A DNA stretch of 64,000 nt, from contig OX337231.1 of assembly GCA_946965045.2 (NCBI GenBank), forward strand, positions 744,001-808,000, given 5' to 3'. The DNA comes from Epithemia pelagica (lineage: Eukaryota; Protista; Bacillariophyta). The position numbers were made by a program, and so were the translations under genes. Positions 1 to 64,000 of the stretch are shown here, piece after piece (positions within the stretch are counted from its first letter, which is position 1; the number at the start of each line of letters is the position of its first letter). Below the pieces are notes generated by a model. It was not told the DNA's origin. It saw only the letters and a program-made list of their open reading frames with translations, and searched no databases.

Positions 1-1615
1 AGTGTGCTTGTTCCAGTTGTTGTCGTTGCTGCTGTTGCGCCAACAACAAGGGCCGTCGTTGCTCCAGGGCTCGTTGATGGTGTACGTGATACTTGTGTTG
101 TAAGTGTTGGTAAATGGTGTGTGCCGTAATGAGCTGTCGCAACCGGACAAAGACACGATCCAGTTGGTGTTCCAAGGCTTGCTGTTGTTCTCGTGTTGGA
201 GGTGCAGTTTTCCAGTTTGGATGGCGTGGAATCGACAAGGATTTTTGAAATTCCAGCAACTCGTCGTGACTGGTCGACATATCGGTTTCCGTGTTGGAGA
301 CAAGCTGCTGCTGTTGTTGGTTTTGATGAGATGCTTCCATGAGTACCGTTTGTGTGAGTTCACTCACCATACCTGCCATGGTCCAATCGTGCGTTGGAAT
401 CGCCAGGGTGACATGGACACTGGGATGGTTGTTGGTACAATGTGCGGCATGGACATATCCCCGGGGGATATACAAGACATCGCCCGGTCGCAACACCACT
501 TGCAGGACGGTACAATCGAGGACTGCCGGCGGCACGGGTCGATCCGGTGCCTTGCCCACTTGTTGATGCGGATAGGGCAAGGGATGATGACCATCCCGTG
601 CCGAAACGGTCCAGTGTTTTTGACCCTGGACTTGCACGACAAACACATCTCGATCGTCGGCATGGGCTGGAACCGTTTGTGCATCGGGGGGTGTGATGTA
701 CACATTGGCATAGACATGAGGCAGAACAAGTGGTGTGAATGATTGTGAGGACGGCTGCTCCAATTCGTGACAAAGGGCTGCAACTGTCCCATGGAGTAAC
801 TCGGCATGATTGTGAACCAAGGAACAACCATCCAAATAGGCCGCAAAGAGAGAATTGCCATAACGCTCCAACCGCTCCTCCATGGACAAGGACTGCTGGT
901 TTTGTAAAAACAAGGTTGGTTCAAAATATGACGACGAGGAGGGGGTCGAAGTTGTGGGGGAAGGAGTAGTAGTCATGGGAGGTGATGATGGTTCTTGTTG
1001 TTTTCCATCAGTTTGGTTGTCGTTGTTCGAATCATCCTTGGCCATTCGAGAATTGGATTGGGTCCAAGCATCTTCTCGTTTCATGGATTCGTGCAACAGT
1101 TCAGACACAAACGACCACCCCTGATGCACCAACTGTTCCAATGGATTGCAGTGAGAATGAGTAGGAAAATCATCTTGTTCAGTGCTGCTGCTCGTGTCGT
1201 TGTTGGTTTCATCCTGAGGAGTCTCCCTTGGTGAGAATAATGGTACGACAACAACTTGTGGAAACAAGAGGGGCTTGGTCTGCCAATAGGATTCCACAAA
1301 TTCAGTACACGTCATGTTGCGAGATTCTAGAATGGACTGCAAGACAGAGGAGAAGGATCCATTGGTCTTCGTGGCCGGTTGTGGTGCTGGTGCCTTGAGA
1401 TTGAGAATTGAAGGGTGTTGTGGGTGTGCGGAGTCGTCGTCGTCAGTGTGGTGTGATTTCGGGTCTGAAGCTGCGGTGTTGTCGTCGTCATCGTTTGCTA
1501 GAGATTGGACTTTGTCCTCCTTTTCATTGTCGTCGTGATGCAGCGCCCTCTTCTTCTTGGAACGCGATGGGTATAATGAGGACGGCTCGTGCTTGGTTGC
1601 CTCATGCTCGCGCAT
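1..1615 (-). CDS. JmjC-domain ribosomal oxygenase (NO66/RIOX1-MINA/RoxA cupin family), 3'-truncated by the window edge
   Basis: Manual translation of a minus frame missing from the ORF track (no stop inside the window): EFVESYWQTKPLLF, YLDGCSLVHNHAE, ANVYITPPDAQTVPAHADDRDVFVVQVQGQKHW (HxD), LRPGDVLYIPRGYVHAA (distal His). Start taken as the first ATG (1615) after an in-frame TGA; an upstream exon cannot be excluded. Confidence 0.85.
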   Translation of the reverse strand, partial: MREHEATKHEPSSLYPSRSKKKRALHHDDNEKEDKVQSLANDDDDNTAASDPKSHHTDDDDSAHPQHPSILNLKAPAPQPATKTNGSFSSVLQSILESRNMTCTEFVESYWQTKPLLFPQVVVVPLFSPRETPQDETNNDTSSSTEQDDFPTHSHCNPLEQLVHQGWSFVSELLHESMKREDAWTQSNSRMAKDDSNNDNQTDGKQQEPSSPPMTTTPSPTTSTPSSSSYFEPTLFLQNQQSLSMEERLERYGNSLFAAYLDGCSLVHNHAELLHGTVAALCHELEQPSSQSFTPLVLPHVYANVYITPPDAQTVPAHADDRDVFVVQVQGQKHWTVSARDGHHPLPYPHQQVGKAPDRPVPPAVLDCTVLQVVLRPGDVLYIPRGYVHAAHCTNNHPSVHVTLAIPTHDWTMAGMVSELTQTVLMEASHQNQQQQQLVSNTETDMSTSHDELLEFQKSLSIPRHPNWKTAPPTREQQQALEHQLDRVFVRLRQLITAHTIYQHLQHKYHVHHQRALEQRRPLLLAQQQQRQQLEQAH

Positions 1616-2247
1616 TTCGTCGCGCAACTTGCCGCAAAATCACTCTAGTAGAAACTTGGTCGAGCAACGCTCGTTGCATCGTTTGCCCTTGTGCCTATAT
1701 CGTCGGTTGCCCCTTTATCCCTTGGTTACGGCCATTCATTGCCATGATTTCGGCCATGGAGATCCTTTTTTTACTCATCCATCATCTGCCGCCTTTGAGT
1801 CGCTCCTGTACCCCGCACCTCCCGCCAAGAGGCCCGGCTCGCGTCCTTTTCAAGACGGCCCATCCACACAACGGACCAAACGGCAAGCAAGCAAGGCATT
1901 GTAAGGAACGAAAGAACCTCAGCAGAATTGTGGATCGAGAAATTGGGCAAGTGCAACCACCCGTAAAAAACATCCCTCTGTCTGTTGCAAGCCGACGAAG
2001 ACCAAGTCAAGACAACGTTGTTTGAACCACAACAGCACCAACCGGACCAAGAGTTGTGCGCTTGAAAGAGAAAGACAAAAAGTTCCTGTTCGACCGAGAC
2101 TTTTCTGCGGAATTTCTCGTAAAAAGAGTTTTGTGATTCTTTCCTCCAGAGGTCTTGATTGGAAGAGACCGAGTGTCACCGACAAACTTCCCCCTGAGTT
2201 TTGGTTCTGTCCATTGATTTTTCGCTTTCAAAGCAACCCCAGCAACC

Positions 2248-3077
2248 ATGGCAGCTCCCCCACCACAAACCTTCCCCTATGACTATCTGTTCAAGGTTCT
2301 GATTATTGGAGATGCTTCGGTTGGAAAGGTGAGCAGACTGTCCTGTTGGCAACCGGAATGGACCGCGGAATCCTCGTGTCAATCCTTTTTGCGTGCCAAC
2401 CTTTTGGATCGCCTCTCACACCCTGTTTTGCAAATCATTACTTGAATATGTATTTATTGTCGTTGTTGTTCTTTTGCTCGACTCCTCCAATTTCTCAGTC
2501 CAGTATGTTGTTGCGATTCACGGATGACTCCTTTGATGAGCACATTCAATCTACCATTGGTGTTGATTTTAAAGTAAAGCATTTGCAAGTCGAAGACAAG
2601 AAGGTCAAATTGACCATTTGGGATACGGCTGGACAAGAGCGATTTCGAACCTTGACATCCTCCTATTATCGCGGTGCGCATGGAGTCGTCCTGGTCTACG
2701 ATGTCACCCGAACGGATAGTTTTGAGAATTTGGCACAATGGCTCAAGGAAGTCCAAATGTATTCCCCGAATGGCGGAGAATCGGTAGTCAAACTACTCGT
2801 TGGTAACAAATGCGATTTGGAACGACAAGTTCCGGTCGAACAAGCCGATGCCTGGGCTCGATCGCATGGCATGTTGTTTTTGGAAGCTTCGGCCAAGACG
2901 CGGTTGGGTATTCGACAAGTCTTTATGGAAGTGGTCAAGAAAATGCTGGAAAATCCCGACATTCTCAACAATGCCATTCCCGGACGACCGCGGGCCACCG
3001 TGCCCCTCCGACCCTCGGCCGCGAGACCCTCGCACGATCATGGTGCCCTGGACGATGACGATGGTGGATGTTGTTAA
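2248..3077 (+). CDS. RAB18: Rab18 small GTPase, 2 exons (2248-2328, 2499-3077)
   Basis: KVLIIGDASVGK|SSMLLRF joined across a GT-AG intron 2329-2498; STIGVDFK, WDTAGQERFRTLTSSYYRGA, GNKCD, EASAK, C-terminal GGCC prenylation motif. Confidence 0.9.
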
Positions 3078-3712
3078 TTCAAACACTGCTACTCTTCCAG
3101 CAAAAAGGACTCAGGAAAACAAAATTCTCATATTTCGAAAAGCAACACCACCCAGCACAAATAGAGAGAACAGCAAGCAATCAACAATTCCAAGCGGCGT
3201 GGGCATTTCTCTTTCTTTTGTGTTCTGGATAACCCCAAAACATGTATCTCATCTCTCTCTCTGGTCAAAACTCGGTTTCCTTGTTCCAACGCAGGGCTCT
3301 TGTGCACTTTTGTTTGTGATTGGTCCATACACCAAATTCATCTACCATGGGGCGTTGGTCAAGGATGGATGTATTGTGTCACGGTCACAATCTACAGTGC
3401 AAAACAAACTAAAATGTCATTTTACAAAAACATCACATGTAATAGGATTGAGTTTGGATGGAGATGACGACGAAAAGTTCGTTCACTAGGTTGCTCCTCC
3501 TTGTGGCTCTTCACAAACAAAAGCGAAAAAGGGAATGTCTTTTACAGTGGCAATAGGAAGTTACGATACAAACCAAAATTGCGAGAAGTATAATGACTGC
3601 TGCGGGCTTCACAACCCGCAAGACAATCCATGTATGTCAAACAGTCCCAAGCATGCACATACAGGGCATGTCGTCAGCTATATGAAGAAAAGATGATCGT
3701 GTTTCAAATATC

Positions 3713-5005
3713 CTATATATCCACCTCATCATCATCGTCGTCTTCATCGTCAAAATCAAGGTCATCCACATCAACATCATCGTCGAACAAGTCCTCATTG
3801 ACATGATTGGGAGCACCACTCTCGCCATTTTCTCCTTCCTCCTCCTCTTCGTCTTCTATTTCATCTGTTTCTGCCTGTTCAGCTGCTGCCTCCAAGGCTT
3901 CCAAATTGGCCGAGCGACCACTAAAGTATTCAAAGCCAGTCATGCGAGTGACTGCGGCAGCACCACTCGTTGTCACTGCTTTGGACTTTTTAATCTCGGC
4001 GTCGCTGCCACCGGTCGATTGGTTTTCGCCCTCTTGCTTGGCCGCCATTTCCGCCGCAAAGCGCTCCTTCCAGGCATCAAAGTTTTCTTGGGTACATGGA
4101 GTCCCTTCGGCACGACGTTTCCGTACAGCCAATTCTTCCTTTTCGGCGGCTGTTAACTCCTCTTCTGCCGTTTGAGATTCGAATTCGGCCGCCGCGGCTG
4201 CCGCTTTTTTCTGAACAAACACGTGAGATTGAGAAATACAGAAATCGTCAGATGCAGAACAATGTTTGACAACAATTATCCCAGAAAACAGCAATCTTCA
4301 ACCACAACGTCTTGCCTTGACGGCAAGGCACTGCAGCCGATACACCAGAGATTGGGTCTTGTATTGTCAAGTCTTTTTGGCACACAAAACATCAACAACA
4401 ATAGTTGTGTTGCAAGAGGGACAAAGAGTCTACATACAGAGAGAATCTTTTCTCTTGACAGTGTGCTTCACGAACGTCTCTCCAACCCAAACTTTCCACA
4501 TCACAACATGACTTGCCATAGTACGCGTTCAACGATTCATGGTCGGATTTTGTCTTACCTCTTCTTTTTCTTGTTTGCGCATCATAGTGGCGAACGCACT
4601 AGTATCGTCCAAGCCAGGTCTATTGTGTTCCACCAACCATTCTCGCAACTTTTCAGCCACTGCATAAATACTCGGCAACCCTCGATTGGCATCTGCTTCC
4701 TCTTCGGCCAGTGCTTGCATTTCAATGGCGTGGGGATCCTCTGCCAAACCTTTTAGGACCGATACTTTCAACACTGGCAAATCGGCATCTTCTTCTCCAG
4801 GATATGTCGCAGGCAACTGTATCTTGAGTTGAATCGCAACATGATTCAACGACTGCAATTCCTCTTCATCCCCCGCCTGTTCCGGATACAAATCAATGGT
4901 CCATTCAGGTTGGTCGGCTTGCGAATCCACAACGGCGAAATGCGTGTCGAAAATGGCCGTCAATGCCTCTGCTTCCATTTCCTGTTCTTCCGCATGATCT
5001 GTCAT
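3713..5005 (-). CDS. RWDD1: RWD-domain protein (RWDD1/Gir2-like, DRG partner), 2 exons (5005-4559, 4210-3713)
   Basis: EEQEMEAEALTAIF...LPATYP (RWD fold); intron GTAAGA..TTCAG 4558-4211 keeps the frame; GTPCTQENFDAWKERF motif and acidic tail. Confidence 0.85.
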
Positions 5006-5315
5006 GATGATTCGGCCGATTTATGATGAATGTGAGTATAGGATTGACAATGTTCAACAGATTGATGGTTGTTGTTGTTGTCGGTTGTCGAAAGTGAAAG
5101 GATATTCCGCGACATAAGCGCGACTTCACCCTTCGGTGTCATGTCACACCGTGGTAAGGTTATGCTGTGTCCTTTGCCTTCGTTCCTCCAGGTCCTAAAC
5201 TTTACTCCTATTGCGTATGGGATGTCAATGAAGCCTTTGGGACTGGGCTCTACAATGGTTGACCCTGTATCGCAATCACTGCATGGTTTTGAATTCAATA
5301 CTACCTAGCTGCTTT

Positions 5316-7847
5316 TTAGGAAATCTTGGCATTGTACAGTTTGGGTGAGGATACCCGACAGGGTCCTGCCTTGGTTTCCATGACTCCCTCCTTCCATGTG
5401 GCAATACCATGGTCATTAATCTTCCAACCGGCAGCCATGACGGCTTCCAATACTTTTCGTTTCTTGACTTGTGCGGCAGACCATGGTTCTCCGGTCAAGT
5501 CGGCAATGGTCACGCGTTCTCCCAATTCGGCACCCTCGGGAGGAGCCACCAGTTCGACCAGCGTTTTCCCTTCGGTCGCTGCCGCCAATACCATGCCATT
5601 GCTTTCAAAGCCCAGCATTTTTTGTGGTTTCAAATTGCAAAGAACCAAGACTTTGCGGTCCTTCATGTCTTCCAAACTGTAGTGTTCTCGCAATCCGGAA
5701 GCAATTTGACGTAGTTTGGGACTGCCATCTTCCTCGGTTTCGCCAACATTGATTTTTTCACAAAACAACTTGTCCGCAGTTTCGTGATGCCACACTTCGA
5801 CAATCTGACCCACCCGTATATCCAACTTGGTAAAGTCAGGATCGACGTTGGCACCGGACGCAGCGGCCGCTTGTGCACGAGCCTTGGCTTTGGCCTCTTC
5901 CTTTTTCCGTTTGCTCTCGGCATAATCATCCTTTTTCTTGGCCGAGGCTGCCTTTTTCTCTTCTTCACTCAACAGTTTATCGTACAAGACGGCACCGTCA
6001 ATTTCGATTTGTGTACCAACCTTGAGATTGTTCAAGGCATTGCCATTCTTCTTCAAGTCAACAAGGGTGACAGGTTCTGTCGCCAGTTTTTGAAATATTT
6101 TCTTACCACTGACCGGCAAAAAGGGCAAGAGCAAATGGGCCAAGGCATAAATAGCTTCCAAGGCACCACGGACCACCGATTGCCGGTACACGGCATGTTC
6201 ATCGCCCGATTTGGCCCAGGGTGCTTCTTCTTGCAACCATCCATTGATATCGGAAAATCCCTTGGCGGCAATTTGACATCCCGCTTGCAATTCATGGGCA
6301 TTCATTTTGGCTTGATAACTTTCCAATCGACTGGTCCAATCCGCAAGAGGCGGTCGTTCAGGTGGTGGCACGTCGGGAATCTTGCCGTCGGGACAAAATC
6401 GTTTGCACAAACTTGTGGCACGATTGACACAATTGCCAATATTGTCACACAAATCGGCATTGTGCATGTCCAACATGGAATCGGGTGAAAAACTCAATTC
6501 GCCACCATAGGGAGCCTCCTTGCACAAATACCATCGAAAGGAGTCCACATCAAATTGATCCAACATATCATGAGGATCCACGACATTGCCGAGGGATTTG
6601 GACATTTTCTTGCCATCCTTATCATTGACAAATCCATGCGCAAAGACAGTTTTGGGCAAGGGGAGATTGGCGGACATGAGTAGGGTAGGCCAAATGACGG
6701 TGTGGAACCACAAAATATCCTTGCCAATCACATGATTGTTGGCTGGCCAAAAGTGATGCAAGCCCTCCTTCTTTGTCGCATCATTGACAATTTGGAGGGC
6801 GTCTACTCCAGTGAGGTAATTGGACAAGGCGTCGACCCATACATACATGACATGATTGGAATTGAATCCTTCCGGTACCGGAACACCCCAATCAAAGGTG
6901 GTACGGGAAATACTCAAATCTCGCAATTCTTCACTTTGCAAACGCTGCAAAATGGAATTTTTGTGCATTTCCGGTTGAATAAAGGTGGGATTGTCCGTCT
7001 GAATATACTGAATCAATCGTTGTTGATACTTGGACATTTTGAAAAAGTAGGATTCTTCATCCACCTTTTTGAGTGGAATCCCCGTGGTAGGATCCTTGTA
7101 TTCCCACAATTGCGCATCATTGTCCGTGACAAAGGTTTCTTCCTTGACATTGTACCAGCCGGTGTAGGTATCCAAATAAATATCGTCTTGACAGAGTTTC
7201 CACAAGGCTTGTGCCGTTTTCTTGTGTCGGTCCATGGTCGTTCGAATGTAATCGTCATTGCTAATGAGTAGTCGTTGATTCAAGACACGAAAGCCGGTAC
7301 TGTACAAGTTGCAAATGTCAATGGGTGCCTTTTGTCGATCGGCGGCGGTGGTGGCAATTTTTTGACCGTGTTCGTCCGTCCCCGTGACAAACCACACTCC
7401 GCCCGCATGCGATCCGGTCAAGCGATGATAGCGGGCAATGGCATCGGCTGTCGTGGCTTCGTAGGCATGACCCATGTGAGCAGGTCCGTTGGTATAATTA
7501 ATGGCCGTCGTGATATAATAATACTCCCCCACAGGACGAGACGCATCAATCGATCCTTGTCCTCGAGCGACGCCACGGTAGTACCCATAATCCAACGTGG
7601 TCTCGTCTTGCAAGGTCCAACGATCGTAGGCGGGCTTTTTCGCCTTTGTGTCGGTCGGCTTCTTGGTGTTTGTTTGGGACTTCTGCTGTTGCTGCTTTGG
7701 CTTTTTCTTGTTCTGGGTGTCATTCGTGGGGGCTTGGTCGGCCGGTAGACTGTGGCTGTGGTTGGTGGTGGCGGTGATGGTGGAACCAAATTTTAAATGA
7801 ATTTGCAAGGCACATGCCATTTCATCCACGGCAAAGGAATCCGTCAT
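5316..7847 (-). CDS. MARS: Methionyl-tRNA synthetase with C-terminal EMAP-II/Trbp111-like tRNA-binding domain
   Basis: YITTAINYTNGPAHMGH (HIGH), GTDEHGQKI, DLSISR, YVWVDAL, IGKDILWFH, KMSKSLGNV, C-terminal LDIRVG...ADKLF...NLKP...SNGMVLAA. ATG 7847 chosen; upstream in-frame ATG at 7916. Confidence 0.95.
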   Translation of the reverse strand: MTDSFAVDEMACALQIHLKFGSTITATTNHSHSLPADQAPTNDTQNKKKPKQQQQKSQTNTKKPTDTKAKKPAYDRWTLQDETTLDYGYYRGVARGQGSIDASRPVGEYYYITTAINYTNGPAHMGHAYEATTADAIARYHRLTGSHAGGVWFVTGTDEHGQKIATTAADRQKAPIDICNLYSTGFRVLNQRLLISNDDYIRTTMDRHKKTAQALWKLCQDDIYLDTYTGWYNVKEETFVTDNDAQLWEYKDPTTGIPLKKVDEESYFFKMSKYQQRLIQYIQTDNPTFIQPEMHKNSILQRLQSEELRDLSISRTTFDWGVPVPEGFNSNHVMYVWVDALSNYLTGVDALQIVNDATKKEGLHHFWPANNHVIGKDILWFHTVIWPTLLMSANLPLPKTVFAHGFVNDKDGKKMSKSLGNVVDPHDMLDQFDVDSFRWYLCKEAPYGGELSFSPDSMLDMHNADLCDNIGNCVNRATSLCKRFCPDGKIPDVPPPERPPLADWTSRLESYQAKMNAHELQAGCQIAAKGFSDINGWLQEEAPWAKSGDEHAVYRQSVVRGALEAIYALAHLLLPFLPVSGKKIFQKLATEPVTLVDLKKNGNALNNLKVGTQIEIDGAVLYDKLLSEEEKKAASAKKKDDYAESKRKKEEAKAKARAQAAAASGANVDPDFTKLDIRVGQIVEVWHHETADKLFCEKINVGETEEDGSPKLRQIASGLREHYSLEDMKDRKVLVLCNLKPQKMLGFESNGMVLAAATEGKTLVELVAPPEGAELGERVTIADLTGEPWSAAQVKKRKVLEAVMAAGWKINDHGIATWKEGVMETKAGPCRVSSPKLYNAKIS

Positions 7848-7947
7848 GATGATAATGAGGATCCGGAACTGTCCAGAGATGCCAATACACACAGCAGATT
7901 CGAATGAGAAACGCACAATTGAAGCGACAAACCATCCGTGTCTACTT

Positions 7948-7976
7948 ACAACAACAACAACAACAACAACAACAAC
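7948..7976 (+). repeat. (CAA)n microsatellite
   Basis: About 9 uninterrupted ACA/CAA units upstream of MetRS. Confidence 0.9.
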
Positions 7977-8092
7977 TAGCTAGATGGTTGGATATCGTCG
8001 ACTTTCCTTCTTATGGATGCTTGCTGAAGCACACAACTGGACAACAGACCTGCACACAAAACCACACACAAGGGAGGAGATGCAAGAGACGC

Positions 8093-8233
8093 ACGTTTGT
8101 GGTGTTGCGTTCGCGTATCTTTTTGGGTCTGTGTGTGACACCCCCTCGTTGCCGCGCGATGGCGATGGCAACGTTGCCCGCCATACGCGCACTGGGCGGT
8201 CGCGCGAGTCTGCACGCTCGCTGTCGGGGGACA
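8093..8233 (+). repeat. Direct repeat A, copy 1 (GC/CpG-rich intergenic segment)
   Basis: Shares acgtt.gtgg.gt.gcgt, gtgtgtgacaccc, acgttgcccgc, gcggtcgcgcgagtctgcacgct.gctgt and ggggaca with 12437-12565. Confidence 0.8.
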
Positions 8234-8397
8234 GCGCAGTAGCCCCCAGCGGGGGTGATTGAGTCCCGCAGGTCTCAGTCGGAAAAAAATGCGTGACTAA
8301 GGGAATGCACCAAATAGTGCGACGGACCGGGTCGCCCCTGCTTGGGGGTAGACAGCGCAGCATCATTCATATTGAAGACTCTTTAAGAGGAAGCACT

Positions 8398-9750
8398 ATG
8401 ACAACAGTACGAGATGACAACAGAGAGAACGAGAGAGATATGGATGACCTTTCGAAAGACGAGTTCATACGGCGGCTTAAAGAGCAGCTGAAAGAAGCAG
8501 ACCAGCGGGCTAATAAGGAAAAGAATAGGGCTGATCAGGAAAAGAATAGGGCTGATCAGGAAAAGAATAGGGCTGATAAGGAAAAGAATAGGGCTGATCA
8601 GGAAAAGGAAAGAGCCGAAAAGGCAAACGCCTTAAAAGAGGGGTCATATTATGCTTCAATTCTCTCGGTGATTTTAGAACAGGTCAAAACCATCCCATCC
8701 AATTCTCTCGATCGAGTGCGTAGAAACAGTAAATGTGATCGATTCTACAAGACTGCGATTGAAGCGGCCGAGGCTTCTACAGATGGTCTCCAGCCTGCTA
8801 TCACTTCCTCCAGAACATCAGGATACGACGAAGGCAATTCATCAGTAGCCAGAAAGCGCAGAAAGAAATTGGAAACGATCGGTCTCGACGGCACGGCCCA
8901 AGACGCGGCAGAGATTGCCCATTTAGTTCCTCACAGCCAACGATGCGCCTCCCTCTACGGGCATTTATTGGAAGCCATGGTTGGTGTGAAGTTTGTTCAT
9001 CCGAGGGAAAAGAGGCTTCAAGTGCTTATCCACGGACAGGAAGTTTCAGGAGGGGGTAAGGAGAGGAAAACAGGTATCAAGCACTGTGTCATGAATCTAA
9101 TTCGCGTAATGCACCGGAAGAAATACATGGACGCACATCCTAGTCAAGTGATCCTCCTACCAATATTATCAGTTGAAGATATTTTGCATTTTGGGGAACC
9201 TGGGCACAGTGAAAAGTTCTTTGTCGCGGTTATGTGCTCCAAACCTGCTGTCTACAAAGAAATGGTTCTTACGGGAGAATACAAAATCTGTGATCAAAGT
9301 GAGCTGGTTTGTGCCATCGACACATTAAGAATGTTTACCTTTGCCATTGCGGAGCATGTCAGAGAAAATGTCTCAGATGAAGATCTGGCATCAATCGCAT
9401 CAGAGAAAAACTTTTTGATACATGCCAGAGATCAAGCTACATTAATGAATGAAGTGATGGCACCGACATTCAGGACACCTACACGTGAAACACCACGTGT
9501 TCTCAAGGTGGAATTTGATGGAACCTGTGATCCTTGGTTGCTCTGCCTGAAGAGTGCAGTCATGTATTCCAGCTTTGCGGAACGCAAACTTCTACCTGGA
9601 TGTGGACCACCTCCAGCGATTGATTTTGCCTCGGAGTCGTACCTTTCAGAATACAGTGTCATCCAAACTTCTGTGCCAACTGTTCCTACCGATATTACTG
9701 GTCGGGACAATGTCTCCGTCAATTCAGAAGTTACTGATGGTACAACTTAG
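8398..9750 (+). CDS. Coiled-coil + HNH-like endonuclease protein
   Basis: Intronless ORF; heptad repeat (EKNRADQ)n, then AEIAHLVPHS...IHG...TGIKHCVMNLIRVMHRKKYMD, resembling the AH(I/L)xP...N..L...D pattern of eukaryotic HNH_2 nucleases. Family call from motif memory only. Confidence 0.55.
   Translation: MTTVRDDNRENERDMDDLSKDEFIRRLKEQLKEADQRANKEKNRADQEKNRADQEKNRADKEKNRADQEKERAEKANALKEGSYYASILSVILEQVKTIPSNSLDRVRRNSKCDRFYKTAIEAAEASTDGLQPAITSSRTSGYDEGNSSVARKRRKKLETIGLDGTAQDAAEIAHLVPHSQRCASLYGHLLEAMVGVKFVHPREKRLQVLIHGQEVSGGGKERKTGIKHCVMNLIRVMHRKKYMDAHPSQVILLPILSVEDILHFGEPGHSEKFFVAVMCSKPAVYKEMVLTGEYKICDQSELVCAIDTLRMFTFAIAEHVRENVSDEDLASIASEKNFLIHARDQATLMNEVMAPTFRTPTRETPRVLKVEFDGTCDPWLLCLKSAVMYSSFAERKLLPGCGPPPAIDFASESYLSEYSVIQTSVPTVPTDITGRDNVSVNSEVTDGTT
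8518..8607 (+). repeat. 21-bp coding tandem repeat gaaaagaatagggctgatcag x4 plus a partial copy
   Basis: Read directly; encodes EKNRADQ heptads. Confidence 0.95.
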
Positions 9751-9859
9751 GTGATTACTGTCAAGTACCAGGTAGTATCGAACAATAAAATGTCTGGGAT
9801 GCAACAACCTAGCGAAGAACATGTGTTGATTGAACAAGTTCTTTTTCCTTTTGCCCAAC

Positions 9860-10554
9860 CAAACGTACCATGATGTTGCAACACATTACCAGGATATGTG
9901 GCGACAGGAGGAACGTCCGTCGCTGAAGATCGAATTCTATTATGATTCCCAATGCGGCTGACATCCATGGTGCCCTAGGATGGGTGTTCTATAGAAAGAA
10001 GTGTCTGCTGCTAGAAATCCTCGAAGGACGAGAAAGAGACGGTGTTTCGCCCATCCAAACACAACGTTTGTGTGTGCAACTCTCGAGACTTCACTCCAAA
10101 TGCGATTGTACTTGGCCGGTTCTCGTCTCGTTTCCTGTCCATCAAACCAAGGGGTTAGAGAAAGTTGAAGACTACTCTCGTCCCGTTTCGAAAAAGCAAC
10201 ACTCGAGCCAATGTCTCCTCCTGGCCCCAACTGCGCCATTATTGTCATTGCATATTTCTCGTTGTGCTACGAGAGCAACAATCGACATCCATGTGTGGCA
10301 TCCAAACATTTGATACAGGGTGCTCCGGCATGATGGTTAATGAGATAGCGCTGTCGCAATTGATCAAAACAATGATCGTGGCTTGCTCCAAACTCATGTT
10401 GGGATGATAATTCTGATCCAAAATGGACCACACAAAGGCACTGGCCCATCCATGGACACCATATTCCTTCATGCGTTGCAAGGAACCGTATTCGTCCAAA
10501 CAATACAAGTGCGGACGTAACAACCCTTTGGTGGTGGTTGTTGTGGAGGTGGAT
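9860..10554 (-). pseudogene. Duplicated segment B: 3' end and downstream flank of the proteasome beta gene (source 12598-13294)
   Basis: Near-identical to 12598-13294; encodes KGLLRPHLYCLDEYGSLQRMKEYGVHG; a 10-bp deletion (gcataagtgt) near 10376 shifts the frame. Confidence 0.9.
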
Positions 10555-10881
10555 GAAGTTGGATCATCGTCGATCGCTGTCGTCGTTACAAGTCTAGACA
10601 GCAACAGCAAGGTTCGCTGTCACCATTTATTATTATCACTGAGGCCAACTTCTCATGATGCAAAAGAAGAATGTTTCTTAATTGCATTCTGCTTCGCAGT
10701 GTCCAGGCGCATCATAAATAGGATGAGCTGCAAGCACTGGTGGCAAGGACACACCCGGCACGGCGGCGATCACCATCATCATCGGCGTCCGTGACCTTGT
10801 CACAGACGTTAATGAACGTGCCAGTGGCTTTGGTGACGGGGTTAGAAAGAATCCTGAACACTTCGAAGTCAGTGTTCCGCG

Positions 10882-12359
10882 TCAATTGGCCAGGTTAAGC
10901 AGGATTTCTGGCTGGTTTCTCATCATGCATACACAGGTCTTGAAGTCATCCGAAAAGTAGAGTGTACATCGACAGTCCATTGCCTTGGTACCACCTCCAA
11001 GCTTAGGGCCACGACAGTCCACTACTAATACCTGGTTGGAAGGAACATCTCGATACTTGCCATTGAATCCATCAAAGCGAGCGACATGCTCCCCAATCTT
11101 GTCGCCCAGTCGCAACAACTCAAGACACCATTGCAACGCCCCAGTAATGTAGAAATCAATCTCCCCGTATTGGTCGCTTCCGTCTACTGTACCGGTTGTA
11201 AATGTATTCAGCTCCGGGACAAGGTAGTTCTTGAGAGGGAGGTGCAGTGATAACGCTTCGTTAAACAGATGCTGAAAAGCTGCCTCTTTCGGGAAACCGT
11301 CGTGCAGGGTGGCTCTTAGTCTTGTGGCAGAAATCGACTGCACGGCACGTATCACTAAATCATCCAAGCTAGGCGGTGTTTCGGTTGCTCGATTTGGAAA
11401 GCAGCGCCTGCTGTAGTACCATTGCGAAGCAATACAGGAGAACTTACCGTGTGAGTCGAGGATGCCTGCCCGGACAAAAGGTGCAAGTGGTGGGTTCTCT
11501 TGTAGATCGCGTATGTCGTCATCAAGCAAGACATCCACTATCCGATACTGCGCCTCCCGCCCAATACGAGCAGGCAGTTAGAAGCATCGGTCCAAACGAT
11601 TAATGAAGTGCTCCGATCGACAGTAGCTTCGACCAATTCGAGCGCGCCCGGACTCTTTCTTGCTTCCTCCAACATCCTCACCCCGGCCATGACGGTTCCA
11701 ACGTGGTGCATTCCGTCGCTGAGTTTGCTAACTTTCAAGAGAGTATCTGCATAGGTTTCCCAGGATTCGTAGCCCCATACCTTCGCAAACATGAGAAATA
11801 ACTCATTGGCTTCCTCGCGACTAATGTTTTCATGGACATGGGCCAAGTCCTTGAATTGTACGGGGGAATCATGCGTTGCCAAATCGTACGTCGCCCCGAT
11901 AACCACAAAGACATTATTACTAACATCAGCCGCTTGCACGTCCTTCACAACATACTCCCAAAACGGAAAATATTCCTCTCCATAGGCTGACTGCGCATCA
12001 TCCAGCATCAACCAGGTGTTGCGTAGCTGTTTTAATTTCGACGTACCGGACGCCGGAAATCCCTCCTCCGCGAGGATGCTAAAAAGCGTTCCGAGCCCAC
12101 GATGTCTAGGCGAGAACCTGATAACCGTTGCTTCATCTCTTTCCACAATCTGTTCAACCAATTGTAGCAGGGATGTTTTACCAGTAGCTGGGGAAGATCC
12201 TACGACAACGTGTTGGCGTTCTCTAGCGGTGGAGATAATTCGGTTCACAACATTTGTTCTTTTCAGGTGGTTGCCCTTCAACGCAATTCCGTCTGTCCTA
12301 AGCACAGGTGACGACACCTGCTCCTCACGTGGTCTTTTTGTCGACGGAGTCGTATCCAT
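10882..12359 (-). pseudogene. Crinkler/CR-like P-loop NTPase + restriction-endonuclease-fold gene, disrupted
   Basis: VVVGSSPATGKTSLL (Walker A), WLMLDDAQ (Walker B), then EAAFQHLF...LVPE...GEIDFYITGALQWCLELLRLGDKIGEHVARF (REase-type). A frameshift near 11615-11640 and an in-frame TAA at 11578-11580 split one gene (..EHFINRLDRCF*LPARIGREAQYRIVDVLL..). Confidence 0.7.
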
Positions 12360-12436
12360 AGTTTGCTGAGACAGTGTTGATCCTGTCAATGGTATAAGCG
12401 CAACAGGAGATAATTGAGGTTTTGCGTGCTTGTAGA

Positions 12437-12565
12437 ACGTTAGTGGCGTCGCGTGGGGTTGTGTGTGACACCCTCGCGGTGGCGACGTTGCCCGCAATGC
12501 GCGCTATATGCGGTCGCGCGAGTCTGCACGCTTGCTGTAGATTTCTGTCGGATTTTCTGGGGACA
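12437..12565 (+). repeat. Direct repeat A, copy 2
   Basis: Homologous to 8093-8233; followed almost directly by segment B' (12598-13294). Confidence 0.8.
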
Positions 12566-12998
12566 CTGCCACCATGATGTCGGGAGTCGGGTTTGTACAA
12601 ACGACCATGATGTTGCAACACATGACCATGACCAGGATGGGCCGACAGGAGGAACGTCCGTCGATGGAGAACTAATTATTTTGATTCCCAATGCGGCTGA
12701 CATCCATGGTGCCTTAGGATGGATATTTTATAGGAAGAAGTGTCGGCTGCTAGAAATTCTCGAAAGAGGGGAAAGAGACTGTGTTTCGCCCATCCAAACA
12801 CAACGTTTGTGTGTGCAACTCTCGAGACTTCACTCCAAATGCGATTGTACTTGGCCGGTTCTCGTCTCGTTTCCTGTCCATCAAACCAAGGGGCTAGAGA
12901 AAGTTCAAGATCGTCCCGTTTCGAAAAAGCAACAATTTAACCAATGTCTCCTCCTGCCCCAACTGCGCCATCCTTGTCATTGTGTGTTTCTCATTGTG

Positions 12999-14264
12999 TT
13001 ACGAGAGCAACAATCGACATCCATGTGTGGCATCCAAACATTTGATACAGGGTGTTCCGGCATGATGGTTAATGAGATAGCGTTGTCGCAATTGATCAAA
13101 ACAATGATGCATAAGTGTCGTGGCTTGCTCCAAACTCATGTTGGGATGATAATTCTGATCCAAAATGGACCACACAAAGGCACTGGCCAATCCATGAACA
13201 CCATATTCCTTCATTCGTTGCAAGGAACCATATTCGTCCAACCAATACAAGTGGGGACGTAATAACCCTTTGGTGGTAGTTGTGGGGGTGGATGGACTGG
13301 CAGCCGACGAAGAATCCTCATGGCTTTGTTGGTTATCGCCATCAACATCTGGAACATTTGGGGTAGTGGAATGATTCGCGAGTGTGTCCTGTCGATGTTC
13401 CTGTGCTTGGGAAAGTACCGGTGATCCTTGCTGCTGCTGCTGCAAAGCCCTTGTGACTTGTTGTCGAACACGCCACGACAAAGAGGATTCGTCGCTATTA
13501 TTCTCCTTATCCTGCTGTGTTTGATCATTCGTATTGTCGTCGGGCATCATTCCAGCCACCAACAGACAAACGTTGCATGGTAATGAGGATCGCAATCGCT
13601 CGTAAATGTACTGTCGTGCACAGTGTGCCGTGGCCTCGACCGTCACTGCTCCTCCTCCTCCTCCTCCCGGCCTCGGTGGTGGTGCCACAGGATACAGTCG
13701 TGGCTGATGTTGCGGCTGGTTCCTTGGTTTCCAATGCATTCGAGTTTGAGGAGGATCAAAATGATGATTGTAGTAGTCGACATCGCAGCCCACACTGGCC
13801 TGATATTCTTGCAGGGTACCCATGGCCTTGAGATATCCCACCAACCGATCCGCATCGGCTGTATCTCCTGCCACTGCTGCAGCAATCGTTTGTTGTTGTT
13901 GTTGTTGATTGGAGAGACGATGTGGACGTAGGAGTGGTACTGGTGGTGCCTGCTGGTTGTTGGAATCGTCTCGGTCCTCCTGTACTGCAACAGTTTGGGT
14001 CACTTGTTGTGGTTGTGGTTGCTGTTGTGCGTCCGACTCGGGAAAGGGATTGGTCAAGACGGCAATCTTATCCACATGGGTGGCCGTCCAGGCAATGGAT
14101 CCACCGGCCAAGGCCGAATCAGCCCCCAACAGGACAAAATCGCGACCGACAATTCCAATCAAGGTTTCCGTTTGAGCCGCCGAGGATTCTGCCTTCCAGG
14201 GCGAAAGTATCAGGATCAGTAATATTACTGAGACAATGCTACGACGGTGAGTATCCATGGACAT
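12999..14264 (-). CDS. 20S proteasome beta-4/PSMB2-like subunit with N-terminal signal peptide and low-complexity insertions
   Basis: ETLIGIVGRDFVLLGADS, AVAGDTADADRL, AHCARQYIYERLRS, CNVCLLVAG, PHLYWLDEYGS, HGLASAFVWSILDQNYHPNMSLEQA; preceded by MSMDTHRRSIVSVILLILILSPWKAES. Confidence 0.8.
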   Translation of the reverse strand: MSMDTHRRSIVSVILLILILSPWKAESSAAQTETLIGIVGRDFVLLGADSALAGGSIAWTATHVDKIAVLTNPFPESDAQQQPQPQQVTQTVAVQEDRDDSNNQQAPPVPLLRPHRLSNQQQQQQTIAAAVAGDTADADRLVGYLKAMGTLQEYQASVGCDVDYYNHHFDPPQTRMHWKPRNQPQHQPRLYPVAPPPRPGGGGGGAVTVEATAHCARQYIYERLRSSLPCNVCLLVAGMMPDDNTNDQTQQDKENNSDESSLSWRVRQQVTRALQQQQQGSPVLSQAQEHRQDTLANHSTTPNVPDVDGDNQQSHEDSSSAASPSTPTTTTKGLLRPHLYWLDEYGSLQRMKEYGVHGLASAFVWSILDQNYHPNMSLEQATTLMHHCFDQLRQRYLINHHAGTPCIKCLDATHGCRLLLS

Positions 14265-14548
14265 GGTGCTTGACCTCTCCTGTCGTGTCCTCATGGTTGT
14301 TCTCTGTGTCCGATCTTTACCAAAGATTTTTGGGTCCCTTCGAATCATTTGAGTCGCATGTAACTCGCTTTCAACGAAAGCATCTTTGTACACTATTACA
14401 GATCCATCTCTACTCTGGTTATGACCACATGACCATGAGGTTGCCATTTCCGATGGTTCATTAGAGGCAAGAAGCATTCACTATATCAATCAACACCCAC
14501 CACCAGCAAGGCCAACAAATGTGTTTGCTATGTTGATTCCACTTCATT

Positions 14549-16069
14549 ATGAATAACATTAACAACAATACGCACACTCTGAAACACTGCCACCGCCACA
14601 AGCCGACCGACCGCCAGGCTTGTCGGTATCGAACATCATGCGGCTCCAGACTGTTACTGCTCATGGTTTTGGTCGGACAGTTTGTGCTTGTGGTGGCCAT
14701 GTTCTATCCCCAGCTGAATATGGCAATCGCTCTTGGAGGAGAATCGTCGCCGAGTGACATGGATTTGATTTTACAGCTACTGAAGCACCAGCCCAAGAAT
14801 AAAAATGAGAGCAATGTATTGTCGTCCTCCACCTCATTGTCCTCCACAGCTGGGGAGGAAACTATATCCTCCTCCTCCTCTTCATCCCCATTTACCGTCT
14901 TTTGGAATCTCTATCTCCCCTCCGATCTGGATAAAGCAGGAAGAGTTTTGGATGCCATGCGCGAACAAGTCCATCAAGTCGCTCGATCTGCCGCCAAGGA
15001 ACCGCTGGTGCTCAAGTATGTCACAATTGGCAACCTGTCTCTCATCATGAACAATCAAATGATGACCACTTTGGTCGATCAAACCTGTGCGAAATACTCC
15101 AATATTGAATGTCATCACATTAAGCATGTCGCCAACGGCTTTGAAGAAGTCACGCTCGATGAATTGTACGATCAGTGTATGACAAATGACAACGACTACA
15201 ATGCCAATGTGGCCTACATACACAACAAGGGTTCCTACAATCCTGAGGGTCGGTTTGATCGCGTGAAAAAGAAAACTGAACGCCAAGATGCGTGGCGACG
15301 ACACGGTACAGCAGCTGCCCTTCATCCACACTGTCGTAACTTGTCGAACTCCTCTTCCCCTTCTTCTTCGGTTTCGTTTTTGGAAAGCAACAAGAAGAAC
15401 AAAGCATTGACAGAATGCAACGTGTGTGGTTTGTTTTGGGCTCCTCTTCCCTGGAATCATGCATCAGGAAACTTTTGGACAGCTCGTTGCGATTACGTTC
15501 GTCAATTGGTACGACCATCGTCGTTTCTTCAGCGAATGGATCACTTGGTGAACCATGTGTATCTGCCAATAGTGAATCAAGGTCGTCTCCTGGTGTCCAT
15601 CAATCGTATGCTAATGGGTCAATCGCGTTATTCCATGGAAGCATGGGTGGGGTCTCATCCTACCGTGCGCCCCTGTGACATGTCCACCGATCCAGATATC
15701 CGAGATTGGATCCATTATGATCGTCTCAATGCGACAGCTCCCCTTGACGATCCGGACGGTACCGACACGGTGATGAAGTGGGCCTTGTTTCCTCGACATA
15801 ACTTTTGGACCAGTGTGGCTTATTCGAAGCCACGATTCCGTCCAAGACGATACAAGAAAGTGGAGACTCGGCTTCTAGATTACAATGTATTAGGTGGTAT
15901 GTTGTTGCGATGGAAGGATGTCTATGGTGAAACGACAATGCCTCCCGACGATTCCTGGATATGGTCCTTTTACCCGGATGGAGAGGTGTGGAAACAAGGA
16001 CTGAAAACTCATGGCATGGCCAAGGTCTACGAAGCCATTTCGAAACCCTATTGGCCGGCCTCTCAGTAA
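14549..16069 (+). CDS. Uncharacterised type II membrane protein, paralogue 1 (intact); possibly glycosyltransferase-like
   Basis: 506-aa ORF with one N-terminal hydrophobic helix (LLLLMVLVGQFVLVVAMF); FEEVTL, YIHNKGS, CNVCG, GNFWTARCDY and EAWVGSHP conserved in all three copies in the window. Confidence 0.7.
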   Translation: MNNINNNTHTLKHCHRHKPTDRQACRYRTSCGSRLLLLMVLVGQFVLVVAMFYPQLNMAIALGGESSPSDMDLILQLLKHQPKNKNESNVLSSSTSLSSTAGEETISSSSSSSPFTVFWNLYLPSDLDKAGRVLDAMREQVHQVARSAAKEPLVLKYVTIGNLSLIMNNQMMTTLVDQTCAKYSNIECHHIKHVANGFEEVTLDELYDQCMTNDNDYNANVAYIHNKGSYNPEGRFDRVKKKTERQDAWRRHGTAAALHPHCRNLSNSSSPSSSVSFLESNKKNKALTECNVCGLFWAPLPWNHASGNFWTARCDYVRQLVRPSSFLQRMDHLVNHVYLPIVNQGRLLVSINRMLMGQSRYSMEAWVGSHPTVRPCDMSTDPDIRDWIHYDRLNATAPLDDPDGTDTVMKWALFPRHNFWTSVAYSKPRFRPRRYKKVETRLLDYNVLGGMLLRWKDVYGETTMPPDDSWIWSFYPDGEVWKQGLKTHGMAKVYEAISKPYWPASQ

Positions 16070-16452
16070 CGACTGGCAGTCCAAGGTGCTTCGCAATCCA
16101 ACACCAGCCGCAACATAACTGTTGGTTTGTCCTTCAATCATGCAACAATCGGCACATGATGCTTAACGTCTCGAAAAGCAGTTCCACATCCTACTGGGAT
16201 CCGTCCCCCGTCTGGCTAGAACCTGTTACCTTTTGACTGCACCAAACACAATGTATCATTAAAAGGGCTACGATGATCGCAATGCGATAAGTATGCAAGA
16301 GCAGAGGAAATTCTTCAGTGCCGATGCTAATTATGAGATATAAAGAAATTCCAACATGTTAACGGAAAGAGCAGTTCAGGGCGCGACGGGACACTGAGGC
16401 AACACTGCATGTCTGTTTTAGGGCGGAAAACTTGCATCCCCAGTGGTCATTG

Positions 16453-18306
16453 TCATGGAAGGGTGTTATTCGGCCAACTCTCACAGTCACTCCGTTCGAG
16501 ATGGCTACTCTCTGCAATTGGAGACGAGCAAAAGAACCCAGCCAAGTTCTGTTTTTCGCACTGAGCAAGAGTTTTGGGTTCCCGACAATCCAGATTGTGG
16601 TAGACGAGAGAAGCTCCTGACTGACGTAAATATTCCGTACTGACTTCAATGAGCTGCATCGGACCCTCCCAAGAATTCTGTAAGAGCCAATATTCTGTCC
16701 CATCTGCTATGCGATACCCGAGAAGGATCATTGCATGATAGACCATTCCATCTCCTTCTCCAGGCTCATCAGTTTCCCAAGACCCGCTAAAACTTTCATC
16801 ATCAAGGTTATCGTCGTCCATAAGGTGGGACCAATCCTCTTCAGAGGGATTCTCGTCATCTTGATTCACAAAGGTCGATGCGTTGTCAATGGATACCCCC
16901 TCATTGGGTGTAATTTCATAGTCAAAGCTGGAACTCTTTGAGAAGGAGGCAGCGACAGTAGTGAATGTATCGTCGTCTTTGTCATCGTTTACGGATCCAT
17001 TCAAGGCTGCCTGCCATTTTACACGTAAAGCAGCTTCCTGATCTTTCAGTCCTGAATCAACGGGATCATTCAAAAGAATAAATTCGGCCGGTTCATCCCA
17101 CCGAGTGAACCGGGAAATTCCATGAGGAATCAAATGCGGAGGTATTTTATCCCAAACATTCTTCTCGATCACTTGCTCTGTATTCTCAATTTTGCATAGA
17201 ATTTGATCCAATTCAGGACAAAGTCTCCTTGCACTTTCTGATGGCGGTTTGCACCAAAAGGTTTCCGTGACTTTAAATCTGGACACCAAGATAGGTTGCT
17301 TTCCAAGTATGCTGAATATGAGTTGACGATCCAGCTCTCTTGACAAAGTAGATGCCGACTTTACCTCCGGTGCATGGGTGTCCGGTCCACAGGTAAAGAA
17401 TTTCTCGTCCAGAATTTGGAAGATACCCTGGGAATCCCCGCCTTTGTTATCAACAATATACTTCTTGAGCTGCTCATCGGTAAAGTGATGTCGGATCAGC
17501 CGTGACACATTGGTAGGAGGCACACATTCGCCAAAAACGCTCAAAACGTATGACATGGCCACACATGGTGCTTGAAGGAAGCAACTACCATGCTTTTGGA
17601 CTCGAAAGTAAAAGGTCACATTCGATGTATCTTCAAAAAACTCTGTTGCTCCTGTTTGTTGAAAGTAGCGGTGAATGGACAAACAAGCCCGGATATAATG
17701 AATACGATGAACCTCCTCATCGGATAGATCAGTATCTCCATCAGTGTTCATCACTTGCAAGATGCATTGTCGACTAGCTGGTCTCAACATGGCTTTGACA
17801 GCAGCGATTCGGTCCGTCTCGCTTCCATTTCTCATAAAGCTGCGACCATAAAGGAAGAGAAAAATACGACAAAACTCAAGAGGGAGCTCGACTTTGTTGC
17901 CATCATCCCTGATCTTATACCATTTCACCTCTTGTCGGTTGTTCACCCACTCAACCCGTATGCAAGGCCAATCGTTTATGATCGCGCTCACTGCTTTGTC
18001 GAAAGATTTCTTCCTCTTCTCAGGTACTTTGGGAGGCGAGAGATCATGATCTTCATATGATGCTCTCCTTGTCACCACAGAAGTGTTTATGGGATCCCCT
18101 TTCTTCTTCGAAATCTGGGGACATTGCGTTGGAGATTGTAAAGGTGTCATTGTTGGATGCAAATTTATGATGTGTTGTTTCGATGACCACCGCGATATGT
18201 CGTCTTTGCGGCGGGAATGGTTTTTCCTACTTTTCGTGGTGACGCGATGGGTTTTAATTGCTGCTTTCGCGATGGGTTTTGATTTTAATGGCTGAACACG
18301 ACTCAA
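16453..18306 (-). CDS. Papain-fold (C1-like) cysteine peptidase with long basic N-terminus
   Basis: Catalytic pattern in order: VQKHGSCF (Gln/Cys), HAMILLGY (His), WLLQNSW (Asn); no signal peptide or recognisable I29 prodomain. Confidence 0.7.
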   Translation of the reverse strand: MSRVQPLKSKPIAKAAIKTHRVTTKSRKNHSRRKDDISRWSSKQHIINLHPTMTPLQSPTQCPQISKKKGDPINTSVVTRRASYEDHDLSPPKVPEKRKKSFDKAVSAIINDWPCIRVEWVNNRQEVKWYKIRDDGNKVELPLEFCRIFLFLYGRSFMRNGSETDRIAAVKAMLRPASRQCILQVMNTDGDTDLSDEEVHRIHYIRACLSIHRYFQQTGATEFFEDTSNVTFYFRVQKHGSCFLQAPCVAMSYVLSVFGECVPPTNVSRLIRHHFTDEQLKKYIVDNKGGDSQGIFQILDEKFFTCGPDTHAPEVKSASTLSRELDRQLIFSILGKQPILVSRFKVTETFWCKPPSESARRLCPELDQILCKIENTEQVIEKNVWDKIPPHLIPHGISRFTRWDEPAEFILLNDPVDSGLKDQEAALRVKWQAALNGSVNDDKDDDTFTTVAASFSKSSSFDYEITPNEGVSIDNASTFVNQDDENPSEEDWSHLMDDDNLDDESFSGSWETDEPGEGDGMVYHAMILLGYRIADGTEYWLLQNSWEGPMQLIEVSTEYLRQSGASLVYHNLDCREPKTLAQCEKQNLAGFFCSSPIAESSHLERSDCESWPNNTLP

Positions 18307-18495
18307 AAATCAAAAACACATCCCATATCACATTGCATCCGACGGGGCCACAAACGTTGGTAGAAACAGGAGATGTGGAGGACAGGTTTGGTGGGTTCTC
18401 GGCACCGTTACCAAAAAGTTTGTTGAGAAGTTGAGAAGAAGGCGGCTGGACGAACCATGGCAATTTGGCATTAATCCATAAAATGTGTATGATCC

Positions 18496-19586
18496 ATGGA
18501 AAGAGAAATCGGGGGTGAATTTGAACAATGCCACAGGTTCACGGACGCCGACGCCGGAAAATCTGGAACAGACCTCGCAACTCGCAACAGCAACGTCGTC
18601 CAACCTCCAACGTCAAAGAAACTATGTGAGGCGGTAAAGAACAGAGCGATGATCAATGTCGAAATTGATAGAACAACGCTTGTCGCCAGCGACACAGTCA
18701 ACATGTTAGTCAAGCACTACGCACAAGCAATTCCAGGCAAAACGTAGGTCTGTTACGGCAAATCAGGCTGCGGCAAGACAAGGGCTGCTGCACATCTACT
18801 GCACAACAGTGACGACAAAGATTGCCCGAAACGAGCAGTCATGGTTAACGCCGAGGGGAGCAAAGACTTTGCCAAGGACTTTTCTATGCAACAAAATGCT
18901 GCCAATGCTGCCCCTCACCTTGTCAACATTCTTTGCGCAAGTAAATTTCAAGAAAAGAAAGATGCTGCAAAAGATTTCGGTACGAAGGTATACAAGGTCT
19001 GGAGTGGCTTCTGTCGACTAGGAGAGGGTTGTTTCGCACCGATGGTTGACGAACCAAGCATTTGCCTACAAGACAGCCGCCGATTGATACAAATCAGTAG
19101 AGGCCGTGAAATATCTAGCCGTTTCGACCTTCCTACTTTGATCATTGATGATTTGCCTGAGTCGGAGGCAAACGATCGATTCGTCAACCGGCTCTATACT
19201 CGAGCGTATGCTGAGAAGATTTCGGTCCTGATACTCACCAAAGATGATCAGTGGGCAACTAAAATGATAAAGGATATCAACGGCGGAGTGAAAATTCTTC
19301 CTGTGGATGGAGAGATTGAAAATCCCAGGGGAAACAGTGTTGAACCCTTTACTGAAGTACCAAGATGGACTGGAATGGGTTGGAATCTAGCTGATCTCCA
19401 ACTCTTCGCCTTGAAAATCCCAGGGGAAACAGTGTTGAACCCGTTACTGAAGTACCAAGATGGACTGGAATGGGTTGGAATCTAGCTGATCTCCAACTCT
19501 TCGCCGCGAGTTTGGGACCCCCCGACATCTCTGCAGAACTAAGAGATGGTATGACACCAGATGCAGTTGTCACATTACATTTGTAG
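18496..19586 (+). pseudogene. P-loop NTPase, disrupted
   Basis: ORFs 18496-18747 and 18841-19485 share a frame; reading through TAG 18745-18747 gives VCYGKSGCGKT (Walker A); LPTLIIDD (Walker B); a 95-bp tandem duplication shifts the C-terminus. Confidence 0.7.
19316..19505 (+). repeat. 95-bp tandem duplication (19316-19410, 19411-19505)
   Basis: Two copies of ttgaaaatcccagggg...caactcttcgcc differing at one site that I could see (ccctt/cccgt). Confidence 0.95.
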
Positions 19587-20060
19587 CACTTGTTCTAGGG
19601 TAAGGAGAGTTCTGGGTGGGAAGAATTTGTAGAATTGGACCAGATGGATTGTGATGAAATCACCGAGTCGGCTATTTCCCGCCGCCGTCGTCCGAGCGGC
19701 TCGAATGGCAAGTGTGTCAGGAGTCCGCGTCTGTCGCGTACGGTCAAGGGTGAAGAAACTACATTGGGTTTCTTGATCTGGGACTTCTTCACGGAGATGA
19801 AACGTTGCTGGCAGCAGCCAATCGACGACGACCCAAATGCCTTGGAACAGTAGGAGATTGTCCTCTTCCTTTGATCTTTCTGGCTCCGCCACCAACGAGA
19901 ACCGTAGTAGATGCATGGGGATTGCCATGATTACACAACGATACTCATCACAGTCACGAATGTCATGATCATGGTATTTGTTCTTCTCGTTTTCGTGATT
20001 GGGAACGTCCTTCTCTTGCTCTTGTTGTCCCCCGAAAGTGATCTCAGCATTATCTTTCAT
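19575..20060 (-). CDS. Hypothetical protein
   Basis: 161-aa ORF with no recognisable motif; fills the gap downstream of GILT. Confidence 0.25.
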   Translation of the reverse strand: MKDNAEITFGGQQEQEKDVPNHENEKNKYHDHDIRDCDEYRCVIMAIPMHLLRFSLVAEPERSKEEDNLLLFQGIWVVVDWLLPATFHLREEVPDQETQCSFFTLDRTRQTRTPDTLAIRAARTTAAGNSRLGDFITIHLVQFYKFFPPRTLLTLEQVLQM

Positions 20061-20328
20061 GTCGACTCATTCTGGGTGATACATTATGTCCTCAGTATGG
20101 TCTTGTTGTCGTGTTCGTTCGAATGCATCTCGCCTGGCCTATGGCGGGTGCCTATCTCACCCAAATGGAAGGGGAGCGGTTGGAAAGGCGATGGAGAGAG
20201 CGCGAGGAGTTTGATCCATCTCGCTTACCTAGGTATCACCTACTTTTCCTATACCCAACCTTGTTCCATACAAATGATTAACGAGTGCTTCTATTCTATT
20301 TCCAACTCTTGGTATCTCCTCTGGGTGG

Positions 20329-21219
20329 TCATTGTCTCGCGAGTGCTACTGTCCCAGTCCCAGTGTCGTTGTCGCATGGGAGAGGCCCTTGGTGTGTGGT
20401 CGAGAAGGCGTCACAAATGGCTTGTAACAAACTGGTGGTTTCGGATACGTATTGTCCATTGATTTCAATCCATGGGACATGATCATGATACGAGGGCGTT
20501 TGATATGAGGCTTGTACTTGCAAGTCCCACGCTTCCAAGGGATTCTCGTGACAGGCTTGAATCATGGACCAGGGCAGGGCGGCTTGACGGGCACATTCCG
20601 CGAAACTGGCAGGGGGAAAGGGTTCATCGGCATGTCCCATGGGCAAGGTTTGATAGACACATGCCACAAAGGGCAAATACCGAGAGGGTTCGGGGAATTG
20701 ATGGAGTGCACATTGCAACAGACTGTTCGTACTGCATTCTCCTGCTCCATGTTGACACGTCACACTCTGCGTGTTGAGATCCAGTTGCGCATTGCCATAG
20801 ACAATGAATTGCCACTCCACATCTTGTAAATACGACAAGGCATGGTAGGTGGGTACCAATTCATTCAAGACAAAGTGTTGACAATCAATGCACAAGGACT
20901 CGAGCAAAATCTTGACCGTTACTGCGTTGGAGGAATGTTCCTTGTCTTTTGGTGGTTGTTGTTGTCGTCGTGGTGGCAACGACTTGACGACGAGGTGTCG
21001 CGTATTGGTAGTCGAACTGGACGGTCGAAGTTGGGAATCGTGGTGGTTTGTGGTGGTGGTGGTGGATGTGATTTTCATGGTACTGGCCGACGGCTCTTGA
21101 AAAAAGGGACTCGATCGAGATCGAAACAAACTGCCATGAACCAAAATACAGGCTACCGCAAAGGCTGCAATGCGACCGGGTATCACCAAAGGATGCGAAG
21201 GAAAGACGGTCAAAATCAT
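20329..21219 (-). CDS. GILT family thiol reductase
   Basis: VTVKILLESLCIDCQHFV (CxxC), IVYGNA, CQHGAGECSTN, VPWIEING; N-terminal hydrophobic anchor after ATG 21219. Confidence 0.85.
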   Translation of the reverse strand: MILTVFPSHPLVIPGRIAAFAVACILVHGSLFRSRSSPFFQEPSASTMKITSTTTTTNHHDSQLRPSSSTTNTRHLVVKSLPPRRQQQPPKDKEHSSNAVTVKILLESLCIDCQHFVLNELVPTYHALSYLQDVEWQFIVYGNAQLDLNTQSVTCQHGAGECSTNSLLQCALHQFPEPSRYLPFVACVYQTLPMGHADEPFPPASFAECARQAALPWSMIQACHENPLEAWDLQVQASYQTPSYHDHVPWIEINGQYVSETTSLLQAICDAFSTTHQGPLPCDNDTGTGTVALARQ

Positions 21220-22218
21220 GCTGTTGCGACTGTTGTTGTTGTTGTTTGTTTGGAGTCCTTGTTGTGGGAGACTGTGTAATTGTTCCAGTTGTGGTGTTGG
21301 TTGACGATTGAAAAAGTATAGTCTCGACGCGACACAGATACCCAGCACAAACAATGCGAGAGAGAGAGACTGGATGACACTTTGGAATTGGAACAGGGTA
21401 TGGTTTGCCAAACAAGATCTGCGATGTGGTTTGTGTGTGTGTTTCAAAAATGATTTGGAGAGATGTGTATTTGTTTTTGGGAAAGAGAGAGAGAGAGGAT
21501 GGCAATCCATAATCCATACATCCATCATGATGGCAGCACGCGTGCGCAAAGACACAACCAACCAACAAATGCCGTCACAACGACATGCTTCCCATAAGAT
21601 GCTGTCTAAATAAACGTTCCATCTACTCAAGCTAAAGATAAGACTGGATCGCGTGCACGCCGGGGGATGGTTAACCTCGAGGGTCAACCGATGTCTCATC
21701 ACAAAACACCAGTTTCATTCGTCACAGTTCGTCACGGAGAACTCGGTGAGAACACAATCTGTGTCAAGATACACACAGAATACGCCAAGTGTAGCTACAC
21801 AAGAGAGATACAAGGAATAGTAAAAGCCCACTGCTACTCCTAGGTATCTGTGTGATGCGTCGATCGCAAGGTGTGGATTCGAATCAAACACTTATGCGCG
21901 CTCAACAGAGCAAGTCAAAAATGTCAACCCGCACAAACGCGCTGCTGGTCTCGGTCGGATGTGCCAGATTGTGGAATGGCAGACCAGTCACTCACCCAAT
22001 AGCAACCGTAACAAAACAACGGTTGAGCACTGACATTGGGATTCGGGGTGGTTTACTATCCAATAAGATTCTATTGTGGAACAGAAGAACACGAACCACG
22101 CTTAAATCATTCCATTCCTCACCATTGCTGTCGCACTGTATTGCACCAGACCACCAAAAACAATCAGATCTGTTGCGCCTGATGATGGATTGCAAAGCAG
22201 CTTGGACTGCCCGTGTCG

Positions 22219-23724
22219 TTACTGGGAGGCCGGCCAATAGGGTTTCGAAATAGCTTCGTAGACGTTGACCATGCCATGTGTTTTCACTCCTTGTTTCCAC
22301 ACATCTCCATCCGGATAAAAGGACCAGATCCAGGAATCGTCGGGAGGCATTGTCGTTTCACCATAGACATCCTTCCATCGCAACAACATACCACCTAATA
22401 CATTGTAATCTCGAAGCCGAGTCTCCACTTCCTTGTATCGTCTTGGACGGAATGGTGGCGACGAATGACTTACAGCGGTCCAAAAGTTGTTTCGTGGAAA
22501 CAGGGCCCACTTCAGCACCGTGTCGGTACCGTCCGGTTCGACAAGGGGAGCTGTCGCATTGAGACGATCATAATGGATTCAATCTCGGATATCTGGATCG
22601 GTGGACATGTCACAGGGGCGCACGGTAGGATGAGAGCCCACCCATGCTTCCATGGAATGACGCGATTGACCCATTAGCATACGATTGATGGACACCAGGA
22701 GACGACCTTGATTCACCATTGGTAGATACACATGGTTCACCAAGTGATCCATCCGCTGACGAAACGACGATGGTCGCATCAATTGTCGAATGTAATCGCA
22801 ACGAGCTGTCCAAAAGTTGCCGGGTACATGATTCCAGGGAAGAGGAGCCCAAAACAAACCACACACGTTGCATCCTGTCAGTGTTTTGTTCTTCTTGTTG
22901 CTTTCCAAAAACGAAACCGAAGAAGAAGGGGAAGAGGAGTTCGACAAGTTACGACAGTGAGGATGGAGGGCAGCTGCGGTACCGTGTCGTCGCCACGCAT
23001 CTTGGCGTACAACTTTCTTTTTCACGCGATCAAACCGACCTTCAGGATGGAAGGAACCCTTGTTGTGTATATAGGCCACATTGGTAGTGTCATTTTCACC
23101 AATTGCCATGCAATGATCGTATAATTCATCGAGCGTAACTTCTTCAAAGCCGTTGGAGACATGCTTAATGTGATGACATTCAAGATTGGAGTATTTCGCA
23201 CAAGCTTGTTCAACCAAATTGGCTGTCGTGTCATTACTCAAAACGAGCGGCAAATGCCCAATTGTGACATACTTGAGCACCAGCGGTTCCTTGGCGGCCG
23301 ATCGAGCGACTTGATGGACTTGTTCGCGCATGGCATCCAAAACTCTTCCTGCGTGATCCAGATCGGAGGGAAGATAGAGATTCCAAAAAACAGTAAAAGG
23401 GGATGAAGGTGACGACGATGGTATATGTTCCGCCTCAACTGTCGAAGAATTTCCGTTGGAGTACGACAACGCATTGCTCTCATTTTTATTCTTGTGCTGG
23501 TGGTGCAGCACCTGCAAGATCAAATCCATGCCACTGTGCGACGATTGTCCACCATTTGTCGTGTTCCCCCAGGGATAGAAATTAACCACAAGCACAAACT
23601 GTCCAATCAAAACAATGAGCAGTAAGAGCTTCCAGCCACAGGATGTTCGATACCGACAAGTCTGGCGGATGGTCGACTTGTGGCGGTGCTTCAGATTGTG
23701 CGTGCTGTTGTTATTGTTGTTCAT
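22219..23724 (-). pseudogene. Uncharacterised type II membrane protein, paralogue 2, with a premature stop
   Basis: Colinear with 14549-16069; TGA at 22579-22581 where paralogue 1 has TGG (DIRDW); the frame continues to the same YWPASQ* end. Confidence 0.85.
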
Positions 23725-24013
23725 GGTGAAGTGGAATCAAGATAAAACAAGAACGCATTTGCAGTCCTATTGCCAGTGGTTCTCGCCGCCGCGTTTTGTC
23801 TTTGCTGACCTCTTTTCGAAAAAGGGGCGCGATACATGGTCCACTCCCCAGATGTGGTGGTTCCCAGAATATAAAGGCAAAAATGTAGGGGAAAAGTACC
23901 ACTGATCAGCAGGGAGTGATGAAGCGTATTCGGGGGAGAAGGAAGACCGGAAAATTACACCCCCGAATAACAGTTGCCTCAACCCCATTTTACTCTGTTG
24001 GTTCTAGAACACC

Positions 24014-25384
24014 ATGGTGGAACACGTTCCATTTCGTGTCGGCAATACGTGCAAGGAGATTCCGCATCGTCTGGCTAGGCTTAGTCGCAATGGACGACAT
24101 CGATTGATTCATGAATGGGAATTATATGTCGAGATTTTGCCCGATCAAGGCGGTGATCCCGATGTGATTGCCAGTGTGATTTTTGATTTGGGAACAAGCT
24201 TTTATCCACAATCCTATGTGTGTACCTGTCCCGTTCCGGCGGCCAATGGAGCCTGGCGCTTTGTGACGAAACAACAAAGTTATGGATTTCCCAACGCTAC
24301 CATTACGGTCCGTGGACGTGGTGGTACAAGATACGATACGACCTACGTCGTGGAAGCTTATCATGCAGAGGAAACGGTTGTTCATACCTTGGAAGAAGCG
24401 CGTACCTTACGCCCCTGGACCTATGTCAAACTCGCCGAATCTCAAAAATTTGGCATTGAATTGGAACTTAGTTCGTCCTTACAGACCGAACCACGTCATG
24501 TCGCCGACTGGTTGACTGCTCACGCTGGTGTCGGCCCGGTCCTGGTCCTGGTGGACCAGTATGGTGCCGGTCGTTCCACTCGACCGGAATGGAAATTGGT
24601 CCCCGATGCCAGTATTGCCTGTAGTCCCTCGCAACCCGATTGCCACAAGTTTGAACTGGTATCGCCCATTTTACAAGGTGGCGAAGGCCTGTCACAAGTC
24701 CATCGCGTCCTCAAGGCCTTGCAAGACGTCTCGATCAAGGTGAACAAATCCATGGGCTTTCATGTTCACATGGATGTGGAGCAATTGTCCTTGGCCGAAC
24801 TCATCAAGGTATGTCAAAATTTTGTCAAGTACGAAGACGTGATGGATTCCTTTTTGCCTCCTTCGCGTCGGACGGGCAGTGACGAATCCAATCAGTACTT
24901 TCAAAGCAATCGTCAATCGGTCGGACGATCCAGCAACAAGGACCGTCACACTCGCATTGCACACTGCCATTCTCTCGTGGCCTTGGCCCATGTCATGAAT
25001 GGCACTCATACCAAGTATTACAAGTTGAATTTGCAATATTTAAAATCCGGTCGACAACCCACCTTGGAATTTCGACAACATTCCGCCACGGTCCAATACG
25101 ACAAGGTCAATGCCTGGATTCGCTTTTGCAGTGCCTTGGTTTTGAATTCCGCCCGTTTGGCGTCACCTCGATGCTTTGCCCGCCACGACAAACCCTTGGA
25201 AGATCAGTTTGATTGCTTGTTTCACTATGTCATTAAGGACCGTGGCTTGCGAGAGTTTTATCGCGAACGACAAGAACAAGTGGAGACTAACACCAGTTCT
25301 GGGGATGCTGCTTATCATGAATGTGACGAATGTGCTCAAACGGGTGGTACCTGTTGTGCCAACGCCGCCAAGCGATTGCAGTAG
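24014..25384 (+). CDS. YEATS-like domain fused to a putative amidoligase (Amidoligase_2, COOH-NH2 ligase fold)
   Basis: N-terminus FRVGNT...HEWELYV...IASVIFDLGTSFYP...FVTKQQSYG (YEATS pattern); then KFGIELEL, WKLVPDASI, FELVSPILQG, VNKSMGFHVH, YYKLNL, TLEFRQH (amidoligase motifs). Confidence 0.8.
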   Translation: MVEHVPFRVGNTCKEIPHRLARLSRNGRHRLIHEWELYVEILPDQGGDPDVIASVIFDLGTSFYPQSYVCTCPVPAANGAWRFVTKQQSYGFPNATITVRGRGGTRYDTTYVVEAYHAEETVVHTLEEARTLRPWTYVKLAESQKFGIELELSSSLQTEPRHVADWLTAHAGVGPVLVLVDQYGAGRSTRPEWKLVPDASIACSPSQPDCHKFELVSPILQGGEGLSQVHRVLKALQDVSIKVNKSMGFHVHMDVEQLSLAELIKVCQNFVKYEDVMDSFLPPSRRTGSDESNQYFQSNRQSVGRSSNKDRHTRIAHCHSLVALAHVMNGTHTKYYKLNLQYLKSGRQPTLEFRQHSATVQYDKVNAWIRFCSALVLNSARLASPRCFARHDKPLEDQFDCLFHYVIKDRGLREFYRERQEQVETNTSSGDAAYHECDECAQTGGTCCANAAKRLQ

Positions 25385-25849
25385 AGGGCAACACTCGACA
25401 AGGGTGATAGACCTGTTGACATGGGTTCATTGATTTGGGTCATGTCTTGGCTAGCGCTCCATGTCTCATTGGGGTTGTATAGATATATAGTGAGAATGGT
25501 ATACATACAAACAATTCCAGCTACTTGATATTTTACTATATATAAAAAGGACAAAAACGTTGTTGTTGTTGTCGTCGTCGTCGTTTTCCCCTTTCGAGTG
25601 ACTGTACACCGTCGCGGTTCCACAACCACTTTTGGCAATCGAGTGGATCCTGTCGGCAGTACGTTTTCTACTTTTGGTTGCATGCATCATGCACGTAAAG
25701 TATACATACTAATAGAGAGAGGTAGAACAATAGGTGGTTGCCACCATTGGCATGCAAACAAGTATATGTAAATACACAAGAAGAACACAAAAACCATGGA
25801 ATGCAGAGAAACCAGCAAACTACCACCACCCTTTTCCTCTCACAGGAGC

Positions 25850-27565
25850 TTAACACACGAGCGTGGCTTCGGTACCGGCCGTGGTGGGAATGGACCGAAC
25901 TTCGACATAGTTTCGATTGGCACGATTGGTCCACCAAGATGCGTTCCATCGCAAGGTCCCGCGACTCCACTTGTAAATACAATCCGCCACCCATCCCGCC
26001 AAGGCACCATAGTGTGTCTTTTTGGTTCCCAACACGACAATGGCCGTCAAGAGTGCCACCGCCATGCGATCTTTCAAATCAACCGGCGACGATGGATCCG
26101 AGGGTGGCGTTTGTGGTGGTGGTGATGGTTGAAGACTGTCTTCTTCCGGTGAGGCTGTGGAGGATACTGAAGTGGCATTGCTTCCACTGCGAGCTCGATT
26201 GGCACACCCTCCAGTTGTTGTTGTTGTCGTTTGGTTCACCAACGACAAGCGGAGACCGGTCGACGCCAATTCATGTCCAGCCATGGTCAACATGACGCCC
26301 AAAATGGAGACGGGAAAGGCATCGAGCATGTGCATAACCGCGGCCCCCAACGTGAGGGCCAAGATCATTTTGAGACTGCCCAAAAAGACAATGGCGGCAC
26401 CATGACGAGCGCCCAATTGATGTTGTCCGGCCAAACCACCGGCACCATGACAATTGGGCAACCCTCCCAAGGGACAGGCCAACAAATTCATGATTCCCAC
26501 CGAAAAGGCCACTTCGCGACGACTCAGTACACTGTCTAGGGACTCGCCCGCCATGCCTTCTTGAGCCTCGGCGTCACCGTCATCCTCAGGCTGTCGTTTT
26601 TCGGGAAACAAGGTATGGGCCAAGGCACAAACGGAAATGACCGAATTGAGTGTCGTCAAGGGCAATTGCGGAATGGCACCTTCCCAAAATCCCACCATCC
26701 AATCCTTGAAGGAAATGTCAAACAAGGTCCACGTCAAGACGGGTTCCCAGGCCCATCCCTCCTCGTCATCAGCTTGGTCGACGGAGGACGACGACGCAAC
26801 GCCTTGCAGGGCAAATTTGAACAAGCCCAGTGCACCGGCCACAAGCAAGAGATACAAGCCCACGGGCGACGGCAATCGTGTGGTCGACGATCCTCCTCCA
26901 TCTCGGGCGGCGGCCGCAAGGGGCCGCAATCCATAAATGGTTCCCACGGCGGCCACGAGGGCCATGAGGATACAATCGGGATCGCTCACCACGGGCAATT
27001 CCAAGAGTTTGCCAATGCCATGAATGGCCAAGGACATGCCGACACCGAGTTGCATCCCGGCCACGACCGATTTGGGGACAATCCGATTGACCCATTCAAT
27101 GCCATTGGTGGATCCCAAGGCGACCATGAATCCACCCATCCACATGCCCGCAGCCGTAACTTGATGGCGACTCAAGCCTTGGGCAATGGCCAAGGCCGAA
27201 ATCGTTTTCATGGGTTGGACGGGCATGGGAACATCCCACAAGAAGCCCGTCAAGACATTGGACAACCCGGCCAAGAAGAGGGCGGGGGCCACATAAATGG
27301 AGCGTTGTCGTCCCAAGGCGACAAAGAGAGGAATAAAGGTTCCCAAATCCCCCGCACTCCCCGACAATTCGTGCAGAGACAATTGAGACCACAACACCTT
27401 GGCACGATGAAACAAATTCGTCTCAGTGTCATTGTGTCCATGGCTGCTGTTATTATTGTCAATGGTACCATTGTGAAGAGGATGATGAATCGGAGACACG
27501 GACCGGTCCGTTCGAGTTTCGAGTGGCACTGCAGAGAGATTCGACCAAGGTGGAATGAGGAGCAC
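25850..27565 (-). CDS. Molybdate transporter, MOT1/MOT2 family
   Basis: ELSGSAGDLGTFIP, PMPVQPMKTI, QLPLTTLNSVI, CHGAGGLAGQHQLGAR; multiple hydrophobic helices. Confidence 0.9.
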   Translation of the reverse strand: MLLIPPWSNLSAVPLETRTDRSVSPIHHPLHNGTIDNNNSSHGHNDTETNLFHRAKVLWSQLSLHELSGSAGDLGTFIPLFVALGRQRSIYVAPALFLAGLSNVLTGFLWDVPMPVQPMKTISALAIAQGLSRHQVTAAGMWMGGFMVALGSTNGIEWVNRIVPKSVVAGMQLGVGMSLAIHGIGKLLELPVVSDPDCILMALVAAVGTIYGLRPLAAAARDGGGSSTTRLPSPVGLYLLLVAGALGLFKFALQGVASSSSVDQADDEEGWAWEPVLTWTLFDISFKDWMVGFWEGAIPQLPLTTLNSVISVCALAHTLFPEKRQPEDDGDAEAQEGMAGESLDSVLSRREVAFSVGIMNLLACPLGGLPNCHGAGGLAGQHQLGARHGAAIVFLGSLKMILALTLGAAVMHMLDAFPVSILGVMLTMAGHELASTGLRLSLVNQTTTTTTGGCANRARSGSNATSVSSTASPEEDSLQPSPPPQTPPSDPSSPVDLKDRMAVALLTAIVVLGTKKTHYGALAGWVADCIYKWSRGTLRWNASWWTNRANRNYVEVRSIPTTAGTEATLVC

Positions 27566-28575
27566 AAACCATCAGTTCCATGTGAGTCAACCGTTGGTTC
27601 ACAACAAAGTGGCTTCGATATGACTTTGGAAAGCAGCAAACGACTCACCTGATTCGTTCATTGTGTTTAAAGTGTTCGAAGCTCAAGCAGAATTCTTTTT
27701 TCTTCTTCTTCTTCTCTGCAGAACCACACAACACAAAACCTTTGGTGTGAGACCCGAGAAGACAATTCAAGAGCAACAACTAACAGCAACAAACAACCAC
27801 CACCACCACGACACACGCGTGTCGTCGTCTTTTTTTTTCAGAAACAAAAAAAGTGCCATTGGCGAGATCATGGTCAACACTGTCCCCACACAAACTCCCG
27901 TGTTCCAACTCTTGTCGTCGTTCCCTTTTGGAAGTCCAACGTGTGTCGGAGCATGGAAGCGGGGAACAGCTCGACCGTCAGAAGACCGTCGTGAAATGGA
28001 ATGGGAATGGGTTTCATCATGATGATTGGTGGTCGAGACGAAATGGGTGTGATGTGGTGTGGTGTGGTGTGGTACTTTGGGCTCTCCCATTGCTCCGTTC
28101 TACCTACCTCGTCGTTCCGAGTGGTGCTGCTGTTGAGAGTTTGTGGACGACTCTTGGTAGTTGTTGTTGTTGTGGTTTCTTGTGGACGACAATTCGTTTT
28201 CCTGGTGCGTCCAATACTCTGGAATCCATTCGACGTCTTGTTGTTGTGGTTGTCGTGGTGCCGGTACACGCCAATCCAACACGTTTGTGGGTCGGCGAAA
28301 CAGAAGAATAAAAGGATGATGGGTCGACGTTGCTCGCCCTCCGTGTTCGTGTTGCCGTGTTGTGTATATTGTTTGGTTTGGAGTTTGGACGGACCACGAC
28401 AGGCCACAAAAAGATTGTTCCGATGCCACAGAACAACACGAAGAGCGACCACGCACAAAATTCTGAAGAGATGCGAGTTCGCGTTTTTCGTCATGATCCC
28501 CCGAATCTGGGTTTTGGGGTTTGGGGGGAACGCCACGTGTGTGGTAAGCGCGACCGCCTTGTCAGTCCCCGAATA

Positions 28576-31500
28576 AGGGCTGGGGATACCGATCCATCGG
28601 AACTCGGAGGCATCGGACTTCGCACATTATCAGTCGAGAGAGGCATTGCTCAAGTTTATCACTTTCTTGCTTGCATTCGGTCAGAGGGCGTGCAACATCA
28701 GCTAGCCAAAATCATGGTGTCTTGGGGTCAATTCCTTGCGGGCACGGGAGTTCCTATTTTAGAAGACATTCATACATTGCTTCCACACATGGACCCAATG
28801 CAATGGCTACCTCAAATGCGATCCTTTTTGTCAACCGTGGATTGCCGCGTGGAATTGGAACAGACATTCGTACCTGATTTACAAAGAGAACATGATGCAT
28901 ATTTGATGGATTTGGCTCTTACATATACATCATCACCAACTGATCTAAAGCTGATCAACGCTTGTCGCATCTACCTTGGTGTGACTTTTGTCAGCGATGT
29001 GGCCACTCCAGAAGGATCTTCATTAACTCGAGCAGCTTATGATGGACGCATGGATGTCCTGACTCAACATCGAGGTCTAATCCCCTATCAACGCCGACCA
29101 GGGCCTAAATCATGGACTAAGTGGCGCAAATTCCTTACAAGTCTCCTTTGTTCGACACAACAGCGACGCCTGATTCAACCATTGGGGAAATGGTTTTTTG
29201 GGGGATCATCAACATTTCGCAATTGGCTCTCATATCTAGATTGCCCCTCGTCTCGGCTCTTTGTCTCTGCCCCGAACGGTCAATGGCTCGAATACCGTTA
29301 TCAAGGCATGGTATTTCTACCTACAACGATACTTTATTACTCGGTTCCGTCTACTGCAACCCCAGCACAAACGCTTACTACTGGTCCTGCCAAGATTCTT
29401 TCATCTAGCCATTACGTGCTTCCCCGTCCGCTACCACCAATTCCAAATACTCTCGCAGACCATCTACAACAATTGGCACCTTGGGAACGGTCCCTGTGTT
29501 CTCAGTGCACCTTATTGTGCTCGATTGAAGACTTATCTGTTTTTCTACATTCTCTTTCACCTCTCCTGGTTAGCAGCGACGGTTCTGCTGGATCTTTTGT
29601 TGGTAAATTTGGATGTGTGTGTGCCACTGAGAACGGTCAGCGGCTCTTTCGGATCAACGGCCCCGCGCCGGGTTACAAAACGTCTTCGTTTCGTGCGGAG
29701 AGTTATGCCTTCCTCGCAATTCTCCGATTCTTGATTCAATCTTGTCAATTCTTGAGCTGCTCTCTCCCATCAGCTCTCCAAATGTTCACTGATTCAGAGA
29801 GTCTGGTGAAGACAATTCAGAAACGGTTGGAATGGCTCGTCGAGTTCCCCTACTCCACGATGACCACAGACTGGGATCTTCAGCAATGCATCTCTCGGTC
29901 GTTGCGTAAGTTTGAACAGCTTCCTCACATTTGCCATGTCAGGGGACATCAGGACAAATATCAGGCATATTCAACGCTGCCTTTACCGGCACAGCTAAAT
30001 GTTGATGCAGATCATGCTGCAGCGAAGTTTGTGTATACACAACAAGTATCTTCGTGCCTTGCACCCATTACAGAAGGCTGTCATGCTCTGGTACATGGGG
30101 CTAACGGGACTATCACTTCTAATTTTCGCGCTACTTTACGTCGGCTCGCTACTTTCGAGAATCTCCGTCAATACCATTGCACCAAGTATGACTGGTCAGA
30201 ATCTGTTTTCGAGTCAGTGGATTGGTTAGCTCATAGCCGTGCTATCAACTCTCACTTTTCCCGTCGTCACTTTCTGTTGAAATTTATCCATGATTGGCTT
30301 CCTTTGGGGTACCAGAAGTCTCGCTACGCTGATTTTTACTCTGATACTTGCCCCCTTTGTTCTACCACTCTCGAGACTCGGTCTCATTTTCTTCAATGTT
30401 CCAACCGGGACTGGTTTGGCAATTTGGCAGACGACCTTCGGTCCAAATGGCATGACCTTGAGGTTGATCCTCTTATCCGAACCCTACTGATGGAATTTTT
30501 CCTCTCCTATATCTCACAAACCACTCCATCTTTCCCGACTGTACCACATGCTTATCATCACGCAATTCTCTCCCAATTGGCCATCGGACATGAACAAGTC
30601 TTCCTTGGACACTTCTCTTCGCACTGGGCTAAGCTCCAGGATCAATACTTGCAATCCACTTCTCTCTCCCCCACATTTTTCTCTGGCACTCGGATCATCA
30701 CCGCCACCATCAATACTATTTGGCTCCACATTCTTGCTCTCTGGACTCGTGGTAATCACGATCTTCATGGAGACTCTCGTGAAACTATCGAGACTGCTGC
30801 GTATGCTCAGGCTAAGCGTGAGGTTGTCGCTTTATATGCTCTCAAATCCCAAGTTCACCCCCACGATATCATTCTCTTCTATGACACACCCGAACTCCAT
30901 TTCTCCATCGATACCACCTCACTCGCTCTTCGCAACTGGCTCAACACATGGCGACCTGTTATACTTCGGTCTGCTTCTTCCCCGTGATTTCTTACATTTT
31001 TCAGTACTGTTAGTCCTCGCCTAGACTCCTAGGCCAGGCGCGTCGGTCGACGGCACCCTAGCGGGTCCGCGCGGCAGCGTTAAAATAGACTGTACCTTTT
31101 TTTTTTGGCTGGGGATACCGATCCATGTACATCTAAGGGGGCTCAGTACAAAAGCTACGTAGAGTACATAAAATCACATAGTACACGTCACGCCGGAAAT
31201 GGTCGGAATTTCAAAAACATGCAAAAACGCTCGACAATGATGGCGAGATCCGGTGACGCCGTATGCATTCACCCATGCATCGCATAAACATCCAACCACC
31301 GTAAGTCCTTTGCTTTTTCCTTTGAAATTGTTGTCTGAAATTACAGAAGATTTGCCAAGTTGGCTGAAAAGGTACGCTCATTTTTCTGCAGTGATGAAAT
31401 CGAACGACCGCCCTAACTCATTCATTTTTCAAGGGTGCCTGAATCAAAGTGAAAGCAAAGTTGCTCTAGTAGTAAAGATTCTTATTGTAGAAGTGATTCA

Positions 31501-31709
31501 GGCAGGCTCAATTGTTCAGGAAGTTATTGCCATGGGGGTGATGCCTTCCACCATTGTCGAGCGATGGCTTCCAATTTGCATTGTTTCTCGTGGCAGCAAG
31601 TTTTCAATTTGAGACCATCCGCCCCACTTGTTACACTGATGAAAATAGTACTACGTACCTTAATGTACTGACCCTACTTAGATGTACATGGATCGGTATC
31701 CCCAGCCCT
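28576..31709. mobile_element. MITE (~605 bp without the insert), 33-bp perfect TIRs, TA target duplication, interrupted by a LINE
   Basis: Left TIR rebuilt from 28576-28597 + 31127-31137 (agggctggggataccgatccatgtacatctaag) is the exact reverse complement of 31677-31709; TA at 28574-28575 and 31710-31711; no internal ORF of note. Confidence 0.85.
28598..31106 (+). mobile_element. 5'-truncated non-LTR retrotransposon (RNase H-bearing, Ambal-like) with 20-bp TSD
   Basis: TSD ggctggggataccgatccat at 28578-28597 and 31107-31126; ORF to 30987 with ELGGIG (post-RT), VSSDGS...SSFRAE...FTDSES...HVRGHQD...NVDAD (RNase H) and CPLC...ETRSHFLQC (zinc knuckle); T10 tail 31097-31106. Confidence 0.85.
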
Positions 31710-31877
31710 TACCTCGCGCGCATGGCCGAGTCGGGCTGCAGTCGTTTCACACGTGCGCCATGTTCCGACAAGACTATGGCCCCCAAAAGATACCCGACCA
31801 AACAAAATGTGAGAGCACACAATGCCATGATTATTTACTCCTATGATTTTACTACGGGTCCAAGTCCAAACTGAACG

Positions 31878-33551
31878 ATGCAGAAGGCCACGATGAGTTT
31901 GATCTCCATCAGGAACAACAACAAGAATAGCAAGTTCACTTGGAAACACCACCACCCCCACAAGACGACGACAAGAAGGACGAATCGTCATGCCGGTTGG
32001 TATCGAATGGTATCCTGTGACTGGAAGCTCTTGCTGCTCATGGTTTTGATTGGACAGTTTGTGGTTGTGGTGGTCCATTTGTATCCCTGGCGCAACATGA
32101 CCATTGGTTTTCGAGGAGGAGAAGAATCGTTGCCCAGTGACATGGATTTGATTTTACAGATGCTGCATCAGAACAAAAATGAGACCCATGCGTTGTTTCC
32201 GTCGTCCTCCGCCTCCTTGTCCTCCACAGTTGACAAGGTGGAAAATGGTTCATCCTCTTCATCCCCGTTTACCGTCTTTTGGAATCTCTATCTGCCCTCG
32301 GGTCCGAATAAAGGAAGACGCACCTATGATGCTCTGCGCGAACAAGTTCATCAAGTGGCTCGATCGGCCGCCAAGGAACCGCTGGTGCTCAAGTATGTCA
32401 CAATTGGCAATCAGTCTCTCTTCATGAACCATCAAATCATGACCAATTGGGTCAATCTGGCCTGTGCCAAACATTCCAATCTCAAATGTCATCACGTCAA
32501 GCATGTCGCAAGAGGCTTTGAAGAAGTCACGCTGGATGAATTGTACGACCATTGTCTGGCAAAGGGTGACAATGACTACACTGCCAAGGTGGCCTATATT
32601 CACAACAAGGGGTCCTACAATCCTCAGGGTACCTATGATAACGAACGAAAGAAGTATATACGTCAAGATTCGTGGCGACGACATGCTACCGCAGCTGCCC
32701 TCCATCCCCACTGTCGTCACTTGTCGAATTCCTCGTCTTCTTCTTCTTCTTTTGTGGAGAACAACCAGACGAACAACACATGCAACGTGTGTGGTTTGTT
32801 TTTTGTTCCCCTTCCCTAGAATCATGCACCGGGCAACTTTTGGACAGCTCGTTGCGATTACATTCGTCAATTGAAGCGACCATCCTTGTTTCGTCAGCAA
32901 ATGGATCACTTGGTGTACCATGTCTATGTACCCATGGTAAAACGGGGTCGTCTCCTCGTGTCGATTGATCGCACGTTCATGGGTCACTTGCGGTGGTCCA
33001 TGGAAGCCTGGGTGGGATCGCATCCTAGCGTGCGACCCTGTGACATGTCCATGGAAGCAGATCTCAAAGAGTGGATCCATGAGACTCGTCTCAATGTGAC
33101 GGCTCCCATTGGCCAACCGGATCATACCGACAAGGTGTTGAAGTGGGCCTTGTTTCCCCGACATGACTGGGAGACCCTGGTGGCTCATTCAAACCCAGTA
33201 TTCGATCCATCCCAATTTGAAAACGTCCAGACTCGACTACGAGATTATAATATATTGGGTGGTATGCTGTTGCGATGGAACGCTGTCTATGGCGAAACAA
33301 CCATGCCTCCCGACGATTCCTGGATCTGGTCCTTTTATCCGGATGGACCTGTGTGGAAACAAGGAGTGCAACAACATGGTATGGCCAATGTCTATGAAGC
33401 CATTTCCAAACCCTATTGGCCGGCCTCTCAACAACGCATCGCAGAACGAGTCGCGTTGGCGCCACGCCCAGTATACGTATACAACAGGAGTAAAACAAGA
33501 CACTCCACTATCATCCGCAAAAGACTTGTCGGGCCCCGGACAAAAATATGA
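31878..33551 (+). pseudogene. Uncharacterised type II membrane protein, paralogue 3, with a premature stop
   Basis: Colinear with paralogue 1; TAG at 32817-32819 where the other copies have TGG (PLPWNH); the frame continues (NHAPGNFWTARCDY...). Confidence 0.85.
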
Positions 33552-33888
33552 TTTTTCAATGTGACAGAGTCTTCCGGAATCGAGATATCCATCCCCCGTC
33601 GTGTTATGTCTAGTCTCGAATGACACCTTCACCATGCCAAAAGTAGACCAACTTGACAAAGAAGTCGCATTAATTGGATAAAGATGAAATGCAATATCCT
33701 GATGTTGAATTTCTCATTGTACCTCTGCCGAAGGGAAGCATGGCCATTCGAACCGTTCAAGACGAATGCCAAGAAGTTCAATGTCGCGAACTTCATGAAG
33801 CTTTGTCCCAATTCCAGACATCAACCAATCGGTAATACAGAGGTAGTTGTGAATCGATGGCCTCATAAAAGTATAAGTTTGAGCTTGG

Positions 33889-34117
33889 TGCGAGTAGTGG
33901 AAAAGAACGGCGGTCTCTTTCCCATTGAGCAATCCGTAAAAGGATACTTATTCTGATAATCACTATTATGTTAGGCCTAAATTCTCACTAAACTCACTAC
34001 GATCTTTTCTTCAATATCTTGGATGAGTCATTCCATCCATTCGTTCACATCGCTCATCATTCGTGATTGATGAGTCTTGTTGCCGAGTATAAGCTTGCTA
34101 CCCCAGCTATACTCGCA
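33889..34117 (-). repeat. 3' LTR of the outer Copia
   Basis: Matches 46210-46444 apart from 2 substitutions and a 6-nt indel that I could see; polypurine tract gagagggag (minus) at 34118-34126. Confidence 0.95.
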
Positions 34118-34142
34118 CTCCCTCTCAAGCGCAATATCTCGG

Positions 34143-37100
34143 CTACCATCCACACAGTAGCTTCCGAATTGTTTCAAATGTATCTTTCGTCAGACCCTTT
34201 GTCATTATGTCTGCACGTTGTTTCGATGTCTCGATCTTTTCAACCGTGACTCGATTCGGCTTTAAGTGCGATCGAAACCAGTGCATTCGAATCGCATAGA
34301 ACTTTGATCTTGGTGTGAACCTGCCCGGCTCCATGTTCGCGAGCGTCAGGGCACCATTGTTATCTTCCCACACTGTGGTCTTGAATTTCGTGCTCTGATC
34401 TTCTGTCATGCCGACACCTCGTGCCACAGTTTTCAGAAGTTCCAGAAGAGGCAACACAGATTTCATCGCCACACTGAGCGCTGTGTATTCCGCCTCCATT
34501 GTTGATGTTGCAATATCCGATTGCAACTTGCTTTGCCAAATGACTGGACAGTTTGCGATGCAGATGGCAAACCCAGTTCGGCTCTTGACACATGACGGAT
34601 CCATCTTATCCTCATGTGGCCACAGACCCGCGAAGTCTGCATCAACGTAACAATCGACGTTGAGATTGTCGTAAGTTGGACGGAGGATGAGTCCTTTCTC
34701 CATTGTCCCTTTCAAGTATTGTCCGATCCTTTCTAACGCTTCTTCGTGTGTTGTCTTAGGATCATGGGTGTATCGTGCACATTGACTGACGGCATATGTG
34801 ATGTCGGGTCTTGAATGTGCTTGCAAGTATTGCAGCATTCCAATGACACTTGGATAGCTGAATTTGCACTGTGCTGGAGTCCCATTTTTGTTTGCCACCA
34901 GAGGATCCTTCGATGCTGGTGTCCGTTTCATGGGTTTGTCTCCAATGTGAAGTGCCTCCACAATTCGCTTGATCAGGCCCTTCTGCGTCAACGTGATAGT
35001 ACCATCACTATCGTTGCGTTCAATGTGTACGCTGAGAAATCCGGCTACACTGTCTTCGATCTCGAGTGTCACGTTCTGTTGATTCTGGAGTTTCCCAAGA
35101 AACTCATCAATCCACTTGTGTCGTCCACATAGACCAGCACGATTATTTTGTCGGACATGAACAGACACGGGTCAATGTGTTCCTGTGACTTGAGTCCGAC
35201 TTGTTCCAATTTGCTTTTCAGATGAAGGAAGAAGTTGTATGGTGCCTGCTTTAGGCCATACAACGATCAAGTAAGTTTCAAGACTTTCCCTGGTTGTGCA
35301 AACCCTCTCGGCATCTCAACATACACGCCACTTTTCTTTTGTTCTTCTTCTGTCATCTTGTCCCAATTGGGATCCTTGTCAATCGGCGCATGTACAAATG
35401 CTGCCGTGTAATCAACTTGTACCGTGGACAGATTCAAAATGATGGAAAGAATCATCATCAGGCGCACAGTCGTCCAATTCACAACGGGTGCAAACGTGTC
35501 GAAGAAATCAACTCCTTCGACTTGTTTGTCCCCCCGTGCACAAAACCGTGCTTTCAATTTGCGTACGGATCCATCGGGATACCGTTTGCACTTGAACGCC
35601 CACGTGCCAGGTAAGACATTCATCCATGTCTCTCTTGCCACGACTTCCCATGCTTTCATCTTCTCATGAAGCGTGTTGTATTCTTTCTTGCAAGCCTCCC
35701 AGTACCCGTCTTTGTCAGGACCGTTCATGGCTTGTTCCCATGAGGGATTGTCTGCAGCATCGGCCTTGGTTGCCAATGCCATAGGATGCATCTCTTCAAT
35801 CCAGCGTGTGTCCGGATCTGTATGACGATCCAGCCACAGGTCCATGGCCAATAGGTCTTTGGATTTGGACGCGATTGCGCTGGTCAGAGTGTCCCAGGTA
35901 AGGGATTGGAGGAACTGTGCATTCAACAGCTCTCGTCTCACTTTTTGCTTTGGCCTTGTTGACCCACGAGGAAAGTAAAAAGTCGATGCCCACAATCGCT
36001 CATCGAACAAGTGACGATTGGGACGACGTTCTCTTTTGCCCCTTCCATGTGATTCTGGATCGGGTTCGGCAAAGTGCCTATTACGGCGTTCAATCTCTTC
36101 TTGTCTTGTCGTGCTGTCATCGTCTGAGTCGTCTTCAAAAACGATCTCATGTTCTTCCTCGTCGGCTTCTCCCTCTGGAGGCAACAATTCACCATTTGGA
36201 GCTCCCTCTGGAGGTAACAATCCACCTGTTGGATCTTGGCTTGGCAATTCACCGGGTTCTGGAGGTGGTTCTGGTCCTTGTCCTCGCTCTGTTGGCTGTT
36301 CCAGTGGAGGTTGGAATCGAACATGGTTCCTTGCAGCTCGGCCTCTCCCCCCGTCAACAGACGTTGGAACAGGAACAATGGGTAAAGGTGGAGTGGGCAA
36401 TGGACGAGGAGGACGTGGCTGACGTCGGGCATGCCGTTCCGCAATCTCGGAATCGGTCATCCACTCGTCTCCAAGCTCCAAATTACCATCATCATCGTCT
36501 TCGTCAGGCAGGTTAGATTCAGTGCCCGCCGCCAGCAGGCGTTGCCAAAAATCACCGTTCAAATTTGGCTCATCTAAGAGCCCGCCAGAATCGGCATTAG
36601 GGACCGTAGAGAATAAATCATCGTAGACCACATGATACTGTGAGCTGATGAATCCCGAGCAAAGATTGAGTATACGACCAACAGTAGTAGAATGGTCGGG
36701 CGAAATCCCAAGAAACTGACCACGTCGTGCCTTGGCTTGCCATTTAGGCAACTTCTTTCCGTCTTGAAGTTTGGGGTCCAGGACGTATACAGGACATCCC
36801 CATACGTGACTCCGCTGAAGGTGGTGAAAATCGGAGAATGTGATGCCAGAGAAGATTTCGAGTGGAGCGATGTTCGTCCGGCGATTCGGAAGGTGGTTCC
36901 AGAGCCAGACGGCGTGCTCAACGGCAAAGGGCCAAAGATGCAAATGCATTTGCTCGGGCCACTGAATGGTCGCGTGTAGTAACATAGTACGGGCCCAAGA
37001 CATCGTGGTCTTTACTGCCCTTTCCGCGACTCCATTCTGGTGATGTGCCCCAACACCTGAGAAGCTGATACGTTGACCACATCCGTGTACATGGTTCACA

Positions 37101-38583
37101 AATTCTTCTCAGCCAAACGGCGCATTATCGGCGCAGTACTCTCGTATCTTGACACCGTATTCATCCGCGAACCGCTCAAACTTCTTCTTTGAACTGATCG
37201 TCTCACCAACTCAAAGGGACACTTGGTTCGCCAAGAAGATCATGCCAGAGGCATGGTCGACAAACAGAGTTCCCCCTCTATACTGTTCTTTGGTCCTCTC
37301 TTTTCCATACGTGTGAGGAAGACGTCCACGAATCGTTGATTCGTATTGATCAATCGAAACACAATCTCCTGGTTGAAGGTGCTCCCTCTTGAGCATACTG
37401 TCTTTCCCATCCACCAATCCACCGTGATTCGAATGAGGCGTCCGGCGATGTTGCTTCCCGAGCATACAAGCTGCGCACAAAGGTATGACGCAACTTGTTG
37501 TCTTCGCTTCTTTTGTCTCCAGCACTAACCGTCGACGGTTTGCTTTTGGATCTCGACAGAGCGTCTGAATCCATTGCATGTTGGCATGGCCAAGCTTCCA
37601 GTGCCACAGCAAGAGCTCCCTTTGCGATGCCGTCAAGTTCTGGTTAGTCTCGTCGGCCACATTCATCAAGCCACTGTGATTTGCCGTGGACAAGGCCGAC
37701 CTGACGGAATAGCCATAACCCAGCATCGTTGCATCTTCGAAGGTAAGTCCCATTTGATTCACATTCCCTGTGAGCATAAAGGGAAGATTACTACCGGAGT
37801 TATATGGAAATTCTAACCATGTCCCATCCGGGATTTGCAACTGCGTTTTCTTGTGGTCGAGTACCAGTTTTCCAGCTTGCTGTTCTTGGAAGAACGTTTG
37901 CGGGCTGAACAAACGAATCGAGGCTTCTTGTACGTAGTATGCTTTCGTCTTGATCGTTCGAGCTACTCCCATAACATCTCTAACCATCCATTGGACCGTG
38001 CCAAAACCTCGGACTGCTGTTGTTCCAGACAATCCATTCAACGATGAGATTTCGGCTGGTTGAATTGGTCCGACGAAGTCTTGGAAATTTGGCGTCAACG
38101 ATTTGGACGCTCCGGAATCGATCACAATGGGAAGCACATCTTGTTCTCGTTGACTCATGTACACCGTCATGCGACAGGACAATTTGCCAAAAGTCTCACT
38201 ATTCAAACCAGAACAATCAACCTGATTCAACGGGACAGTGACGGCTTGAAAACTTTTCAGTTGTCCAAAATTGGCTGCTGCAACCATGCTTTGTCGCAAC
38301 ATCAGTTTCCAAGGGGTCTTTCGTCTTGTAAGGTCAGCGCCAAGCCACGCCCCATGACTCAACAATTTGATTGTCTGCCACTGACGAACTGGATCGACTT
38401 GTGGTAGCAAGGAATCGTCCTTCAGGGCCAAACTCCAAAGCGACAATCCACCAAAGATTTGGTCTCGAAGAGTCTTCGTTGTGTCGTTTGTTGCTCCCTC
38501 TGGAGATGACGTTCTCGGGTTGGTCCAGTTGTCCCAGTCGTCCGTGTTGTACCAAAGACAAGGACGGTTGTTTCGCCAGATCA
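34143..38583 (-). pseudogene. Outer Copia pol: protease, integrase, RT, RNase H (frameshifted)
   Basis: IVIDSGAS (PR), LWHWKLGH...CAAC (IN zinc finger), VSIDQ, HQNGVAER, KLKARFCARGD, YGLKQAP, VYVDD, CYVDADFAG, STMEAEY, ADIMTK, spread over ORFs 37211-38632, 35267-37099, 35069-35263 and 34143-35168. Confidence 0.9.
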
Positions 38584-39347
38584 TGTTAGGATTCTCACCT
38601 TTAACTAGGTGGTGGTGGAATCTACAACACATCGACTGATGCTAGTATTTTATGGCATCCGATGACATTTGTGTAAAAGTGAGAAAAGAATGACGGCATG
38701 CTCGCGGACCTTTAATTTTGGCCAAGGCATGCTCGCAATGCACGCGCTATCGGCGACCGCTCGGATATTGACTATGGCCCATCACGTGCGCGCCCAATAT
38801 TCTCAAGCGCGCGCAATCACGATCCGAGTGAGCACCTCCACGACTTACCCCAACGACCTAAGTAATCAAAGCACGAATCACGATCACGCGAGACCATATT
38901 TCCATTCCCACAATTCCAAGAATGCAATCAACAACGCGCCAAGAAAACTACCTATATCACAACAAAGCAAGAGCTGTTGGCATTGGTATATGATATACAA
39001 CTGCATATACTTTTAATACAACAATGCAGGTCTACTCCAACCATTTGAGGACCTATCACACCAGATCCATGGCCGTATACAAGAGCCAGGACCTCGACCT
39101 TCATCAAACACCTTAGTTAGTAATCATCTCACAATCATTAATATCACCATTTTAACACTCATCTTAAGACTAACCTCTTATCAGTGGACCGACTGCCCCC
39201 ACCCACGGCGGACTTCGACTTGCAACTCTTCTCTGACCCGTGGAGGATTGTTGTATCGGTTGGTGATCGATTGTCGGCTCAGCGAGCCTTTTACCCAACT
39301 ACCTATTACCCTTCTGAATTCTCAATGAGAGTTCTGCTAGATTAACA
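38584..39347 (+). repeat. 5' LTR of the nested element
   Basis: 764 bp; at least six transition differences from the 3' LTR. Confidence 0.95.
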
Positions 39348-39843
39348 GTCTCATCGCTCATTGCCCTGCAGTTGCATTGGATACCTTACTTACCCATCTA
39401 CACCCATTACAGATTGAGCTACCCCAACAAACAAGAGTTAGAGGACAAAACTACCCAACCCAACAACAGGGCCAGCCTGGCTGAGGCTAGGGTCACCAAC
39501 CCTCTCCTATTCCAGGACCTCAAGCTGGACCAGGACTCCGTGCAACTACCTTCCCAATACTCACCTGACCAGTACTTTGCTGAGGACTACGAGCAAGACG
39601 AGGAAGCTACCATTATTCCTGACTCCCTGGTTCAACTCGATCACCGCAACGAGTCCGGAAGTGACCAAGGATAAGTATCTTTAAGTAGTTTGCACAACAA
39701 ACCAGAGACAAAACCGAGTTCCGCACATCCGGGTTCCCAGCACAACACACATCCGGGTACTGACATACGTGGCACACGCGTGGTACATCCGGGTTCAGAT
39801 CACACCACACATTAAATAAACAACGAACCAACCATATACTACC

Positions 39844-42800
39844 ATGGATCCAACATACCCCAAGACACCTTCTCTTCTTTCTGACGACTCAGTACCACCT
39901 GACATATCAGATACACAAGTGTTCAATCATATCACCCAGCATCTATTTGAATGTGATGAAGAACGAGCTCAAGCCCTTCATCAATGGATAAAACATAGTG
40001 GTTTCGAACACATTCTGAATGTCATCGACTATCTTGCAGTCCATCCAGAAAAGAATATCAAGGACCTTGGACAATACAAGTATGGGAACAAGACGATGGA
40101 TCTGAAGACATTTACAAGGCATCAACTGAAGATCCTAGCACATTGGTCACGAGAACAAACCTCAACCCTGCAGCAGTCTGATTTACCTCGCTCTACCTGG
40201 TTGAACCTCACCAAGGCCAATTATGATCATTGGAGAATCAATGCAGACTTCACCAAGCTCCGTCTGAACCAAGGTTGCATTTCGTCATTTCGTTTAGCAA
40301 AAAGAGAGGTGCTACGTCTTAACAACTACATCTCCAATCTTCATCTCGATGATTCATGGCACAGCACAACCTATCAGTTTCTTCTCCACTTTCAACACCA
40401 ATTCCATGTTCTCGACAATCTGGGATCAATGTTTGATCACATTCCTGGCCACTCCACTAGGATGACCTTCCTGATGAAAGCCGTTGAAAAGGTACCTGAT
40501 TTACGACAAGTCAACATCTTGTCTGGTGCAAAGACACTTTGTTATCAATCATATTTCCGTCTTCTCCTTGATGCCGCATATGATCATGACCAAGCAACTC
40601 GAGCACCAAAGTCTAACCGACTTAAGCATACCAAGCAATGCGACTTTCAATATGATCAAGATTTTGATATCAAAGATCTATCACCCAAAGAAAAACACCG
40701 CATGATTAAGAGAACTAACGTGAAGACCAAGAAATCATCTTCGCTTCGTCCAAAGATCAGTCTTCCAAGAGATCTGTGGAGTAAACTCAACGACAATAGT
40801 CGTCAAGTAATCATTGCCTACAACAAGTCTACCCAGAATCCGTCATCAACAACTGCATGCATGGAACAGACGCATACTCTTGACATTGATCCGGAACCTG
40901 ATCCCGACCCTGGTCGTGCATGGATTGACGACATGATTCAAGATGATTCCCAAGACCATCAAGATAATTTCTCTGATCTGATTACCCGGTGTGTTCCTCA
41001 AGTTGTGACCAATCTTGTTGTCAATCATCCAACATCTAATCTTGCTAATTTGGAATCCAATTCCAAGACAACATCCATCCCTAATGATTGTCCCAAGAAC
41101 AACAATTGTAAACAGAAAGTTCAGACATCTCGACATCTGCTCTCTCGCATGTCTACTTTCTCCGGCGACAATCACATGACTGGCTTTAATCATTGGCATC
41201 TTGATCCCATGCAAGATACGGCACCTTCTTTGAGGACTGTTGAAAATGGCGGTAATCCAAATGATGCGTTTGGGAAATATACCAATCGTGTTGTCTGTAA
41301 CCTCAACCTTCTCTTGGATTTACCTTACGATCATGGACCGGATACACCTTCCTTCTTCACACCCATACTTGGAGACTACTGTTCCAAATCATACCTCCAA
41401 GATCAGAACATGGCTGAGAACCGTTATCAGACCGTTAAGAGGACAACATACGTCGTGACCATTTCGGGCCATATCCCTCTTGAGATCCTCAATGGTCGCC
41501 CACCCGGCATTACCCACCCTCTTTTCTTCCTTATCTCGGACAAGGCCCCCTACTTTACCGAATCATATGCCCTCTCCCACTGTCCCTACAGTCCCTACCC
41601 TCCCTCTTTTGTCACGACACTTGGCTACTGGCTTGTTTTTGCCCCTCCTATTGGTGATACTTTGTCTCTGGACACTCAAACCCTTTGTTACTCTGCCATT
41701 CTTCATGATGCACCCACGCCACCCAGCAACCTTTGTGTGGATACCTCTTCAGGGGAGGAATCGCTTCCAAGTGAACCCAACGGCAAGCAAGCTGACATTG
41801 TTCTCATTTCTAGCAAAGGTGAAGATCCACCCACGCAAATTCCAACGATCAAACATGATGACACTATTGGACAACCTTTCCTTGTTTATGATCCAGAGGA
41901 AAATGGGGAGCAACGACAACCGTATAATGGGGAGCAACCACAACCGTGTCTTATAAGATGCGTCATTGATTTAGAACAAGATGCTCTCAAGCAAGAAAAC
42001 TGTATCAAGTACACTTTCTGCAAATCCATTTCCAACATTGACAAGATAATTTCATACCGTCAACATATGGAATACATCAAACAGGACAACCAAGCACAGG
42101 AAACTGAAGATGACGTCTTTCAGTTCAGGGACGTTGTTGCAGATCAAGAACCGTCAAGTATTAGCAACAATCCTGACTACAAAAGAAGTCACTGTAATAT
42201 ACTTGTTGATTGGGAGACTGGGGAGATGATCTATGAGCCTCCGTCACTCATGGTAAGTGATGCCTATGCCAAGAAACATGACCTATTAAATGAACTTGGA
42301 TGGAAACATCTCAAGCGTTTTGTCAAGACCAGTAAATGCCTTGTTCAAGCTGCCAAACAGCAGTCAAGAATCAAGCAAGTCTGTCGTTCCATCAAGTACA
42401 AGTTTGGTTATCAAGTTTCAATGACAAATGAAGAATTAGTTGTTTTGTTAGACAAGCAACATGGTAAAAGAAAGTGGCACGACACTACTGAAGTTGAGCT
42501 CTTTCAGGCTTCACAGATCCAATCCCTCACAAAAGTCAAGGATTGCGTTCAAGCTCAGTTCAAGAGAAGGGAAATGATAAATGCATCACCAGAAGAGTAT
42601 CACAAGAACAAGATTCAAATCCATCTTGTAAAACATGATGATAGTCGCCCAGCACTTCTCATCACAGACGAGGCTTTTACCAAAGAACCGGTTGAGGCAA
42701 TCTTTTTGTGTACTACTTCCATTCACAACTTTCATACAACCACCTGTCTTGGGATTCTCAATGATATGGATATATGGGGAGCAAAAGTTGGAAATGCACA

Positions 42801-43260
42801 CGACCTGGAAGCTTTATCTGGAGAGAAGATCTTGATAGTTGCAAGACAAGAACTCAAGGAATCAGGTCACATCTTGATTACGCACAAGGCCTCAAAGGGA
42901 TTAAAATCTTCAGGAGCATGTCGGCGTGACTGTTTCTTTGACATCCCACTTGACATGGATTTGTCACCAACTAAAGCAGATCCCAATGTTTGGATGAAGA
43001 AGGCACCTGGGGAGCATAGCTCAAAGGGCACCGACAAGACCTACCAACTGAAGAATGATGAACTGATTACTTATTGCCTGAGATATCCCTATGAGAGCGT
43101 CCGGGATACATTGTCAGTAAGCATTGGAAATTCTCGAAAGTATGGACCACGTTCAAGATCATATTCTTCTGAGGAGGAAACGTTCAGAAGCATGACAAGG
43201 AAAATAACAATCCTCACTCGACGAATTGTGGGGAGTGTTAGGATTCTCACCTTTAACTAG
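39844..43260 (+). CDS. Open 1138-aa degenerate gag-pol ORF of the nested element
   Basis: Gag-like N-terminus; relics of integrase (ISGHIPLEILNG) and RT (IWGAKVGNAHDLEA, KGLKSSG, PTKADPNVWMK); no DSG, YVDD or RNase H motifs seen. Confidence 0.7.
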   Translation: MDPTYPKTPSLLSDDSVPPDISDTQVFNHITQHLFECDEERAQALHQWIKHSGFEHILNVIDYLAVHPEKNIKDLGQYKYGNKTMDLKTFTRHQLKILAHWSREQTSTLQQSDLPRSTWLNLTKANYDHWRINADFTKLRLNQGCISSFRLAKREVLRLNNYISNLHLDDSWHSTTYQFLLHFQHQFHVLDNLGSMFDHIPGHSTRMTFLMKAVEKVPDLRQVNILSGAKTLCYQSYFRLLLDAAYDHDQATRAPKSNRLKHTKQCDFQYDQDFDIKDLSPKEKHRMIKRTNVKTKKSSSLRPKISLPRDLWSKLNDNSRQVIIAYNKSTQNPSSTTACMEQTHTLDIDPEPDPDPGRAWIDDMIQDDSQDHQDNFSDLITRCVPQVVTNLVVNHPTSNLANLESNSKTTSIPNDCPKNNNCKQKVQTSRHLLSRMSTFSGDNHMTGFNHWHLDPMQDTAPSLRTVENGGNPNDAFGKYTNRVVCNLNLLLDLPYDHGPDTPSFFTPILGDYCSKSYLQDQNMAENRYQTVKRTTYVVTISGHIPLEILNGRPPGITHPLFFLISDKAPYFTESYALSHCPYSPYPPSFVTTLGYWLVFAPPIGDTLSLDTQTLCYSAILHDAPTPPSNLCVDTSSGEESLPSEPNGKQADIVLISSKGEDPPTQIPTIKHDDTIGQPFLVYDPEENGEQRQPYNGEQPQPCLIRCVIDLEQDALKQENCIKYTFCKSISNIDKIISYRQHMEYIKQDNQAQETEDDVFQFRDVVADQEPSSISNNPDYKRSHCNILVDWETGEMIYEPPSLMVSDAYAKKHDLLNELGWKHLKRFVKTSKCLVQAAKQQSRIKQVCRSIKYKFGYQVSMTNEELVVLLDKQHGKRKWHDTTEVELFQASQIQSLTKVKDCVQAQFKRREMINASPEEYHKNKIQIHLVKHDDSRPALLITDEAFTKEPVEAIFLCTTSIHNFHTTTCLGILNDMDIWGAKVGNAHDLEALSGEKILIVARQELKESGHILITHKASKGLKSSGACRRDCFFDIPLDMDLSPTKADPNVWMKKAPGEHSSKGTDKTYQLKNDELITYCLRYPYESVRDTLSVSIGNSRKYGPRSRSYSSEEETFRSMTRKITILTRRIVGSVRILTFN

Positions 43261-43991
43261 GTGGTGGTGGAATCTACAACACATCGACTGATGCTAGCAT
43301 TTTATGGCATCCGATGACATTTGTGTAAAAGTGAGAAAAGAATGACGGCATGCTCGTGGACCTTTAATTTTGGCCAAGGCATGCTCGCAATGCACGCGCT
43401 ATCGGCAACCGCTCGGATATTGACTATGGCCCATCACGTGCGCGCCCAATATTCTCAAGCGCGCGCAATCACGATCCGAGTGAGCACCTCCACGACTTAC
43501 CTCAACGACCTAAGTAATCAAAGCACGAATCACGATTACGCGAGACCATATTTCCATTCCCACAATTCTAAGAATGCAATCAACAACGCGCCAAGAAAAC
43601 TACCTATATCACAACAAAGCAAGAGCTGTTGGCATTGGTATATGATATACAACTGCATATACTTTTAATACAACAATGCAGGTCTACTCCAACCATTTGA
43701 GGACCTATCACACCAGATCCATGGCCGTATACAAGAGCCAGGACCTCGACCTTCATCAAACACCTTAGTTAGTAATCATCTCACAATCATTAATATCACC
43801 ATTTTAACACTCATCTTAAGACTAACCTCTTATCAGTGGACCGACTGCCCCCACCCACGGCGGACTTCGACTTGCAACTCTTCTCTGACCCGTGGAGGAT
43901 TGTTGTATCGGTTGGTGATCGATTGTCGGCTCAGCGAGCCTTTTACCCAACTACCTATTACCCTTCTGAATTCTCAATGAGAGTTCTGCTA
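43236..43991 (+). repeat. 3' LTR of the nested element, lacking its last 8 nt
   Basis: Matches 38584-39339; ends ...ttctgcta directly before the TSD gatca. Confidence 0.9.
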
Positions 43992-43996
43992 GATCA

Positions 43997-46116
43997 CACG
44001 ATGGACTCGACGTCTTGCTTTCATTTTGAGGCCATAGGAGCGTACCGACTGTCTCAAACGAGGTTTTGGCGGTCTTGGTGGAGTGCTCACAGCACGAGTA
44101 GCTGTGGCTCCAGACTTGGAGTCTTGCTCGACCAGGCTCATGGCACAACAAAGGCCTGTGAACAAGGCGAGATACAGTAGGAATAACCACGGCAGATAAA
44201 GCCAAAATAGGTCCCCCATCCCCCTCATGAGCGCACAGTCGAGTAAGGATGAGAAGATAGAGGTCGCCCAGGTTTCCCTCCTGGGACCATAGCGATGATA
44301 GGGGCGGCCTACACCAGATGGACCGTCCAAAGACGCCACCCAGCGGCCACCCCATCAGGAGAAATGCTCCACGAGACTGCGGAGCGACTGGTCGACGGAG
44401 CGAGCCACATTTGCGACTGCAGCATCGACCTCAGCGCGATTGACAGTAGAACCAGCCACAGTACCAGTCGCTCCGGTGAGCGTGCTGGTCGTGCTGGCGC
44501 CGTCGGCTCGCGCGGCATGAGCACTCGCGTCTTGCTTGGAAGAATGCGTCCAATCCGGAACCCAGCGATGCGTGCGATGGTTGTAGAACATAATATGTTT
44601 TCCATCAATCACGCGTCGATTTCGCTCGTCCGACTTTGGAGGCGCCCACTTTCCGGATGCACCACCTGCTCCAGAATTTGAGGAACTCGTCCCATTGGCT
44701 GCCTTCTTAGAACCAAACTTGTCTTTGTTCGCAGCAATCTTCTATTCGTTGCGGGGTTCCGTGCACTTCGGTGCTGTACGTCCCGGCTTTCCACAATTCC
44801 AATAAATTGGTTGGGACTTGCCATTGCCCAAAGAGGCAGTATTGGCAGCTTTCTTGGCATCTTCTTGGGCATTGAACACGGAGTTCTTTCCCTTCGTTTT
44901 AGAACCGTGCCAGTCATTACTGCTGCATAATTCATTATACTTAGTTTCGGCTAAGCGAAGCAAAACATCAACTTCCAATCCACCAGTGTCATCAGGATCA
45001 CCTTGAAGTTTACCAATGTCCCGTGCCATTGTGTAAGTTTGCTCGATATAGCGGAAATAGGAGTTAAATTTGCAAACGGATGAAGTTTGCATGACCTTTA
45101 GCCTTTAGCACTTGCTGATTAAAACGCTCTGGAACTTTCTTGACCCATTTCAAGCGCTTGTGTGCACCACGGATTAAACTTACAACACAAAGAACGTTTT
45201 CACCTTGAAACTCATTGATCTTCAAATTCTTAACCAAGTCTTTCAAATGATCAATAGCGGCTTCCGAACTTGAAACCAGAATGTTCATCATAATGACGAA
45301 GAGCAGCGGACCCCCTTGTTGAATGGTAGGGTAAGTCTCAAACTGTTCGTAGCATTTTTCAAACAGACTTTGAGTCATGTTATTTTCCAGATGCTTGTAG
45401 GTTAGTACCAAATTCTCCCGGTACCAATCCTTCTTGGTCCAGCGGCGATACCATTCACAACTGGCTGCAACTTCATCGGGAGTAACTTCCTCATAATTTA
45501 AATATAGATCTACAGTACGAGACTCAATACTCCGGGATCCCTTCAACTTGGGGAACACAATCGTGAATACGTCATGCATATCGTAAACCATATGCATGTC
45601 CTTGGTCTTGGAAATCATGATGGCAGTGTTATAACACTCATCCAACTTCTTTTCATCGGTCAAACTCATACTCGTGAAAGTATATTTCGTTTGCGATGTC
45701 TTCACGGCTTCCTTGAAGAGATCTTGTTTCTTCTTCGAGGACATCTTCTCCCTGTTCTCTTTCCGATATAGAGGTCCTTGATCCGCGACACCATATCCCC
45801 TTGAACCTGGTTCCACCAGCTCAACTGCCAGTCCCCCAACCATGAATTAGGTATCTGTATCTAACGGGTAGTCATCGCTCTTTGAACTCTTATCCGAATT
45901 GTTTTCATCGCTTGTTCTTCTTTGTCTTCTCTCATTAAGACCCTGAAGCGTTTCGTCGAGTGTTCGGAATCCAAAGTCGGATTCCCGATTGCCGGTTCCA
46001 GTCTGGTCTTCCGCTGAGGCGTCTTGATAGTCCTCATCGTCTCCCGTGTTAGCCGGTGCAGCACCTGAAGCGGGTGAAACATTTGCCGAGTCTTCTGCTC
46101 GCGCCATTGTTCTCAC
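43997..46116 (-). pseudogene. Outer Copia gag region (stops and frameshifts)
   Basis: QQGGPLLF gag motif in 45064-45843; degenerate zinc knuckle YWNCGKPGRTAPKC in 44742-45092; in-frame stop at 45847-45849. Confidence 0.8.
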
Positions 46117-46196
46117 CTTCTCTCTGTCCTATCTTGCCAGAGCACTCACTTCCTTGACACCGTACGACCTTGGGAAACCTTCTACAGCGTAATACT

Positions 46197-46209
46197 TGGG
46201 CTCAGAACC
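46197..46209 (-). promoter_or_regulatory. Primer-binding site of the outer Copia (probable internal tRNAiMet-fragment type)
   Basis: GGTTCTGAGCCCA directly follows the 5' LTR on the minus strand; resembles the GGTTATGGGCCCA-type PBS complementary to the tRNAiMet anticodon region. Confidence 0.55.
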
Positions 46210-46444
46210 TGCGAGTAGTGGAAAAGAACGGCGGTCTCTTTCCCATTGAGCAATCCGTAAAAGGATACTTATTCTGATAATCACTATTATGTTAGGCCTA
46301 AATTCTCACTAAACTCACTACAATCTTTTCTTCAATATCTTGGATGAGTCATTCCATCCATTCGTTCACATCTACGTCGCTCATCATTCGTGATTGATGA
46401 GTCTTGTTGCCGAGTATAATCTTGCTACCCCAGCTATACTCGCA
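46210..46444 (-). repeat. 5' LTR of the outer Copia
   Basis: TG...CA ends with an 8-bp terminal inverted repeat. Confidence 0.95.
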
Positions 46445-46449
46445 CTCGG

Positions 46450-48966
46450 CTATTGAAATGATTCTTCTGAGGCTTGACTTGTACGTGTGCGGAGAGCTAT
46501 TCCTGATTCGTTGTCATCTATCGTCTCCAGGTCGTTCTCTTGTCCCCAACTTGTTCCCGAGGAATCCGTCGCTTTGGCCTGGAGCTCTTGTCGCAAACTT
46601 GCAAAAATGACACAGTTAAAGTAGAGCGAAGCGGCGACGCCGACAAATCCCAACAAACAAAACAAACCAACACATACCACCGCCATGTAACCAACCCAGA
46701 TAACATGAGCACTGAACTGGGAGTCTCGTATTGTTGTGTGAAAATAATTCAGGGACCACAAAAAGACAAATAATGCCGCACTGCCAGCATTCGTGAAAGA
46801 GCGCCACCACCAATGATAATTTTTGCGGCCGAGCTGCCAGTAATTCAAGAGAATGGTAACTTCTGCGCATGTGACAAGCGCAATGACAAAGACCCACATC
46901 AAGAATTCAAACGAGTGGTAATAATAAAGACCACTCAACGCATGGGCCTGCATCAAATGCAGTTCCACATGGCAGGAATAATACGGCAAAATCCCACCGA
47001 TGGCCATGGTACAGGGGACCCAGAGAAACCATGGCTGAGAAGGAATTGGTCTTCGAATGAAGTTGGTACTGACAGGAAACTCGAATGACTCTTGTCGGTA
47101 ACCAAAACGTGCACCCACAAACACCAGTGGTGTCATGATTCCAAACCACCAGATAAGCAATATCACATGTGTCGAAATGGGTATGGCAAATGTTGACTCA
47201 TGCAATCTAGCCATTATGTTGACCACAATAAACACACCAAACACAAGTGAGGGAAAGCCAAGAGCCGTCCAAAGCGTTGCTCGTTGATACTGGTTGCCCT
47301 GAAACGCCTTGTACAACCGTGCCGTGACATAGCCACCCAAGCACCCAAAAACTGCAAAGACGAACAACCCGACAGTCAACAAATGCCCTCGTCGTGCTGG
47401 ACTCATGAAACCGAATAAGCCAAAGAAAATAGTGCAGAAACTTGAACACAGGATTTGAGCTCCCGTACCACACGCCACGGCCAAAACCTTCGGATGCGAG
47501 GGTGGTCGAAAGACGTCGGCATGCAACAATCGCCAACCATGTATTTGATCGGCATTCACAGCATCATCATCATTAATTCTTTCTTGATGTTCTTGCTGCT
47601 CTTTGGCTTTGTCCAAAACCTCCAATCGATCGTATGGATCCATGACACGTTGTAAATGGCGCACCAAAATGGCCGCGATCACGCTTGTCAGCAAAACAAG
47701 CCAAATCAAGGAGATTCTAATTGGCACCCAATGTATACCATTGGCTGAAATCGTGTCCAGATAGATATTCCACCGCGAGGCCCAAGGCACATCAGGATTG
47801 ACAATCCATGTCACATCGTAGGTAAATAGGACCGTTCCAGACGCTGGTTGGGGGTCATCCCGTTCTTGGATCATTTTTGCAGTGGTATGTTCTTGACTCC
47901 CCGGTTGGCACGAGGCAATGGGATTCTGAATGGACGCAGTCTTGGGTAACAAGGATTGTTCTTCGTCGTTGACACGGAATTCATATCGAATGGAGTGGGG
48001 TTGCACAGCAAAGCGTACAATACGATACGCATTTGCTTGCCCTTCCACTGGGTGATACATAATCTCAAGATTGACCTAACAGTAATAGCCAACAGAGAAA
48101 CGCAATCACATACAGTAACAAGGAAGAAACCATATGAGATGAAAACACACAACGATGTTTCGCTAATGGAGAATGACTCGTACCCACCACATGAAAGGAT
48201 TGAGTACACACGTACTTACATGATTGTGAATGTAGGCCTTATCATCCGCTTCGGAAACAAATCCCAAGGGAAACCCCTGCGCGTACCAGGTAAAATCATC
48301 AGCAGGTCCTTTGTCGTCTTCTTCCTTGCCCCAATGATAGGCCGACGGAAGATTGTCGACAATCCAATTGTGGTGGTACCTATCGAAACACATCCAACAA
48401 GAAAACGAAACAAAATCATGAGGCAAGAAGCAGCAGTTTTAGTAGACCCTTCGGATCGTGATACGTACTCTTGTCGAATCGCCTGGACCACTCGATTGGG
48501 TGGGACACCTCGTTCTTCAGTCGGTCCCAACGTTTGGATACAGACTTGTTCGCAATACAAGTCCTGTTTCATGACGACTAGGTACGGCGAGCTTGCAATT
48601 CGGTCTCCTGCCAAAACTTCTCCCAGATTCAAATGATCCCACGTGGGTGGGCCCTTTTGAGGTTTACATAGGGGTAAAGAGTAGTATTGTAAGGGCAAAA
48701 GTGTTTGGTGGGATGTCATTTTGTTCACCTTGACTTTGACTCTGTTGTTTGGATTGACAGAAATGATAGATATAACATCAAGGGCAACGCACAAGCAAGA
48801 CGAGAAATGAGACACTTCACTCGAACAAATAAACAATAAGAAGGCATAATCCGTACCGATCACCGGGCAGAAAGGAACGGGGGTTGACCCCTGGTACATA
48901 CGAGGAGGATGCCTCAGCAACCACCCAGCAGCCGGGAACCAGTAGTAGAAGCCACTTCGTCATCAT
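46450..48966 (-). CDS. TM9SF/nonaspanin (EMP70) protein, 4 exons (48966-48857, 48741-48469, 48379-48220, 48075-46450)
   Basis: Signal peptide, YVPGVNPRSF, VNKMTS, NLGEVLAGDRI, YHHNWIVDNLP, GFPLG, WASRWNIYL, IHW, GWRLLHADVFRPP, WWWRSF and nine hydrophobic segments; three GT-AG introns keep the frame. Confidence 0.9.
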
Positions 48967-49437
48967 AACCAGGAGAACCGACGAGAACAACGACGACCGG
49001 AAATTGATATGTTGCGTCTAAAGGATCGGAAGAACCAATCCTCTTGGCATATCCTCTCTCCTCGCTCGCTTTCTCTGCTGGTAAACGGTGTAGTGGTACC
49101 TTGGAACAGATCCGGTGTCTGAAAACATCACATGGATCATGGTCAAACGTGTCAAATTAACTGGTGCCGAATATGGAATTAATCGCGATCGCAGTATGGA
49201 GCGACAGATGTGCGACAACTGCTGCGTTGAATCGTGATGGTCGTTGTAAAAGTGCCCAAGGCCCAACTAGCTTGCATATTGACAATGACGGGGTGCTACC
49301 GTGAAACCCCCCCCAAAAGTCAACCACCAAAAGTCACCTTCGTCCCCATGAAAAAAATGAAACATCCGGGATGTTGTGCAAATGTTCCTTTCGTTAGACC
49401 AACCAACGCGAAAACCAAAGTCTCCACCTGATGCACG

Positions 49438-51270
49438 ATGTTTCGGTCGAAAAACCACAACCAAGTGATTCTATTAGCCTTGGCCTGCGCTGTGATTTTC
49501 TTGAATGGACCATTGTTTGTTGCCTTTGATGGATCTTTCAACAGTCCACCGACGACTGAATTTGAATGCTTCACGTCCTCGCAAGTGGACCAAATGATTC
49601 AAGAAGCATTACGAAAAGAATCTGACAAGCTTCGAGAGCAGATCACACAAGAGCTTCGACGGCAGATCACTCAAGAACTTCGGGAACAGATCGCACGAGA
49701 CATGATAAATGGTACAAAAACACTTGAAAATCACAGGAGTGACAGGCAGAAGGACACAACTGCTGACGGTTCAGAGACTCAAAGCGCATTTATTCAAGAG
49801 CAAGTCTCACCGAAACAAATTTCCGAGCCAAGATTCTCTAATGGAATGAACAACCTGGTGGTAGGAATGGCAAAGGTCGATCGCGATGAGTTCACTACAA
49901 GGTTTGATTTGGGAGTTCCTTTGGATCGTTCTGATCAAAAGAATCATGAGGTACTGTTTCTGTATTCTCATGCCGATGCGATGCCATCGGATCCTGTTTC
50001 TAAGCAACAGGCCAAATCTCAGACAACAATACCCAGAGTATCGGCAGAGGATGCGACAGCCAATTGTGACTTTCTCAATATTGTTTTCCAACATCACGGT
50101 GGAAGGCGAAGGCAATGCATGGCAATTATGCGTCTTCCAGAGGACACAGACAAATTAAACTCCTCAACACCTCTGATTCTTGCAAGTCGGGGTGCAGATG
50201 GAAATCACAAGTTTGTAACAACCACAGGCCCAGAGAAAACCAAGGAATACATGACTCATTTGCAAAGGTACCTTGGAGATCTGGGCCGTACAGCGGCCTT
50301 TCTTCGACCAATTTTGAAGAGGGTTGCTGTGCAAAACACTGTTGTTGTTATGACATGCAACTTTGGACAGTCGGAGCACATGTTGAACTTCTTGTGTTCC
50401 GCCAAACGCCGAGGTCTTGACACTTCGTCAATTGTCGTGTTTGCCATGGATCAAGGAACAGATAGCCTTCTCAAGAACGTTGGAGGTGTTACAGTTGTGT
50501 ATCTGGAACAAACTTTTTCGGGTTTGCCATTACACGCTGCCGGTGCCTATGGTGATAATGACTACGCGAAATTGATGTTGGCCAAAGTTTATTGTGTTCA
50601 TCTCCCAGTTTTTCTCGGCTACAATGTTCTTTTCCAGGATGTCGATATAGTATGGTATCGGCATCCGCTGGACTTTTTCCACAACACGAGTCGAAAGGAC
50701 TCATCCTTTGATTTATACTTTCAAGACGATGGCAATCGTCTGGTTTACCCAACCTACTCTGCCAATTCAGGCTTTTACTACGTCCGCAACAATCCTCGCA
50801 CGGTCCATTTTTTCAACGCTCTGCTCATGGAAGGCGACGATATCCTCGAACGACGGAGTCATCAATCGGCCATTCATTCGTTGCTACAGGAACACGCAAG
50901 CTTATATGCCCTCAAAATCAAAGTTTATGCAAGAGAGGAAACGTTATTCCCGGGTGGATATAGCTATCGCGTGGATCGGTCTTACATGAAAAAGTTTGTG
51001 AAAGGAGAGATACAACCAATACTCTTTCACATGAGTTGGACAGCATCAAAAACGGACAAGCTCAAGTTCTTTCAGCAAATGGGAGATTGGTACCTCGCCG
51101 ATAGCTGTACCAGTATCTCCAGTCACTACAATGAATCGAATCTTAGAGCCAACATCCACGCGTATTCGAGTTGTTGCTTGAAGGAACCAACTATTGTTTG
51201 TCATAACCCTAGCACGCCGAGCATCATTCCTTGCCCAAACAGCACGTTTTGGAAAGACATGGAAAAGTAG
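49438..51270 (+). CDS. Nucleotide-diphospho-sugar transferase (Nucleotid_trans/GT77-like), type II membrane
   Basis: N-terminal anchor; MLAKVYCV, VLFQDVDIVWYRHP (DxD), QDDG, ANSGFYYVRNN, FHMSWT. Confidence 0.85.
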   Translation: MFRSKNHNQVILLALACAVIFLNGPLFVAFDGSFNSPPTTEFECFTSSQVDQMIQEALRKESDKLREQITQELRRQITQELREQIARDMINGTKTLENHRSDRQKDTTADGSETQSAFIQEQVSPKQISEPRFSNGMNNLVVGMAKVDRDEFTTRFDLGVPLDRSDQKNHEVLFLYSHADAMPSDPVSKQQAKSQTTIPRVSAEDATANCDFLNIVFQHHGGRRRQCMAIMRLPEDTDKLNSSTPLILASRGADGNHKFVTTTGPEKTKEYMTHLQRYLGDLGRTAAFLRPILKRVAVQNTVVVMTCNFGQSEHMLNFLCSAKRRGLDTSSIVVFAMDQGTDSLLKNVGGVTVVYLEQTFSGLPLHAAGAYGDNDYAKLMLAKVYCVHLPVFLGYNVLFQDVDIVWYRHPLDFFHNTSRKDSSFDLYFQDDGNRLVYPTYSANSGFYYVRNNPRTVHFFNALLMEGDDILERRSHQSAIHSLLQEHASLYALKIKVYAREETLFPGGYSYRVDRSYMKKFVKGEIQPILFHMSWTASKTDKLKFFQQMGDWYLADSCTSISSHYNESNLRANIHAYSSCCLKEPTIVCHNPSTPSIIPCPNSTFWKDMEK

Positions 51271-51671
51271 TCAACAAGAGTAACGTCATTTTATCAACTC
51301 GGTTCTATTCCAACATTAGAAGGACTCGCCGTCTATGTCGGGGAATGCCCCTCAGAACCATGATCAGCATTCGTGGAGAAAGAAAGCAATGCGACATAAC
51401 TGTGATATTCTGAAGGAGAACACTCCACTAGGTATTGTAGTGTCCTTCATCTACTTGACTTGTTCCGACCTGTATGTGTCCTGTAATGTTGAATTACTAG
51501 AAGTACAACCGAGTCTTGAGGAGTGTGTGTGTTCTAGGATAAAATTACAACAAGAAAGCGCTACGACAACAACGTTTTTGTGGACGGAAACAACAGTGTG
51601 TTGATTTCCTCGGGTGTCGTCGTGCGTGGTGGCATTGCGTTCATCAGGTTGTTTTCGTACTAGTACCAGTA

Positions 51672-54194
51672 TTAGGTGGATTTGGAGTCGCATCCCCAAA
51701 GGACGTCTTCCACGGCCGAAGATTGATCTTGCAGGTACTGCCTCAAATCAAAGCAAAAGGGCTGCTCACCAAAATTGCAGTGGACCAAACACTTGGTATC
51801 CATTCCCACGGTGGGATACCAATCTTGTTGATAAAAGGCCTGGTCGGCATGCTGCAAATTGGTCCACGCCGGTCCCAAATAGTGGCCATTGAGCGTGTAA
51901 AAGATTTGGTGATGCAAGTAGTCAATCCCGCATCCCACCACATCGCCCGCACCAAATTTGGGACCGTACGGTCGTAACATGTGACCAGTTTCGTAAAAGA
52001 CTCCACCATCGTCGCCGTGATAGCCATAACTAAAGGAATCCCATCCGGGCATGCGAGAATGCAAGGAAAATTCATTGCACGAGAGTCCGACGGCAATGCA
52101 TTCTCGTGGGGAATTCCTGTTGGTGGTTGGTGTCGCAGTCGTAACCTCGTGTGTCTCTGCGGCCAAATGGACTTGAGGCAATGCAAACTGCTCTTCTTCT
52201 TCTTCTTCCTGGTTGTCGTCGGTTCCTCGATCACGAGCCAATCGTTGTGCTCGGAGACGTTCTTGTTCTTGCTCTTCGGATGCTGGAGGGAGAATGGTGA
52301 CTTCAAAATAATGGACCATGCGAGGCGTTACATTTTGCTCCCGCCTGCCAGTCGTGTTGTTTTTTGTACAAAAGGGAACCACAAAGGGTCGAAAGAGGGG
52401 TGTGGCTGTTGTGGTCGTCGTTGGTTCGTCCATCGGATTGGTGGAAGAGCGACGATGCGAACTTCTCGTTCTTTGAAGACGGCTGAGCAAGTGGGATGGT
52501 CGATGTCGGTGGTGGTGATGGGTGTTTCCATTCAGGACACGGAGAGATGGTGACGACGACGACGAAGCAGGCACGGCAGCATTGCGTGAGGTTGGATGAA
52601 ACAATCGTGACAAGGGACCACCACTGGATGGGTGATGATTGCCACCACAAAAGACAAGGTGAGGAATGGCTTGAAACATGGAGGAGGATTTGTGATTCTT
52701 TTTATTCTTTTCGTCCTGCAATGGCAAGGGTGTCTTCCAGGGTTGATTGGATCGAATGCATCGATCTCCTGTACCAACTGTCCCCGTATATTGCACGGCT
52801 GTTACTCCTTGGGGCATGACTTGGACCACTCTTAAGGGCGCGGCTTGGGAGGAGGATGGTTGTTGCTGTTGTTGTTGTAGCAATCGACGATGCCGTTGCA
52901 AGGAATTGGACCATCGACAGGGAAGTAGCAAATCCGTATCAATGTGGGAAGGAAAGGTGGATTGCGCCAATTGCAACACAACATTGTAGTTTAACTCTTG
53001 CGGTGTGTAACCCGACGTTACTCGACACAGATCCTCCTCCATACTACTCTCCTTGGTGAGTGTTGCCAATGGTGACACGTGCGGCCCTACCGTGTTGGTG
53101 GTGGTAATGGACACGGTCCGTGGGGTCGTAGTAGTAGTAGTAGTGACGAATCCTCGGGACGCCGTCCAGAGGCCTCGTTTGGGAGTACTGTGACTGCTGT
53201 TGGAACTCATGCCCGAGCTCACCGATTCCGCGGCATTGGTCAAATGAAACGGATGGATAGTACTATTCATGTTGCTGCTGCTGCCGTGATGAGTGTGTGG
53301 GGAAAGAACCAGACTGCACGTGTATCGTGTGGTGGTAGCCCGACACTGCGGCCATGTGACTTGCATATAAGTCTTCCACAACAAGTCCGCCTCATCACTT
53401 TGCAACAAGGTCCAAATCTTGTGGGTGGTTTGAGCCAAGGGCCTGACATTGTCTGGTGCCAAAAAGGAGCAAATGTTTAACAACACCTCATCGGGAAGAC
53501 TTGTCAAGGACCACACAAAGGGCGACGACGACGACGACGAGGTGGTGGTGGTGGGGGACGAGAAGCCATTCAAGAAATACTCATGTTCCTTCATGGTGGT
53601 CTTGTTGCCATCATGGTCCAGTAGAGGCCATTTTTCTTCTTCCTTCTCTGGTTGGTAATTTGGACCTTGCTCCAAAGGAATAACGTTGGAGACTGGTTTG
53701 GAAGAGGTTGACTGCCGTTTGGCGTCACGTTTGCGTTTCAAAGAAGATACCACCGAAAAGGGAGAATTGGATGCTTCCGAAGACGGCACAAACCGCCCTG
53801 CTGCTGCTGTAGTAGTAGAAGGAGTAGTACCTGCGGAGAGCGCAACGGTTGTGGCAGGAAGAGGAGCCAAGGGACTTTGAATCAAACTGGCCAAGACCAA
53901 GTCATTGAGACTGTTGCGAATCGTACCAATCGAGCCAGGTGGCGGAGTTTCGCGAGAAGCAGTCACAAAGGACGAGGAAGAAGACGACGATGATGGCAAT
54001 GGCACTGGAAGAACTGTCTTGGGTGGTGGAGTCATGGTCGAAAAGGATCCAACGTGGGGGCCACATGCCGACGACGAAGCCGAAAAGAAGCAAACGTCCT
54101 CTTCTTCACTTCGTTCGGCGGCATCTTCTTCCGGAACGGATGCATCAAAGGCATCCCAGGAAACCAGTCGTTGACGGGACGAAACTCGTTTCAT
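51672..54194 (-). CDS. F-box + SPRY (RanBP9/10-type) protein
   Basis: LTSLPDEVLLNICSFL (F-box); HYFEVTI, IAVGL, MPGWDSFSYGYHGDDG, YGPKFGAGDVVGCG, FYTLNG (SPRY). Confidence 0.9.
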   Translation of the reverse strand: MKRVSSRQRLVSWDAFDASVPEEDAAERSEEEDVCFFSASSSACGPHVGSFSTMTPPPKTVLPVPLPSSSSSSSSFVTASRETPPPGSIGTIRNSLNDLVLASLIQSPLAPLPATTVALSAGTTPSTTTAAAGRFVPSSEASNSPFSVVSSLKRKRDAKRQSTSSKPVSNVIPLEQGPNYQPEKEEEKWPLLDHDGNKTTMKEHEYFLNGFSSPTTTTSSSSSSPFVWSLTSLPDEVLLNICSFLAPDNVRPLAQTTHKIWTLLQSDEADLLWKTYMQVTWPQCRATTTRYTCSLVLSPHTHHGSSSNMNSTIHPFHLTNAAESVSSGMSSNSSHSTPKRGLWTASRGFVTTTTTTTPRTVSITTTNTVGPHVSPLATLTKESSMEEDLCRVTSGYTPQELNYNVVLQLAQSTFPSHIDTDLLLPCRWSNSLQRHRRLLQQQQQQPSSSQAAPLRVVQVMPQGVTAVQYTGTVGTGDRCIRSNQPWKTPLPLQDEKNKKNHKSSSMFQAIPHLVFCGGNHHPSSGGPLSRLFHPTSRNAAVPASSSSSPSLRVLNGNTHHHHRHRPSHLLSRLQRTRSSHRRSSTNPMDEPTTTTTATPLFRPFVVPFCTKNNTTGRREQNVTPRMVHYFEVTILPPASEEQEQERLRAQRLARDRGTDDNQEEEEEEQFALPQVHLAAETHEVTTATPTTNRNSPRECIAVGLSCNEFSLHSRMPGWDSFSYGYHGDDGGVFYETGHMLRPYGPKFGAGDVVGCGIDYLHHQIFYTLNGHYLGPAWTNLQHADQAFYQQDWYPTVGMDTKCLVHCNFGEQPFCFDLRQYLQDQSSAVEDVLWGCDSKST

Positions 54195-54752
54195 GGTTGG
54201 TCAATCTTTTGGTAACGCTATATATACCCTGGTATGTATTGGATCTCTCCTTGTTTTGGTGGTGGTGGTGGTTGTGGTTGTGTCTTTGGGCTTTGGGTTC
54301 TGCTCGTGAAAAAAAAGACTCTTTGTTGTATTGTATGTGTGTGTTGGTCGTTTCGCTTGCAATGAATCAATCACTCTCGGCTCATCTCATCATCATCTGT
54401 CGGCACCGCATGTCTTTTGAAAAAAGAACCAGTCAAACGCACCTGGACGGAGAAGGAAGGAACGCATGGAACAGACTGGAATGCGATCCACACAACACAC
54501 AACCAACCAGTCCAACTGTCACGGAACGCGTTTGAAGTTGGAACAAGGGTGTCAGCAGCTGCTTCGTGTTCTCCACATAAGACAGACAGCCTGCAGGCCA
54601 TCTGCTTACCATCTGGTCGTTACTGTCTGTCGCAGCGACAGGAAGGCAATCGTGGATCTGGTTTGGAATCTTGCCGGACGCCGGACACACCCACATCATC
54701 AACGGATACTCCCACCACCAAAATCGGACGACGACGAGAGGAGGAGGAAGAC

Positions 54753-55721
54753 ATGAGGATTGGATCGTTGCGGGTGGGCACCACCGCCGCACTCCTACTA
54801 CTACGTTCTTCTTCTTCTTCTTCTCGTCTCACGTATCACCTTCAGTATCCTTTGTATCCTCACCCAAAACGACTGACTCATTCGTGGCCTTGTTTCTCAG
54901 TACGGTCACTTTCGCCCCTTATTGCATCCATTCTTCCCAGCCGAAGCTGCAGCAGAACCACTCGTACTGTGGGGATTGGACTCGAGACAGTGTCCACCCA
55001 CACCACAAGAACACGAACAAGAGGAGCGCAACGACGACAACAACTACTCCTACGAACCATGTCCGTGTCGTCGTCGGAACCAGACTTTGGAAGGGATCGT
55101 TTGGGTCGTCCTCGAGCCTTGTTTTTGTACGATGGTGCCTGTGGTGTCTGAAAATTTTGTGTGGCCTTTGTGGTGGAACGCGATGCGACGGATCATGTTC
55201 GATTCAGTCCCTTGCAAACCACATTCGCCCAAACCGTGTGTCGTCAATACGGCATGCCCGCCGATTTGACCACGGGCATTCTTATTGAACCCATGTCACC
55301 ACCCAACGACGACAACAATAAGGATTCCCCAACCGCTGGACTGTGTACGGCCGCGCATCGCGATTCGACGGCCATTTTGCGCATGCTCTTGGTGTTGCAG
55401 CCCTTTTATTATCGGTGGATTGGATGGTTGGCCCTGACGCTGGTTCCCAAAGTCGTCCGCGATGCCTGTTATCAAGCCTTTGCACGGAATCGAGGAACCA
55501 TTTGGAAAGCCGTCAAGCGTGTCACGGGCATGGGGGATACCCAACTGGATGCCTATCGAACTCAAATTTTGGGCATTGCCGATATCGATCAAATTGCCGT
55601 CCAAGAACCCGGTTGGGGATTCACTCCCCAGAAGGATGCGACAACAAACGACCATGACACCAACAACAACAACAACAAGGAGAGCACCAATGTCGATACA
55701 AAGGACACCAAGCAAGACTAG
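54753..55721 (+). CDS. DCC1/DUF393-like thiol-disulfide oxidoreductase with in-frame TGA at the second Cys of DxxCxxC; predicted selenoprotein
   Basis: ORFs 54417-55151 and 55161-55721 share a frame; read-through gives LFLYDGACGV[TGA 55149-55151]KFCVAFVVERDATDHVRFSPLQT...DSTAIL...VPKVVRDACYQAFARNR, a complete DCC domain. ATG 54753 adds an Arg/Ser/Thr-rich transit-like leader; alternative ATG at 55059. Confidence 0.8.
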
Positions 55722-55790
55722 GCTTGTGCACTTTCCACACATCATAGTTTCTGACTCATTCCGTCAATCCACACCATGAGAAATCCAATC

Positions 55791-55848
55791 CACCCGAATG
55801 ACTTTGGTACCTAGAGTAGCAGCGCTGGTATATCAAATGACTATGGGA
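55791..55848 (+). promoter_or_regulatory. Candidate SECIS element in the 3' UTR
   Basis: AUGAC (55798-55802) and UGAC (55838-55841) core; 11-bp helix II (UUUGG-UACC-AG with CU-GGUA-UCAAA, two small bulges); 10-nt apical loop AGUAGCAGCG; CCC/GGG helix I. Folded by hand; the apical AA is replaced by AG. Confidence 0.6.
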
Positions 55849-56201
55849 ACGAGGCGGATGAGACTGGCGAGGCGATTGACCCATGAGACAGTGGACTACC
55901 CGTAGAATCCAGCATATTCTAGAACTCTTTCCTTTTCTAGAAACTTGAGAGCGTTGGACTGTTTGTAGAAACTGGTGTAGATACTAGAATACAAAGTGTA
56001 TACACAACCGCAGAGTGCCATGTTGGTAGGTGACTGTGGGTGGTCTATGCATGGGAGGATATAAGAAAATGTAGTTGTTGTTGGAGATGCAGCGAAGAAT
56101 GATGCGATGCAAATAGGAAGAGAAGAAAGATTGTGCAAGGAAGGCGAGAGAGCGCGTCTGTTTTCTGGTAGGAGTAGGGTGCTGGCAAAGCATTGCCAGT
56201 G

Positions 56202-57626
56202 TCACACTTGAGTTAGTTCTTGTTTTCTGGAACGAGTGTTGATATTGTCCAAGCAGTGCCGGGGTGGTTCTTGCGGAGCTGCTGTTGACGATGATGATGA
56301 TGATGACGATGATTGGAAGGATCGAGATGCGCAAGATTGTTGGTGTTGTGGTTGTGGAGGGAGACAAATCCAGGGACTTTCTCGTACCAAAATGGTCAAG
56401 GCGGTCAAATCATTACTAAAATACCGCGCCACGGTGGAGATCCACGCGTGTTGGTCGGCGGGCAATTCTCGCAATTTGCGTCGTCGTCCTTCGCGATTTA
56501 ATTTCAAAAACAAGTGCACTTGTTTCTTGTACCACGTGGCTTCCGGATCGGTCGGACACAGCATCATGTCCAAGGCTTCCAAATGCACATGGGTTTGCAA
56601 GAGCGTCAACATGGCCTTCCAAGCGCGGGCCGTCACACGTCGGGTTTTGGTCAAGTCCAAGATTTTGACGGGTGCATTGGTCTGTCCCAGACATTGGCAC
56701 AAGGCTTCGACATGAGCATCTTGTACATGGAACCGCGAAATGACGAGCCAGGAAAGATGGGACAAGGTACCCAATTGGCTGAGAGCCTGAGGAGACGAGA
56801 CTCGATCCATTTGATCCATACTTTGCAAATAATCAAACGACTCATACGACAAGCCCAATTGCAAGGATTCCAAATTCACCAAACTCGCCATGGCCTCCAA
56901 CAGGGGATCCAATGTTCCCTCCATGAGAGACTGAGAATGCTGACTCCCATCCATTCTCATGAGCGTGTCATTATCATCACCAGGATCGTGGTCCTGTGGT
57001 GCCTCTGGTTGCTCTGATTCGTCCATCCACAAAAAGGCTGGATGCAGATTGGGTAAGGAGACTCGTTTCAAGGAGGGATGATTGCGAAATCCATTGGCCA
57101 ACCGTGTCACGTCACGGCGTGATTGCAAGAGTAAGTTCCGTTCAATCCGTAAGGTGCACAAGTGTTTTGCGGTGGACAAAAATTGGGACTGCGACAAGGC
57201 CGACGCGGCATCAATGGTAGTTTTGGTATATTCCAAGGTCCCAATGGACAAGACTCGTAGATTGGTCAAGGTTGTGGCACATCGATGCAAAAAGGCGGCC
57301 AATTCGGTGGGAGAATAGCTTGAATAAAAGTAGGGCCCCAAATAGACATCGGTGACACTGGTGTTCCCAATCATGGCTTGCTCAATTTCATTCCACGACG
57401 ATTCACCCGTCTGTTCCATGGATTGCATCAACGTTAACCGAGCTAAACAGTTGAATTTCAGTCCATTTACAATCATCATGGCAGCGCCATTTGTCGGTTG
57501 TTTCGTTTGTGGTGGGGACGGTGGTGGCTTGCCTCGATACATGGAGGAGGATTTGCTGGAAGAAGGACTTCTAGCTCCACCACGACTTTTGGAATGGTTT
57601 CGGATCTTTGGTTTTCGCATCAACAT
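56202..57626 (-). CDS. Leucine-rich-repeat (RNI-like) protein
   Basis: LTNLRVLSI, HPSLKRVSL, LVNLESLQL, VKILDL repeats and C-terminal FLKLNREGRR...LVRESP; the start is uncertain (the ORF extends to 57818). Confidence 0.55.
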   Translation of the reverse strand: MLMRKPKIRNHSKSRGGARSPSSSKSSSMYRGKPPPSPPQTKQPTNGAAMMIVNGLKFNCLARLTLMQSMEQTGESSWNEIEQAMIGNTSVTDVYLGPYFYSSYSPTELAAFLHRCATTLTNLRVLSIGTLEYTKTTIDAASALSQSQFLSTAKHLCTLRIERNLLLQSRRDVTRLANGFRNHPSLKRVSLPNLHPAFLWMDESEQPEAPQDHDPGDDNDTLMRMDGSQHSQSLMEGTLDPLLEAMASLVNLESLQLGLSYESFDYLQSMDQMDRVSSPQALSQLGTLSHLSWLVISRFHVQDAHVEALCQCLGQTNAPVKILDLTKTRRVTARAWKAMLTLLQTHVHLEALDMMLCPTDPEATWYKKQVHLFLKLNREGRRRKLRELPADQHAWISTVARYFSNDLTALTILVRESPWICLPPQPQHQQSCASRSFQSSSSSSSSSTAAPQEPPRHCLDNINTRSRKQELTQV

Positions 57627-58059
57627 ATTCACACAGGGTGTCGTCTCCTCTCTGGTTCTCGTCTCTCGATATCTCCTCGTTGTTTTGCTTCCCTTTTGGT
57701 AGGTACCAATTTTGGGACACTGGGCTTGGGATTGGGATTGCTCGTCGTTTGCGGAGGAAGAAGAAAAGAACGAGAAAAAAATCTCCTCCTGTCTGGATGA
57801 TCCACATTGATCACGCATGTGACTTCCGCTTCGATCTTTCTCGCGCTAGACACTGCCCCAGGAAATCTCCCATCTCTTCCCGAAAATAGGGGGGGAGAAG
57901 GCAGAGGAGAGGGGGAGAGGAGGGGGAGAGAGAAGGAGAGAAGAAGGAGATTCCGTAAGTCAGATTCCTTCATGAAATCGATCCGCGTATTGCTCGCAGT
58001 CTCACGTTTGTTTCCTCTGACGTATGAAATGTTCTAGGAAGCTCCAAGCTTCCCTCAGA

Positions 58060-61000
58060 GGGGAGAAGGCACTTCCCCTCCAAAACGATTAAGCCCTTCA
58101 TGTCGTTTCAGCACCTTTTTGTTATTGAAACGACATTCTACACTGGTACAATCCTCCCGACCATCCGATGACCTTTCACGTGGTTCTACGTAGCATGTGA
58201 TGAGGCGTATCCAGTCTGTGCTTCGCATCACGATCGGAACTGCTTGCACCTCGCACAAGATCTTGACATAATTTTTTTTGCTACGATGTTACTCACTACG
58301 AATTTTTCTTTTTGTTGTTTGTCATGCAGGTATTCAGGTCAATCAAGAGAATGAAGATGGTGCCTTGTTCAAGGCTCGTTTGGGGCAGCGTCGGTCATGG
58401 GGTGGACGTCCTTTCCCTCGTTCTACGCAGTACTTCATGTACTTGACGCAACAGAACTGGGTTTGGACACGAGGTGGTGGTCCGAAGGGAGGAACGGTGG
58501 GCATACATTGCGGGACGGATTGAAGACCACCCCAGCCATGGGGATTGCTGTGGAATGCAAAGGGGTATTGCTGTTGATCGGGGAGTGTTGTTGGCCATTG
58601 CTGATTTTGCTTGTACGGGTTGACAGGTTGGTTTTTCTGTCTTGTTGTCGTTGTTGTTGTTGTCGATTGCAGTACCACCAACCCATTTGCTGTTGTTGCC
58701 ATTGCAGGTGTGCTGTTTGCTGCATTCTGAGGCTCTTTGTGTTGTTGTTGTTGATCCTGCACTGTCGCTGCTGATTGATTTGTTGCTGCCATCGTTGTTG
58801 TTGGTAAGGCTTCGCTGTTGTTTGTAACCTTTTGCTTTTTGTTGCTGGTGTTGTTCTCATCCAAATCGTCGCTCTCTTTTTCTTCTCCCTCTCTTTCCTT
58901 TCTCTTATTGCTACTGATTGCCTGTGCTTGTGCTGTTTCTTGTTGTTGTGTCTGTTGTTGTGTTTCTTGCCGTGTCTGTTGTTGTGTTTCTGGCTGTGTC
59001 TGTGGTTGTTGTATTTGTTGGATTTCATCTTCGACCTCTGACTCCTCCTCTGCCAAACCCAACAATGGAATGGACGTGTCATGCGGCAACCTCTTCTTGT
59101 TGCTCGCACATTTTCGGCACTGGCATCGATCGTTGAGTGGATGCTTTGGAACTTGTTGTGTGATTTCTTTTCTCGTTTCCAGGTACTCGGAGAAAAACCG
59201 TTCTCCCGTATCTTCTGGAAGCTTCTCAACCTCTGGAAAGGGAGGACGAGAAGCTCCAGACATCGAGGCAAGTATATTGATCATGTTTGTTTTGCATGCG
59301 TTACCAAAACTCACCACCATTTCCCATCCTGCAGGCACCACTGAACGTTCTTCTTGAGACTTCGTCATGATTCTCATCTTGTGACGAATTGCCCTGTTAA
59401 ACTGGGCCGTGCCTGCCAAATTCAAAGCATCTGCGAGAGTTTCTCGCATGCCACAGTTGGCAAAATGCGTCAAATTGTCATGAAAGCTCTCGAGCTTACT
59501 CTCTCCTCTCAAAGGTACGTACTCCACTAGCTGGTTGCTTGATCTTGGTGATGGAGGTATCTCACGATACATTTTCTCCACGGGCAAGGGATCAGCAAGG
59601 AACTTTGCCTTCTCTTTACAGTTTTCCAGTGCTTGATGTGTTTCGGCCGTAAAAAGAGGTTGATTGGAGTGTGGATCCAATCGGCCTCGTGCTGGTGGCT
59701 TGCCAGGAGTGGAAGTGCACTTGTATTTGCACTTCCACTCCTCCAAGTTGAGGACAATCGTATCGCCACCCCGAATAATCTTCCGTAAGTGCTTTGAGTA
59801 CCTCTGTCGAAAGGTCTTTGTTCCCATCATTTCACTGATCTCTTCGTCTGTGTATTGTTTCTTGGAGCTTGACATGGTTCCATTTTTCAAAGAACCAACA
59901 AGTTTCTCCAAGTCTTCAGGATGGTACTCGTAGATTGCATCCAACAATTCCTTCATGGCTATCCCAAAGTCAATGTGCCGTTGTCTGAGCGTCTTGGTGA
60001 TCCTCTGTATGAAATGGAAAAGGCCAAGACGGCCCTCCAAGTCATCAACCAACAACAACCAAAAATCCTTGCCACAAGGCCATGTGTCAGAGTACATGGC
60101 CTTGGGGCAAAACCCGGTACGTCTCAGCACTTGTTCCGCAGCATGTGCAAACTCGAGTGCTGATGTGTCGTGCACTAACACTGCACAAGCAATTTCTCCT
60201 GTCTCTGTTGCCATGGTCCACATTGCAGCTGCATTGAGGCGTCTTGGATAATTTTTCACTACCTGGTGGGTGTGGTCGTGAGCAAACATGTGCTGGCATC
60301 TAACCCCTTGAATCTCTCTTGTGTTTCTCTCATTATCAGACACCATCCAGGGTTGCCACTCGGAGCTTGCTCCATCATCATATAGCTGGCGGATTGTCTC
60401 GCCTAAAGGTGGGTAGCGAACCAGAAACTCACCATCTTTTTGCACGTAGTCTTCTGATTCTTTTCCTGTAGCAGCACAATAAGAATAGTATCTCATTGTC
60501 TTGTCTTCATAGTAGGTGTTGATTCCTTCATAAAGCATCCGACTAATGTAATCCCCATTGCCATAGGTTACCATTGATGCTTCCATAATCCTCGTAGCAT
60601 CTTTAGCTAGATGCGATGTTCCTCTAGCATACTTGGATTCCACTGGGTAACACATAGCCATGTAGGGAGGCAGTCGTGCGAGCAATTCTCCATCATTCGC
60701 ATAGAAGGCAGCCGAGCACCCGGCACACTTGTATCCCATAAGTATTGCATACTTTGGGGGACCAGACATGGCGAAAATGGGGAAAAGGGACTTGTTTTTT
60801 GAAAAGTTCGATCGCGTACGCTGGAGATTACCCCGGCAACGAGGACAACGCAAGTGGTGACTGGGGAAAAACAGCTCCCAATCAACAACCAGGAGTTCCT
60901 GTCCCACAATCGAGTCGTACAAAGCACTCGTGTTGTCGGCAATGGGGGGTACAGTAACGGTAATATTAGTGAAGAAAGGTTTCAAATTCTCAACACAACG

Positions 61001-61956
61001 CTTAGAACCAAGGCACGTGTCGGTCACATAACTCGCCAACGCATGCACAGCACGTGGGACATGCACCTCCGTAGGTACTGCTGTCACACGCATAATTACC
61101 TCAAACTTGAAATCTTCGGCTGTTGGAACATACACGCCTTCCTCGCCACCAACGGTAGAACTTTCCGTTGCCGTAGTCTCCGTAGTTGATTGTGTTTTTT
61201 CATTTTCAGCGTCTCTTGTCGTTGCTTTTTTCGACGAGCAATTTGGACGATGCTCCATGAAAGTGTTGAGTGCCTCCTGTGTGACATTGGAGGCGGACAA
61301 TCTCTCTGCACTGGTAAGTTGCTTGCGGATTGCTTTGGCATGGGCAGCCTGGGCCTTTTCTGAGGCCACTACCTCTGCTCCTCTTCCATCGTTCATTCCC
61401 TTGCCCCTTGTTGTTGTGTTTTTGCTGCATCTGGGGTGGTGAGGGCGATGAGGGATGGCCATTCCTCTTGCCTTGGCCCTGCAGATGGGGCAGTCAATGT
61501 CGGACTCAAAGATGACCGAAAGGTCCATCTTTCTCCAACCTGAACGCTTCTTCCAACTCTTCTTTGGCCAACGAGAGTACTGATTTCCGTATCGTTGCGA
61601 CTGTGGCCCCATGGCCTTGGCCGCTGTGAATTGTGCTGCAGAACTCATGATCTCTATTTGTTATTCTAACTTATTGAAGTGTATCCTCTTTTCCAGGCTT
61701 CTGACCATGCTCAAAAGGGTCATAAGATGGTCAGAAGAGGACTTGTCGCAATGGTCGACTTGGCCATGCCATGGGCGACCGTGAAGGACCGACCGGATCG
61801 GCTGATGGAATCTTCCCTCCATGTTTTTTGTCCGTGATTCGATGGGTTCCCGGGACACGGTAAGACACCTGTAACGACATTTGTTTCCTAAGTGATTTTT
61901 TGTGAAACGACATTTCTAACCCAATCATATTGCTGCCTTTTGAAACTAACACCCCC
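58060..61956 (-). mobile_element. Putative DNA transposon with a single intact DDE-type transposase; ends approximate
   Basis: Inverted 11-mer ATGTCGTTTCA at 58100-58110 and 61903-61913, each ~40 nt inside a G-run (58060-58063) or C-run (61952-61956); no long TIR or TSD found. Confidence 0.45.
58343..61648 (-). CDS. Transposase-like protein (DUF6729-like Cys domain + DDE-type core)
   Basis: 1101-aa intronless ORF: CPICR..HHPRC; CPRC...YKCAGC...DGELLARLP; FAHDHT, MYSDTW, LFHFIQRI, KLESFH as candidate D/D/xxH/E; Q-rich tail; C-terminal CC...PPHDRRC. Confidence 0.65.
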   Translation of the reverse strand: MSSAAQFTAAKAMGPQSQRYGNQYSRWPKKSWKKRSGWRKMDLSVIFESDIDCPICRAKARGMAIPHRPHHPRCSKNTTTRGKGMNDGRGAEVVASEKAQAAHAKAIRKQLTSAERLSASNVTQEALNTFMEHRPNCSSKKATTRDAENEKTQSTTETTATESSTVGGEEGVYVPTAEDFKFEVIMRVTAVPTEVHVPRAVHALASYVTDTCLGSKRCVENLKPFFTNITVTVPPIADNTSALYDSIVGQELLVVDWELFFPSHHLRCPRCRGNLQRTRSNFSKNKSLFPIFAMSGPPKYAILMGYKCAGCSAAFYANDGELLARLPPYMAMCYPVESKYARGTSHLAKDATRIMEASMVTYGNGDYISRMLYEGINTYYEDKTMRYYSYCAATGKESEDYVQKDGEFLVRYPPLGETIRQLYDDGASSEWQPWMVSDNERNTREIQGVRCQHMFAHDHTHQVVKNYPRRLNAAAMWTMATETGEIACAVLVHDTSALEFAHAAEQVLRRTGFCPKAMYSDTWPCGKDFWLLLVDDLEGRLGLFHFIQRITKTLRQRHIDFGIAMKELLDAIYEYHPEDLEKLVGSLKNGTMSSSKKQYTDEEISEMMGTKTFRQRYSKHLRKIIRGGDTIVLNLEEWKCKYKCTSTPGKPPARGRLDPHSNQPLFTAETHQALENCKEKAKFLADPLPVEKMYREIPPSPRSSNQLVEYVPLRGESKLESFHDNLTHFANCGMRETLADALNLAGTAQFNRAIRHKMRIMTKSQEERSVVPAGWEMVVSFGNACKTNMINILASMSGASRPPFPEVEKLPEDTGERFFSEYLETRKEITQQVPKHPLNDRCQCRKCASNKKRLPHDTSIPLLGLAEEESEVEDEIQQIQQPQTQPETQQQTRQETQQQTQQQETAQAQAISSNKRKEREGEEKESDDLDENNTSNKKQKVTNNSEALPTTTMAATNQSAATVQDQQQQHKEPQNAANSTPAMATTANGLVVLQSTTTTTTTRQKNQPVNPYKQNQQWPTTLPDQQQYPFAFHSNPHGWGGLQSVPQCMPTVPPFGPPPRVQTQFCCVKYMKYCVERGKGRPPHDRRCPKRALNKAPSSFS

Positions 61957-62872
61957 TTGTGTGCTACAATAGGTTATGGGTTTGACTAAACTAGATCTTG
62001 GGGGGGGGGGGGTGATCGTGCGAGGAGTACGTGATGTGTGGGTTGAAGGGGTGGGGGAAGTAGCGGGTGGCCGGGCAGACGGTGAAGACAGAGGATCTTT
62101 GAAGACGTTGTATTTTGCGTTGTTGGGAGAGGTGCAAATCGATGTTGGCCAGAGCGTCAAGGATGTGTTGTGCTAGCGCAGTGGTGACCGCATGACCAAG
62201 GGAAAGAGTGGCATGCCGGGAAAGGGAATGTTGGAAAGGTTGTGGTTGTGGTTGTGAGCGCGTTTGGGCCTTGGGGAGGAGGTTGGAAGGGCCGTATTGG
62301 GTTAAATTGTTAAAAGCCAAAAAACCATCGTGTTGGGGAATGCAACGGTCGGAGCGGCCGAGTTGCGGGGAGGTCCAGGGTGGTGGGAGGAAGGGAGAAA
62401 AAGAGTATGGGGTCGGTGGGCCGAAGAAGAAGGTGTGGGCGAAATGTCCAAGACCTCCCAAGTGGTCGATGGAAAAAGGCAGAAGGAGGATGTTGTTGGA
62501 GTTCAGGAGGGCGGTGGTGGTGTTGTCATGAGTGAATTTCTGGCGGGCGGCGAGATGGTGTATCTTGGAGGCATCTTTGGCAATTTGTTCGAACGATAGA
62601 CCATGTCGAGTTTGCTCGTCAGTAGATTCGGTGGGAGGGAGTTGGGGATGGGCGGGTGGGATGGTGACGTCGAGAGCAACGTAGGAGAAACGGTTATCCG
62701 GAAAGGGTGGGTGTAATGCAAGGCCAATATCAGCGGGTCGGATGTTTCTTGGATGGTGGGGTAGGAGATTGGTGGGCTCCAGATGGATGTCCGATGCGGT
62801 GCGAGTCCATTCCGCACGGGGTGCCAATTCTTTCCGCCAGTCGCTAGTTGTAAATGAGAAGGCAGGAACCAT
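61957..62872 (-). mobile_element. 3' fragment of a CRE-like non-LTR retrotransposon with restriction-like endonuclease
   Basis: ORF 61991-62872: HLEP...RPADIGL...VALDVTI...KF...LLPFSIDHLGGLG, the RPAD/DVT/K/P..G pattern of RLE domains; RT is absent. Confidence 0.7.
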
Positions 62873-63614
62873 CTGCTATTTTGTTTGGATTCTTTATGAT
62901 ATCTTGTAAAACTGCAGCAGACTTCATCACGACATTGCGTTTGTACACAATCGATCACTGTCAATGCCGAGGAATTCGCGGAAGGAACCATGGTATTTTC
63001 GGGAAAATTGGAAAAAAGAGAAAAGACACACCCAGACCCAAACGTGCGCGAAAATCTGACCTTACTACCTACTTCTTGTCTACAGAGGGTAGCCTCGTCG
63101 CTCCGAAGACCATGGGGAACATGACGACTGCCGTAACATTTCAAAATCTTTGAATTTGATGGTATTGTTTGACACTCTGAGCATGGAAGACGCAGCATAT
63201 CTCCAACACGACCCGAAGCCAAAAGACGTTTTGTACATGGTCCAGAACCTCAACCTACCTAGCTAGAGAAGGTAGTCCTGGCCGGTGGTCATGAAAGCCA
63301 AAAGCGCGGTTGGCACGAACTCGATCCTATCCTTGACCTTCCACTAGCTACCACATCCAACATTAATCGAATAGGTCGAATTTTGAAGCGTTCCAGTTGG
63401 GACCATCGTGTGGCCATGCGCTGGTTGGTTGCAATAGAATAGTTTCACTTTGGTCTAGCAAAAGGTAACGTAAGGGAAACAATTCATACAAGCAGCCACG
63501 AGGCCAGAATGGCGCAGAAGGCTTTTGCTTCAGAGAACCAGGGGCGCAAAATGCATTTGTTCTTCCAGTTCATTCCGATTCCCATATTGCCGCAGCGGTC
63601 CACGCCAAGACTAC

Positions 63615-64000
63615 CTAGTTCTGCTTCGTTGACCAAAATGTGCTGTTTGGGCAAGGAATGATGCTCGGCTTGTTTGGGTCATGACAAACAATATGAGGTT
63701 CAGCCAAGCAGCAACGTGAATATGTGTTTTCGGATCGAAGATTCGATTCATTGTACTGCCTGGAGATACTCGTACAATGGTCGGCAACGAACCAATCCCC
63801 CATTTGCTGAAAGAACTTGAGCTTGTCCGTTTTTGATGCCGTCCAACTCATGTGAAAGAGTATTGGTTGTATCTCTCCTTTCACAAACTTTTTCATGTAA
63901 GACCGATCCATGCGATAACTATATCCGCCCGGGAATAGCGTTTCCTCTCGTGCATAAACTTTGATTTTGAGGGCATATAAGCTTGCGTGTTCCTGCAGCA
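63615..64000 (-). CDS. 3' end of a second GT77-like transferase, paralogue of 49438-51270, cut by the window edge
   Basis: Near-identical to 50885-51270 (LQEHASLYALKIKVYAREETLFPGG...FHMSWTASKTDKLKFFQQMGDW...IIPCPNSTFW). Confidence 0.9.
   Translation of the reverse strand, partial: LQEHASLYALKIKVYAREETLFPGGYSYRMDRSYMKKFVKGEIQPILFHMSWTASKTDKLKFFQQMGDWFVADHCTSISRQYNESNLRSENTYSRCCLAEPHIVCHDPNKPSIIPCPNSTFWSTKQN

Follow-up and report, generated by a model that had tools for sequence, protein, structure and literature searches.

A YEATS-fold domain fused to an Amidoligase_2 enzyme in a conserved family of diatom proteins

The gene and its product

The gene described here lies in a 64-kb window of the Epithemia pelagica genome, by which we mean the whole stretch of DNA that was analysed. 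Its product joins an N-terminal YEATS-fold domain, through a short ordered linker, to an Amidoligase_2 catalytic domain and ends in a disordered tail that carries four cysteines (Table 1). An in-frame stop stands two codons before the ATG. In sequence alignments the open reading frame is colinear over its full length with complete transcript-derived orthologues from diatoms, and no contig joint falls inside it in the four sequence runs that contain the locus, which are DNA-like and carry allelic differences. The locus was found in no RNA run. The gene had been called intronless in a preliminary description of this DNA, and the colinearity with orthologous transcripts and the joint-free contigs lend that claim indirect support. 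A second copy of the gene was sought in the 64-kb window and none was found.

The protein encoded at the corresponding position in a second assembly is 98% identical to the window protein and lies on a syntenic 184-kb contig, which indicates that the two proteins come from a single locus, represented by separate assemblies or haplotypes. The two versions differ by 10 synonymous and 8 non-synonymous codon changes. Because the second assembly has the conserved residues Y13 and N342, some of the changes seen in the window copy may be allelic or may be errors.

All the motifs named in the preliminary description were found in the translation, far above chance expectation, and the cysteine-rich tail that it noted is likewise present, with four cysteines and a histidine. 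A full-length AF2 model built on a 25-sequence alignment (pLDDT 87, pTM 0.86) is ordered except for the last 28 residues. The first strand of the N-terminal domain begins at residue 3 of the model, leaving no room for an N-terminal signal or transit peptide. F126 and E128, just N-terminal of the linker, are near-invariant in the family.

Table 1. Features of the YEATS-amidoligase gene and its product. Coordinates are positions in the 64-kb window.
Feature	Residues	Coordinates	Strand	Basis
Whole gene		24014..25384	+	Single uninterrupted ORF, 456 aa + stop codon
YEATS-fold domain, eight beta strands	1-130	24014..24403	+	AF2 model, VIA-align, Foldseek
Motifs of the YEATS half	VGNT 9-12, HEWELYV 33-39, VIFDLGTSFYP 55-65, QQSYG 87-91		+	ORF translation
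LGTSF loop, opposite AF9 LHESF	59-63	24188..24202	+	HMMER profile alignments to AF9 chains
QSYGF loop after strand 5, putative counterpart of AF9 G77-Y78-A79/GWG	88-92	24275..24289	+	Model position
Ordered linker	131-142	24404..24439	+	pLDDT ~94 across residues 121-150
Amidoligase_2 catalytic domain	143-376	24440..25141	+	PF12224, motifs, fold
Motifs of the ligase half	GIELE 147-151, DASI 198-201, ELVSP 214-218, GFHVH 248-252, EFRQH 352-356		+	ORF translation
C-terminal helical extension, with VIKDR...FY helix	377-428	25142..25297	+	Helices 395-407, 410-425
Disordered acidic linker, four-Cys motif (HECDEC...TCC) and short basic end		25298..25381	+	pLDDT 38
Motifs of the tail	ECDEC 436-440, TCC 446-448		+	ORF translation

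The N-terminal domain and its ligand pocket

Profile searches with the window protein place its N-terminal half near YEATS at scores below the Pfam cutoffs. The YEATS model (PF03366, gathering threshold 22 bits) matches residues 32-73 at 14.2-17.5 bits, with an E of 0.004 at 17.4 bits, the pYEATS model (PF20305, threshold 26.9 bits) reaches 12.4 bits, and an NCBIfam scan of the protein gave no match. A YEATS assignment drawn from the Pfam scores of this copy alone would be unsafe. When orthologue N-domains were scanned one by one, 19 of 23 matched Pfam YEATS at E<=0.01 (best 1.2e-8) and 19 of 23 matched pYEATS (best 6.9e-10), some of the latter near or at threshold; one orthologue, P0047, stands above the YEATS threshold at 26.4 bits. 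Profiles of the diatom family also match the PDB chains of AF9, ENL, YEATS2, GAS41 and TAF14b, with E values from about 1e-3 to 0.5. Neither a phmmer search of the PDB with one orthologue N-domain nor a PDB search with a profile built from only the second half of this domain returned a sequence match. Designed Cake propellers and a PQQ protein that appeared as top profile matches were rejected as spurious, since they arose from repeated short matches to a WRFxT motif.

The predicted fold is decisive. The isolated N-domain models with eight strands at an AF2 pLDDT of 93.7, and when this model was compared by VIA-align with 48,161 PDB representatives the best eight matches were all YEATS domains, from YEATS2 (6lsd; Z 13.7, rmsd 2.3 A over 117 residues) down to Sas5 (Z 10.9), with a generic sandwich following in ninth place at Z 7.6. 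A Foldseek search and a repeated VIA comparison gave concordant results. We conclude from the model that residues 1-130 form a divergent YEATS-fold beta-sandwich. The preliminary description, which had proposed a YEATS domain from motifs, had also named the failure of this half to model as a YEATS sandwich as grounds against its proposal; the half models as one.

Eukaryotic YEATS domains (AF9/ENL, YEATS2, GAS41/Yaf9, Taf14, Sas5) are readers of histone acyl-lysine, which they hold in a serine-lined, aromatic cage formed by F28, H56, S58, F59 and Y78 in AF9 numbering. The diatom domain shares with them an immunoglobulin-like sandwich of eight strands (Z 10.9-13.7, rmsd 2.3-3.4 A), the HDW signature of strand 2 and, in the acyl-lysine loop, the Ser/Thr-Phe pair. 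In HMMER alignments the family sequence FDLG(S/T)(S/T)F stands opposite FHLHESF of AF9, and K-x-H-D-W opposite F28-T-H-D-W. The column of S58 is accordingly Ser or Thr in 86 of 95 N-domains and that of F59 is Phe in 91. The two remaining columns that could be aligned depart from AF9: H56 is replaced by Gly in 75 of the 95 (His persists in 4), and F28 by Lys in 88, with Leu in the window copy.

The fifth cage position has to be placed by the model. The larger N-domain profiles aligned with the YEATS chains of the PDB over positions 8-76 only, and the Y78 region falls outside that span. The QSYGF loop sits between model strands 81-89 and 94-101, and the post-strand-5 loop carries a Tyr in 74 and a following Gly in 80 of the 95 N-domains; on this placement Y90 is probably the equivalent of Y78. 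The preliminary description had judged the pocket diverged on two counts. One of these, GTSF in place of HxSF, is borne out by the HMMER alignment, in which GTSF stands opposite HESF of AF9. The other, SYG in place of GWG, is a matter of position in the predicted fold only. With S58, F59 and probably Y78 kept, and H56 and F28 changed, the residues that clamp the planar amide look retained while two walls of the cage have been replaced.

The diatom domains differ from eukaryotic YEATS in further respects. About 8 residues are added between strands 4 and 5, the conserved motifs RFxTRQQ and RGxGGT are particular to them, and their surface charge is basic. R25, R82, R86, Q87 and the RGxGGT turn are near-invariant, and the domain is basic across the family (median pI 9.7 and net charge +6 among 95 N-domains). 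Such a domain fits an acidic partner, or an acyl group that bears a carboxylate, at least as well as it fits a basic histone tail.

The ligase domain, its relatives and its origin

The C-terminal half had been described as carrying a full set of Amidoligase_2 motifs, and it matches PF12224 well above the 22-bit threshold (122.8 bits, E 2.8e-35) over model positions 2-245 of 245. The motifs GIELE, PDxSI (DxS), FELVSP, GFHVH, PPSRR (SRR), YKLN (KxN) and EFRQH(S) are invariant in the diatom proteins and their bacterial relatives, and, judged by this motif set, the ligase domain is catalytically intact. Its model takes the glutamine-synthetase/YbdK-type fold. The closest structures include 1tt4 (Z 12.9, 241 residues), 1r8g (Z 12.7), glutamine synthetases (Z about 12.8) and Dop (9cku, Z 12.2), and Foldseek supports a glutamine-synthetase/GCS2-type fold with matches that include 1-naphthylamine GS. 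Among viral models, amidoligases of phages and giant viruses match with E values down to 3.5e-15. YbdK/GCS2, the glutamine synthetases and Dop share with the diatom enzyme the fold of ATP-dependent carboxylate-amine ligases, whereas the sequence identity to these proteins and to PafA is only 5-13%. In the Pup system, PafA exemplifies the ability of this fold to ligate a glutamate carboxylate to a protein lysine.

The helical extension that follows the catalytic domain is conserved in diatoms and partly in the bacterial relatives. Beyond it, 95 of 116 full-length members carry the consensus CCxxC-x5-7-C after an acidic stretch, of which the window protein has a shifted version. A K[KR]x[KR] patch follows the Cys motif in 21 of 115 members (background about 0.013 per 20 residues); the window protein ends in KR only and is without a clear NLS. 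One transcript-derived orthologue carries a RING-H2 finger beyond the Cys motif. The four-Cys tail could be a zinc knuckle or a lipidation site. Next to basic residues, a Cys cluster might just as well act as a signal for lipidation or for the membrane, a possibility that sits less easily with the protein-directed function favoured below.

At least 374 relatives of the window protein emerged from a word-based search, and the best 120 are 41-51% identical to it over 91-100% of its length. The union of YEATS fold and ligase is present in 117 of these best 120 homologues, the other three being short models. The matches that carry an organism name are all diatoms (Mayamaea, Seminavis, Cylindrotheca, Fragilaria, Chaetoceros, Amphora, Epithemia, Synedropsis and Bacillariaceae), and as far as can be seen among these named matches the fusion is a conserved diatom family. 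Expression of the family is shown by several relatives that transcriptome projects recovered as complete transcripts. The ESM Atlas cluster that contains the window protein is 95% Eukaryota, with Bacillariophyta the commonest group. It is automatically named 'YEATS domain-containing protein', and 98% of its members carry PF12224, 19% PF03366 and 11% PF20305; other relatives are automatically annotated 'Putative amidoligase enzyme'.

When a single genome of each bacterial and archaeal species was scanned, 151 loci proved to encode relatives, nearly all of which match the query at residues ~143-420 only, with 31-38% identity. We fetched 80 of the 151 loci and searched them with a profile of the diatom N-domain, and none held a YEATS-like ORF. 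The bacterial relatives are about 300-327 aa long and begin, instead of a YEATS domain, with a conserved helical module of ~55 residues that has no significant match in Pfam (HTH_58, E 0.05). Adjoining genes include those for ATPases of the ParA type and for a C5 DNA methylase, which suggests mobile elements; nothing in these neighbourhoods pointed to the substrate. Amidoligase_2 proteins from bacteria, phages and conjugative elements resemble the diatom enzyme in catalytic-domain identity, in every conserved motif and, for phages, in fold; the bacterial proteins differ in lacking the YEATS domain, the Cys tail and a diatom insert of 10-20 residues after PPSRRTGS. No viral contig in IMG/VR encodes the N-domain.

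Bacteria also have YEATS-type fusions of their own, in which pYEATS (PF20305) is joined to TIR, DUF4062 or metallophosphoesterase domains. These belong to the same fold superfamily, and the diatom orthologues match PF20305, but the partners and the taxa are different and the structures are less similar to the diatom domain (TM 0.58-0.64 in the ESM Atlas, against 0.71-0.73 for eukaryotic YEATS clusters). In the literature, pYEATS domains of bacteria are presented as probable sensors of soluble ligands and are listed among the sensor domains of prokaryotic immunity. Judged from these sequence and structural affinities, the simplest history would be that the diatom lineage acquired an amidoligase of bacterial or phage type and there fused it to a YEATS domain of eukaryotic type. 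The eukaryotic-type domain would have taken the place of the short helical N-terminal module found in the closest amidoligases of bacterial mobile elements.

The fusion is a real, conserved and uncharacterised combination of domains. Its anatomy is confirmed, and the role of chromatin reader-writer first proposed for it is hypothetical. Canonical YEATS proteins, to our knowledge, include none with a fused enzyme of the amidoligase kind, and the YEATS domains known to us are all readers without catalytic activity that belong to chromatin complexes. We found no description of a YEATS-amidoligase fusion in the literature searched, which yielded notes on phage genomes and citations in reference lists. 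The survey of Iyer et al. 2009 (Mol Biosyst 5:1636), which reportedly defined these amidoligases, lies outside that literature and may contain one.

Candidate functions of the fusion

The reading we favour, with confidence evenly balanced for and against it, is that the protein is an ATP-dependent amide ligase directed to proteins and aimed by its YEATS-fold module. By analogy with its fold family, the ligase would activate a carboxylate with ATP and join it to an amine. The fusion itself suggests that the YEATS-fold domain would select or hold a macromolecular substrate or product, and its likeliest ligand would be a protein with an amide-linked lysine (acylated or isopeptide-linked) or an acidic segment. 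The joining of a carboxylate to a lysine gives an acyl-lysine, the ligand of YEATS domains, so the domain may hold the product of the ligase. The outcome would be a protein modification of the amide type, written in the nucleus or the cytosol. Hints of protein modification come from the RING-H2 finger of one orthologue, the Dop-like fold and the NLS-like patch in 21 of 115 members. The literature that we searched defines a substrate for none of the Amidoligase_2 proteins, and hence even the protein nature of the substrate is something that we infer. Chromatin is the leading candidate target; it is plausible, and within the protein-directed reading we rate it as unlikely to be the answer.

It is also possible to imagine a more specific form of this mechanism, which we regard as improbable. 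The protein may be an ATP-driven writer, independent of CoA, that forms an amide on the lysines of proteins (an isopeptide of the gamma-glutamyl type would be an example), with the product then read by the enzyme's own remodelled YEATS pocket. The replacement of His by Gly would open space in the pocket and the conserved Lys would meet the carboxylate, and the result would be a self-reinforcing reader-writer of a new, diatom-specific mark on chromatin or on other protein.

Alternatively, the fusion may be a small-molecule enzyme that makes a soluble amide, such as a gamma-glutamyl amine, a modified amino acid or a modified polyamine, in which the YEATS-fold domain serves as a module for ligand binding, regulation or oligomerisation. 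Metabolite ligases (YbdK/GCS2, the glutamine synthetases and 1-naphthylamine GS) are the closest solved folds, and bacterial pYEATS domains have been characterised in the literature as sensors that bind ligands and are found fused to enzymes such as metallophosphoesterases; an acyl-lysine cage altered at two positions would also suit such a role. The N-domain is, however, nearer in structure to the histone-reading YEATS domains of eukaryotes than to pYEATS, and it has kept the amide-clamping Ser/Thr, Phe and probable Tyr, while the RING-H2 finger in one orthologue and the NLS-like tails of a subset point to protein targets. We consider a small-molecule function possible, though on the doubtful side.

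A stricter version of the chromatin proposal would have a classical reader of histone acyl-lysine recruit the ligase to chromatin, where it would add an amino acid or an amine to histones. That nothing connects the protein with histones, that the reader domain is basic and that both the His and the Phe of the cage have been replaced make this version unlikely in our view, and the window copy, with its terminal KR, offers no clear NLS for it. These points have to be set against a fold that matches histone-bound YEATS structures at Z up to 13.7, the lack of a targeting peptide and the basic tails of a subset of members.

The window copy raises a separate question, since it is the most divergent of the 95 N-domains and the N-domain of this species may be degenerating, in which case the ligase would still work and the reader half would have lost its ancestral ligand. 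At six near-invariant columns it has C13, L31, E34, E40, K86 and L126, residues that are unique or rare, where the family has Y13, K31, D34, D40, R86 and F126. Its N-domain also has the lowest pI of the 95 (6.6), and the 8 non-synonymous against 10 synonymous differences between the assemblies count on the same side. In the family tree the window sequence and its counterpart from the second assembly form a pair on a branch of 0.73, which is long but not exceptional. Against degeneration, the window N-domain still models at pLDDT >90 and the positions of F57, F63, Y90 and G101-G104 are intact, and the conserved Y13 and N342 of the second assembly leave some of the changes attributable to allelic variation or error. 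We judge degeneration to be quite unlikely.

That the gene is a conflict or defence gene, a domesticated mobile-element amidoligase with a YEATS-like sensor of a viral or stress-derived ligand of the kind proposed for the pYEATS systems of bacteria, seems very improbable: the ParA and C5 DNA methylase neighbours of the bacterial relatives give those relatives a mobile-element-like context, phages and giant viruses commonly encode amidoligases and pYEATS counts among immunity sensors, but the family is stable, with moderate branch lengths, in every named diatom among the matches, shows mostly one lineage per species cluster without the rapid turnover of conflict genes, and has an N-domain absent from the viral contigs of IMG/VR.

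Several points are less comfortable for the protein-directed reading, namely the basic N-domain, the two replaced cage positions, the supposed sensing of soluble ligands by pYEATS and the divergence of the window copy itself.

Diatoms are genetically tractable, which makes the prediction of a protein-directed, YEATS-aimed ligase directly testable. A fusion fixed in diatoms would provide a handle on the function of the Amidoligase_2 family. If the prediction is true, eukaryotes may have an ATP-dependent route to lysine-linked marks that does not depend on acyl-CoA. The retention of the fusion across diatoms suggests that these organisms may possess a further way of chemically tagging proteins.

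Two residues of the window allele

The YEATS-amidoligase allele read here encodes cysteine at position 13 and tyrosine at position 342, where nearly all family members carry tyrosine and asparagine, respectively. The 98%-identical copy on the syntenic contig of another assembly (L081) has the family residues at both positions. Allelic variation, a difference between strains or a mistake in the assembly could each account for Cys13 and Tyr342. A contig break falls between the two codons in all four DNA runs (Table).

Table. Coordinates of features discussed in this part (window positions unless a locus or protein is named)
Feature	Position	Strand	Remark
381-aa ORF, upstream	22579-23724	-	
Cys13 codon	24050-24052		
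WRFxTRQ motif	24245-24283		residues 78-90
Contig break	24951-25006		
Tyr342 codon	25037-25039		
Simple repeat	25551-25595		3' intergenic region common to the two convergent genes
MOT1-type molybdate transporter	25850-27565	-	PF16983, E 3.4e-56
77-base gap	26131-26209		
Bacterial helical N-terminal module	L002:3818-3990		
	L064:3788-3970		
	L013:3659-3850		
RING-H2 finger	P0062, residues 472-514		

Neighboring genes

The MOT1-type transporter gene lies downstream and is convergent with the YEATS-amidoligase gene. In two runs the contigs lack 77 bases of this gene, a length that is no multiple of three; an indel between haplotypes or a short intron may explain the gap. The simple repeat encodes a threonine run in an antisense ORF and, as repetitive sequence, was left out of the read comparison. 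The upstream ORF has no Pfam match in the window. Its syntenic counterpart on L081 is a called gene of 501 aa with DUF8361, so the 381-aa ORF may represent just a fragment of a gene that is longer or spliced.

Domain variation in the diatom family and its bacterial relatives

The WRFxTRQ region of the diatom family is similar to the blade motif DGTEKWRF(K/D)T that recurs in PQQ and designed 'Cake' propellers, a likeness that makes whole-sequence E-values deceptively low when the PDB is searched with profiles. At the N-terminus, the closest bacterial amidoligases have in common a conserved helical module about 55 residues long, with a motif resembling TKxxK...LG.TR.E.A...G.GYGF..NV, in exactly the place that the YEATS domain occupies in the diatom proteins. 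Against Pfam, this module gave nothing significant, only HTH_58 at E 0.05. One transcript-derived orthologue, P0062, carries a RING-H2 finger C-terminal to the four-cysteine motif. Cylindrotheca fusiformis has two paralogues, P0046 and P0063, and their position on one scaffold, with gene numbers 20 and 22, suggests that the pair arose by local duplication.

What the first reader, a model, noticed from the sequence alone, without database searches (positions are those of the whole stretch)
54753..55721. Probable new selenoprotein: DCC1/DUF393 oxidoreductase with a CxxU motif
Seen: tac gat ggt gcc tgt ggt gtc TGA aaa ttt tgt gtg gcc ttt. The only interruption in an otherwise complete DCC domain falls exactly on the second Cys of the family DxxCxxC signature; spacing to the downstream VxF...D...F.PLQ is preserved, so no intron or frameshift is needed. 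Known: eukaryotic Sec is encoded by UGA with a 3'-UTR SECIS, usually replaces a redox Cys in CxxC-type motifs, and diatoms have selenoproteomes. A TGC/TGT>TGA nonsense hit at precisely the catalytic codon would be a coincidence, and a SECIS-like hairpin follows. I do not recall DCC1/DUF393 among described selenoprotein families, but could not check. The Arg/Ser/Thr-rich leader suggests an organellar location. Standard gene callers would split or truncate this gene.
Basis: partly seen in the sequence, partly recalled or inferred. Interest (0 to 1): 0.92.

Follow-up and report, generated by a model that had tools for sequence, protein, structure and literature searches.

The report
New diatom selenoprotein: DCC1-like CxxU oxidoreductase
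A diatom gene for a thioredoxin-like "DCC1" redox enzyme has its second active-site cysteine written as UGA, which is almost certainly read as selenocysteine, and I found no published description of this protein family as a selenoprotein.

Summary
An ORF starts at ATG 54753, has one in-frame TGA at 55149-55151 and ends at TAG 55719-55721. The part after the TGA is a Pfam DCC1-like domain. The TGA falls on the second Cys of the D-x-x-C-x-x-C motif, giving C-G-V-U.

- All 24 homologous loci I fetched, plus a culture transcript, carry TGA at this column, never TAA or TAG. Protein conservation continues on both sides.
- Six relatives in the protein database have Cys there. Eleven loci also have TGA at the first Cys (UxxU).
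- Sec and Cys forms are interleaved on the tree.
- Both alleles of this organism carry the TGA.
- A SECIS-like element lies at 55793-55847, 76 nt after the stop. It has helix I, an AUGA/GA core and helix II, but no apical AA motif.
- Its core heptamer GAATGA[AC] is present in 14 of 17 Sec-form 3'UTRs and in 0 of 2 Cys-form 3'UTRs. About 0.07 per UTR is expected by chance.
- The 102-residue basic leader is coding, because all indels between the alleles are multiples of three. It looks like an organellar presequence.

Not shown: transcription in this organism, selenium incorporation, localisation, and the Sec machinery of this genome.

No paper I could search names DCC/DUF393 as a selenoprotein. 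I rate it a new member of a known kind.

The parts
54753..55058 (+). N-terminal leader of 102 codons, probably an organellar (mitochondrial-type) presequence
   Evidence: It is in frame with the domain. It has 1 acidic, 16 basic and 30 Ser/Thr residues in 102. All indels between the window and allele L001 inside the ORF are multiples of 3 (3, 3, 9, 6, 3, 12), against 1 of 7 upstream of the ATG. Localisation was not tested.
55059..55148 (+). Start of the DCC1-like domain (second in-frame ATG at 55059), with strand beta-1 and D-G-A-C-G-V ahead of the Sec codon
   Evidence: Translation. The segment R-P-R-A-x-F-x-Y-D-G-x-C-G-V is conserved in all homologous loci. First Cys codon is TGT at 55140-55142.
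55149..55151 (+). In-frame TGA, the proposed selenocysteine codon at the second Cys of the CxxC motif
   Evidence: TGA in 24 of 24 loci at this column and TGC/TGT in the Cys forms. It corresponds to Pfam profile position 10. It is present in both alleles.
55152..55718 (+). Rest of the DCC1-like domain and a low-complexity C-terminal tail (189 codons)
   Evidence: Pfam PF04134, E 2.5e-8. 38 homologues with E down to 1e-115, with 17 invariant columns.
55719..55721 (+). Stop codon TAG
55793..55847 (+). SECIS-like element. Helix I is 55793-55796 paired with 55844-55847. AUGA is 55798-55801. Helix II is 55803-55809 paired with 55831-55837. The 3' GA is 55839-55840. The apical part lacks the AA motif.
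   Evidence: The unconstrained RNAfold minimum-energy structure gives this architecture. The strict core pattern has about 0.009 chance hits per 300 nt in this window. The heptamer GAATGAC at 55796 is shared with 13 other Sec-form 3'UTRs. It is the top local hit of a covariance model built only from other loci, at 9.8 bits and E 0.18.
55791..56054 (.). 264-nt block that is 100% identical between the two alleles and starts at the SECIS
   Evidence: Window versus L001 alignment. Flanks are 70-92% identical and the block is 100%. A single shared unitig covers 55791-56054. The reason for conservation beyond the SECIS is unexplained.

Best explanation
This is an intact nuclear gene of a diatom for a DCC1-like (PF04134) thioredoxin-fold thiol-disulfide oxidoreductase. 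Its redox motif is C-G-V-U: the UGA at 55149-55151 is decoded as selenocysteine, directed by a SECIS element in the 3'UTR (55793-55847). The product would be about 322 residues, counted from ATG 54753. It has a basic, acid-poor N-terminal presequence, so it probably acts in an organelle, most likely the mitochondrion. There the Cys/Sec pair would cycle between a selenol/thiol form and a selenenylsulfide form to reduce disulfides or oxidised targets, as the Cys-Cys pair does in other DCC1-like proteins. Shown here: the gene anatomy, the Sec/Cys alternation, selection on both sides of the UGA, and the conserved SECIS core. Inferred: Sec insertion itself, the catalytic cycle and the localisation.
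For: (1) All 24 fetched loci have TGA at the second-Cys column, never TAA or TAG. Neighbouring codons vary synonymously and the protein is conserved for about 150 residues downstream.
(2) Cys forms (C-G-V-C) exist in P0002 (Epithemia clementina), P0006, P0013, P0015, P0032 and P0034, with TGC/TGT codons.
(3) Sec and Cys states are interleaved on the tree. For example, L005 (CxxU) is sister to P0006 (CxxC) at 99/93 support.
(4) Eleven loci also have TGA at the first Cys.
(5) TGA also serves as the ordinary terminator of several of these same genes, so this is context-dependent recoding and not a reassigned code.
(6) An MMETSP culture transcript (L025) keeps the TGA, so in that species it is not spliced out.
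(7) SECIS. The strict pattern (AUGA, at least 6 bp of helix II, GA, at least 4 bp of helix I) is found in 8 of 16 3'UTRs. It is found in 0 of 16 antisense, 0 of 16 CDS, and a mean of 0.15 in shuffles. GAATGA[AC] is found in 14 of 17 Sec-form UTRs, 0 of 2 Cys-form UTRs, 1 of 17 antisense and 0 of 17 upstream. A covariance model built without the window finds L007 de novo at E 3e-7 and ranks the window site first locally.
(8) Both alleles carry TGA, and the region from the SECIS onward is identical between them.
(9) The AlphaFold model of the Cys homologue P0002 (pLDDT 87.5) places CxxC between strand beta-1 and the N-terminus of helix alpha-1, as in thioredoxin-fold redox proteins.
(10) Surveyed diatom genomes carry 20-44 selenoprotein genes, and Thalassiosira has tRNA-Sec (PMC7539508 and PMC2375036).
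Against: Rfam SECIS models give no hit in the window or in any homologous locus, even at E up to 10. The window's SECIS lacks the unpaired apical AA (or CC). Its 3' core reads U-GA-C, where the published consensus is KGAW (PMC3753652). The covariance-model score for the window site is weak, at 9.8 bits and E 0.18 in 6 kb. The model did not find it in the 64-kb scan with default filters. No run of known RNA type was shown to cover the gene in this organism. The runs laid are of unrecorded kind. The Sec machinery of this genome could not be examined. Only unchecked scan notes and the general literature speak for it.
Confidence: 0.88

Rival explanations
1. The UGA is read through by a near-cognate or suppressor tRNA (Trp, Cys or Arg) and not by tRNA-Sec. 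The protein would be full length but contain no selenium.
For: The window's SECIS is non-canonical: it has no apical AA and gets no Rfam hit. Sec insertion was not measured.
Against: The recoded column alternates only with Cys and sits in a redox CxxC motif. A conserved AUGA/GA kink-turn-type core is present in Sec-form 3'UTRs and absent from the two Cys-form 3'UTRs examined. Several relatives have canonical AA-bearing SECIS (L005, L009, L018).
Confidence: 0.05
2. The gene is a pseudogene or nonsense allele. Translation stops at codon 133 and the DCC domain is not made.
For: Gene callers treat it this way. The database proteins P0001, P0003, P0004 and others start just after the TGA.
Against: TGA is fixed at this column in 24 loci that are only 36-58% identical in protein. 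Strong conservation and 17 invariant residues lie downstream. Both alleles keep it, and the domain diverges by about 1.6% against about 10% or more in the flanks.
Confidence: 0.02
3. The TGA is an assembly or sequencing error for TGT/TGC.
For: None found.
Against: Unitigs from several public runs of the organism match 55102-55647 exactly, and the second allele has the same codon. One caveat: one of those runs may be the assembly's own source.
Confidence: 0.01
4. It is a true selenoprotein gene, but translation starts at ATG 55059. The product would then be a roughly 220-residue cytosolic protein, and the upstream 102 codons would be 5'UTR.
For: Many homologues begin 20-35 residues before the motif, as ATG 55059 would. 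In run X5 the depth is about 0 at 54371-54796 and 159 from 54861. The kind of that run is unknown and holes prove nothing.
Against: All six indels between the alleles inside 54753-55151 are multiples of 3, against 1 of 7 upstream. The frame is open. The composition is presequence-like. Other homologues (P0006, P0009, P0013) also have basic N-terminal extensions.
Confidence: 0.2

Closest known systems
Thioredoxin-fold CxxU selenoproteins (SELENOW, SELENOT, SELENOH, SELENOM and related)
   Same: Sec replaces the C-terminal Cys of a CxxC-type motif at the start of helix alpha-1. The UGA is decoded through a 3'UTR SECIS. Cys-containing orthologues exist. UxxU variants are also known: SELENOW in amphioxus and Ostreococcus (PMC7539508).
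   Different: It belongs to a different sequence family (PF04134, with no Rdx/Sep15 similarity). It carries a long C-terminal helical extension with a conserved F-A-R-N-R-G-x-I-W block. The SECIS of the window copy lacks the apical AA.
DCC1-like / DUF393 thiol-disulfide oxidoreductases (Arabidopsis DCC1, bacterial YuxK)
   Same: Pfam PF04134 membership, the N-terminal D-x-x-C-x-x-C signature, and a predicted thioredoxin-like fold. Arabidopsis DCC1 is described as a functional thioredoxin that affects complex I and mitochondrial ROS (PMC6603150), which fits the presequence seen here.
   Different: I found no member of this family described as containing Sec. Here the second Cys is Sec, and in relatives both are.
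Selenoprotein L (UxxU, proposed diselenide)
   Same: Relatives of the window gene (L008-L012, L014-L018, L023) have U-G-V-U, with two Sec residues in one redox motif.
   Different: SelL is peroxiredoxin-like. The window copy itself is CxxU, not UxxU.

Membership tests
DCC1-like thiol-disulfide oxidoreductase (Pfam PF04134 / DUF393) | Match to the family HMM above the curated cut-off | tested here: met
   The piece after the TGA scores 35.6 bits against 27.8, covering profile positions 14-111 of 113. Cys homologues score 64-72 bits from profile position 2.
DCC1-like thiol-disulfide oxidoreductase (Pfam PF04134 / DUF393) | N-terminal D-x-x-C-x-x-C redox signature | tested here: met
   The window reads D-G-A-C-G-V-U, with the TGA at the second-Cys column. 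Met only if U is accepted in place of C.
DCC1-like thiol-disulfide oxidoreductase (Pfam PF04134 / DUF393) | Thioredoxin-like fold with CxxC at the N-terminus of helix alpha-1 | tested here: inconclusive
   The AlphaFold model of Cys homologue P0002 (pLDDT 87.5) shows beta1-CxxC-alpha1-beta2-alpha2-beta3-beta4. Foldseek finds only weak matches (E 0.04 or worse) to GST, thioredoxin-related and tryparedoxin chains. No solved relative was found by sequence.
DCC1-like thiol-disulfide oxidoreductase (Pfam PF04134 / DUF393) | Thiol-disulfide oxidoreductase activity | not testable with these tools
   Needs an enzyme assay.
Eukaryotic selenoprotein gene | In-frame UGA at a column that is Cys in homologues, with conservation on both sides | tested here: met
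   TGA in 24 of 24 loci plus the L025 transcript, six Cys forms, and states interleaved on the tree.
Eukaryotic selenoprotein gene | SECIS element in the 3'UTR with an AUGA...GA kink-turn core flanked by helices I and II | tested here: met
   Window 55793-55847. Family-wide enrichment against antisense, CDS, shuffles and Cys forms.
Eukaryotic selenoprotein gene | Conserved unpaired AA (rarely CC) in the apical loop or bulge of the SECIS | tested here: not met
   The window, L002, L004 and the L010-L016 clade lack it. L005, L009 and L018 have it. Consensus taken from PMC3753652.
Eukaryotic selenoprotein gene | Match to a curated SECIS model (Rfam) | tested here: not met
   No SECIS hit at E up to 10 in the window or in 17 loci. 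The model also misses the canonical-looking elements, so this negative result carries little weight.
Eukaryotic selenoprotein gene | Sec machinery in the same genome (tRNA-Sec, eEFSec, SBP2, PSTK, SecS, SPS2) | not testable with these tools
   Only this window is readable, and it holds no tRNA gene. Unchecked scan notes report SPS2, GPx, SelK, SelH and SelW genes in this genome. The literature reports 20-44 selenoprotein genes per surveyed diatom genome.
Eukaryotic selenoprotein gene | Selenium incorporated into the protein | not testable with these tools
   Needs 75Se labelling or MS.

The most novel reading that the evidence does not exclude
DCC1-like proteins form a previously undescribed eukaryotic selenoprotein family that is widespread in marine diatoms and their relatives. 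It switches repeatedly between CxxC, CxxU and UxxU (a possible diselenide) forms. Many of its members are served by SECIS elements without the apical AA motif, which may be why SECIS-first pipelines missed it.
Probability: 0.6. Interest if true: 0.7.

Novelty: new member of a known kind. Interest (0 to 1): 0.62.

Why it matters
It would add a family to the eukaryotic selenoproteome and to diatom selenium biology. Diatoms are major marine primary producers and many need selenium.

It would correct a systematic annotation error. Databases hold this gene as N-terminally truncated ORFs, or as code-4 translations with Trp at the Sec position.

It would offer a natural series of CxxC, CxxU and UxxU versions of one enzyme for studying what Sec contributes to catalysis.

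It would also supply a set of working SECIS elements that depart from the AA rule, which would be useful for improving SECIS predictors.

The link to Arabidopsis DCC1 suggests a role in mitochondrial redox and ROS control that could be tested in a transformable diatom.

Tried and rejected
- Rfam scans of the window and of 17 loci gave no SECIS hit at any threshold. They also miss the canonical-looking elements, so I treat them as uninformative.
- Covariance model R1, built from 12 homologous SECIS, is dominated by one clade with a long apical stem. It finds L007 and only weakly L025, and the window site only with filters off (E 0.18). It does not find L009, L018, L003 or L023.
- MAFFT could not align the short-type SECIS elements, so I built no second model.
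- The pair counts on alignment A4 (95% paired in helix II, every pair with compensatory changes) are biased. The elements were chosen for their pairing, so I rely on the selection-free tests instead.
- RNA evidence for this organism failed. The runs that hold the locus have no recorded library type, and the one metatranscriptome only holds a diverged relative that does not cover the TGA.
- No SECIS was settled for L003 (a possible GUGA-type element), L023 or L025.
- PDB sequence search and NCBIfam gave nothing.
- The organism's name was not obtained.

Full report
**Observation.** ATG 54753, TGA 55149-55151 and TAG 55719-55721 are in one frame. The 189 residues after the TGA match Pfam PF04134 (DCC1-like thiol-disulfide oxidoreductase) at 35.6 bits against a cut-off of 27.8, covering profile positions 14-111. 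The full-length Cys homologue P0002 matches the same profile from position 2. That places its two cysteines at profile positions 7 and 10, and the window's TGA at position 10.

**Comparative evidence for recoding.** A protein search with the downstream piece returned 38 relatives.
- Several are full length with C-G-V-C: P0002 from the diatom Epithemia clementina, P0006, P0013, P0015, P0032 and P0034.
- Many others begin just after the Sec column, as expected if a gene caller stopped at the TGA.
- Two JGI proteins have Trp at that column. Their DNA shows that the Trp is a TGA translated with code 4.
- A scan of metagenome contigs added 19 loci.
- In all 24 loci (the window and L001-L023) the codon at the second-Cys column is TGA, never TAA or TAG. 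The neighbouring Tyr, Asp, Gly and Val codons vary synonymously, and the protein stays conserved to its end.
- Eleven loci also have TGA at the first Cys, giving U-G-V-U.
- Five of these genes end in an ordinary TGA stop, so this is context-dependent recoding and not a changed genetic code.
- A transcript of an MMETSP culture (L025) keeps the TGA. The Cys forms use TGC or TGT.
- On a maximum-likelihood tree the CxxC, CxxU and UxxU states are interleaved. For example, L005 (CxxU) is sister to P0006 (CxxC) at 99/93 support, and L013 (CxxU) is nested among UxxU sequences.

Repeated Sec/Cys exchange of this kind is the usual signature of a genuine selenoprotein family.

**The window's own organism.** Contigs of public runs of the same organism reproduce 55102-55647 without a difference. 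They also show a second allele that matches locus L001, which is 94% identical in protein. L001 has the same TGA. So the codon is neither an assembly error nor private to one haplotype. The library type of these runs is not recorded. I therefore cannot claim transcription in this organism.

**SECIS.** A hairpin begins 76 nt after the stop. In an unconstrained RNAfold prediction it has this layout:

| Part | Coordinates |
|---|---|
| Helix I | 55793-55796 paired with 55844-55847 |
| AUGA | 55798-55801 |
| Helix II | 55803-55809 paired with 55831-55837 |
| 3' GA | 55839-55840 |

Equivalent elements lie 18-170 nt after the stop in most homologous loci. Their helix II sequences are quite different from one another, but they share a core of G-A-AUGA-[C/A] ... 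[C/U]-GA.

I chose those elements for their pairing, so the pair counts are biased. I rely instead on three tests that involve no such selection.
- A strict pattern (AUGA, at least 6 contiguous pairs of helix II, GA, at least 4 pairs of helix I) is found in 8 of 16 distinct 3'UTRs. It is found in 0 of 16 on the antisense strand, 0 of 16 in coding sequence, and a mean of 0.15 (maximum 2) in dinucleotide shuffles.
- In the whole window, both strands, the strict pattern occurs 4 times. That corresponds to about 0.009 expected per 300 nt.
- The heptamer GAATGA[AC] is present on the sense strand within 400 nt of the stop in 14 of 17 Sec-form loci. It is present in 1 of 17 antisense, 0 of 17 upstream and 0 of 2 Cys-form loci. 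About 0.07 is expected per UTR.

A covariance model built only from other loci finds L007 de novo (E 3e-7). With filters off it ranks the window element first in 54000-57000, but weakly, at 9.8 bits and E 0.18.

The two alleles are 100% identical over 55791-56054, a block that starts at the SECIS. The first 70 nt of the 3'UTR and the sequence beyond 56054 are only 70-92% identical.

Several points weigh against the SECIS reading.
- Rfam's SECIS models hit nothing anywhere.
- The window element lacks the unpaired apical AA.
- Its 3' core reads U-GA-C, where the published consensus is KGAW.

Relatives L005, L009 and L018 do have a canonical AA, and Rfam misses those too. I conclude that this is a real SECIS with a non-canonical apical part. 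I hold that with less confidence than the conclusion that the UGA is recoded.

**Gene model and protein.**
- Inside 54753-55151 all six indels between the alleles are multiples of three (3, 3, 9, 6, 3, 12). Upstream of the ATG only one of seven is.
- The leader has 1 acidic, 16 basic and 30 Ser/Thr residues in 102.
- Other homologues also carry basic N-terminal extensions.

So the leader is translated and looks like an organellar presequence. I could not run a targeting predictor. A start at ATG 55059 remains a minority alternative.

An AlphaFold model of the Cys homologue P0002 (pLDDT 87.5) shows beta1, then CxxC at the N-terminus of alpha1, followed by beta2-alpha2-beta3-beta4 and a helical C-terminal extension. 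Foldseek gives only weak matches, all to thioredoxin-fold proteins. No relative has a solved structure by sequence.

**Mechanism.** By analogy with CxxU selenoproteins of the thioredoxin fold and with DCC1-like proteins, the Cys/Sec pair would form a reversible selenenylsulfide while reducing disulfides or oxidised targets. Arabidopsis DCC1 is reported as a functional thioredoxin that affects complex I and mitochondrial ROS (PMC6603150). That fits a mitochondrial role here. All of this paragraph is inference.

**Novelty.** I found no paper that combines DUF393, DCC or YuxK with selenoproteins. The following sources do not name the family:
- the survey of 137 algae, which lists 42 families and gives them in its abbreviations (PMC7539508);
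- the 2007 eukaryotic selenoproteome paper (PMC2375036);
- the GOS analysis (PMC2398784);
- a 2026 review of prokaryotic selenoproteomes (PMC13188914).

Figures and the SPDB and SelenoDB databases could not be checked, so prior description is not excluded. The algal survey also has an unexplained "Hypo" family.

The mechanism is the standard one and the CxxC-to-CxxU change is the commonest type. I therefore rate this a new member of a known kind. The added points of interest are the UxxU relatives and the AA-less SECIS elements.

Other notes from this scan, which are unchecked, report SPS2, GPx, SelK, SelH and a UxxU SelW in the same genome. They agree with a working Sec system, but I did not test them.

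Noticed in passing
L008-L012, L014-L018, L023 (for example L008:601-615): Eleven homologous loci (seven distinct) have TGA at both Cys columns, giving a U-G-V-U motif with two selenocysteines and a possible diselenide. L013, which is CxxU, is nested among them on the tree.
   Followed up: partly
L008:1141-1207 and L008:1426-1491: One UxxU locus has two well-formed SECIS-like elements in the same 3'UTR, 68 and 353 nt after the stop. L004 also has a second GAATGA[AC] heptamer at 1438.
   Followed up: no
window 55855-56054: The block that is identical between the alleles runs about 200 nt beyond the SECIS. It contains a TTCTAGAA...TTCTAGAA palindromic hairpin near 55917-55945. It may belong to the 3' ends of this gene and of the convergent minus-strand gene (ORF 56202-57818). 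The reason for the conservation is unexplained.
   Followed up: no
window 54300-56400 versus L001: Two alleles of the organism differ by up to 30% in 50-nt bins and by many indels outside the DCC domain. Different runs carry different allele combinations, which suggests a highly heterozygous or polymorphic diatom.
   Followed up: partly
P0007, P0009 (L003, L004); P0001, P0003, P0004 and others: Public protein sets hold this family either as N-terminally truncated ORFs that start after the TGA, or as code-4 translations with Trp at the Sec column. In L004 the true TGA stop was also read through.
   Followed up: yes
window 28316-28382 (+), 56712-56762 (+), 45525-45578 (-), 32389-32488 (-): These are other matches to my strict SECIS core pattern, plus one weak covariance-model match (E 1.7). 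Their number is about what chance gives. I did not check them for upstream genes with an in-frame TGA.
   Followed up: no
L007:849-980: The SECIS of this locus has the same core and helix II as the L010-L016 clade but an apical insertion of about 125 nt, far longer than usual.
   Followed up: partly
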